A stretch of 5,661 nt of DNA from a virus. Lineage: Duplodnaviria > Heunggongvirae > Uroviricota > Caudoviricetes. The DNA is taken from the IMG/VR virus record IMGVR_UViG_2778261667_000016; one strand, given 5' to 3'. The notes below the pieces were generated by a model, which was given only the letters and a program-made list of their open reading frames with translations, did no database searches and was not told the origin of the DNA. Positions 1-5,661 of the stretch are shown in pieces. The translations under genes were made by a program, and so were the position numbers. How positions within the stretch are numbered: the first letter of the stretch is position 1; each line of letters opens with the position of its first letter.

Positions 1-159
1 CACAACATCCGAGGGCAGCATTGTCCGCTAGTACACAGCAGTCCAGAAAGTCATGGACGGACGTTGGGAGGAGGTGCAAATTCTCCCATACAAAAAATAC
101 GTAAAATCAATAACAGCTGGAAATTATTTAATAATCAAATTATCGGAAGTTCACCAGCC

Positions 160-200
160 AGCCGCAGTATTCTGCCACGACAAGTTGCTGCGGCTTTTTA
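160..200 (+). terminator. Candidate rho-independent terminator oriented for plus-strand (convergent) transcription
   Basis: Inverted repeat agccgcag(160-167)/ctgcggct(188-195) followed on the plus strand by ttttta(195-200). The 20-nt loop is large for a terminator, so confidence is modest. On the minus-strand transcript the same hairpin is not followed by a U-run. Confidence 0.4.
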
Positions 201-203
201 TGT

Positions 204-491
204 TTAACGGATAAACAGCCAGACCAGCAGACACGCCACCGCGGGCACCGCAAAATCCATCAGACTTGCCACATCCCATGCACGAGGATCAAAACCGCCC
301 CACCACGGCATGTTAATCCGCTTGCCATGCCCGAACATTTCAATCCAGCGATATTCTGCCTGGGTGTGTTCACGCGCAATGAAGAACGTACAACCGGCTA
401 TCGCCCCGTAAGCCCAGTTTCCGGTAAAAAGACCAATCAGTAGCTGCGCAGCCACAGCACAAAGTGCATGAAGGAAAGGTGTTATATCCAT
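204..491 (-). CDS. Hypothetical small integral membrane protein (about 95 aa, two predicted TM helices)
   Basis: ATG at 489-491 is preceded by AAAGGAGGAG (strong SD) and lies 13 nt downstream of the previous stop. The ORF-track start at 515 is a GTG that would overlap the upstream gene and is less likely. Hydrophobic segments FLHALCAVAAQLLIGLF/WAYGAIAGCTFFIA near the N-terminus and DFAVPAVACLLVWLFI at the C-terminus. Stop TAA at 204-206. I recognise no family. Confidence 0.6.
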   Translation of the reverse strand: MDITPFLHALCAVAAQLLIGLFTGNWAYGAIAGCTFFIAREHTQAEYRWIEMFGHGKRINMPWWGGFDPRAWDVASLMDFAVPAVACLLVWLFIR

Positions 492-504
492 TACTCCTCC
501 TTTA

Positions 505-1206
505 TCAGATATCACTTCGGGAAGTTGATAACAACTTTAATTCTGACTCAAGTTCATCAACTCTTTCAGTCAGTTTCTGGATATGGTGAATCAGTGGAAC
601 AACCAGACGTTCGTACATTACACCTTCGGCAACAAGGCCATTGCTGGAAATAGCTTCAGGAGCATCATCTTCGTTAGCTGGTCGCCAGTGTACAAACTGA
701 GGAGCAATTTCTCCCACTTCCTCGGCAATCAATCCGTAGAATCCCCAGTCACTCCTGTCATTTTCGCATTGCGACCTGTACCACACAGGGCGCATCCTGA
801 AAATGAGATCGGCGTGCTCTGAATCTATTGTCTCTACTGAATGTTTATAGCGAATAGACGATGTTGACCGCAGTACAGACGAAATTGCAGGGTCAGGATT
901 AAGATAAAGATTTGCCGCCGCTGTAGTCGTGCCCAATTCCCATAAATAAAACGCTTCACGGCCAGTCAGCGGGTAAAAATCTCCACCATAACGACCGCTT
1001 TCCAGATCGTTCACTTCCAGTTTGTTTTTCAGCTTATTATCAACTTCAGTTTTTGTGTATCTGGTGCTGATATCCTGCTTTGCACTGGTCATATCAGTCT
1101 GAAGCGTTGATACTTTTCCGTTAATTGAGGAAATATCTTCCTTAGTTTTACTGACATCTCCCTTTAGCGTGGTGATATCTCCTGGAATTACTGTCGATGT
1201 AGCCAT
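505..1206 (-). CDS. Small fiber-like protein (233 aa) with C-terminal intramolecular chaperone domain (peptidase S74 / chaperone-of-endosialidase type)
   Basis: ATG at 1204-1206 is preceded by GGGAGA (SD) 4 nt upstream. The N-terminal ~70 aa are a polar coiled-coil-like repeat (DITTLKGDVSKTKEDISSINGKVSTLQTDMTSAKQDISTRYTKTEVDNKL). Residues ~116-225 (nt 532-861) follow the intramolecular-chaperone pattern as I recall it: SSIRYKHSVETI (consensus S-D-x-R-x-K-x-N-I), LIFRMRPVWYR, GFYGLIAEEVGEIAPQFV (consensus G-F-I-A-Q-E-V), and YERLVVPLIHHIQKLTERVDELESEL (C-terminal helix). Stop TGA at 505-507. Confidence 0.75.
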   Translation of the reverse strand: MATSTVIPGDITTLKGDVSKTKEDISSINGKVSTLQTDMTSAKQDISTRYTKTEVDNKLKNKLEVNDLESGRYGGDFYPLTGREAFYLWELGTTTAAANLYLNPDPAISSVLRSTSSIRYKHSVETIDSEHADLIFRMRPVWYRSQCENDRSDWGFYGLIAEEVGEIAPQFVHWRPANEDDAPEAISSNGLVAEGVMYERLVVPLIHHIQKLTERVDELESELKLLSTSRSDI

Positions 1207-1215
1207 TTGTCTCCC

Positions 1216-1497
1216 TCACATCCAGCCACGAAGTTGATGCTCAACAACAACCGCGTATTTATCGAATATTGACGATTTTTTTGCATCATTAATGATGCGC
1301 ACGTTTACAAAATATCCGTCTTCCTTAACACATACCGGTTCGCCATCTTCAGTCAGTTCTCCGGTTTCTTTGTACACGTTACCTATCACGTCAATAAGAA
1401 TATTATCCTGCATCGACTCGTCATCATAATAGCCAGTGCTCTCCATAAAGGCCGAAAAGTCGGCCCTGTCTGCAAATTTGAGTGTTAAATCTTTCAT
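1216..1497 (-). CDS. Hypothetical small acidic protein (93 aa), translationally coupled to stf
   Basis: ATG at 1495-1497 overlaps the stf stop at 1497-1499 (TAATG on the coding strand). Stop TGA at 1216-1218, only 9 nt before the next gene. The product is acidic (many D/E), with no signal peptide or transmembrane segment. I recognise no family with confidence and it does not resemble lambda Tfa as I recall it. Confidence 0.6.
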   Translation of the reverse strand: MKDLTLKFADRADFSAFMESTGYYDDESMQDNILIDVIGNVYKETGELTEDGEPVCVKEDGYFVNVRIINDAKKSSIFDKYAVVVEHQLRGWM

Positions 1498-3878
1498 TAG
1501 ATTGACTCCCCCACCTGAGCATCAGTCAATGCCTTGTGCCATATTCTGAAATTCCTGACATGACCAAATAAATGACGTAACCCGGCAGTAGTCTGGCCTC
1601 CAATACGGATAATTGCGGTGTTCTGAATACAGGACCATGTGGTTTTTGTTTCGCTGGATATACGCCCGTTACTTACTGAGCACGTAGACTGATCTGACTT
1701 TACACGCATCCCCATAACCATTTTTTCAAGCGATGCGTTTTCGTTTACCCGTCTGTTAGCTCCTCCAATATCGCAATAAGGAAATCCGTCGTAATCTGTT
1801 GAACGACCGAAGCCAAGAATAATAGCCGCTCCGGTTTGATGACCGCCGGTGTCAAAAACACGCGGAGCTGCATTTGGCGTTTTATACCAGTTCTTATGTA
1901 CCTCACAAAGAACCGTAAAAGGAAGATTATAAAGATTATTCTTAATGGGAACTGTAACTATATCGCTTGCGCGGGTCGCCGCCGTCGTTCCTGATATAAT
2001 AAAAGATGATACACAAGGCCCATTTTCTACTTGTGGGGTGGCCAGATAAATATAGTCACCAGATACGGTTGCCCCGCCCTGCTTAGGAGAATACTGTATC
2101 TGAGAACCTATTTTTAACTCCCCATCAATTGCCTGAATTGTTGCCTCTGCAAAAATCCATCCGGTAGCTTCGTCCTTTCTGACTCTCGCAGTAATCCTTG
2201 AGGCAGCACCGCCTGTCATATTAATTTCAAGCGTTTGTGTATCAATATACGCATCACCAAGAAAAGTTGTTGCGCTACCGTCATATTTATCAAACCGGAT
2301 ACGCAACCTTACCTGCAGTTCTGTTTTAAAACGACATGAGGTTGTCACGTGTTTATTATCGCCTGAGACATCAACTGACTTTGTTGCAGCAATTGATGCC
2401 ATATTAATGGCTGAGGTTTGCCCAATCAGAGAATCGTTGCAGACAAACTTTCCATAGGTAAAACCAAAACTATCCGTCCCTGTTTCGGGCACATCCATAT
2501 TTGACGATCGCCCCCAACTGGCAGGGTTTTCCGAATTGAGCATGTAGTTTGTTCTTTGCCCCTCAATAAGCAGGCCATCACGTTCAAACCGTGGCTCGTC
2601 AATGGCAGCCTCTGTCAGCACACCAGATTTATTAATGTAAGTTGCTTTTGATGCGCGTTTAAACTTTACAACCTTATCGCCAGGCATCGTTATTTCATCA
2701 TCACCAATAACAATCTTTTTATATGACGGCGAAAAGCCCGTAATCATATCCAGTGAATCGTTAAACGGTATCCACACATCGGGAAGCGGCTGCAATACTT
2801 GTTTATACGGCTCCGCAGCCTGGCTTGCATACTCTCTGGCTGCGTCTTCACTTGCTTTTGCAGCCGTCTGGCTTGCAGCGGATGCTTTCGCCGAGTTAGC
2901 CGCCGCAGTCTCGCTCGCCTTTGCGTTGGTTTCACTGGTTTTTGCAGCTTTTTGACTGTTGGCTGATGCAGTGGCAAAAGCAGCCGCCGCGCTTGCAGAG
3001 CCAGCTGCAGCACTCTCGCTTTCGGCTGCTGCATCCTGACTGCTTTTCGCCGCAGTTTCACTGGCTTTGGCATTCGTTTCGCTGGTTTTCGCTGCCGTCT
3101 GGCTGGACTTTGCGTTGGTTTCGCTGGTTTTTGCAGCTTTTTGACTGTTGGCTGATGCAGTGGCAGAAGAAGCCGCCGCACTTGCAGAACCAGCTGCGGC
3201 ACTCTCGCTTTGGGCCGCTGCATCCTGGCTGTTTTTCGCCGCAGTTTCACTGGCTTTGGCATTCGTTTCGCTGGTTTTCGCTGCCGTCTGGCTGGACTTT
3301 GCGTTGGTTTCGCTCGTCTTTGCGGCTGTCTCGCTGTTTTTCGCATTGGTTTCTGATTTTTTGGCTGCTGTCGCGGAGTTTGCCGATGCAGTCTGTGAGG
3401 TCGCTGCCGCCTGTGCGCTGTTAGCTGCATTCGTTTCTGAGGTTTTCGCCGCGTTCTTCGATGATGCCGCTGCAGTTTCGGATTTCTTTGCCGCCGCTGC
3501 GCTCTGAGAGGCGGCTTCGGCGTTGCGTGCCGCTTCTTCCACCATTTCCTGAAAACGGCGCAATGCCTCCGGCATGACATCATCTTCCGTCATGGCACCG
3601 AGAAAATCATTCAGCGTCCCCGGACTGGAACCTTCATAGACGGTAATGGTCCCGGCATGTGAAGGCGGAAAACCTTCAACCAGCAGGGTGACGCTGTACT
3701 GGCCATACTCAACATCCATGCTGTAACGCCCGGCTTCATCCGGATTTTCAGAGGCCACTGTGTTGACCAGTACCGTGGTGCTGTTACGCTTTGCCTTCAG
3801 TTGAATAGTGCAGTTCTGTATTGGTTTTCCCGCACCATCTTTCAGCACACCTGAGATTTTTACTGCTGCCATATCCAC
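1497..3878 (-). CDS. stf: Side tail fiber protein, chimeric: lambda-Stf-like N-terminal anchor, Ala/Ser/Thr heptad-repeat shaft, non-lambda C-terminal putative lectin-like receptor-binding region
   Basis: 793-aa ORF. GGAG lies 7 nt upstream of ATG 3876-3878; an alternative ATG at 3870-3872 would give MAAVKISG. The first ~110 residues (AVKISGVLKDG.GKP.QNCTIQLKA.RNSTTV.VNTV.SENPDEAGRYSMDVEYGQYSV...GFPPSHAGTITVYE...PGTLNDFL.AMTEDD) match the N-terminus of lambda Stf as I recall it. Residues ~113-355 are AAKTSET-type heptads. The C-terminal ~440 aa contain segments such as EGQRTNYMLNSENPASW and a terminal LRHLFGHVRNFRIWHKALTDAQV that resemble concanavalin-A-like/LamG jelly-roll domains. Stop TAA at 1497-1499. 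Confidence 0.88.
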   Translation of the reverse strand: MDMAAVKISGVLKDGAGKPIQNCTIQLKAKRNSTTVLVNTVASENPDEAGRYSMDVEYGQYSVTLLVEGFPPSHAGTITVYEGSSPGTLNDFLGAMTEDDVMPEALRRFQEMVEEAARNAEAASQSAAAAKKSETAAASSKNAAKTSETNAANSAQAAATSQTASANSATAAKKSETNAKNSETAAKTSETNAKSSQTAAKTSETNAKASETAAKNSQDAAAQSESAAAGSASAAASSATASANSQKAAKTSETNAKSSQTAAKTSETNAKASETAAKSSQDAAAESESAAAGSASAAAAFATASANSQKAAKTSETNAKASETAAANSAKASAASQTAAKASEDAAREYASQAAEPYKQVLQPLPDVWIPFNDSLDMITGFSPSYKKIVIGDDEITMPGDKVVKFKRASKATYINKSGVLTEAAIDEPRFERDGLLIEGQRTNYMLNSENPASWGRSSNMDVPETGTDSFGFTYGKFVCNDSLIGQTSAINMASIAATKSVDVSGDNKHVTTSCRFKTELQVRLRIRFDKYDGSATTFLGDAYIDTQTLEINMTGGAASRITARVRKDEATGWIFAEATIQAIDGELKIGSQIQYSPKQGGATVSGDYIYLATPQVENGPCVSSFIISGTTAATRASDIVTVPIKNNLYNLPFTVLCEVHKNWYKTPNAAPRVFDTGGHQTGAAIILGFGRSTDYDGFPYCDIGGANRRVNENASLEKMVMGMRVKSDQSTCSVSNGRISSETKTTWSCIQNTAIIRIGGQTTAGLRHLFGHVRNFRIWHKALTDAQVGESI
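2814..3542. repeat. Array of degenerate 21-bp (heptad-coding) repeats inside stf
   Basis: Recurring DNA motifs (tttcgctggtttt, tttggcattcgtttc, gcagcttttt, etc.) with 21-bp periodicity. They translate in the stf frame to about 35 Ala/Ser/Thr-rich heptads (AAKTSET, NAKSSQT, NAKASET, AAAGSAS ...). Confidence 0.85.
2917..3326. repeat. Near-perfect 189-bp direct tandem duplication (about 2.1 copies) within the stf shaft repeats
   Basis: The string ggtttttgcagctttttgactgttggctgatgcagtggca occurs with gcagc at 2944 and again at 3133, an offset of 189 bp. The flanking sequence aligns over roughly 2917-3116 versus 3106-3315 with only scattered mismatches. At protein level stf residues 185-247 and 248-310 are 63-aa blocks differing at a handful of positions. 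Confidence 0.9.
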
Positions 3879-3883
3879 TCCAC

Positions 3884-3909
3884 AAAAAAGCCCGCCTGAA
3901 CCGGCGGGC
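3884..3909 (-). terminator. Rho-independent terminator between lom and stf
   Basis: GC-rich inverted repeat gcccgcc(3890-3896)/ggcgggc(3903-3909) with 6-nt loop. On the minus-strand transcript it is followed by UUUUUU (A-run 3884-3889 on the plus strand). It lies 28-53 nt downstream of the lom stop and is immediately followed by the stf ribosome-binding site. Confidence 0.75.
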
Positions 3910-3936
3910 TGTCATAACACTGTGTTACCTGGCTAA

Positions 3937-4536
3937 TCAGAATTTATAACCGACACCAACGATGAAACCGTCAGTGCGCCAGTCGCCACTGCCGGAACCT
4001 TCATAAGCAATATCAATGGCCACGGATTCGGTCGGGTTAAACTGCACGCCAGCCCCCCATGCCAGAGACGTGTCGCTGTGGCGACCGTCATCACTTCCGG
4101 TCAGCACATCGTGCGTTTTCCCCTTGTTGTCAGTTACGCGGATATAATCTCCGGAGAAAGTCGAAACACGGCTGTAAGCCATACCCGCCATCGCATACGC
4201 GCTGAACCATTCATTCACGCGCACAGACGGCCCCGCCATCACGCTGAACCAGCGGTTACGCACGGAATCTTCATGCCAGCGGGTATCGCTGTAATGGGTA
4301 AGCTGGCGATTCTTGTCTCCTGCATAGCTGAATGACGTCACCAGCCCCAGTGTGTCCGTAAACTCATAACGGTATTTCACGTTAATCCCGTTAAGATCAT
4401 CGCTGCCGGGAACGTTCGTCGAGGCATGAAGATACCCCGCGCTCAGCGTGGACTGATGTTCAGATGCCCATGCAGGCGCACCGGATACGGCCAGACAGAT
4501 GGCTGCGGAAAAAATGGCGGCATAAAGTTTACGCAT
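3937..4536 (-). CDS. lom: Lom/Ail/PagC/OmpX-family outer membrane beta-barrel protein (lambda Lom homolog)
   Basis: 199-aa ORF with ATG at 4534-4536 and SD-like GAGG 5 nt upstream. N-terminal signal peptide [25 protein letters not shown]-terminal segment [25 protein letters not shown] is the conserved last strand of lambda Lom and the Ail/Lom family, ending in the aromatic residue typical of outer-membrane barrels. Position between J and stf matches lambda. Confidence 0.92.
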
Positions 4537-4558
4537 AATTACCTCTCGCTTTTCTGCA

Positions 4559-4584
4559 ATAAAAAAGGCACCATTTCTGGTGCC
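4559..4584 (-). terminator. Rho-independent terminator between J and lom
   Basis: Inverted repeat ggcacca(4567-4573)/tggtgcc(4578-4584) with 4-nt loop. On the minus-strand transcript the hairpin is followed directly by a U-run (A-run on the plus strand at 4561-4566). It lies 22-47 nt downstream of the J stop codon. Confidence 0.7.
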
Positions 4585-4605
4585 CTTATATGGGTTATAA
4601 CAATT

Positions 4606-5661
4606 TCAACGAATACTGATGCCGGAAGCGGCTTTTTTGGTCACAATCACCGTACAGTCGGTGATATTACCTGCCCACTGATTGCCTTTATGGAAAACCT
4701 TAAACTCCAGAGTGACGCTTCCCCTGCCACTCGGCATATCAATAACCGCACTGTAGCTACCGGGAATGGCCCCTTTAGTTTCTCTGGATGCGATTAATAC
4801 ACCGTTTTTGCGAACTTCAAAACCATAACCCGTGTATCTTGTACCTCCCGGGTTATTACCACTTCCCGGATCGCTATACGCTATTCCGTTAAAGATAATG
4901 GGCGGAATAATGATTTGACGGTCAAAGTTATGATCATCGCTGATGGTGACTGTAACCGTCCCGTTTGGTGTTTCCGTGTTACCCCACGTACCAGCCTGTT
5001 TCGGAAATGATTTGGATACAGCTTTAACGAAGTCACCTCTGACCTGAGTCGCCTCCAGCATGCCCTTAATCGTACAGTTCTGGTTAATCGTGACATTGTT
5101 GAGCGTTCCTGAGTTCGCATTCACACTACCACTGATATCCGCATTTTTAGCGGTCAGCTTTCCGTCTGATGTCAGGGAAAATACCGGAGGACTGCCACCG
5201 CTGGTAATGGTGGGGGCTGTCAGGCGCTTCAGGAACACGTCGTTCATGAATATCTGGTTGCCCTGCGCCACAAACATCGGCGTTTCATTCCCGTTTGCCG
5301 GGTCAATAAACGCGATACGGTTAGCGGCAACCAGAAACTGGCTCAGCTTGCCTTCCTCCGTGTCCTCCATGCTGAGGCCAATACCCGCGACATAATGTTT
5401 GCCGTCTTTGGTCTGCTCAATTTTGACGCCCCACATGGCATTCCATTTATCGTTAGCGTCCTTCCACTCTTTCGAAAACTCATCCAGTCTGCTGGCGTTA
5501 TCCTCCGTCAGATCAACTTTTTCCAGCAGCTCTTTACCGAGATGGGATTCGGTTATCTTGCCTTTGAAAAAATCCAGGTAACCTTCCGCATCATCGCTCG
5601 CCCGACCGACGGCCTCCACGAATGCCGATTTGCCAACGGTGTTCACACTGCGGATATAAAA
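4606..5661 (-). CDS. J: Host specificity / central tail fiber protein J, C-terminal part (partial; N-terminus lies beyond the window edge)
   Basis: Minus-strand reading frame stays open through position 5661, so the M at 5646 in the ORF track is an internal GTG codon, not the real start. Stop TGA at 4606-4608. Sits immediately upstream of lom and stf exactly as in the lambda gene order J-lom-stf, and the proximal part resembles the distal region of lambda gpJ as far as I recall it. Confidence 0.8.

Follow-up and report, generated by a model that had tools for sequence, protein, structure and literature searches.

In phages of the lambda, Mu and P2 types, a small gene right downstream of the tail fibre gene is needed for the fibre tip, and in some phages its product stays there. 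The E. coli lambda-like prophage locus analyzed here (the window, i.e. the whole stretch of 5,661 nucleotides) carries three small genes at this position, and these were originally predicted to form a single module. What they contribute to the phage, and whether they belong together, is the question raised by this locus. The three genes are real and common, and they are not one unit. On balance, we lean towards reading the locus as a modular two-part side tail fibre followed by an unrelated passenger gene. Its features are the following:

1497..3878, minus strand: stf, proximal side tail fibre, 793 aa (PF08400, NF048003 and 9e7m matches)
1142..1600, minus strand: junction block, made up of the 3' end of stf (~34 codons), the whole of g93 and the 5' end of g233 (~21 codons), conserved as one unit
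1216..1497, minus strand: g93, 93-aa acidic alpha/beta protein (phrog_1361)
505..1206, minus strand: g233, putative minimal distal (or branch) fibre, 233 aa (PF13884, LtfA chaperone alignment)
204..491, minus strand: g95, predicted 95-aa three-helix inner-membrane protein (phrog_1443, AlphaFold2)
1..213, no strand: variable junction downstream of g95, without a Tfa-homologous ORF

Gene order and distribution

The order on the minus strand is stf, g93, g233 and g95. The stop codon TAA of stf (1499-1497) and the ATG of g93 (1497-1495) share one base (TAATG), the stop codon TGA of g93 (1218-1216) is followed by the g233 ATG at 1206, and that of g233 (TGA, 507-505) by the g95 ATG at 491. The intervening gaps of 9 nt (1215-1207, GGGAGACAA) and 13 nt (504-492, TAAAGGAGGAGTA) each contain a Shine-Dalgarno site, and the original prediction was thus correct in all of its coordinates and spacings. 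For g95, the 95-aa form was taken in place of a 103-aa version with a GTG start (204-515) because its homologues start at MDITP. Neither a sigma-70 promoter nor an intrinsic terminator was identified within the module by a simple consensus scan of the coding strand. All three genes are under purifying selection relative to related IMG/VR loci, with dN/dS values of 0.43 for g93, 0.15 for g95 and 0.15 for g233, the last from five same-length comparisons only. The GC content of g95 is 52.8%, compared with 41-44% for g93 and g233.

The module does occupy the position of lambda tfa, and the window contains neither a Tfa-like ORF nor a Pfam/NCBIfam Tfa match, both as anticipated. Similarity to most related prophages ends at ~214, where most E. 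coli matches start, with IdasGreatGrand and PhiR11_1 among the few matches reaching 47-49, and six-frame translation of positions 1..213 gave no long ORF. In related prophages the region downstream of g95 holds sitABCD, a Bcr/CflA efflux transporter gene, a Tfa remnant, or a recombinase gene (PinR) followed by integrase genes.

Far from a lambdoid oddity, the trio reaches a coverage of at least 80% in 723 of the 5,426 complete genomes of E. coli, and viable phages have it as well; 79 of the 80 closest IMG/VR loci carry stf, g93, an S74 fibre gene and g95. The order of GTA-spike fibre, ~92-aa protein and, in part, S74 fibre appears in lambda-like IdasGreatGrand, Tritos, PhiR49_1, PhiR55_1 and PhiR11_1, in the Nonagvirus phages ESCO3 and JenP2, in Drexlerviridae (KarlJaspers and ~40 others) and in T5-like IrisVonRoten, and Dhillonvirus 'rolling' and rV5-like EmilHeitz have only the GTA-spike fibre and the ~92-aa gene. 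Co-occurrence of the three genes holds among the closest relatives and fails beyond them: g95 is absent from the virulent T1-, 9g- and T5-like phages examined, even though g93 and the S74 fibre are present, and g93 accompanies the stf head without g233 in phage 21, ev207, ev243, rolling and EmilHeitz. As g93 travels without g233, and g95 occurs independently, next to other receptor-binding genes and on the chromosomes of some bacteria, the notion of a single three-gene module had to be abandoned. Of the two roles suggested for it, lysogenic conversion is excluded for g93 and g233, since strictly virulent phages of the T1-, 9g- and T5-like groups carry both genes behind homologous fibres, and a role as second adhesin or receptor-binding accessory gains support for both.

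Stf and the small proteins g93 and g233

From its N-terminus, Stf begins with a tail-attachment domain, continues through a shaft of Ala-rich repeats and a GTA_spike_fiber region (aa 437-637), and closes with a LamG-like domain whose C-terminal end reads ...RHLFGHVRNFRIWHKALTDAQVGESI. Its N-terminus matches phage_tail_N (PF08400, E 1.1e-65) and the solved lambda-type fibre stub 9e7m (E 1.2e-48), and aa 437-637 match NF048003 GTA_spike_fiber (E 7.6e-14, 52.6 bits, cut-off 36). NF048003 was also detected in all eight further fibres tested, of which four lie directly upstream of phage g93 homologues, three upstream of g93-like genes and one directly upstream of a g95 homologue. The C-terminal motif ...RHLFGHIRNFRIWHKxL is common to Stf and to T5-, T1- and 9g-like fibres.

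As predicted, g93 is acidic (pI 4.37; 19 D+E versus 10 K+R). Its profile matches are limited to phrog_1361 and phrog_18574, both without described function, and no Pfam/NCBIfam match to the Tfa family (lambda Tfa, DUF4376, Caudo_TAP) was obtained at E<=1. By position g93 resembles Tfa, being directly downstream of stf and overlapping it by TAATG; this stop/start overlap is conserved across phage families and the position is kept in six phage groups, and in the lambda-like, T1-like, 9g-like, Dhillonvirus-like, T5-like and rV5-like phages seen here a g93 homologue always comes directly behind a fibre with a GTA_spike_fiber and LamG-like head. Comamonas and Pantoea prophages show the order GTA-spike fibre, g93-like and g95-like gene with overlapping stops and starts, and their g93-like proteins are related to g93 (hhalign probability 90.9%, E 1.1e-06; phrog_18574 in common). 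Homologues of g93 were identified in 181 phage records, and anchor-bearing S74 fibres in only 62. We propose that g93 is a fibre-tip partner, serving the GTA-spike/LamG head as a joint, as an assembly factor or as both.

The middle protein, g233, is composed of an anchor peptide MATSTVIPGDITTLKG, a trimeric coiled coil (~aa 10-65) that matches the P22 gp26 needle and Lpp, a ~50-aa tip (aa 66-115) and a Peptidase_S74 chaperone (aa 116-233) that makes up more than half of the protein. Residues 116-172 match PF13884 (E 6.9e-06, 26.7 bits, cut-off 22), and the C-terminal domain matches the C-terminus of DT57C LtfA (phmmer E 1.6e-07), with S116-S-I-R-Y-K121 of g233 aligned to S-G-I-E-Y-K of LtfA and the Lys five residues after the Ser. 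This domain match and the Ser116/Lys121 dyad agree with the earlier description of a miniature self-processing fibre, and the mature product is predicted from the sequence to be aa 1-115, 12.5 kDa per chain. We found the anchor peptide in 62 phage records, and in those compared by coordinates (tunus, swan01, JenP2 and SECphi27) the anchor-bearing fibre gene begins 10-20 nt after the g93 homologue. The distal-fibre cassettes appear to be interchangeable, having lengths of 233, 346, 351 and 574 aa and sharing only the anchor and the chaperone domain. They are also optional, as g233 is present in some g93 loci and missing from others.

The genes are most tightly connected where they meet. The junction block alone is 94% identical at the nucleotide level to virulent Nonagvirus ESCO3. 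Among 58 unique loci, g93 identity correlated with that of the last 40 aa of Stf (rho 0.72) and of the first 30 aa of the distal fibre (rho 0.50), versus only 0.19-0.28 for the interior domains. In these sequences the junction block moves as a unit and co-varies, and the receptor-binding interiors on either side vary freely. Linkage and recombination breakpoints alone could account for this co-variation.

The gene anatomy, family memberships, co-occurrence patterns, purifying selection and predicted folds are what the analysis shows, whereas the physical interactions and virion presence described next are inferred, as is any activity of g95. Stf would be the proximal fibre, tipped by a lectin-type head formed by its GTA_spike_fiber and LamG-like domains. 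g93, translationally coupled to stf, may be an obligate partner of this head that binds the extreme C-terminus of Stf, either as an assembly factor replacing the absent Tfa, or as a joint remaining on the tip, or both. The N-terminal peptide of g233 would dock on the joint of the Stf end and g93, so that g233 forms an optional distal or branch fibre. It would trimerise via the coiled coil with the aid of its S74 chaperone, which would then cleave itself off at Ser116, and the remaining stub of ~12.5 kDa per chain could present a second, exchangeable receptor-binding tip. The best reading, by analogy with LtfA/LtfB, is that g93 and g233 build such a second tip on Stf. As the mature stub is tiny, with a tip of ~50 aa, it may be a cap and not a receptor binder.

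A tentative alternative is that g93 serves purely as a non-structural chaperone for the GTA-spike/LamG head, a Tfa analogue that is not in the virion, with g233 docking directly on Stf. That g93 accompanies this head even without a distal fibre, holds the tfa position coupled to stf in a window without Tfa, and is small and acidic, as are many chaperones, would fit such a role. It would leave unexplained, however, the confinement of the distal-fibre anchor peptide to the g93 neighborhood and the tracking of g93 identity by anchor identity (rho 0.50), and g93 has no similarity to the Tfa/DUF4376 families. It also overlaps the two-part fibre model, where both roles are allowed. For g233, it appears doubtful that the protein is not a fibre and represents a trans-acting chaperone or a degenerate 3' remnant of a longer fibre gene left by recombination. 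S74 domains act in cis, as in K1F endosialidase and T5 pb1, which argues against action in trans. The whole of g233 does align to the last 240 residues of the phrog_3299 profile (1,385 aa), its chaperone domain is the larger part of it, and its homologues are named 'lateral tail fiber chaperone' in some databases and 'putative lateral tail fiber chaperone' or 'chaperone of endosialidase' by BASEL and other annotators. However, intact copies are present in ~45 virulent T1-like phages as well as in 79 of the 80 closest IMG/VR loci, and the gene has its own Shine-Dalgarno site and ATG, has a low dN/dS in its five comparisons, and shares its anchor with 346-574-aa relatives that have clear receptor-binding domains (10.1101/2024.09.12.612763).

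Relation to described fibre systems

A multi-protein lateral-fibre architecture as such has already been published, for DT57C LtfA/LtfB (PMC4728585) and for IrisVonRoten Gp22/Gp24 (10.1101/2024.09.12.612763). LtfA and LtfB of DT57C and DT571/2 form branched T5-like lateral fibres, both have C-terminal S74 chaperones, and they provide two independent receptor specificities, both for O-antigen; in DT57C, genetics shows that LtfB attaches via LtfA (PMC4728585, PMC10713586). As in that system, the fibre proposed here would be made from two proteins encoded separately in one locus, with an attachment domain in the first only: phage_tail_N is found in Stf alone among the proteins of the locus, and g233 has the conserved anchor peptide instead. 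The similarity to LtfA/LtfB is restricted to the repeats and the chaperone domain, where g233 aligns with LtfA. In contrast to the present locus, ltfA and ltfB have not been described with a ~92-aa protein between them, LtfA terminates in an S74 domain whereas Stf ends in a GTA-spike/LamG head, and the LtfB attachment site on LtfA is away from the C-terminal end, unlike the proposed docking at the Stf tip.

IrisVonRoten (Bas32) provides a true homologue of the whole fibre arrangement. Its Gp22 was modelled as a proximal fibre with a 'galectin-like' end and its Gp24, one of the larger relatives of g233, as a T-shaped distal fibre with receptor-binding domains, and the 92-aa protein was not discussed (Humolli et al., 10.1101/2024.09.12.612763). 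Over 744 aligned columns (window Stf residues 133-793), Stf and Gp22 share 52% identity, and the C-terminal motif is common to both. The identity between g93 and Gp23 (92 aa) is 37%, and Gp24 begins with MVTKTVIPTDITKLK and ends in an S74 domain. The two systems differ in that the IrisVonRoten distal fibre has 574 aa and two receptor-binding domains, compared with 233 aa and a ~50-aa tip in g233, and that IrisVonRoten is without a g95 homologue.

With lambda Stf/Tfa the locus shares the N-terminal attachment domain of Stf; the Stf head is of the GTA-spike/LamG lectin type as opposed to the gp37-like tip of lambda/T4, and g93 is unlike Tfa in sequence. Tail fibre assembly proteins of the Mu/P2 type were treated by North et al. 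2019 (as cited in PMC12090712). The S74 domain of g233 resembles those of K1F endosialidase and T5 pb1 in having Ser...Lys (+5) at its start followed by a C-terminal helix, whereas its passenger is a ~115-aa coiled-coil stub instead of a large beta-helical enzyme (K1F) or a long fibre (T5 pb1), with cleavage predicted for g233.

The putative passenger gene g95

In agreement with the original prediction, g95 is a hydrophobic protein (GRAVY +0.57), and its AlphaFold2 model (pLDDT 94.7) has three long helices at 4-23, 26-53 and 74-94. It matches phrog_1443 (E 4.9e-57) and has the invariant motif H8...G-R40-E41-x-x-Q44-A-E46-Y-R-W...W72...P83. The family to which it belongs is broad and falls into 446 clusters when grouped at 50% identity. 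Pfam scans of 56 family members and of 85 diverse ones gave no match above threshold, neither the sequence profile nor a Foldseek fold search returned a significant PDB hit, and no match to described exclusion or defence proteins was found with PADLOC, Pfam or PDB. Of the three small proteins, only g233 was assigned to a described family, Peptidase_S74; the two flanking proteins were correctly regarded as lacking a described function, being assigned to unknown-function PHROGs, without Pfam/NCBIfam matches, and annotated as 'hypothetical protein' in every source.

g95 is a mobile gene in its own right and turns up repeatedly as the final gene of receptor-binding operons that are unrelated in type. 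Phage copies follow P22-like tailspikes, P2-like and Desulfovibrio S74 fibres, DUF4376 Tfa, J and Ackermannviridae tailspikes, and homologues on chromosomes adjoin pirin in Aeromonas (five genomes found) and lie after ligA in sphingomonads. Members from alpha-, beta-, gamma- and deltaproteobacteria show extreme conservation of the cytoplasmic loop. g95, a small protein of the inner membrane whose family is widespread in bacteria and which is repeatedly the last gene of such operons, would stand outside the fibre; our guess is that it acts on the envelope of the infected or lysogenic cell, perhaps by blocking entry of superinfecting phages or by altering surface-glycan export. Its close coupling with late genes, and the one virulent Ackermannviridae genome that contains it, are poorly compatible with a classical lysogen-expressed moron.

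An obligate cassette of all three genes, with g95 required for fibre function or assembly, seems improbable. The almost constant gene order in the closest IMG/VR loci, the tight packing that leaves no space for separate promoters, and the overlapping genes in Comamonas and Pantoea prophages would favor it; yet the virulent T1-, 9g- and T5-like phages examined do without g95, the gene also stands behind unrelated receptor-binding proteins and on Aeromonas and sphingomonad chromosomes, and a membrane site is hard to reconcile with fibre assembly in the cytoplasm. Still more unlikely is that g95 is a lysis-related holin or an antiholin-like timing factor, although it is predicted to have three transmembrane helices in ~95 aa, as class I holins do, and is placed within a late operon. 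In Comamonas prophages, g95 lies directly upstream of ORFs that by eye resemble membrane-protein, endolysin and spanin genes. Such neighbors were seen in Comamonas prophages only, however, and the weak Phage_holin_8 matches (E ~0.003) are below threshold and come from one of 85 members. Moreover, g95 has no charged C-terminal tail, its loop conservation and stable chromosomal copies are atypical of holins, and the lambdoid and P22-like phages that carry it already encode lysis cassettes at other sites.

The position of g95 at the 3' end of a receptor-binding or tail-fibre operon is similar to that of T5 Llp, phi80/N15 Cor, the Rtp LptD-binding exclusion factor, P2 Z/fun, P22 gtrABC and HK97 gp15, genes beside receptor-binding genes whose products act on the host cell; the predicted small envelope protein encoded by g95 is a further resemblance. 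No sequence or fold similarity was found between g95 and any of these, and g95 differs from them in also being a chromosomal gene. Because it is highly conserved beside unrelated receptor-binding proteins, it cannot be receptor-specific as Llp and Cor are. In phiHAP-1, g95 lies between Tfa and the sheath gene, and in P22-like phages between the tailspike gene and int; these are the slots taken by Z/fun in P2 and by gtrABC in P22, respectively.

Layout of the side-fibre locus

The window comes from an Escherichia lambda-like prophage, of which it represents the tail end, and every gene in it is encoded on the minus strand, arranged as follows:

4606-5646, minus strand: C-terminal third of J
4587-4564, minus strand: intrinsic terminator after J (terminator scan)
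3937-4536, minus strand: lom
3910-3889, minus strand: intrinsic terminator after lom (terminator scan)
1497-3878, minus strand: stf, side-tail-fibre gene, 793 aa
1216-1497, minus strand: g93, acidic protein
505-1206, minus strand: g233, fibre with an S74 domain
204-491, minus strand: g95, membrane protein

Two strong intrinsic terminator-like hairpins bracket lom, one past J and one past lom itself, and a gene bracketed in this way has the classic moron layout. With the hairpins in these positions, stf and the three small genes (hereafter the module) must depend either on late transcription that is antiterminated or on a promoter that escaped detection. Scanning the coding strand of the module revealed no consensus promoter or terminator, and the module thus looks like the distal portion of one transcription unit with stf; no RNA family was found in it.

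The tight packing described in the original prediction is borne out, with a one-base overlap between stf and g93 (TAATG at 1499-1495), a 9-nt gap ahead of g233 (GGGAGACAA) and a 13-nt gap ahead of the third-gene ATG at 491 (TAAAGGAGGAGTA). The third gene is taken to encode 95 aa and not the 103-aa ORF with a GTG start, as its homologues all start with MDITP or MDISP. The properties that had been proposed for the products were recovered as well: g93 is acidic (pI 4.37), the self-cleaving chaperone domain of g233 matches Peptidase_S74 above threshold, and g95 is a hydrophobic protein modelled as three long helices (AlphaFold2, pLDDT 94.7), in agreement with a membrane location. Tfa had been reported missing, and no Tfa-like sequence occurs within the window, the 203 downstream bases included; a Tfa remnant was also sought in window 1-215 without success, and a related prophage does carry one.

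A proposed two-part side tail fibre

The balance of evidence tips slightly towards a two-part side tail fibre, the reading that we rank first, in which the proximal fibre would be Stf, bearing a lectin-type head, with g93 as its obligate partner (assembly factor and/or joint) and g233 as an optional, exchangeable distal tip matured by S74 self-cleavage. Our confidence that g93 and g233 serve in the lateral fibre, as components or as assembly factors, is higher than that in the model as a whole. Such architectures have precedents: in phage DT57C, LtfB attaches through LtfA, as established by genetics (PMC4728585, PMC10713586), and Gp22 and Gp24 of phage IrisVonRoten were modelled as proximal and distal fibre (10.1101/2024.09.12.612763). 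The IrisVonRoten fibre locus is a true homologue of the locus studied here and includes a 92-aa protein, Gp23, which went unremarked. For an S74-bearing fibre of Drexlerviridae, two residue changes alter O-antigen-dependent host range (PMC12090712).

Homologues of g93 were identified by tblastn in 181 phage records. Identity to the g93 of the window is highest in lambda-like phages and the virulent Nonagvirus ESCO3 (83-91%), followed by T1-like Drexlerviridae and other lambdoids (about 50%), Nonagvirus JenP2 and Dhillonvirus (42-48%), T5-like phages including IrisVonRoten (about 37%) and rV5-like myoviruses (about 36%). In every locus opened, the homologue lies directly 3' of a lateral-fibre gene, mostly overlapping it. 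These upstream fibres contain the NCBIfam GTA_spike_fiber domain and then a LamG-like end with the motif ...RHLFGHIRNFRIWHKxLTD, and this head is present irrespective of the N-terminal attachment domain; the corresponding end of IrisVonRoten Gp22 was described as a 'galectin-like' domain by Humolli et al. (10.1101/2024.09.12.612763). The g93 model is a small alpha/beta domain (AlphaFold2, pLDDT 82.6), and the invariant residues L89, R90 and W92 fall within its low-confidence C-terminal tail, a pattern typical of a peptide that would fold onto a partner. Searches of g93 against Pfam, NCBIfam and PADLOC gave no match, and those of g93 and g95 against PDB, by single sequence and by profile, returned chance-level matches only, to GAPDH and RUS1. 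Both are named 'hypothetical protein' in databases and belong to PHROGs of unknown function, and our literature search found no paper in which the 92-aa or 95-aa protein is given a function; the Eligo STF paper, the Tai paper and the receptor-prediction preprint had no bearing on this locus.

The exact 233-aa product of g233 is recorded as WP_105266311.1, 'tail fiber domain-containing protein [unclassified Escherichia]', and about 45 T1-like phages carry full-length homologues with 57-61% identity under the names 'putative lateral tail fiber chaperone' or 'chaperone of endosialidase'. Residues ~10-65 are heptad-like and match trimeric coiled coils, namely the P22 needle gp26 (E 0.004), the Lpp zipper and the phrog_1219 tail needle. 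The S74 chaperone occupies residues 116-233, with S116-S-I-R-Y-K121 aligned to S-G-I-E-Y-K of DT57C LtfA, and the predicted self-cleavage would leave residues 1-115, or 12.5 kDa per chain, comprising the anchor, the coiled coil and a tip of ~50 residues. The possibility that g233 is a pseudogene fragment was rejected, as the gene is intact and under constraint in relatives. Its entire product aligns to the last 240 positions of the 1,385-position phrog_3299 profile, the earlier part of which resembles the Stf shaft; the distal module is thus probably fused in frame to a long fibre in some phages, so that one fibre would exist in single-polypeptide and split versions.

The first ~16-30 residues of g233 (MATSTVIPGDITTLKG...), which we term the anchor, are common to otherwise unrelated fibres ending in S74, including those of Tritos and PhiR11_1 (346 aa), ESCO3 (351 aa) and IrisVonRoten (Gp24, 574 aa). 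A 32-residue anchor peptide used as query retrieved 62 phage records, and in the phages whose coordinates were compared (tunus, swan01, JenP2 and SECphi27) the anchor-bearing fibre gene starts 10-20 nt past the g93 homologue. Phages 21, ev207, ev243, 'rolling' and EmilHeitz possess the fibre and g93 without such a distal fibre. As g93 is kept where the distal fibre is missing, it is first of all a partner of the fibre head, and it is the distal fibre that requires both of them.

ESCO3 shares with the window only positions 1142-1600, at 94% nucleotide identity, a block that consists of the last 34 stf codons, all of g93 and the first 21 g233 codons. Tritos-type phages match the window in two pieces, this junction block and g95, with a different distal-fibre body between them. 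Across 58 non-identical IMG/VR loci, g93 identity was compared with that of neighbouring segments, and Spearman rho was 0.72 for the last 40 aa of Stf and 0.50 for the first 30 aa of the distal fibre, vs 0.19, 0.28 and 0.20 for the interiors of the Stf LamG-like domain, the Stf GTA-spike domain and the distal fibre, respectively. In the 80 closest IMG/VR loci, two g93 types and two distal-fibre types were seen in all combinations. A conserved joint of three proteins, with an exchangeable receptor-binding cassette on either side, would be expected to give such a pattern; part of it could arise from linkage alone, and for that reason we only infer a physical joint.

A broader reading, which we hold to be possible but doubtful, is that g93 (phrog_1361/18574) represents an undescribed class of fibre joint and g95 a host-derived inner-membrane family with a common envelope-directed function in phages. 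In that case g93 would cap GTA-spike/LamG heads and provide a universal socket for distal fibres starting with MxTxTVIPxDIxxLK, and at least six phage groups would share a standard interface for swapping second receptor-binding modules. The g95 family would be chromosomal in some lineages, and phages of all three tail morphotypes would place it at the ends of receptor-binding operons.

g95, a membrane protein at the ends of receptor-binding operons

The GC content of g95 is 52.8%, vs 41-44% for g93 and g233. Its family comprises 446 clusters at 50% identity, and homologues were confirmed at 433 IMG/VR loci in addition to those found in genomes. All members are small and stand-alone, and an exhaustive profile search found only such relatives, with no link to a larger annotated family. 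Pfam, NCBIfam and PADLOC gave no match for g95, nor did Pfam for 56 and 85 diverse relatives, and the family has neither a Pfam model nor a solved relative. Helices are predicted at residues 4-23, 26-53 and 74-94, and the loop between the second and third is conserved and positively charged (R40 E41 x x Q44 A E46 Y R W ... R58 ... P W W G G F ... W72), presumably being cytoplasmic by the positive-inside rule. In phages and prophages, g95 homologues end receptor-binding operons of unrelated kinds:

Contexts of g95 homologues
Gally, JEP4: after P22-like tailspike, before int
Leclercia: after P2/HP1-type S74 fibre
Desulfovibrio: after S74/pectate-lyase fibre
Pantoea, Comamonas: after DUF4376 Tfa-like proteins (Pfam or PHROG matches)
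Halomonas: after Tfa-like proteins (by eye; by annotation for phiHAP-1)
Chelativorans: after LamG fibre
Comamonas: after J
Virulent Ackermannviridae genome: between two tailspikes

Comamonas and Pantoea prophages also contain a GTA-spike fibre, a g93-like gene and a g95 homologue in that order, with overlapping stops and starts; the g93-like identity was assigned from hhalign (probability 90.9%, E 1.1e-06) and from phrog_18574, which g93 and the g93-like protein both match. This order indicates that g95 has long been associated with this fibre type, while not being restricted to it. The virulent T1-, 9g- and T5-like phages that were examined and that possess g93 and the S74 fibre have no g95. 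Chromosomal homologues adjoin pirin in the five Aeromonas genomes found (L108, L111, L112, L116 and L008) and directly follow the DNA ligase gene ligA in several sphingomonads, both MAGs and Sphingomonas arvum (L157, L164 and L169), and given these stable copies the phage gene was probably derived from, or gave rise to, a cellular gene.

Judged by its sequence and placement, g95 is a conserved, predicted inner-membrane protein riding at the 3' end of receptor-binding operons, a hot spot occupied in other phages by Z/fun (P2), gtrABC (P22) and cor (phi80/N15), and in EHEC prophages by effector genes. Our best guess is a role directed at the cell envelope or phage entry, and confidence in any specific activity is low. 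A role in lysis is a weaker alternative: in Comamonas prophages (L009:6300-8033, L125:5258-6524 and L110:5773-6620), the sole context observed that hints at lysis, the g95 homologue lies between fibre genes and what appear by eye to be holin-like membrane proteins, endolysin and spanins.

At the position that g95 occupies in lambdoids, the virulent phages ESCO3 (L005:1295-2005) and KarlJaspers (L007:5836-6537) have, after the S74 distal fibre, a Gly-rich protein of ~235 aa. It is conserved in 9g-like and T1-like phages, ends with ...PTPPTGCCG(C) and is annotated as 'putative sugar-binding protein'.

Distribution, significance and neighbouring cargo

Compared with related loci, dN/dS was 0.43 for g93, 0.15 for g95 and, from 5 same-length comparisons only, 0.15 for g233, values indicating that all three are maintained as proteins. 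The 1.3-kb module was found at >=80% coverage in 723 out of 5,426 complete E. coli genomes (about 13%), including one T7 Express strain, an expression strain presumed to be B-derived, and it also occurs in the isolated viable temperate phages IdasGreatGrand, PhiR49_1, PhiR55_1, PhiR11_1, Tritos, 2G7b and HannyBb. The order stf, g93, S74 fibre, g95 was observed in 79 of the 80 closest IMG/VR loci, the remaining one having stf, g93 and g95; a scan of IMG/VR with a closer alignment returned E. coli-type loci only. Lysogenic-conversion cargo carried as one three-gene block was rejected, as g93 and the S74 fibre occur in virulent phages.

The module is not categorically new, since its sequences are common and multi-protein fibre architecture is known. 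Three aspects nevertheless appear to be undescribed: the constant association, in six phage groups, between the g93 family and GTA-spike/LamG heads; a junction block that is conserved and contains a plug-in anchor peptide; and the g95 family together with its placement beside receptor-binding genes. The range of O-antigen or capsule types open to a phage depends on its lateral tail fibres, which are also the main target when host range is engineered in lambda-based delivery particles and therapeutic phages. If the Stf end, g93 and the anchor form a standard joint, the exact boundaries for cassette exchange would be ~window 1600 (towards stf) and ~1142 (towards the distal fibre), and g93 would have to be co-transferred with the GTA-spike/LamG head, as Tfa is with lambda-type tips; given the frequency of the module among complete E. 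coli genomes, many prophage fibres would then be subject to it. The g95 family forms a clear-cut and well-conserved orphan group with a confident three-helix model, and its repeated siting beside receptor-binding genes makes a specific role testable by simple means.

The stf gene contains a tandem repeat (window 2901-3327; 2.3 copies of 189 bp, 92% match, with nested 21- and 42-bp periods) that encodes an Ala-rich 'KTSETNAKxSxTAA' shaft. Related Stf proteins (698-793 aa) differ in length mainly in this region, which suggests that shaft length varies by repeat gain and loss. A complete sitABCD iron/manganese transporter operon lies on the opposite strand directly downstream of the g95 homologue in some lambdoids, namely the viable phages Lambda_4C10 (L004), ev207 (L011) and 21 (L017) and the related prophage L001, representing large metabolic cargo at ~window 214, where similarity to the window stops. 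In Lambda_4C10 (L004:6737-9153), three mobile-element ORFs separate a stf shortened to 642 aa from the g92 and g97 homologues downstream, which are intact; its isolation as a viable phage despite this insertion fits a side fibre that is dispensable on the isolation host.

Follow-up and report, generated by a model that had tools for sequence, protein, structure and literature searches.

Gene content of the window

The window analysed here is a stretch of 5,661 nucleotides from a tailed virus (Caudoviricetes, IMG/VR record IMGVR_UViG_2778261667_000016). It represents the distal end of a lambdoid tail operon, encoded on the minus strand in the order J (C-terminus), Lom, Stf, a 93-aa protein, an S74 fibre tip and a 95-aa open reading frame (ORF). 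An earlier reading made from the sequence only had placed this ORF at the 3' end of the tail-fibre operon, and it is indeed the last gene, beginning 13 nt after the stop codon of the S74 fibre-tip gene. The features are as follows.

4606-5646, minus strand: tail tip protein J, C-terminal part; the gene runs past the window
3937-4536, minus strand: Lom (Ail/Lom outer-membrane beta-barrel), a known cargo gene within the tail operon
1497-3878, minus strand: Stf side tail fibre, 793 aa, with phage_tail_N and GTA head-spike-fibre domains
1216-1497, minus strand: 93-aa soluble protein of phrog_1361, a recurrent follower of lectin-type fibre genes
505-1206, minus strand: 233-aa fibre-tip protein with a Peptidase_S74 intramolecular chaperone, the usual upstream partner of the ORF in E. 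coli
492-504, minus strand: 13-nt spacer with the Shine-Dalgarno sequence (SD) AAGGAGGAG (494-502), coupling the ORF to the preceding gene
204-491, minus strand: the 95-aa ORF (ATG 489-491, TAA 204-206), a phrog_1443 member
160-206, plus strand: GC-rich hairpin with a 10-bp stem (160-169/186-195), then TTTTATGTTT; terminator-like on the plus strand only

The reading frame and its signals

The program-listed ORF comprises 95 codons and a stop codon and runs from 491 to 204. Both the ATG-started frame of 95 aa and its strong SD were confirmed; AAGGAGGAG lies 2 nt before the ATG, and the stop codon of the upstream gene occupies 505-507. The alternative GTG-started form of 103 aa would run into the upstream gene. 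Positions 204-503 are 100% identical to the end of a prophage in E. coli Rb-50, and comparison with E. coli homologs gave dN/dS values of 0.12-0.24, which indicates purifying selection. The ORF is a genuine selected gene and not a chance reading frame.

A consensus scan, which weak promoters could escape, revealed no sigma-70-like promoter on the coding strand within positions 1-1600, a range that includes 1.1 kb upstream of the ORF. DNA similarity among phages with unlike upstream genes starts at the SD, and at many loci of the family the start codon overlaps the preceding stop codon (overlaps of 0 to -4 nt). Therefore, the product is most likely made together with the receptor-binding protein (RBP) from the late operon. 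The same lack of a detected promoter and the conserved mobile unit beginning at the SD make expression in a lysogen doubtful, so that a role in classical lysogenic conversion, one of the two functions proposed from the sequence, is weakened.

The hairpin at 160-206 overlaps the stop codon of the ORF and was missed by the consensus scan because its loop of 16 nt is longer than 8 nt. As the U-tract is present on the plus strand only, this hairpin would halt converging transcription rather than the ORF's own transcript. The conserved 3' flank of the ORF gave no Rfam match.

Family membership and distribution

The protein belongs to phrog_1443, a PHROGs family of unknown function (E=3.6e-57, residues 1-94 aligned with positions 1-94 of a profile of 97). 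This was the only match, as searches of the protein against Pfam, NCBIfam, PADLOC, PDB and fold collections returned nothing. The earlier statement that no known exclusion protein is recognisable is borne out, with no match in Pfam, NCBIfam, PADLOC or another PHROG. Homology to a holin or virion-component family, named beforehand as the outcome that would count against an exclusion function, was likewise not found. When 41 distant members were compared with Pfam, NCBIfam and PADLOC, nothing significant was obtained; matches to the N-terminal part of PhoR in 4 of these 41 members (best E=0.0035) were set aside as weak, reflecting a similar hairpin and a Trp-rich composition. The family is absent from the DefensePredictor supplements, and a literature search, which covered the name 'Ybl63' given to some members in UniProt and the RefSeq accessions, found no work on it.

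Clustering of the homologs gave 566 clusters at 90% identity; at 50% identity there were 425, with members of about 90-130 aa throughout. These roughly 425 clusters span Alpha-, Beta- and Gammaproteobacteria and Desulfovibrio, with a near-invariant core (H8, RExxQAEYRWI, R58, W72, P83) common to all and about 60% identity across bacterial classes. Among 5,426 complete E. coli genomes, 1,882 (35%) carry the ORF, with a median of two copies and a maximum of six. In a neighbour-joining tree phage and chromosomal copies are intermixed, and E. coli copies from lambdoid, P22-like and phage-plasmid genomes group by host. To judge from this tree, the family appears to be host-adapted rather than adapted to the type of phage, and the gene passes between phages of the same host. 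The locus search was run with alignment A1; the distant alignment A2 was too diverse for that use.

Predicted structure and topology

The AlphaFold2 model, calculated from an alignment of 28 sequences, contains three helices (residues 4-23, 26-53 and 74-94) at a pLDDT of 92.7. The description of the product as a two-helix membrane protein therefore stands in part: the hydropathy profile does show two hydrophobic regions, yet three helices are predicted, and the supposed two hydrophobic helices correspond to an N-terminal helical hairpin, broken at G24-N25, and a C-terminal helix. The elements of the protein map to the window as follows.

423-482, minus strand: helix 1, residues 4-23, transmembrane, with the near-invariant H8 and a G20xxxG24 motif
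333-416, minus strand: helix 2, residues 26-53, with a short transmembrane part (26-39) followed by an amphipathic juxtamembrane helix
276-374, minus strand: conserved core, residues 40-72, RExTQAEYRWI...G.GKR.NMPWWGGFD.R.W, on the predicted cytoplasmic face
210-272, minus strand: helix 3, residues 74-94, transmembrane, with a D79-P83-C87 stripe

The amphipathic part of helix 2 bears R40 E41 x x Q44 A45 E46 Y47 R48 W49 I50. The Trp/Gly-rich loop noticed earlier, MPWWGGFDPRAWD, is present and ranks among the most conserved segments of the family. Across 133 members, non-redundant at 70% identity, H8, R40, E41, Q44, A45, E46, R58, W72 and P83 are near-invariant, followed by R48, D79 and Y47; both cysteines and H42 are not kept family-wide. 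Residues 29-72 are nearly identical among the copies from E. coli, Salmonella, Aeromonas and Comamonas.

The mean number of Lys and Arg residues in 215 members is 5.4 in the loop between the second and third transmembrane helices, 0.07 in the turn between the first and second, and 0.77 in the C-terminal tail. By the positive-inside rule this bias predicts an N-in/C-out orientation with a cytoplasmic conserved loop. The product is thus, by prediction, an integral inner-membrane protein (three hydrophobic helices, high-confidence model) whose conserved polar residues all lie, like the conserved loop, on the cytoplasmic side, where H8, RExxQAEYRWI, R58, W72 and D79 are predicted to form a small juxtamembrane module. 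Predicted exposure to the periplasm is almost nil, being limited to a turn of 3 residues and a short tail. The protein has neither a signal peptide nor a lipobox: there is no positively charged N-region, and the cysteine that Leu precedes, C11, is unconserved. Two members of 140-142 aa (P0146 and P0198) have a polar, acidic insert of about 45 residues between RWIExFG and NMPWWGGFD, which fits a water-exposed loop that tolerates a soluble insert. The other longer members, inspected as candidate natural fusions, proved to be mis-called starts or frameshifts, and only this loop insertion was informative.

The size of about 95 aa and the three transmembrane helices resemble those of class I holins, and a holin-like protein or lysis regulator has to be considered, although we regard this as very improbable. 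The P1-like element has lydA/lydB-like neighbours, and 1 of the 41 distant members gave a weak match to Phage_holin_8 (E=0.0036), which is not significant after multiple testing. Unlike class I holins, the protein has a highly conserved loop of 34 residues and a C-terminal tail of only 1-8 residues that carries no notable charge, both of which are atypical for holins. Moreover, no endolysin gene is adjacent in the window or in most other contexts, and copies of the gene exist at housekeeping chromosomal loci.

Genomic context of the family

In all phage contexts examined, the gene adjoins an RBP gene or the small accessory gene of an RBP, and it is nearly always placed directly downstream of the RBP gene in the same orientation. 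The homolog-context search found this adjacency in at least ten unrelated phage architectures, which strongly reinforces the positional argument on which the sequence-only reading was built. Adjacency to RBP genes holds across unrelated virion types. It supports an accessory role tied to host recognition or the envelope; it could also be hitch-hiking with the most frequently exchanged phage module.

Lambdoid prophages and phages carry the gene behind two different S74 fibre tips or behind a 92-aa follower gene alone. The closest IMG/VR copies follow one of the two S74 fibre-tip types in 79 of 80 cases, with gaps of 9-45 nt, and the same protein (about 95% identical) stands behind both tips. 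In the family at large, the protein remains about 60-95% identical while the adjoining RBPs differ completely. The 108-kb phage-plasmid PhiR41_1 has the gene beside a receptor-binding gene; the PhiR phages appear to derive from the temperate-phage panel whose reference is said to be Brenes and Laub 2025. The gene overlaps the tailspike stop codon and precedes int in the P22-like podovirus JEP4, lies between the fibre and downstream tail genes in HP1/P2-like myovirus prophages of Aeromonas salmonicida and Leclercia, and is found after tfa and before the sheath gene in Halomonas phiHAP-1. A Citrobacter lambdoid prophage shows the order J, pectate-lyase tailspike, family gene, and in a Salmonella multi-tailspike prophage the gene is sandwiched between two tailspike genes. 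It follows J in Comamonas and stands by an S74 tailspike in Desulfovibrio and by a ConA-like lectin fibre in Chelativorans; in the latter and in one metagenomic contig it even intervenes between the RBP gene and the small follower gene belonging to that RBP. The proposal that the genes downstream of the Comamonas copy form a lysis cassette found no support. An intact copy is located just upstream of a beta-helix tailspike gene in the virulent Aeromonas jumbo phage ACP1. In two DGR prophages the gene stands between the variable-repeat gene and bAvd/RT, and the VR/TR pair was verified; in a P1-like element it adjoins the fibre genes.

The two DGR loci (L037 and L039, 4785-8051) are BPP-1-like: a target gene of about 375 aa carries a 119-nt VR at its 3' end, and a TR, about 90% identical, lies between bAvd and the reverse transcriptase; L037 has a second avd-like repeat at 8087-8166. 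In the P1-like element (L085, 7398-8164) the gene has the fibre genes on one side and, on the other, a 104-aa ORF and then LydB and DarA; it thus stands where the fibre and lyd/dar operons meet.

The virulent phages HC6 and KFSST3 retain only decayed fragments of the family gene, behind intact S74 tailspike genes. These remnants are unannotated and frameshifted or truncated (L090 3965-4159 in HC6; L091 3980-4105 in Kuttervirus KFSST3), and their presence suggests that the RBP modules were acquired from temperate phages. Decay behind intact tailspikes indicates that the gene travels with RBP modules and is dispensable for RBP function.

These data bear directly on the possibility that the product is a lytic-cycle helper tied to RBP production, i.e. 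a late membrane protein handling the RBP or its environment. Such a protein could, for example, ensure that receptor precursors, assembled on the cytoplasmic side of the inner membrane, do not titrate freshly synthesized glycan-binding RBPs, or it could assist RBP maturation or localization. The co-oriented and tightly or translationally coupled arrangement (many loci show overlaps of 0 to -4 nt), the lack of a detected promoter of its own, the prevalence of glycan-type partners (pectate-lyase tailspikes, ConA-like lectin fibres and S74 fibres), and the predicted orientation of the conserved module towards the cytoplasm, where RBPs fold, are all consistent with it. The arrangement also recalls the Tfa/Caudo_TAP and gp38 chaperones, which lie directly downstream of the fibre gene in the same orientation, often with overlapping stop and start codons. 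However, Tfa and gp38 are soluble and matched to their own fibre tip, whereas the product studied here is predicted to be membrane-embedded and keeps its sequence whatever the RBP. A helper is further opposed by the decay of the gene behind functional tailspikes in HC6 and KFSST3, by a protein about 95% identical following two fibre tips and the occurrence of the family behind unrelated RBP folds, and by chromosomal copies without any phage genes. Lambda itself and many close relatives of the carrier phages, which are not known to carry the family gene, also count against it. On balance a helper seems distinctly unlikely. A role as a fibre-assembly chaperone in particular is weakened by the pseudogenes behind working tailspikes, the two fibre-tip types and the phage-free chromosomal copies.

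In other E. coli prophages a truncated 3' fragment of tfa follows the small gene at a distance of about 20 nt (L092 4846-4965; L093 4847-4966 and 3801-3974), which indicates that a cassette composed of a self-chaperoned S74 fibre tip and the small gene replaced an ancestral fibre tip and tfa. No such relic was found behind the ORF in the window. In Lambda_4C10 and E. coli GTEN_23, the manganese/iron transporter operon sitABCD lies on the opposite strand just past the small gene (L003 1444-4893; L092 1184-4633), with the short tfa relic intervening in L092. The small gene thus marks the boundary between tail operon and cargo at these loci.

Chromosomal copies

Copies of the gene exist at fixed chromosomal loci. 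Aeromonas species share a common locus with Pirin, the family gene and a convergent RIO kinase (RIO1) gene and with no phage genes, Leclercia species have a separate fixed locus between an M3 oligopeptidase gene and an ABC-transporter operon, and sphingomonad copies are flanked by ligA, FtsZ, ThiC and similar housekeeping genes. A link to LPS through the Aeromonas neighbour was considered and rejected, as this neighbour is a true RIO kinase and not a Kdo/WaaP kinase, and no conserved glycan-pathway neighbours were found at the chromosomal loci. The stability of these copies suggests a housekeeping function, one that may have nothing to do with phages.

The chromosomal copies raise the question of whether the gene is host-fitness cargo unrelated to infection, comparable to Lom and Bor, i.e. 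a cellular inner-membrane protein that benefits lysogen physiology. Its place behind RBP genes would then result only from this junction being the most recombinogenic and most widely exchanged in tailed-phage genomes. Lom, which also derives from a cellular family, lies inside the same tail operon 3.4 kb away, and in Aeromonas and Leclercia cellular copies are maintained at fixed loci. In many cases the next feature after the gene is the provirus boundary or cargo such as sitABCD, the tfa 3' relic behind it in some prophages points to cassette replacement, and the remnants in virulent phages resemble passengers of acquired RBP modules. On the other hand, the gene is found not only at operon ends; it is also nested between two tailspikes, between fibre and downstream tail genes, between a DGR target and avd, and between a fibre and its own follower. 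Virulent jumbo phages, moreover, carry it intact. Both Lom and Bor are located in the outer membrane and have promoters of their own. The ORF differs from them, as from typical lysogen-expressed cargo, in lacking a detected promoter, in being coupled to an RBP gene, and in standing behind RBP genes in many non-lambdoid phages. We consider the cargo explanation unlikely, though less so than the other rivals.

Discussion

The family to which the ORF belongs is uncharacterized and very widespread, and it differs from known RBP-adjacent genes in fold, predicted location, conservation and breadth. Small accessory genes beside RBP genes (cor, llp, gtr, oac) are the classical source of exclusion and serotype-conversion functions. 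The same genomic position as that of the family gene is occupied by cor, gtrABC/oac and P2 Z/fun. Known genes of this kind are all lineage- or receptor-specific, whereas the present family is a single, highly conserved one carried by many phage types.

The sequence-only reading had drawn its analogy with Cor (phi80, N15, HK022 and T1-like phages) and T5 Llp, which are likewise encoded by small genes beside receptor-binding or tail-fibre genes and have an accessory function connected with host recognition, a function that position alone suggests for the ORF product. Both Cor and Llp have FhuA at the outer membrane as their target, and Llp is a lipoprotein. The ORF product, by contrast, is predicted to be an integral inner-membrane protein whose conserved part is cytoplasmic, and it has no sequence similarity to them or to other known families. 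With neither a signal peptide nor a lipobox, almost nothing predicted in the periplasm, and a sequence that does not track the RBP, masking of the phage's own outer-membrane receptor is hardly credible, in spite of a genomic position identical to that of cor.

The ORF product may act in exclusion at the inner membrane. P22 SieA, HK97 gp15 and T4 Imm are small phage-encoded integral inner-membrane proteins, as the ORF product is predicted to be. SieA, an inner-membrane exclusion protein, is predicted to have three transmembrane domains, and the SieA types are less than 30% identical, diverge fast and are specific to one type of DNA-delivery conduit (PMC10883804). SieA, gp15 and Imm are prophage-expressed, conduit-specific, rapidly diverging and not homologous to the ORF family, whereas the family is found with all three tail morphologies and on chromosomes, is about 60% identical and has no detected promoter of its own. 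Since such exclusion proteins are conduit-specific and fast-evolving, classical blocking of injection is weakened as an explanation, and carriage of the family unchanged by sipho-, myo- and podoviruses argues against specificity for the phage's own type. The Tai tail-assembly-interference genes were also considered and rejected, as they lie upstream of the packaging module and do not encode membrane proteins.

Receptor-conversion modules sit in the interval between tailspike and int in P22-like phages. The JEP4 gene lies in the same interval as P22 gtrABC, Sf6 oac and the epsilon15 polymerase inhibitor, and the RBP partners of the family are mostly glycan-directed. In contrast to the receptor-conversion genes, the ORF encodes a single 95-aa protein with no recognizable enzymatic domain, and the 41 distant members gave no Pfam match to GtrA, GtrB, GtrC or acyltransferase_3 domains even at E<=1. 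Under another explanation the protein would be a minimal membrane enzyme or a module for ligand binding. Its target would be a universal lipid-linked intermediate of the envelope, e.g. undecaprenyl-phosphate-linked glycans, and the protein would thereby remodel surface polysaccharide receptors whatever their chemistry. The clustering of near-invariant polar residues (H8, R40, E41, Q44, E46, R58, D79, with W72) at one membrane interface, the extreme conservation across bacterial classes, the glycan-directed partners and the JEP4 copy in the place of gtrABC/oac are in line with this explanation. DgkA is a small interfacial enzyme of comparable size and layout, which is an analogy only. No sequence or fold similarity to any enzyme was found, though, and the conserved residues could be purely structural. 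Moreover, H42 and both cysteines are not conserved family-wide, and the chromosomal loci offer no conserved glycan-pathway neighbours, with a RIO kinase rather than an LPS kinase in Aeromonas. Such a module is therefore improbable in our estimation.

The reading that we prefer, to which we assign a probability of about 0.35, is that the product is an accessory inner-membrane protein, co-expressed with the RBP, which acts on a conserved component of the proteobacterial host and alters the handling of phage by the envelope. Accordingly worded in steps, a three-helix inner-membrane family native to proteobacterial chromosomes would have been taken up repeatedly by phages as an accessory gene at the 3' end of RBP genes. 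Its product may be made together with the RBP by translational coupling, from no promoter of its own, and would be dispensable for RBP assembly. From the inner membrane it would target a conserved host component that Alpha- to Gammaproteobacteria have in common, not the specific outer-membrane receptor, and might thus alter the way in which the envelope of infected cells or lysogens responds to phage, a function of the exclusion or conversion type. The ORF product is a good, though unproven, candidate for a function at the phage-host envelope interface.

A bolder version can be formulated, which we regard as a long shot. In this version, phages of every tail type would have captured a minimal enzyme or ligand-binding module of the membrane interface, about 95 aa long and universal in Proteobacteria, and would keep it welded to their RBP genes since it would reprogram either an inner-membrane entry factor or a conserved lipid-linked pathway of the envelope. 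If this were true, the family would serve as a general 'host-range cassette partner', governing phage entry or the display of receptors whatever the receptor chemistry.

The family has no Pfam entry, although about one in three complete E. coli genomes carries it, often more than once. Should it influence phage susceptibility or surface structures, it would be among the commonest prophage-borne modifiers in enterobacteria. It would then bear on host-range prediction for phage therapy and on RBP engineering, because swapped RBP cassettes may carry the family gene along, and it would also provide a function for the chromosomal relatives in Aeromonas, Leclercia and sphingomonads.

Other observations on the fibre genes

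The 93-aa protein encoded upstream of the S74 fibre tip belongs to phrog_1361, a family of small soluble proteins behind lectin- or GTA-spike-type fibre genes, with followers of this kind found in phages of E. coli, Comamonas, Pantoea and Chelativorans and in a P1-like one of Leclercia. The copy in the window is 27% identical to the P1-like copy (E=6e-12); copies outside the window lie at L085 4994-5278 and 6601-6888, L015 5714-6001 and L036 6168-6587. The phrog_1361 protein probably serves the fibre as a dedicated accessory factor or chaperone. Its gene accompanies that of the membrane protein, on one side or the other, in at least 12 loci.

In Stf, residues 437-637 match the NCBIfam model 'GTA head spike fiber' (E=7.6e-14), after the prophage tail-fibre N-terminal domain. 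The stf gene also contains, at 2901-3327, a tandem repeat of 189 nt in 2.3 copies with 92% matches and nested periodicities of 42 and 21 nt. It encodes Ala/Ser/Thr/Lys-rich shaft repeats (...AAKTSETNAKSSQTAAKTSETNAKASETAA...) and is likely a site of length variation.

Follow-up and report, generated by a model that had tools for sequence, protein, structure and literature searches.

A small protein ending in an intramolecular chaperone domain, third gene of a tail-fibre cassette in a lambdoid Escherichia coli prophage

The 5,661 nucleotides analysed here, referred to as the window, come from a lambdoid E. coli prophage, where they form the right-hand end of its late operon; all genes lie on the minus strand. 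The nearest phage record is Escherichia phage IdasGreatGrand, with 95% identity over 83% of the window. From high to low coordinates, the features are:

4606-5646, minus strand: C-terminus of J
3937-4536, minus strand: Lom
1497-3878, minus strand: 793-aa Stf-like side tail fibre with a PF08400 N-terminus, cassette gene one
1216-1497, minus strand: 93-aa ORF (phrog_1361), cassette gene two, its start overlapping the fibre stop codon
1211-1215, minus strand: Shine-Dalgarno GGGAG of the 233-aa ORF, 4 nt before its ATG
505-1206, minus strand: 233-aa ORF, third gene of the fibre cassette, small allele (stop codon 505-507)
1162-1206, minus strand: N-terminal adaptor motif, aa 1-15, MATSTVIPGDITTLK, common to all third-gene products
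1063-1176, minus strand: predicted helix or coiled coil, aa 11-48, with a/d heptads (AF2 helix 11-47)
862-1062, minus strand: tip module 'YTKTEV...TTT..AN...RSTS', aa 49-115, presumed substrate of the intramolecular chaperone (IMC)
859-861, minus strand: Ser116, predicted nucleophile, with the predicted cut between Thr115 and Ser116
844-846, minus strand: Lys121, predicted general base of the Ser-Lys dyad (Ser +5)
508-861, minus strand: IMC / Peptidase_S74 domain, aa 116-233, with a C-terminal long helix (aa 198-232)
204-491, minus strand: small membrane ORF of ~95 aa (phrog_1443), listed as 204-515 from an upstream GTG

Following the PF08400 domain of the 793-aa fibre are an Ala/Ser/Thr-rich coiled-coil shaft and then a GTA_spike_fiber / lectin-like head. 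The 233-aa ORF starts at ATG, and its GGGAG lies within the 9 nt between that codon and the stop of the 93-aa gene, so that the ORF has the start and Shine-Dalgarno sequence of its own with which an earlier note on this DNA had credited it; the codons given there for Ser116 and Lys121 are also right. A scan of positions 1-1600 for promoters and terminators gave no terminator and no signal above shuffled expectation. The computed masses of the two parts of the chain are 12.5 kDa (aa 1-115) and 13.6 kDa (aa 116-233). Experimental work on the small 233-aa protein was not found in the literature.

Comprising the C-terminal half of the protein is a domain recognised by PF13884 (Pfam Peptidase_S74), which aligns over aa 116-172 with profile positions 1-57 of 58 (E = 6.9e-6) and scores 26.7 bits against a gathering cut-off of 22 bits; the profile search proposed in the earlier note, once run, gave a match above the curated threshold. 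The 233-aa protein also matches phrog_3299 (E = 5.6e-140) and several 'tail fiber protein' PHROGs, and is without a significant match in NCBIfam. A sequence search of the PDB returned the L-shaped tail fibre of DT57C (8hqz_d) with a whole-sequence E of 1.6e-7 that combines a shaft-repeat stretch with a C-terminal stretch (aa 109-223), the latter alone having an i-E of 0.079. Also returned was the ICA domain of MyRF (7dc3, E = 0.013), in which K121 is aligned with K592 and S116 lies opposite an alanine at the position of S587. In MyRF, S587A is the non-cleaving mutant, and S587/K592 is the experimentally defined dyad, the counterpart of endoNF S911/K916 (PMC8326128).

Both S116 and K121 are unchanged in 28 homologues (identity range 30-97%), as they are in 52 distinct coding sequences. 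The best fold matches of the 233-aa protein are solved IMC domains, with which it shares the C-terminal placement and the long terminal helix. Owing to the Pfam match, the alignment with the MyRF dyad and the invariance of S116 and K121, the assignment of aa 116-233 to the S74 / IMC class is secure on sequence grounds. The S74-like C-terminal domain with its Ser-Lys pair in register, as first proposed, is thus upheld by the PF13884 match, the invariant dyad and the fold matches. The known working of IMC domains is left unchanged by this protein.

Preceding the IMC domain is a mature part of 115 residues in which the variable receptor-binding domain between adaptor and IMC is absent, leaving a coiled coil and a conserved tip of ~65 residues only. 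Residues 11-46 form five clean heptads with an unbroken a/d pattern (I11, L14, V18, T21, I25, I28, V32, L35, M39, A42 and I46), and the helix is matched in the PDB sequence search by the trimeric coiled coil of the P22 tail needle gp26 (4lin, E = 0.004). The description of the mature part as coiled coil, made in the earlier note, therefore stands for these heptads and fails for aa 49-115, a conserved β-rich tip. This tip is homologous to the final ~65 mature residues of full-length Stf-type and P2-type fibres, which end in the same IMC subfamily as the 233-aa protein. Confidence in the tip is low in the AF2 monomer model, with pLDDT below 50 over aa 62-123.

The earlier note missed the setting of the small ORF, which is the third gene of a conserved, horizontally mobile fibre cassette consisting, in order, of a fibre with a lectin-like head, a protein of ~92 aa and an IMC-ended protein. 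In PeterMerian (Drexlerviridae), the fibre, a 92-aa ORF and a 231-aa ORF are 56%, 46% and 56% identical to the trio of the window. The same gene order is present in T5-like HMD-P4, EC100, phC17 and IrisVonRoten, in Nonagvirus ESCO3 and JenP2, in Dhillonvirus KarlBarth and in the lambdoid Tritos. In nearly all of 154 related loci the distance from the 93-aa gene to the start of the third gene is 9-12 nt, as it is at every one of them with a detectable downstream ORF. Third-gene products span 231-588 aa and all open with the motif M[AV]T.T.IP.DI..LK, seen in 10 diverse phages; PF13884 was detected in all four products tested. The KarlBarth annotation divides the third gene into two ORFs, of 98 and 196 aa (positions 3770-4649 of locus L212), with the adaptor on the first only, and in Dru_SM1 the third gene shifts frame just past the adaptor (positions 3776-3991 of locus L215), either as a pseudogene or through a sequencing error.

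The second gene belongs to a family (phrog_1361) with 179 phage records, carried by lambdoid, T1-like, T5-like, Dhillonvirus, Queuovirinae and rV5-like phages, in which it constantly accompanies a fibre with a lectin-like / GTA_spike_fiber head. It adjoins a tail or tail-fibre gene in every listed annotated record, and its start overlaps the fibre stop codon at every locus examined. Identity to the 93-aa protein is at least 82% among the 120 matches listed in a large protein search. The 93-aa ORF has no match in Pfam, NCBIfam or PADLOC, the last of which gave zero matches for all three small proteins of the window, and its AF2 model, built from a shallow alignment, has a pLDDT of 44. It may be the fibre's own chaperone or a socket for the third-gene adaptor. 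At 80 IMG/VR loci seeded by the 93-aa protein alone, 43 have the small allele as the next ORF, 25 a 346-aa allele and 3 a truncated ORF, the other 9 being undetermined; a scan of IMG/VR with the 92-aa protein of PeterMerian gave one locus. Lambdoids of the Perceval type and ev243 are without any third gene, which is therefore optional.

Between Tritos and the window, the fibre is 97% and the 93-aa protein 90% identical, and the third gene of Tritos encodes a protein of 346 aa whose likeness to the 233-aa protein stops after the first ~20 residues. At 20 loci the small body is joined to an adaptor variant typical of the 346-aa allele, which indicates that these loci are recombinants. A constant N-terminal adaptor with an exchangeable body behind it is what usually marks a fibre or spike subunit attached to the virion. 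Single chains combining the PF08400 fibre N-terminus with the same tip and IMC are also found (P0185, 958 aa; P0186, 735 aa); they are 68-69% identical to aa 100-233 and have the tip module in common from about residue 50. At the very end of the protein, the last ~23 residues (aa 211-233, positions 508-576, minus strand), LTERVDELESELKLLSTSRSDI, are almost identical to the C-termini of P0184 (588 aa) and the Stf-type P0185, the remainder of the domain being just ~68% identical. This near-identity suggests that the small gene and genes for long fibres have recombined recently.

Of the options in the earlier note, a short whisker or an accessory fibre, the accessory part is the reading favoured by the evidence; an independent whisker is weighed below. 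We consider it fairly probable that the 233-aa ORF encodes an accessory or distal subunit that can be exchanged within a three-gene cassette for side or lateral tail fibres, and that it is the smallest of the common alleles.

Situated at the position of lambda tfa, the 233-aa product could instead be a trans-acting assembly chaperone for the 793-aa fibre that never enters the virion. Its gene is downstream of the fibre gene, its mature part is without an obvious receptor-binding domain, and in E. coli C4 and E. coli B a tfa remnant is found just downstream. The annotation 'putative lateral tail fiber chaperone' is used in the BASEL genomes PeterMerian and KarlJaspers and in HMD-P4, although the name probably comes from the Pfam title 'Chaperone of endosialidase', and Tfa-type families in Pfam and NCBIfam gave no match to the 233-aa protein. 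The fibre head of Perceval is 92-96% identical, yet a homologue of the third gene is absent from its whole 50 kb; the two-gene form also occurs in ~45 related prophages and in ev243, and Tritos pairs its near-identical fibre with a different protein. The obligate co-occurrence with a client fibre that marks Tfa-type chaperones is thus not seen in Perceval-type phages, ev243 or Tritos. Side fibres are dispensable on K-12, and the infectivity of Perceval and Tritos is therefore no proof of fibre assembly. Both phages are infectious (PMC9928086). Characterised IMC domains work in cis, on the segment immediately upstream (PMC8326128). Together, the two-gene forms, the Tritos swap and the action of IMC domains in cis make an obligate role in trans unlikely, and we regard a chaperone that acts on the neighbouring fibre as quite improbable.

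If the 233-aa protein is an accessory subunit, its partner should travel within the cassette, because the third-gene N-terminus is the same across families, whereas proximal fibres use family-specific N-termini (PMC8594841). The C-terminal ~150 aa of the fibre, referred to here as block B, were considered as the docking site and rejected, as their form does not vary with the third gene: the common form of block B is found in ev243, where the third gene is missing, and divergent forms occur together with a third gene in JenP2, EC100 and phC17. Residues 392-410 of the fibre (positions 2649-2705, minus strand), GDDEITMPGDKVVKFKRAS, are kept in all 10 of the examined fibres with a third gene. The segment reads GDDVVQVASDKQVNFSRAS in two lambdoids without a third gene and is deleted in an rV5-like homologue. 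Resting on few independent events in sequence comparison, it is a candidate docking region.

The optional nature of the third gene, and the failure of block B to track it, would also fit an independent short fibre or whisker attached directly to the tail tip or baseplate and not to the Stf-like fibre. All third-gene phage groups found are siphoviruses, with a J-like tip gene annotated where the flank reaches, so a shared tail component could be the partner. Such an attachment is nonetheless unlikely, as the adaptor motif is identical across families whose proximal fibres have family-specific anchors, and the close spacing after the 93-aa gene is kept in nearly all of the 154 loci. It is also at odds with the published BASEL-2025 AF-Multimer model, in which the third-gene product of IrisVonRoten, Gp24, is a distal fibre on the proximal fibre Gp22, with a galectin-like head (PMC11990801). 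Homology of the Gp22-Gp23-Gp24 locus with the cassette of the window was confirmed.

Of 5426 complete E. coli genomes, 746 carry the 233-aa ORF at 90-99.9% identity, annotated there as 'tail fiber domain-containing protein', and the cryptic Qin-like prophage of E. coli B is among its carriers. At least 80% of the 233-aa query is covered in 47 phage records, and many virulent Drexlerviridae have full-length homologues of 231 aa (~56% identity). With aa 100-233 as the query, 3017 relatives were found among 1.84 billion representative proteins, and the best 150 of them have a median length of 482 aa (IQR 374-615). Lengths are broadly distributed, and the protein falls at the lower end of that range and is no outlier. 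Its earlier description as unusually small is borne out in so far as it is below that median, but 14 of the best 150 relatives have at most 250 aa and the ORF is common in E. coli. Set beside the accompanying statement that S74 domains normally end proteins of 700 to over 1000 aa, just 26 of the best 150 exceed 700 aa.

Among the IMG/VR loci whose copy starts at residue 1, 116 of 117 copies are intact. The pooled Nei-Gojobori dN/dS of 52 unique sequences is 0.17, a value to be read as an estimate and not as a test, its pairs being pooled and phylogenetically non-independent; by region it is 0.30 (aa 1-65), 0.13 (aa 66-115) and 0.12 (IMC). The ORF is under purifying selection by this estimate, and the broken frames and relaxed selection of a pseudogene are not seen. 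The tip is thus conserved and not diversifying, an uncommon state for a tip that binds receptors; its role may be to bind some conserved structure or just to cap the fibre.

These values bear on a further reading, in which the ORF is the leftover 3′ end of an older S74-terminated Stf gene, kept as a recombination donor without a role of its own. Over its entire length the ORF matches positions 1147-1384 of phrog_3299, which has 1385 positions, full-length Stf proteins finish in the same tip and IMC, and the ORF survives in defective prophages with a broken fibre gene. The last 23 residues, nearly identical to P0184/P0185, suggest recent exchange, and lend the donor cassette of the earlier note a little support. 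A low dN/dS over all three regions and the near-complete set of intact copies argue the other way, as do the ORF's own adaptor motif and Shine-Dalgarno sequence and the retention of length and gene order in compact virulent Drexlerviridae at 56% identity. We regard a leftover end as most improbable, and the remnant reading of the earlier note is contradicted by the selection estimate, the intact copies and the conservation in Drexlerviridae.

Acting as an accessory fibre subunit, the 233-aa protein would be matured by its own C-terminal domain. The IMC would template the folding of an intertwined tip of ~65 residues (aa 49-115), after which the Ser116/Lys121 dyad would cut between Thr115 and Ser116 and the 13.6-kDa IMC would be discarded. 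The remaining trimer of 12.5-kDa chains would form a stub ~10 nm long, which the N-terminal peptide MATSTVIPGDITTLK would dock onto the 793-aa lectin-headed fibre or onto the 93-aa protein. We infer the trimerisation, cleavage, virion incorporation and docking partner of the product.

A narrower proposal, which we hold with little confidence and think rather doubtful, is that the small allele is a 'blank' distal subunit, a cap devoid of a receptor-binding domain with a structural or regulatory job. Such a cap might complete or stiffen the end of the fibre, or might mask or position the lectin-like head. If this were so, cassettes would toggle by recombination between no cap, a blank cap and a receptor-binding cap behind a 15-residue adaptor, and the tip of ~65 residues would be the smallest natural IMC client.

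Closest to the cassette among described systems is that of the T5-like phage IrisVonRoten (Bas32), in which Gp22-Gp23-Gp24 have the same three-gene order (PMC11990801). Gp22 and Gp23 have 52% and 37% identity to the 793-aa fibre and the 93-aa protein, respectively, and Gp24 resembles the 233-aa protein in having the N-terminal motif and a C-terminal IMC. Gp24 differs in being a T-shaped protein of 574 aa with two receptor-binding domains, whereas the product of the window has only a coiled coil and the short tip; its IMC is in another S74 subfamily than that of Gp24 (27% identity). T5 pb1 and DT57C LtfA (4uw8, 8hqz) are single chains of 1076-1396 aa anchored on the tail collar and, unlike the 233-aa protein, have a large receptor-binding domain ahead of the IMC.

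The IMC domains of K1F endosialidase (3gw6) and of the GA-1 neck appendage (3gud) are the founding MEROPS S74 members. Their clients are an enzymatic tailspike or appendage with a long triple β-helix, whereas the client in the window is tiny. The MyRF ICA domain (7dc3) belongs to a eukaryotic membrane transcription factor of unrelated biology. The full-length lambdoid Stf proteins P0185 and P0186 carry everything in one chain, with an N-terminal PF08400 domain that is also that of the 793-aa fibre; in the window, tip and IMC form a chain apart from the fibre that brings its own adaptor, and the 793-aa fibre, unlike P0185 and P0186, ends in a lectin-like head. Lambda Stf/Tfa occupies the same genomic place, downstream of J-lom-stf, but there is no sequence relation to Tfa.

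The 233-aa protein is a small, widespread member of the already recognised IMC-terminated accessory fibre subunits. Names for the family are inconsistent across thousands of prophage and phage genes, among them 'hypothetical protein', 'tail fiber domain-containing protein', 'chaperone of endosialidase' and 'putative lateral tail fiber chaperone'; the comparisons made here argue that third-gene products are probably self-processing fibre subunits and not chaperones. An adaptor of ~15 residues joined to an IMC predicted to remove itself would be a natural plug-in format for swaps of fibre tips, common to lambdoid, T1-like, T5-like, Dhillonvirus and Queuovirinae phages, which matters for predicting host range and for engineering phages. 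For studies of IMC-assisted folding, the mature part of 115 residues would serve as a compact model client.

Downstream of the 233-aa ORF, the ATG of the small membrane ORF is 13 nt after the stop codon and is preceded by AGGAGG. The product is hydrophobic, probably membrane-associated, and has no match in Pfam or PADLOC. Its gene closes lambdoid fibre operons with or without an IMC gene (Tritos, 95% identical; Perceval; ev243), and the cassettes of virulent phages are without it; it may be a lysogeny-related moron. Below it is an AT-rich segment (positions 1-203) that contains no convincing ORF. A tfa remnant, as annotated in C4 and E. coli B, was sought in this segment, and no frame encodes one; homology with C4 begins only at nucleotide 214, and the segment probably marks a mosaic boundary where the fibre operon ends.

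The fibre gene is split in E. coli C4 and broken by an IS3 in the Qin-like prophage of E. coli B C3029, and in both the 93-aa, small IMC and membrane ORFs are intact and followed by the tfa remnant, which shows that the cassette took the place of an stf-tfa end. Within the shaft of the fibre gene of the window (positions 2901-3327), a 189-bp unit is repeated in tandem (2.3 copies, 92% identity), with sub-periods of 21 and 42 bp that correspond to heptad 'SETNAK' repeats; this repeat probably explains the differences in shaft length among relatives (731-793 aa).

Follow-up and report, generated by a model that had tools for sequence, protein, structure and literature searches.

The window analyzed here, a stretch of 5,661 nt from the IMG/VR virus record IMGVR_UViG_2778261667_000016, carries the side (lateral) tail-fibre gene of a lambdoid prophage. 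In its product, an anchor and a shaft of lambda type are joined to a swapped-in, lectin-like tip. The division into anchor, shaft and C-terminal module, proposed beforehand from the letters of the sequence, was borne out by a PF08400 domain, a run of 35 heptads and a module of 438 aa (aa 354–791) that is not of lambda type. As an overall explanation of this fibre, a lectin tip appears rather probable.

The stf gene is located on the minus strand directly downstream of J and lom, as is usual for lambda-type Stf. The uninterrupted reading frame spans 1497–3878 and would yield 793 aa if read from the GTG at 3878. Almost certainly, the real start is the ATG at 3872, resulting in a CDS at 1497–3872 and a protein of 791 aa that begins with MAAVKISG; a GGAG and the lom terminator hairpin are found upstream of this ATG, and PGAP gives the identical 2376-nt CDS in E. 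coli Rb-50. The terminator-like hairpin with its T-run is situated between lom and stf (3889–3910, minus strand), where a terminator is also annotated in phage 434. At the other end, the stop codon TAA (1497–1499) overlaps the start of orf93.

The N-terminal collar or anchor domain (aa 1 to ~100; 3573–3872, minus strand) is part of a Pfam PF08400 match ('Prophage tail fibre N-terminal'; aa 5–134, E 1.1e-65), and residues 5–97 match residues 2–94 of the solved Ur-lambda Stf collar (9e7m/9mgh; E 1.2e-48). Its role in docking on the tail tip is taken from the work on Ur-lambda (PMC12617516). Both phages share the J-lom-stf locus, the collar is 87–93% identical over the first ~90 aa, the proximal part of both fibres is built of Ala/Ser heptads of the coiled-coil type, and the four trimeric fibres per virion of Ur-lambda are presumably present here as well. 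When the entire protein was compared with PDB sequences, the matches were confined to the N-terminal collar and to low-complexity stretches of the shaft, the latter to depolymerases. While the collar matched as predicted, the restriction of lambda-likeness to the N-terminal ~110 aa did not hold: it runs on through the shaft, with 60.7% identity to lambda orf-401 over aa 3–273.

The Ala/Ser/Thr-rich shaft of lambda type (aa 106–357; 2802–3557, minus strand) consists of 35 heptads in one unbroken register with the pattern xAAxSxx and contains 35% Ala and 18% Ser. The heptad pattern of lambda's own shaft is the same, and the corresponding region of Ur-lambda is the proximal coiled coil (residues 102–393; PMC12617516); a coiled coil is likewise predicted for the heptads here. 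Within the shaft, a tandem repeat of 189 bp (63 aa, i.e. nine heptads) is present in 2.3 copies (2901–3327, minus strand). Relatives differ at this position by −63, +63 and −105 aa, i.e. by whole heptads, and the repeat is the source of the length polymorphism of the fibre.

In lambda Stf, the shaft is followed by a hinge, then by a gp37-like distal domain that has Gly/His-rich repeats, and finally by an OmpC-binding tip; Tfa is required. In the present fibre, by contrast, two lectin-like jelly rolls follow past aa ~354, succeeded by orf93 and orf233 and no tfa. In line with the expectation that nothing lambda-like would be found after about residue 355, no similarity to lambda Stf or 434 Stf was detected beyond ~aa 354. 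The module starts with a conserved part (aa 354–438; 2559–2813, minus strand; PLPDVWIPFNDSL ... NEPRFE ... GLLIEG.TN), which has invariant columns in an alignment of diverse relatives (A1) and a mean pairwise identity of 0.79 across phage groups. It is followed by jelly-roll D1 (~aa 435–635; 1968–2570, minus strand), a domain of the GTA head-spike-fibre type that passes the curated cut-off of NCBIfam NF048003 (52.6 bits vs 36; aa 437–637), is hypervariable between alleles and is all-beta in a monomeric AF2 model. Jelly-roll D2 (aa 636–791; 1500–1967, minus strand) is of the LamG/Laminin_G_3 type and comprises a variable core (~656–750) and a conserved C-terminal strand (GH.RN.RIWH.ALTD.Q). The Pfam model Laminin_G_3 gives 17.1 bits for this Stf vs a gathering cut-off of 27.6; it matches in 21 of 22 relatives at an E-value of at most 1 (best 6.4e-12).

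As modelled, the module has the beta-jelly-roll fold of the ConA-like lectin/LamG superfamily. Its fold matches include AbnA domain 4, CBM40, pentraxins, BoNT Hc-N and Pa193 gp46, and all top ones are non-catalytic binding domains; sequence identity of AbnA domain 4, CBM40, pentraxins and BoNT Hc-N to the module is 6–16%, and no ligand site could be mapped. The original prediction of ConA-like/LamG jelly-roll features in the C-terminal ~440 aa is supported by the NF048003 match, the all-beta model and the fold matches. The nearest matches with known ligands, AbnA domain 4 and CBM40, bind carbohydrates. Compared with ConA-like/LamG modules elsewhere, the arrangement here differs in that a tandem pair closes a presumably trimeric phage fibre. 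The namesake of NF048003, the head spike fibre of the Rhodobacter capsulatus gene transfer agent, binds capsular polysaccharide experimentally (PMC10218006); it is, however, located at a capsid vertex and has only one domain of ~200 aa in common with Stf, at low identity. Published adsorption, binding or structural experiments on this module were not found for any phage.

Comparison of alleles revealed two distinct blocks of divergence, namely D1 (aa ~440–635) and the D2 core (~656–750), with flanks at least 90% identical and breakpoints at about aa 440 and 630. For example, IdasGreatGrand and PhiR49_1 are at least 90% identical to this Stf through the anchor, the shaft and the conserved N-terminal part of the module, and only 40–60% identical in D1. 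D1 and the D2 core are exchanged independently of each other. The least confident loop of the AF2 model (aa 693–714) falls into the most variable block.

Base composition marks the joint between shaft and module. The GC content is 0.55–0.57 across 2800–3700 vs 0.42–0.46 across 1500–2800. The GC3 values of J (0.555), lom (0.593), the anchor (0.532) and the shaft (0.496) are followed by 0.412 (aa 354–438), 0.371 and 0.385 in the three parts of the module, 0.430 in orf93 and 0.391 in orf233, before GC3 returns to 0.526 in orf103. Since the break persists at third positions, it is not merely an effect of Ala codons. Windowed GC and GC3 both agree with the earlier judgement by eye that the 3′ part of stf and the downstream genes are richer in AT, and the recombination junction suspected near 2800–2900 can be placed at ~nt 2813, where the drop in GC3 coincides exactly with the boundary between shaft and module. 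Low GC3 unites the module, orf93 and orf233 in a single block (~nt 505–2813). Horizontal acquisition is indicated by relatives of this block on the lateral fibres of various unrelated phage groups.

The fibre is not a novel or unusual chimera. It is an ordinary prophage gene of a known, well-populated and catalogued family: PHROG 1419 covers it end to end (793/793; E=0), 556 of 5,426 complete E. coli genomes (about 10%) carry it at a coverage of at least 80%, and the same arrangement is present in cultured phages, with modules ~98% identical at the amino-acid level in 2G7b and PhiR63_1; Tritos also has this allele. Because full-length collinear relatives are abundant, 'chimeric' here denotes an old, widely spread mosaic. 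The module was found in at least 230 phage records and closes the lateral fibres of Drexlerviridae, Dhillonvirus, Queuovirinae, T5-like and rV5-like phages; targeting of O-antigens has been proposed for phage groups whose lateral fibres end in it. Its 2,025 cluster representatives (50% identity) always carry it at the C-terminus, behind N-termini of the PF08400 type, the P2 type (PF12571/PF03406) and others. In a profile search with alignment A1, the best 120 matches listed were still close E. coli relatives. For the T5-like Salmonella phage Phi37, experimental host-range mutations in Ltf residues 468–556 and shaft indels of 42 and 28 aa, corresponding to six and four heptads, were described (PMC12541327); H468, S469 and G491 of this Ltf are present in none of the three Salmonella T5-like fibres compared, and Phi37 is regarded as a lead only.

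Immediately downstream of stf, and translationally coupled to it via TAATG, orf93 (1216–1497, minus strand) encodes a protein of 93 aa. It follows the module in 77 of 79 IMG/VR loci (both remaining contigs are truncated) and also trails it in five unrelated phage groups; by gene order, orf93 is an obligate genetic partner of the module. The predicted absence of tfa was correct insofar as no Tfa/Caudo_TAP homologue is encoded by any downstream ORF; the absence of a helper does not follow, given the coupling of orf93 to stf. The 89-aa 'tail fiber assembly chaperone' of phage 434 gave no BLASTP match to orf93 at an E-value of at most 1e-3.

The 'downstream small genes' of the original prediction include a second, previously overlooked fibre protein. 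This protein, orf233 (505–1206, minus strand), is short: its N-terminal adaptor motif (MATSTVIPGDITTLK) leads into a coiled coil and a small tip, followed by an intramolecular chaperone (IMC); PGAP names it 'tail fiber domain-containing protein'. It contains a Peptidase_S74 domain (26.7 bits vs a cut-off of 22), and its C-terminus matches PHROG 3299. S74 domains are cis-acting, self-cleaving chaperone domains, as in endosialidase and T5 pb1. The IMC part (505–861, minus strand), a predicted self-cleaving chaperone, starts at the Ser-Lys motif SSIRYK (aa 116), which fits the Ser-x4-Lys cleavage motif and aligns with SDRDLK and SDSRLK of relatives. Predicted cleavage would leave a mature part of only ~115 aa with no obvious binding domain. 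The N-terminal motif is common to IrisVonRoten gp24, 2G7b gp24 and tunus_83, and in the form M.T.T.IP.DI..LK it begins every third-gene product examined.

The closest relative studied so far is the T5-like phage IrisVonRoten (Bas32). Its gp22 is 52% identical to Stf over aa 131–791, including the domain that its authors term 'galectin-like', gp23 is a homologue of orf93 (37% identity), gp24 starts with the adaptor motif of orf233 and ends in an IMC, and the gene order gp22-gp23-gp24 is identical. It differs in that the anchor is of T5 type and gp24 is a T-shaped fibre of 574 aa with two binding domains, while orf233 comprises 233 aa with a coiled coil and a small tip only. Because the motif of orf233 matches that of gp24 and gp22 is so similar to Stf, the lambdoid fibre is probably multi-component, Stf being its proximal part and not a stand-alone adhesin. 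Two-fibre assembly is not universal, since the third gene is missing at loci such as ev207 and in all 686–690-aa alleles, where the module and orf93 are present. A similar concept is known from LtfA/LtfB of the T5-like phages DT57C and DT571/2, in which the proximal fibre has a binding domain and holds a second fibre by the conserved N-terminus of the latter, both fibres target O-antigens and shaft repeat numbers change (Golomidova et al.). Their modules are different, however; LtfA lacks a ConA-like module and carries an IMC of its own at the end, and an orf93-like gene was not described.

According to the lectin-tip explanation, three Stf chains would assemble and their collar domains would clamp the tail tip as in Ur-lambda, while the 35 Ala/Ser heptads would form a trimeric coiled-coil shaft whose length varies by whole heptads. 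Each chain would end in the module of ~440 aa with its two ConA-like/LamG jelly rolls, giving six lectin-like domains per tip. Most likely, these would attach reversibly to a polysaccharide of the cell surface (O-antigen, capsule or LPS core). Such binding would enrich the phage at the surface or help it across the glycan layer, before J, the central fibre, contacts its receptor in the outer membrane. We infer that orf93 may act as an assembly factor or connector for the module. The second fibre, orf233, would probably dock on the Stf tip via its conserved N-terminal peptide, trimerise and shed its C-terminal chaperone. Speaking against a lectin tip, the IrisVonRoten authors credit O16 recognition mainly to the distal gp24 and see the 'galectin-like' domain of gp22 as only a possible extra binding domain (PMC11990801).

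Alternatively, the module might mainly be a docking hub: orf93 and the N-terminal peptide of a distal fibre would sit on its conserved surfaces, and this distal fibre, which is orf233 in the present case and a larger T-shaped fibre in others, would recognise the receptor. The collinearity of the cassette with gp22-gp23-gp24, the motif at the start of every third-gene product and the baseplate connector Pa193 gp46 among the best fold matches all speak for this reading, as does an AlphaFold-Multimer prediction by others that puts gp24 on gp22 (PMC11990801). In addition, orf93 identity covaries more with the third-gene N-terminus (rho 0.84) than with the fibre C-terminus (0.44), a comparison confounded by physical linkage and shared ancestry. 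However, hypervariable and independently exchanged D1 and D2 core blocks are unexpected in a pure connector, the third gene is missing from many loci that possess the module and orf93, and the mature part of orf233 offers no evident binding domain, so we consider docking as the main role unlikely.

Binding of an outer-membrane protein instead of a glycan would parallel lambda's own Stf, which targets OmpC (PMC12617516), and domains of the LamG and BoNT Hc-N type can bind proteins. It is nevertheless improbable: the closest fold matches with known ligands are carbohydrate binders, the family that gives D1 its name is a capsule binder, and the 2,025 clusters fit the diversity of glycans better than that of porins. 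We regard as very improbable that orf233 is a trans-acting folding chaperone of Stf replacing Tfa and not a fibre, although some depositors have labelled its homologues in KarlJaspers and PeterMerian 'putative lateral tail fiber chaperone' and the Peptidase_S74 domain is found in orf233 and not in Stf. S74 domains act in cis on their own chain and are self-cleaving (Golomidova et al.), orf233 has its own coiled coil and the N-terminal motif of bona fide long distal fibres, and some module-bearing fibres exist without the third gene. A surface-polysaccharide-degrading enzyme (ConA-like glycanase or lyase, i.e. a depolymerase) was rejected as scarcely credible, since the top fold matches are all non-catalytic, the GH16 catalytic motif ExDxxE (or ExDxE) has no match in aa 354–791 and searches of Pfam, NCBIfam and PHROGs revealed no glycoside hydrolase or lyase family.

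The finding adds only incrementally to what is known: the gene, the family it belongs to and the 'galectin-like' tip of the closest homologue are already on record. Rather tentatively, the module, orf93 and the N-terminal peptide of the third-gene product could together form a portable 'fibre-on-fibre' joint. If true, orf93 as connector or assembly factor would let any IMC-type distal fibre plug onto any module-bearing proximal fibre, across siphoviruses and myoviruses and including lambdoid prophages, whose side fibres were assumed to be single proteins; the jelly rolls would be both glycan binder and socket, and orf93 would represent a new class of fibre accessory proteins with no structural relative in the PDB. 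For annotation, stf, orf93 and orf233 are best treated together as one fibre cassette.

In the engineering of lambda-derived delivery particles, it is the side tail fibres that are exchanged; neither the Eligo papers on chimeric lambda Stf nor the Gifsy-1 Stf paper mentions the module. The natural exchange points at ~aa 354, 440 and 630 provide usable fusion points, and since the module travels with orf93, chimeras lacking orf93 may not fold. In lambdoid phages, host recognition begins with a reversible step that is determined by the side tail fibres.

What the original prediction observed is confirmed, and its interpretation holds in part: the side tail fibre of the window (Stf) is a mosaic, but one of an old and very common kind, and phage and prophage databases already list its family. 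The prediction had overlooked the gene context, in which the fibre probably belongs to a cassette of three genes and is no chaperone-free single protein. All genes of the window lie on the minus strand: the 3′ end of J (4606-5661, running off the window edge), lom (3937-4536), stf, and the small ORFs orf93 (1216-1497), orf233 (505-1206) and orf103 (204-515; probable start ATG at 491, orf103/95). stf can be read from a GTG (1497-3878) or from an ATG at 3872 two codons further inside (1497-3872), which has GGAG upstream and yields a product beginning MAAVKISG, like the start of lambda Stf. As a PGAP CDS in E. coli Rb-50 (2376 nt, 99.0% DNA identity) is also identical in extent, the 791-aa numbering was adopted; residue numbers of the original prediction are higher by two. 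Terminator-like hairpins on the minus strand follow J (4564-4587) and separate lom from stf (3889-3910), terminators also being annotated in phage 434, and expression of stf would therefore need read-through of late transcription.

The predicted lambda-like anchor was found: PF08400 ('Prophage tail fibre N-terminal') matches aa 5-134 (E 1.1e-65), and residues 5-97 align (E 1.2e-48) with the sole solved relative, a collar domain of 94 residues belonging to Ur-lambda Stf (9e7m/9mgh). The heptad shaft (aa 106-357) is likewise present; its 35 heptads (xAAxSxx; 35% Ala, 18% Ser, 10% Thr) keep one register throughout, and it corresponds to residues 102-393 of Ur-lambda Stf, the proximal coiled coil there (PMC12617516). 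The prediction had called the first ~110 aa lambda-like, but the shaft is lambda-like too: over aa 3-273, identity to lambda orf-401 is 60.7%, and the lambda shaft has this heptad pattern as well. Inside the shaft lies a tandem repeat (2901-3327) with a unit of 189 bp, or nine heptads. Among relatives, shaft length differs by -63, +63 or -105 aa, whole heptads every time; this polymorphism, visible at loci L015, L054, L074 and L083, arises by gain or loss of heptad blocks, presumably when the 189-bp repeats recombine with each other. In Ltf of Salmonella phage Phi37, a possible member of the family, indels that are also multiples of a heptad (42 and 28 aa) were selected during gut evolution.

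The Stf proteins of lambda and 434 share just the anchor and, more loosely, the shaft with the window; their similarity to it ends at about aa 354, in line with the predicted loss of lambda similarity. The composition break, earlier judged by eye, is real: GC is 0.55-0.57 across 2800-3700 versus 0.42-0.46 across 1500-2800, and the break persists at synonymous positions: J, lom, anchor and shaft have a GC3 of 0.50-0.59, against 0.37-0.41 for the C-terminal 438 aa of Stf (the module), 0.43 for orf93 and 0.39 for orf233, and orf103 is back at 0.53 (0.526). The low-GC3 block thus comprises module, orf93 and orf233 (about nt 505-2813), and its left-hand junction is the shaft/module boundary, close to the predicted 2800-2900.

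Half of what the original prediction would have taken as a refutation is seen: collinear full-length relatives abound, although break and mosaicism are real. PHROG 1419 ('tail protein') aligns residues 4-793 of the GTG form to profile positions 1-793 of 793, and some part of stf was matched in 4,824 of 5,426 complete E. coli genomes (556 at a coverage of at least 80%); none of the complete E. coli RefSeq genomes searched exceeded 99.0% DNA identity. Taken by itself, the module has 2,525 relatives in a protein set clustered at 90%, or 2,025 representatives when clustered at 50%; it invariably forms the C-terminus and follows lambda-type, P2-type (PF12571/PF03406) or other N-termini. In the phage collection it occurs in 230 records (201 near full length) and caps lateral fibres of lambdoid phages, Drexlerviridae, Dhillonvirus, Queuovirinae, T5-like siphoviruses and rV5-like myoviruses; the cultured phages 2G7b and PhiR63_1 carry it at 97.7-97.9% amino-acid identity. 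The family is thus already known, with a putative function for the module. Separately, two IMG/VR loci, L010 (1298-2611; UViG_3300022758_000316) and L011 (5001-6314; UViG_2541047846_000006), carry module and orf93 at 100% amino-acid identity; the third gene that comes next there (a 234-aa ORF by our own ORF call) encodes a product with identical first 18 residues.

The predicted ConA-like/LamG fold was borne out. A conserved segment of ~85 aa leads into two jelly rolls, D1 (about aa 435-635) and D2 (about aa 636-791). NCBIfam NF048003 ('phage head spike fiber domain'), which takes its name from the Rhodobacter gene transfer agent (RcGTA), matches aa 437-637 in 793-aa numbering (52.6 bits, cut-off 36), and Pfam Laminin_G_3 matches the last ~50 residues below threshold and 21 of 22 diverse relatives (best E 6.4e-12). 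Because the RcGTA head spike fibre has been shown experimentally to bind capsular polysaccharide (PMC10218006), and because of the ligands of the best fold matches, the receptor of the module is most likely a glycan; a protein receptor appears rather unlikely. The nearest published description of the module is the C-terminal 'galectin-like domain' of IrisVonRoten gp22, called a possible additional receptor-binding domain, and the T-shaped fibre gp24 of this phage is predicted to attach to the proximal fibre gp22 (BASEL-2 paper, PMC11990801). gp22 is 52% identical to Stf from shaft to C-terminus, and gp23 is a homologue of orf93. That the module is chiefly structural and serves docking is, at similar odds to a protein receptor, improbable.

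Protein alignments revealed nested exchange points along Stf. Identity to IdasGreatGrand and PhiR49_1 is at least 90% up to about aa 440 and then just 40-60%, while that to ev207 is at least 90% up to about aa 630 and then 20-66%. Most divergent in all comparisons is aa 691-750, coinciding with the lone low-confidence loop of the AF2 model (aa 693-714). A comparison of 15 cassettes, drawn from five phage groups, showed D1 varying independently of the D2 core, with the N-terminal segment of the module, the inter-domain linker and the C-terminal strand conserved.

As predicted, tfa is absent, no Tfa homologue being found among the downstream ORFs of the window. Instead, the stf stop overlaps the orf93 start (TAATG, GGGGGAG just upstream). 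Homologues of orf93 (PHROG 1361, 'hypothetical') are present in 181 phage records, from groups that also have the module, and lie directly behind it in lambdoid, Drexlerviridae, Dhillonvirus, Queuovirinae, T5-like and rV5-like phages, and every homologue inspected adjoins the module downstream. Among 80 IMG/VR loci, 79 had a complete fibre ORF, and in 77 of these orf93 starts at most 60 nt past the fibre stop; the other two contigs finish 24 and 258 nt past it. The confident AF2 model of orf93 found no relative in the PDB. Identity of orf93 correlates with that of the third gene's first 20 residues (Spearman 0.84), and less with the last 40 fibre residues (0.44), D1 (0.41) and the D2 core (0.11), which is suggestive of functional pairing with the third gene, linkage and common descent confounding the correlation. 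orf93 is a candidate new fibre accessory protein.

Judged from its sequence, orf233 is a miniature fibre protein with a predicted self-cleaving chaperone: an N-terminal motif MATSTVIPGDITTLK (first 15 residues), a ~50-residue coiled coil, a small tip and a Peptidase_S74 intramolecular chaperone beginning at SSIRYK (aa 116). The motif is common to much larger distal fibres and also starts 2G7b gp24 (345 aa), a tunus_83 protein (245 aa) and the 574-589-aa fibres of IrisVonRoten, FGS017 and PMBT29, third-gene products being otherwise different; 2G7b, Tritos and PhiR63_1 resemble the window up to nt 1163, just past the motif. The third gene is optional, as in ev207 and all 686-690-aa alleles orf93 is directly followed by an orf103 homologue. 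Some depositors label orf233 homologues 'putative lateral tail fiber chaperone', among them those of two BASEL phages, but a chaperone acting in trans is very unlikely. Least credible of all is that the module acts as an enzyme. In lambdoid phages the fibre cassette ends with a conserved gene, orf103/95 (PHROG 1443), whose product is small, hydrophobic and probably a membrane protein and is 94% identical to its IdasGreatGrand and ev207 homologues.

The last 346 aa of J are 90-100% identical to 434 J, whereas the last ~150 aa are just 30-45% identical to lambda J, so that its receptor-binding end is of the phage-434 type and not of the lambda type. As phage 434 adsorbs to OmpC, the terminal receptor is probably not LamB. 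We favour, with moderate confidence, a reading in which collar domains would clamp three Stf chains onto the tail tip, as shown for lambda (87-93% identity), and the heptads would build a trimeric coiled coil whose length can be adjusted. The tip would display three times two lectin-like jelly rolls, which, from fold, family and variability, may bind surface polysaccharide reversibly. Given its strict linkage and translational coupling, orf93 may help folding or belong to the tip; orf233, if present, would dock via its conserved N-terminal peptide, trimerise and shed its chaperone, as suggested by homology to gp24-type fibres and the S74 motif. J would afterwards engage the terminal receptor. 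The one mildly novel angle lies in what orf93 may do and in a possible joint into which distal fibres would plug. The pattern of exchange and shaft length is what a host-range determinant exposed to diversifying exchange should show.

Follow-up and report, generated by a model that had tools for sequence, protein, structure and literature searches.

Why does the rod of a tail fibre contain two adjacent blocks of nine heptads that are almost identical to each other, while the heptads around them have diverged? This question is raised by a stretch of 5,661 nucleotides from a virus of the Caudoviricetes (the window), in which a 189-bp unit is present in tandem within a fibre gene. A preliminary description of this DNA had taken the pair for a duplication that is recent in comparison with the heptads around it. 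We consider it very probable that an in-frame duplication of nine rod heptads is old and that the units are subject to rare exchange; the array of the window most likely went through a contraction followed by a re-duplication.

The repeat lies in the gene at 1497-3872, which according to its profile and structure matches can be assigned as a lambda-type side tail fibre gene (stf). The gene, its parts and its upstream neighbours are:

4606-5661, minus strand: C-terminal part of J (PF09327, PF12421), from the ORF list and Pfam
3937-4536, minus strand: lom (Ail/Lom, E = 2e-120), from the ORF list and Pfam
1497-3872, minus strand: stf, the side tail fibre gene, 791 residues from the ATG at 3872, from the ORF list
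3477-3866, minus strand: N-terminal collar/attachment domain (PfN, PF08400), residues 5-134 in the 793-residue numbering, from Pfam and PDB entry 9e7m
2811-3524, minus strand: uninterrupted array of 34 heptads (the rod; PCoil or proximal coiled coil), 238 residues, 119-356 in the 793-residue numbering
1500-2810, minus strand: C-terminal, distal half of the fibre, presumably receptor-binding

The ORF list also gives an alternative start, GTG at 3878, which yields 793 residues. The N-terminus of Stf matches the Pfam family phage_tail_N (PF08400) with E = 1.1e-65 and 220 bits against a cutoff of 26.6, and the protein aligns end to end with phrog_1419, annotated 'tail protein' (residues 2-791 against 1-793 of 793). 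It also matches the 94-residue 'Tail fiber protein' chain of 9e7m (E = 1.2e-48). This chain agrees with the part of the side fibre, residues 1-94 of its N-terminal domain, that was resolved in the study on Ur-lambda and that forms the collar docking on the tail tip (PMC12617516). J, lom and stf are arranged in this order on one strand, with stf downstream of J and lom as in the lambdoid tail module, and phage 2G7b and E. coli prophages share this order. Across its entire length the window gene is 99.0% identical to that of E. coli Rb-50, and the fibre genes of the phages 2G7b, HannyBb and Tritos reach 95-96% identity. The genes after stf code for a 93-residue protein of unknown function (phrog_1361) and a 233-residue protein with a Peptidase_S74 domain. 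No tfa gene was found directly downstream of stf, and the window contains no match to the Tfa family; CB209 and phage 2G7b have fragmentary tfa annotations further downstream, a pseudogene remnant in the former and two short ORFs in the latter. Within the distal half, residues 435-635 match the NCBIfam domain 'phage head spike fiber', and an AlphaFold2 model of residues 357-791, computed on a shallow alignment of close homologues, has a mean pLDDT of 31, too low for assigning a fold.

The rod, which joins the N-terminal collar to the distal, presumably receptor-binding part, follows the heptad pattern S-x-x-A-A-x-x, with serine at position 1 in 31 and alanine at position 5 in 30 of the 34 heptads. 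Alanine (88 of 238 residues, 37%) and serine (46 of 238, 19%) dominate its composition, leucine, isoleucine, valine and methionine are absent, and the strongest period is 7.0. Since the core positions are occupied by alanine and serine and not by large hydrophobic residues, the rod is an atypical coiled coil. It is predicted to be alpha-helical: an AlphaFold2 monomer of residues 95-363 is all helix (7-149 and 160-268 of the model) with a mean pLDDT of 73. The modelled monomer bends back on itself, a fold-back that was likewise met by the authors of the Ur-lambda study with AlphaFold3 (PMC12617516). A parallel trimeric state of the rod is presumed by analogy with the fibres described in that study and in PMC3368898. 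A sequence search of the PDB for solved structures of such heptads gave none; the matches were confined to the N-terminal domain and to Klebsiella phage depolymerases (7vyv, 7lzj), where the weak matches fall in a helical bundle near the N-terminus that the cryo-EM map does not show. PF08400, the 34-heptad array, the helical model and the literature all agree with the earlier placement of the duplication inside the fibre shaft and in frame.

The elements of the duplication itself are:

3126-3314, minus strand: repeat unit 1, 63 codons or nine heptads, residues 189-251
2937-3125, minus strand: repeat unit 2, 63 codons or nine heptads, residues 252-314
2916-2936, minus strand: extra heptad SETNAKA, a partial third copy in which 18 of 21 nucleotides match the first heptad of the unit
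3044-3125 (equal to 3233-3314), minus strand: longest exact run common to both units, 82 nt, unit positions 1-82
2976-2978, minus strand: TTT (Phe) codon at heptad position 1 of unit 2, a position held by serine in 31 of 34 heptads

Tandem Repeats Finder reports a single array at 2901-3327 with a period of 189, 2.3 copies, 92% matches, no indels and a score of 728, and the match string at a shift of 189 is near-perfect between about 2918-3134 and 3107-3323; the interval first proposed, 2917-3326, was right to within a few bases. Beyond the extra heptad SETNAKA the repeat decays. The two units, which keep the heptad register on the minus strand, differ at 9 of 189 nucleotides (95.2% identity). 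Five of these changes are synonymous and four change an amino acid (4 of 63), and all fall between unit positions 83 and 149. The change to the Phe codon (Ser301Phe), C to T at unit position 149 (window nucleotide 2977), is private to the window among the 136 units compared. Might any two stretches of such a low-complexity rod look as similar? For the 136 other non-overlapping in-register pairs of nine-heptad blocks the mean identity is 49.1% (sd 4.3%, maximum 59.3%), and the unit pair lies about 11 standard deviations above this background of the same array; the units are far more alike than other heptad blocks are.

The length of the region was compared in a sample of about 70 homologous loci and 5,426 complete E. 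coli genomes; all frequencies are estimates from ranked or spread samples and from counts at a coverage of at least 80%, not a full tabulation. In about 1,000 of the 5,426 genomes the match extends over 80% or more of the array query. For the first query there were 1,002 such genomes, and all sampled full-length rows measured 998-1001 bp; for the second there were 1,003, and the best 60 rows all measured 678 bp. Both values are the length of a two-copy array. Among the 120 best protein clusters, 108 have 790 or 791 residues, and one cluster has 4,554 members. Because about 1,000 complete genomes are two-copy, the phrog_1419 profile has 793 residues and the clusters 790 or 791, two copies are the norm of this family. 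The copy number is stable, with an estimated fraction of less than 1% of complete genomes departing from two copies. This dominance of more than 99% could reflect selection for that length or just a low rearrangement rate. A hypervariable repeat or contingency locus was considered and rejected, as the copy number is nearly invariant (about 1,000 two-copy genomes, four one-copy strains).

Departures from two copies do occur. One-copy alleles were found in CB209, MSB1_4I, AVS0655 and FFFEB2, all complete or chromosome-level genomes, and in phage IdasGreatGrand, whereas phage 2G7b has two units. Three distinct alleles of 854 residues have three copies; they come only from three draft assemblies, one of them GCA_016108505.1, and the best 60 matches of a three-copy query in complete genomes were all two-copy. 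Since the one- and three-copy homologues differ by exactly 189 bp, expansion and contraction take place, as had been predicted for an in-frame repeat of this kind. Further variants lack one or four heptads and are likewise rare (under 1%). The array lengths seen are 25, 30, 33, 34 and 43 heptads, none of them out of register, and homologues differ in length by multiples of seven residues.

The usual two-copy array consists of an 'alpha' unit followed by a 'beta' unit. In 61 of the 65 two-copy alleles the units differ at 21-39 nucleotides (about 84% identity), and the common allele has 19 synonymous and 7 non-synonymous codon differences in the stf frame. This predominance of synonymous differences suggests purifying selection on both copies. 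Judged from the alleles, the duplication is old and almost fixed in this fibre family. In the three-copy alleles two alpha units precede the beta unit (alpha-alpha-beta), and these two alpha units are identical or almost identical. Near-identical units in two-copy alleles were met only in the window and in the loci L002 (Rb-50), L009 and L014, with 9, 3, 9 and 8 differences, respectively. The window carries a minority beta-beta haplotype, with two units of the second type, and the near-identity of its units is probably the product of a secondary homogenising event. The assumed recency must be divided: the pair is far younger than the surrounding degenerate heptads (95.2% against 49.1% identity), but the two-copy state as such is not recent.

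The origin of this haplotype is indicated by unit sites 3 and 9. In the window, L002, L009 and L014, unit 2 has 'CC' at these sites, a combination otherwise seen only in first units and in single-copy units; in 54 of the 65 two-copy alleles unit 2 has 'TT'. The single unit of the one-copy alleles L007 and L008 is identical to unit 2 of L002, L009 and L014 and differs by 1 nt from unit 2 of the window. Altogether the one-copy alleles show three kinds of single unit, namely hybrid (alpha then beta), beta-like and pure alpha, which points to independent events with different breakpoints. As single units are hybrid alpha/beta or pure alpha, the one-copy alleles are derived from two-copy arrays. 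Unit positions 10-77, within the exact run of 82 nt, are identical in every unit compared, and the crossover behind the hybrid alleles presumably falls there. The array and the remainder of the gene are combined in different ways: the exact 1,000 nt downstream of the array in the window also occur with alpha-beta arrays (L025, L027), and a beta-beta array is also found on an unrelated C-terminal domain (L014, 476 differences in 1,000). Homologous recombination between lambda stf and prophage stf genes has been demonstrated experimentally (PMC3945230).

We therefore propose the following course of events. An ancestral alpha-beta duplication would be old and would have become almost fixed. Unequal homologous recombination or slippage between the units would occasionally generate one-copy or three-copy alleles, and gene conversion between them would generate patchwork units. 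In the lineage of the window, a crossover between alpha and beta would have collapsed the array to one hybrid unit, which would then have been duplicated again to give beta-beta. Finally, one unit would have gained a tract of 35 nt with five changes, and the private Ser-to-Phe change would have arisen. The repeat, its register, the allele series and the mosaic patterns are observed; the order of events and recombination as their mechanism we infer.

Alternatively, intragenic gene conversion at constant copy number could have produced the same array, if most of unit 1 was replaced by sequence from unit 2 (beta) and the first few bases of unit 2 by sequence from unit 1. Conversion tracts between units do occur, since many two-copy alleles have alpha patches in unit 2 and beta patches in unit 1 (patterns such as 'aabbbbaaaa...' and 'bbaaaaaaaaabbb...'), and the five differences between unit 1 of the window and unit 1 of L002 are clustered in a tract-like manner at unit positions 83-117. 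This pathway would, however, need at least two tracts in opposite directions to place CC at sites 3 and 9 in both units and beta elsewhere, whereas L007/L008 have this very hybrid unit in single copy, and with the same 'post' haplotype in the flank. Because L007 and L008 carry exactly this single hybrid unit, re-duplication is the more economical reading; the allele network of about 70 loci is reticulate, and in it contraction plus re-duplication is not cleanly separable from two conversion events. We regard conversion at constant copy number as possible, though unlikely.

The literal reading of the preliminary description, a first-time duplication of a one-copy gene in this genome or its immediate ancestor, agrees with units that are 95% identical on a background of 49% and with the existence of one-copy genes. 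It is nevertheless very improbable. Two copies are ancestral and dominant, and in most alleles the units are 28-33 nt apart, mostly by synonymous changes; the single units of the one-copy alleles are hybrid or pure alpha, which marks these alleles as derived; and beta-beta arrays occur in at least four independent assemblies and on two different C-terminal domains. A recent duplication survives only as the re-duplication step of the course of events proposed above.

An error of assembly, either in the second copy of the window or in the one- and three-copy variants of its relatives, deserves hardly any credence. The exact repeat of 82 nt could tangle small-k assembly graphs, draft assemblies are the source of most one- and three-copy proteins, and if an assembler collapsed the array within the identical positions 10-77, the resulting hybrid unit would look just like that of a real crossover. 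Against this, Rb-50, a complete genome, and independent contigs have the two-copy beta-beta array, one-copy arrays of three unit types occur in four complete or chromosome-level strains and a complete phage genome, and the three-copy alleles are three different sequences, an outcome not expected of a single artefact. The collapse in short-read genomes about which the preliminary description had warned would mainly be a risk with small k-mers or short reads, as the longest exact run is only 82 nt.

A function of the repeat at the level of DNA or RNA, or a product encoded on the other strand, is next to negligible as an explanation: long ORFs do run through the repeat in other frames and on the plus strand (2921-3424 and 3148-3507 on the plus strand, 2744-3583 on the minus strand), but such ORFs are to be expected in a GC-rich repeat that codes for much Ala and Ser, an Rfam scan of the window matched no family, promoter and terminator scans were at or below chance with a weak 5-pair stem as the sole terminator-like site in the repeat, most alpha/beta differences are silent when read in the stf frame (19 synonymous, 7 not), and the stf heptad register is kept in all length variants. 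A gene on the opposite strand was likewise rejected, as substitutions and length variants follow the stf frame.

What does a change in copy number mean for the fibre? The unit is a whole number of heptads, so its gain or loss disturbs neither the reading frame nor the register of the coiled coil and changes only the length of the rod. Alpha-helical coiled coils usually rise by about 0.148 nm per residue, and each unit of 63 residues would thus add about 9.3 nm; for arrays with one, two and three copies we estimate roughly 26, 35 and 45 nm. It is conceivable, though doubtful, that the unit acts as a length-tuning cassette. Selection among rare one-, two- and three-copy alleles would then fit the reach of the side fibre to how thick the O-antigen or capsule layer of the host is, and the conserved, repeated rod would serve as a homology platform for swaps of the receptor-binding C-terminus. 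The locus provides a concrete case in which the length of a fibre rod changes by whole heptad blocks through recombination between internal repeats, and in which a piece of the rod is exchanged between fibres whose receptor-binding ends differ. For quality control of annotations and assemblies, the classes of 728, 791 and 854 residues are real alleles and not necessarily errors. For fibre engineering, lambda-type side fibres could be shortened, lengthened or grafted at the unit boundaries, where the register is naturally kept. The significance is modest; length-variable fibre rods have already been described, and no new kind of system is involved.

A comparable behaviour is known from the streptococcal M protein, which contains tandem in-register heptad blocks and in which homologous recombination between blocks generates size variants while the coiled coil stays intact. 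It is an unrelated protein of an unrelated organism, and its size variants are frequent and thought to be immune-driven, in contrast to the near-invariant copy number found here. Among phage fibres, the PCoil of the EHEC prophage fibres EPclA/B is a trimeric alpha-helical rod according to CD, SEC-MALLS and electron microscopy, and the PCoils of homologues are longer or shorter by multiples of seven residues (Ghosh et al. 2012, PMC3368898). In the sections of that article used here, the PCoil resembles the rod of the window in following directly after PfN (PF08400), in being rich in alanine and serine with a periodicity of seven residues and in having almost no leucine or isoleucine; the same sections give the length differences but do not describe a duplicated block of 63 residues or an allele series. 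EPclA/B continue into collagen triple helices and PfC (PMC3368898), whereas Stf of the window continues into a non-collagen half with the 'head spike fiber' domain. For Ur-lambda the differences likewise concern the distal part, which in lambda is gp37-like and binds OmpC with the help of Tfa; Stf of the window has a different C-terminal half, and no tfa lies in the window. The proximal parts agree: in Ur-lambda Stf the N-domain is followed by a linker and by a proximal coiled coil that spans residues 102-393 (Wang et al. 2025, PMC12617516), and this fibre shares with Stf of the window a homologous collar (9e7m), the gene position after J and lom and the same order of collar, short linker, long helical rod and distal part.

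The near-identical tandem repeat lies in a fibre gene (stf). All sizeable genes of the window are encoded on the minus strand and make up the final part of a lambdoid tail module:

4606-5661, minus strand: tail-tip protein J, C-terminus (Phage_Tail_Tip and Ig_GpJ_C)
3937-4536, minus strand: lom (Ail_Lom, E = 2e-120)
1497-3872, minus strand: fibre gene stf, 791 aa (PF08400, phrog_1419)
3126-3314, minus strand: repeat unit 1, exactly nine heptads
2937-3125, minus strand: repeat unit 2, exactly nine heptads
2916-2936, minus strand: extra heptad continuing the repeat
1216-1497, minus strand: 93-aa ORF (phrog_1361; without Pfam or NCBIfam match)
505-1206, minus strand: 'tail fiber domain' protein, 233 aa, with a Peptidase_S74 domain (intramolecular chaperone)
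204-515, minus strand: 103-aa hydrophobic ORF (phrog_1443), closing the fibre cluster

The fibre matches the 'prophage tail fibre N-terminal' domain PF08400 at its N-terminus (E = 1e-65), the collar domain of the Ur-lambda side fibre (PDB 9e7m) with residues 3-95 (E = 1e-48) and the phrog_1419 profile of 793 residues from end to end. Its gene is 99.0% identical to one in E. coli Rb-50; the fibre genes of three sequenced phages (2G7b, HannyBb and Tritos) are 95-96% identical to it. Together these matches identify it as a lambda-type side tail fibre (Stf). In the C-terminal half, residues 435-635 (1973-2575) score E = 8e-14 against the 'GTA/phage head spike fiber' domain of NCBIfam, and the last ~40 residues contain the motif NFRIWHKALT, which we take to be reminiscent of lectin-like jelly-roll domains.

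Several features of the neighbouring genes were also recorded. At position 1497 the start of the 93-aa ORF runs into the stop codon of stf, and the ORF was found in all related loci examined; since it occupies the place of tfa in lambda, it may be an assembly factor. The Peptidase_S74 protein has 233 aa in the window, in Rb-50 and in two one-copy loci (L007 and L008), and 346 aa in most relatives (CB209, 2G7b, L004-L006). Its match to the 346-aa family phrog_4563 is limited to the initial ~32 residues, and the remainder matches the C-terminus of phrog_3299; it gives the impression of another mosaic, fibre-like gene adjoining stf. The 103-aa ORF is kept in related prophages. On either side of lom, on the minus strand, a terminator-like GC-rich hairpin precedes a run of T: one separates J from lom (4564-4587), the second separates lom from the start of stf (3889-3910). 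This fits lom as a separately terminated insert ('moron'), stf then needing read-through or a promoter of its own.

Fibre residues 119-356 (coding strand, 793-aa numbering) form 34 heptads without interruption, with 37% Ala, 19% Ser and no Leu, Ile, Val or Met; heptad position 1 is Ser in 31 and position 5 Ala in 30 of them. Modelled as a monomer with AlphaFold2, residues 95-363 are helical throughout (pLDDT 73), with a fold-back hairpin that is a monomer artefact also reported for AlphaFold3 by the Ur-lambda authors (PMC12617516). In Ur-lambda Stf, a linker joins the collar (1-91) to a proximal coiled coil (102-393), which is followed by a hinge and then the distal part (PMC12617516). In EHEC prophage fibres, an Ala/Ser-rich 'PCoil' follows the same N-domain as in the window's fibre and is a trimeric alpha-helical rod by CD, SEC-MALLS and rotary-shadowing EM (PMC3368898). 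The preliminary description therefore rightly placed the repeat in the fibre shaft. Codon 2976-2978 of unit 2 is TTT (Phe) at the core position that holds Ser in 31 of the 34 heptads. Of 136 units compared across 69 loci, only this one has the C-to-T change behind it (unit position 149, nt 2977). Possible origins are a sequencing error and, in a decaying prophage, a destabilising mutation.

Tandem Repeats Finder reported a single array at 2901-3327 with a period of 189, 2.3 copies, 92% matches and zero indels. Units 1 and 2 differ at 9 of 189 nucleotides (five synonymous and four amino-acid changes), all at unit positions 83-149, and the longest exact run common to both is 82 nt. Across the 136 other in-register nine-heptad pairs of the array, mean identity is 49.1 ± 4.3% and the highest value 59.3%; the claimed duplication is thus real, far above chance and much closer than any other pairing of heptad blocks. 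Alternative-frame ORFs of 119-279 aa cross the repeat at 2744-3583 (minus), 2921-3424 (plus) and 3148-3507 (plus). Substitutions and length variants keep to the frame of stf, so these ORFs are most likely by-products of GC-rich Ala/Ser codon repeats.

The two-copy state is an old, nearly fixed trait of the fibre family. Among the best 120 protein clusters, 108 are of 790 or 791 aa, including one of 4,554 sequences; three are of 854 aa (+63) and four of 727/728 aa (-63). Every full-length row sampled from the ~1,000 array-carrying genomes had the two-copy span. For comparison at the DNA level, the window and 68 other loci were used, comprising 65 two-copy alleles (window included), three one-copy and one three-copy allele. 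Of the 65 two-copy alleles, 61 have 21-39 nt differences between their units (mode 30-32), the usual first ('alpha') and second ('beta') units being ~84% identical. Codon differences in the common allele are synonymous in 19 cases and non-synonymous in 7, which suggests that the duplication is ancient and that purifying selection acts on both copies. The preliminary description, which took the duplication as recent relative to the surrounding degenerate heptads, holds in its essentials with two qualifications: the duplication is old in the family, the near-identity in the window stemming from secondary homogenisation within a minority haplotype, and the locus is stable.

Near-identical units occur in only four of the 65 two-copy alleles: the window (9 differences), Rb-50 (L002; 3), L009 (9) and L014 (8). 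Both units of these alleles are beta-like, and at unit sites 3 and 9 both show 'CC', the alpha state; in unit 2 these sites read 'TT' in 54 of the 65 and CC in these four only. The one-copy loci L007 and L008 have the same downstream-array haplotype, and their single unit is identical to unit 2 of L002, L009 and L014 and 1 nt from that of the window. Three of the window's nine differences (positions 126, 135 and 145) are common to all beta-beta alleles, and one is the private change at position 149. The other five cluster at 83-117, are absent from Rb-50 and are shared with L009, which makes them look like an imported tract. The simplest history would be a crossover between alpha and beta inside the identical positions 10-77 that collapsed the array to one hybrid unit, a new duplication of this unit, and minor changes thereafter. 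Two gene-conversion tracts in opposite directions could produce the same beta-beta result, an alternative that we consider less likely.

Expansion and contraction, as proposed in the preliminary description, do occur, and like exchange they are real but rare. A one-copy query (489 nt) was covered to at least 80% in only nine complete genomes. Five of these records, representing the strains MSB1_4I, AVS0655, CB209 and FFFEB2, have a single unit, and the three kinds found (hybrid, beta-like and pure alpha) imply that one-copy alleles arose in independent events with different breakpoints. Two of the four further records were inspected: E. coli 203740 (also ATCC 43886) has 33 heptads, one being deleted within unit 1, and E. 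coli EFF60 has 30, with four deleted, its gene being interrupted close to an IS200-family element; both deletions are in register. The sequenced phage IdasGreatGrand has a one-copy fibre of 731 aa. Three-copy alleles (alpha-alpha-beta), in which units 1 and 2 are identical or almost identical, come from three different draft assemblies and are mutually distinct in sequence; no three-copy array was present in complete genomes among the best 60 matches to a three-copy query. The observed series is thus 25, 30, 33, 34 and 43 heptads, the block being in-frame and in-register, with mosaic units present. A hypervariable locus is contradicted by ~1,000 complete genomes with the two-copy array versus four one-copy strains; the locus is stable. 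Assembly collapse, also raised beforehand, is a plausible concern for small k-mers only, because the longest exact repeat is 82 nt, and it fails to account for one-copy alleles in complete genomes.

The window's exact downstream 1,000 nt, encoding C-terminal sequence, is also paired with alpha-beta arrays in two loci (L025 and L027), and in L014 the beta-beta array is joined to an unrelated C-terminal domain. Rod array and C-terminal half thus assort independently, the array moving between genetic backgrounds. At a coverage of at least 80%, the array region is found in ~1,000 of 5,426 complete E. coli genomes, the whole fibre gene in just 556. Copy number would be changed by unequal homologous recombination or slippage between units. 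Each unit should add ~9.3 nm to a heptad array of ~35 nm, and the dominance of two copies may mean that fibre reach is under selection or that such events are infrequent. Lambda stf has been shown experimentally to recombine homologously with prophage stf genes (PMC3945230). PCoil lengths vary by multiples of seven residues (PMC3368898), and the length-variable heptad rod as a general phenomenon is already on record. The window's repeat is a well-documented new example of a feature type already described.
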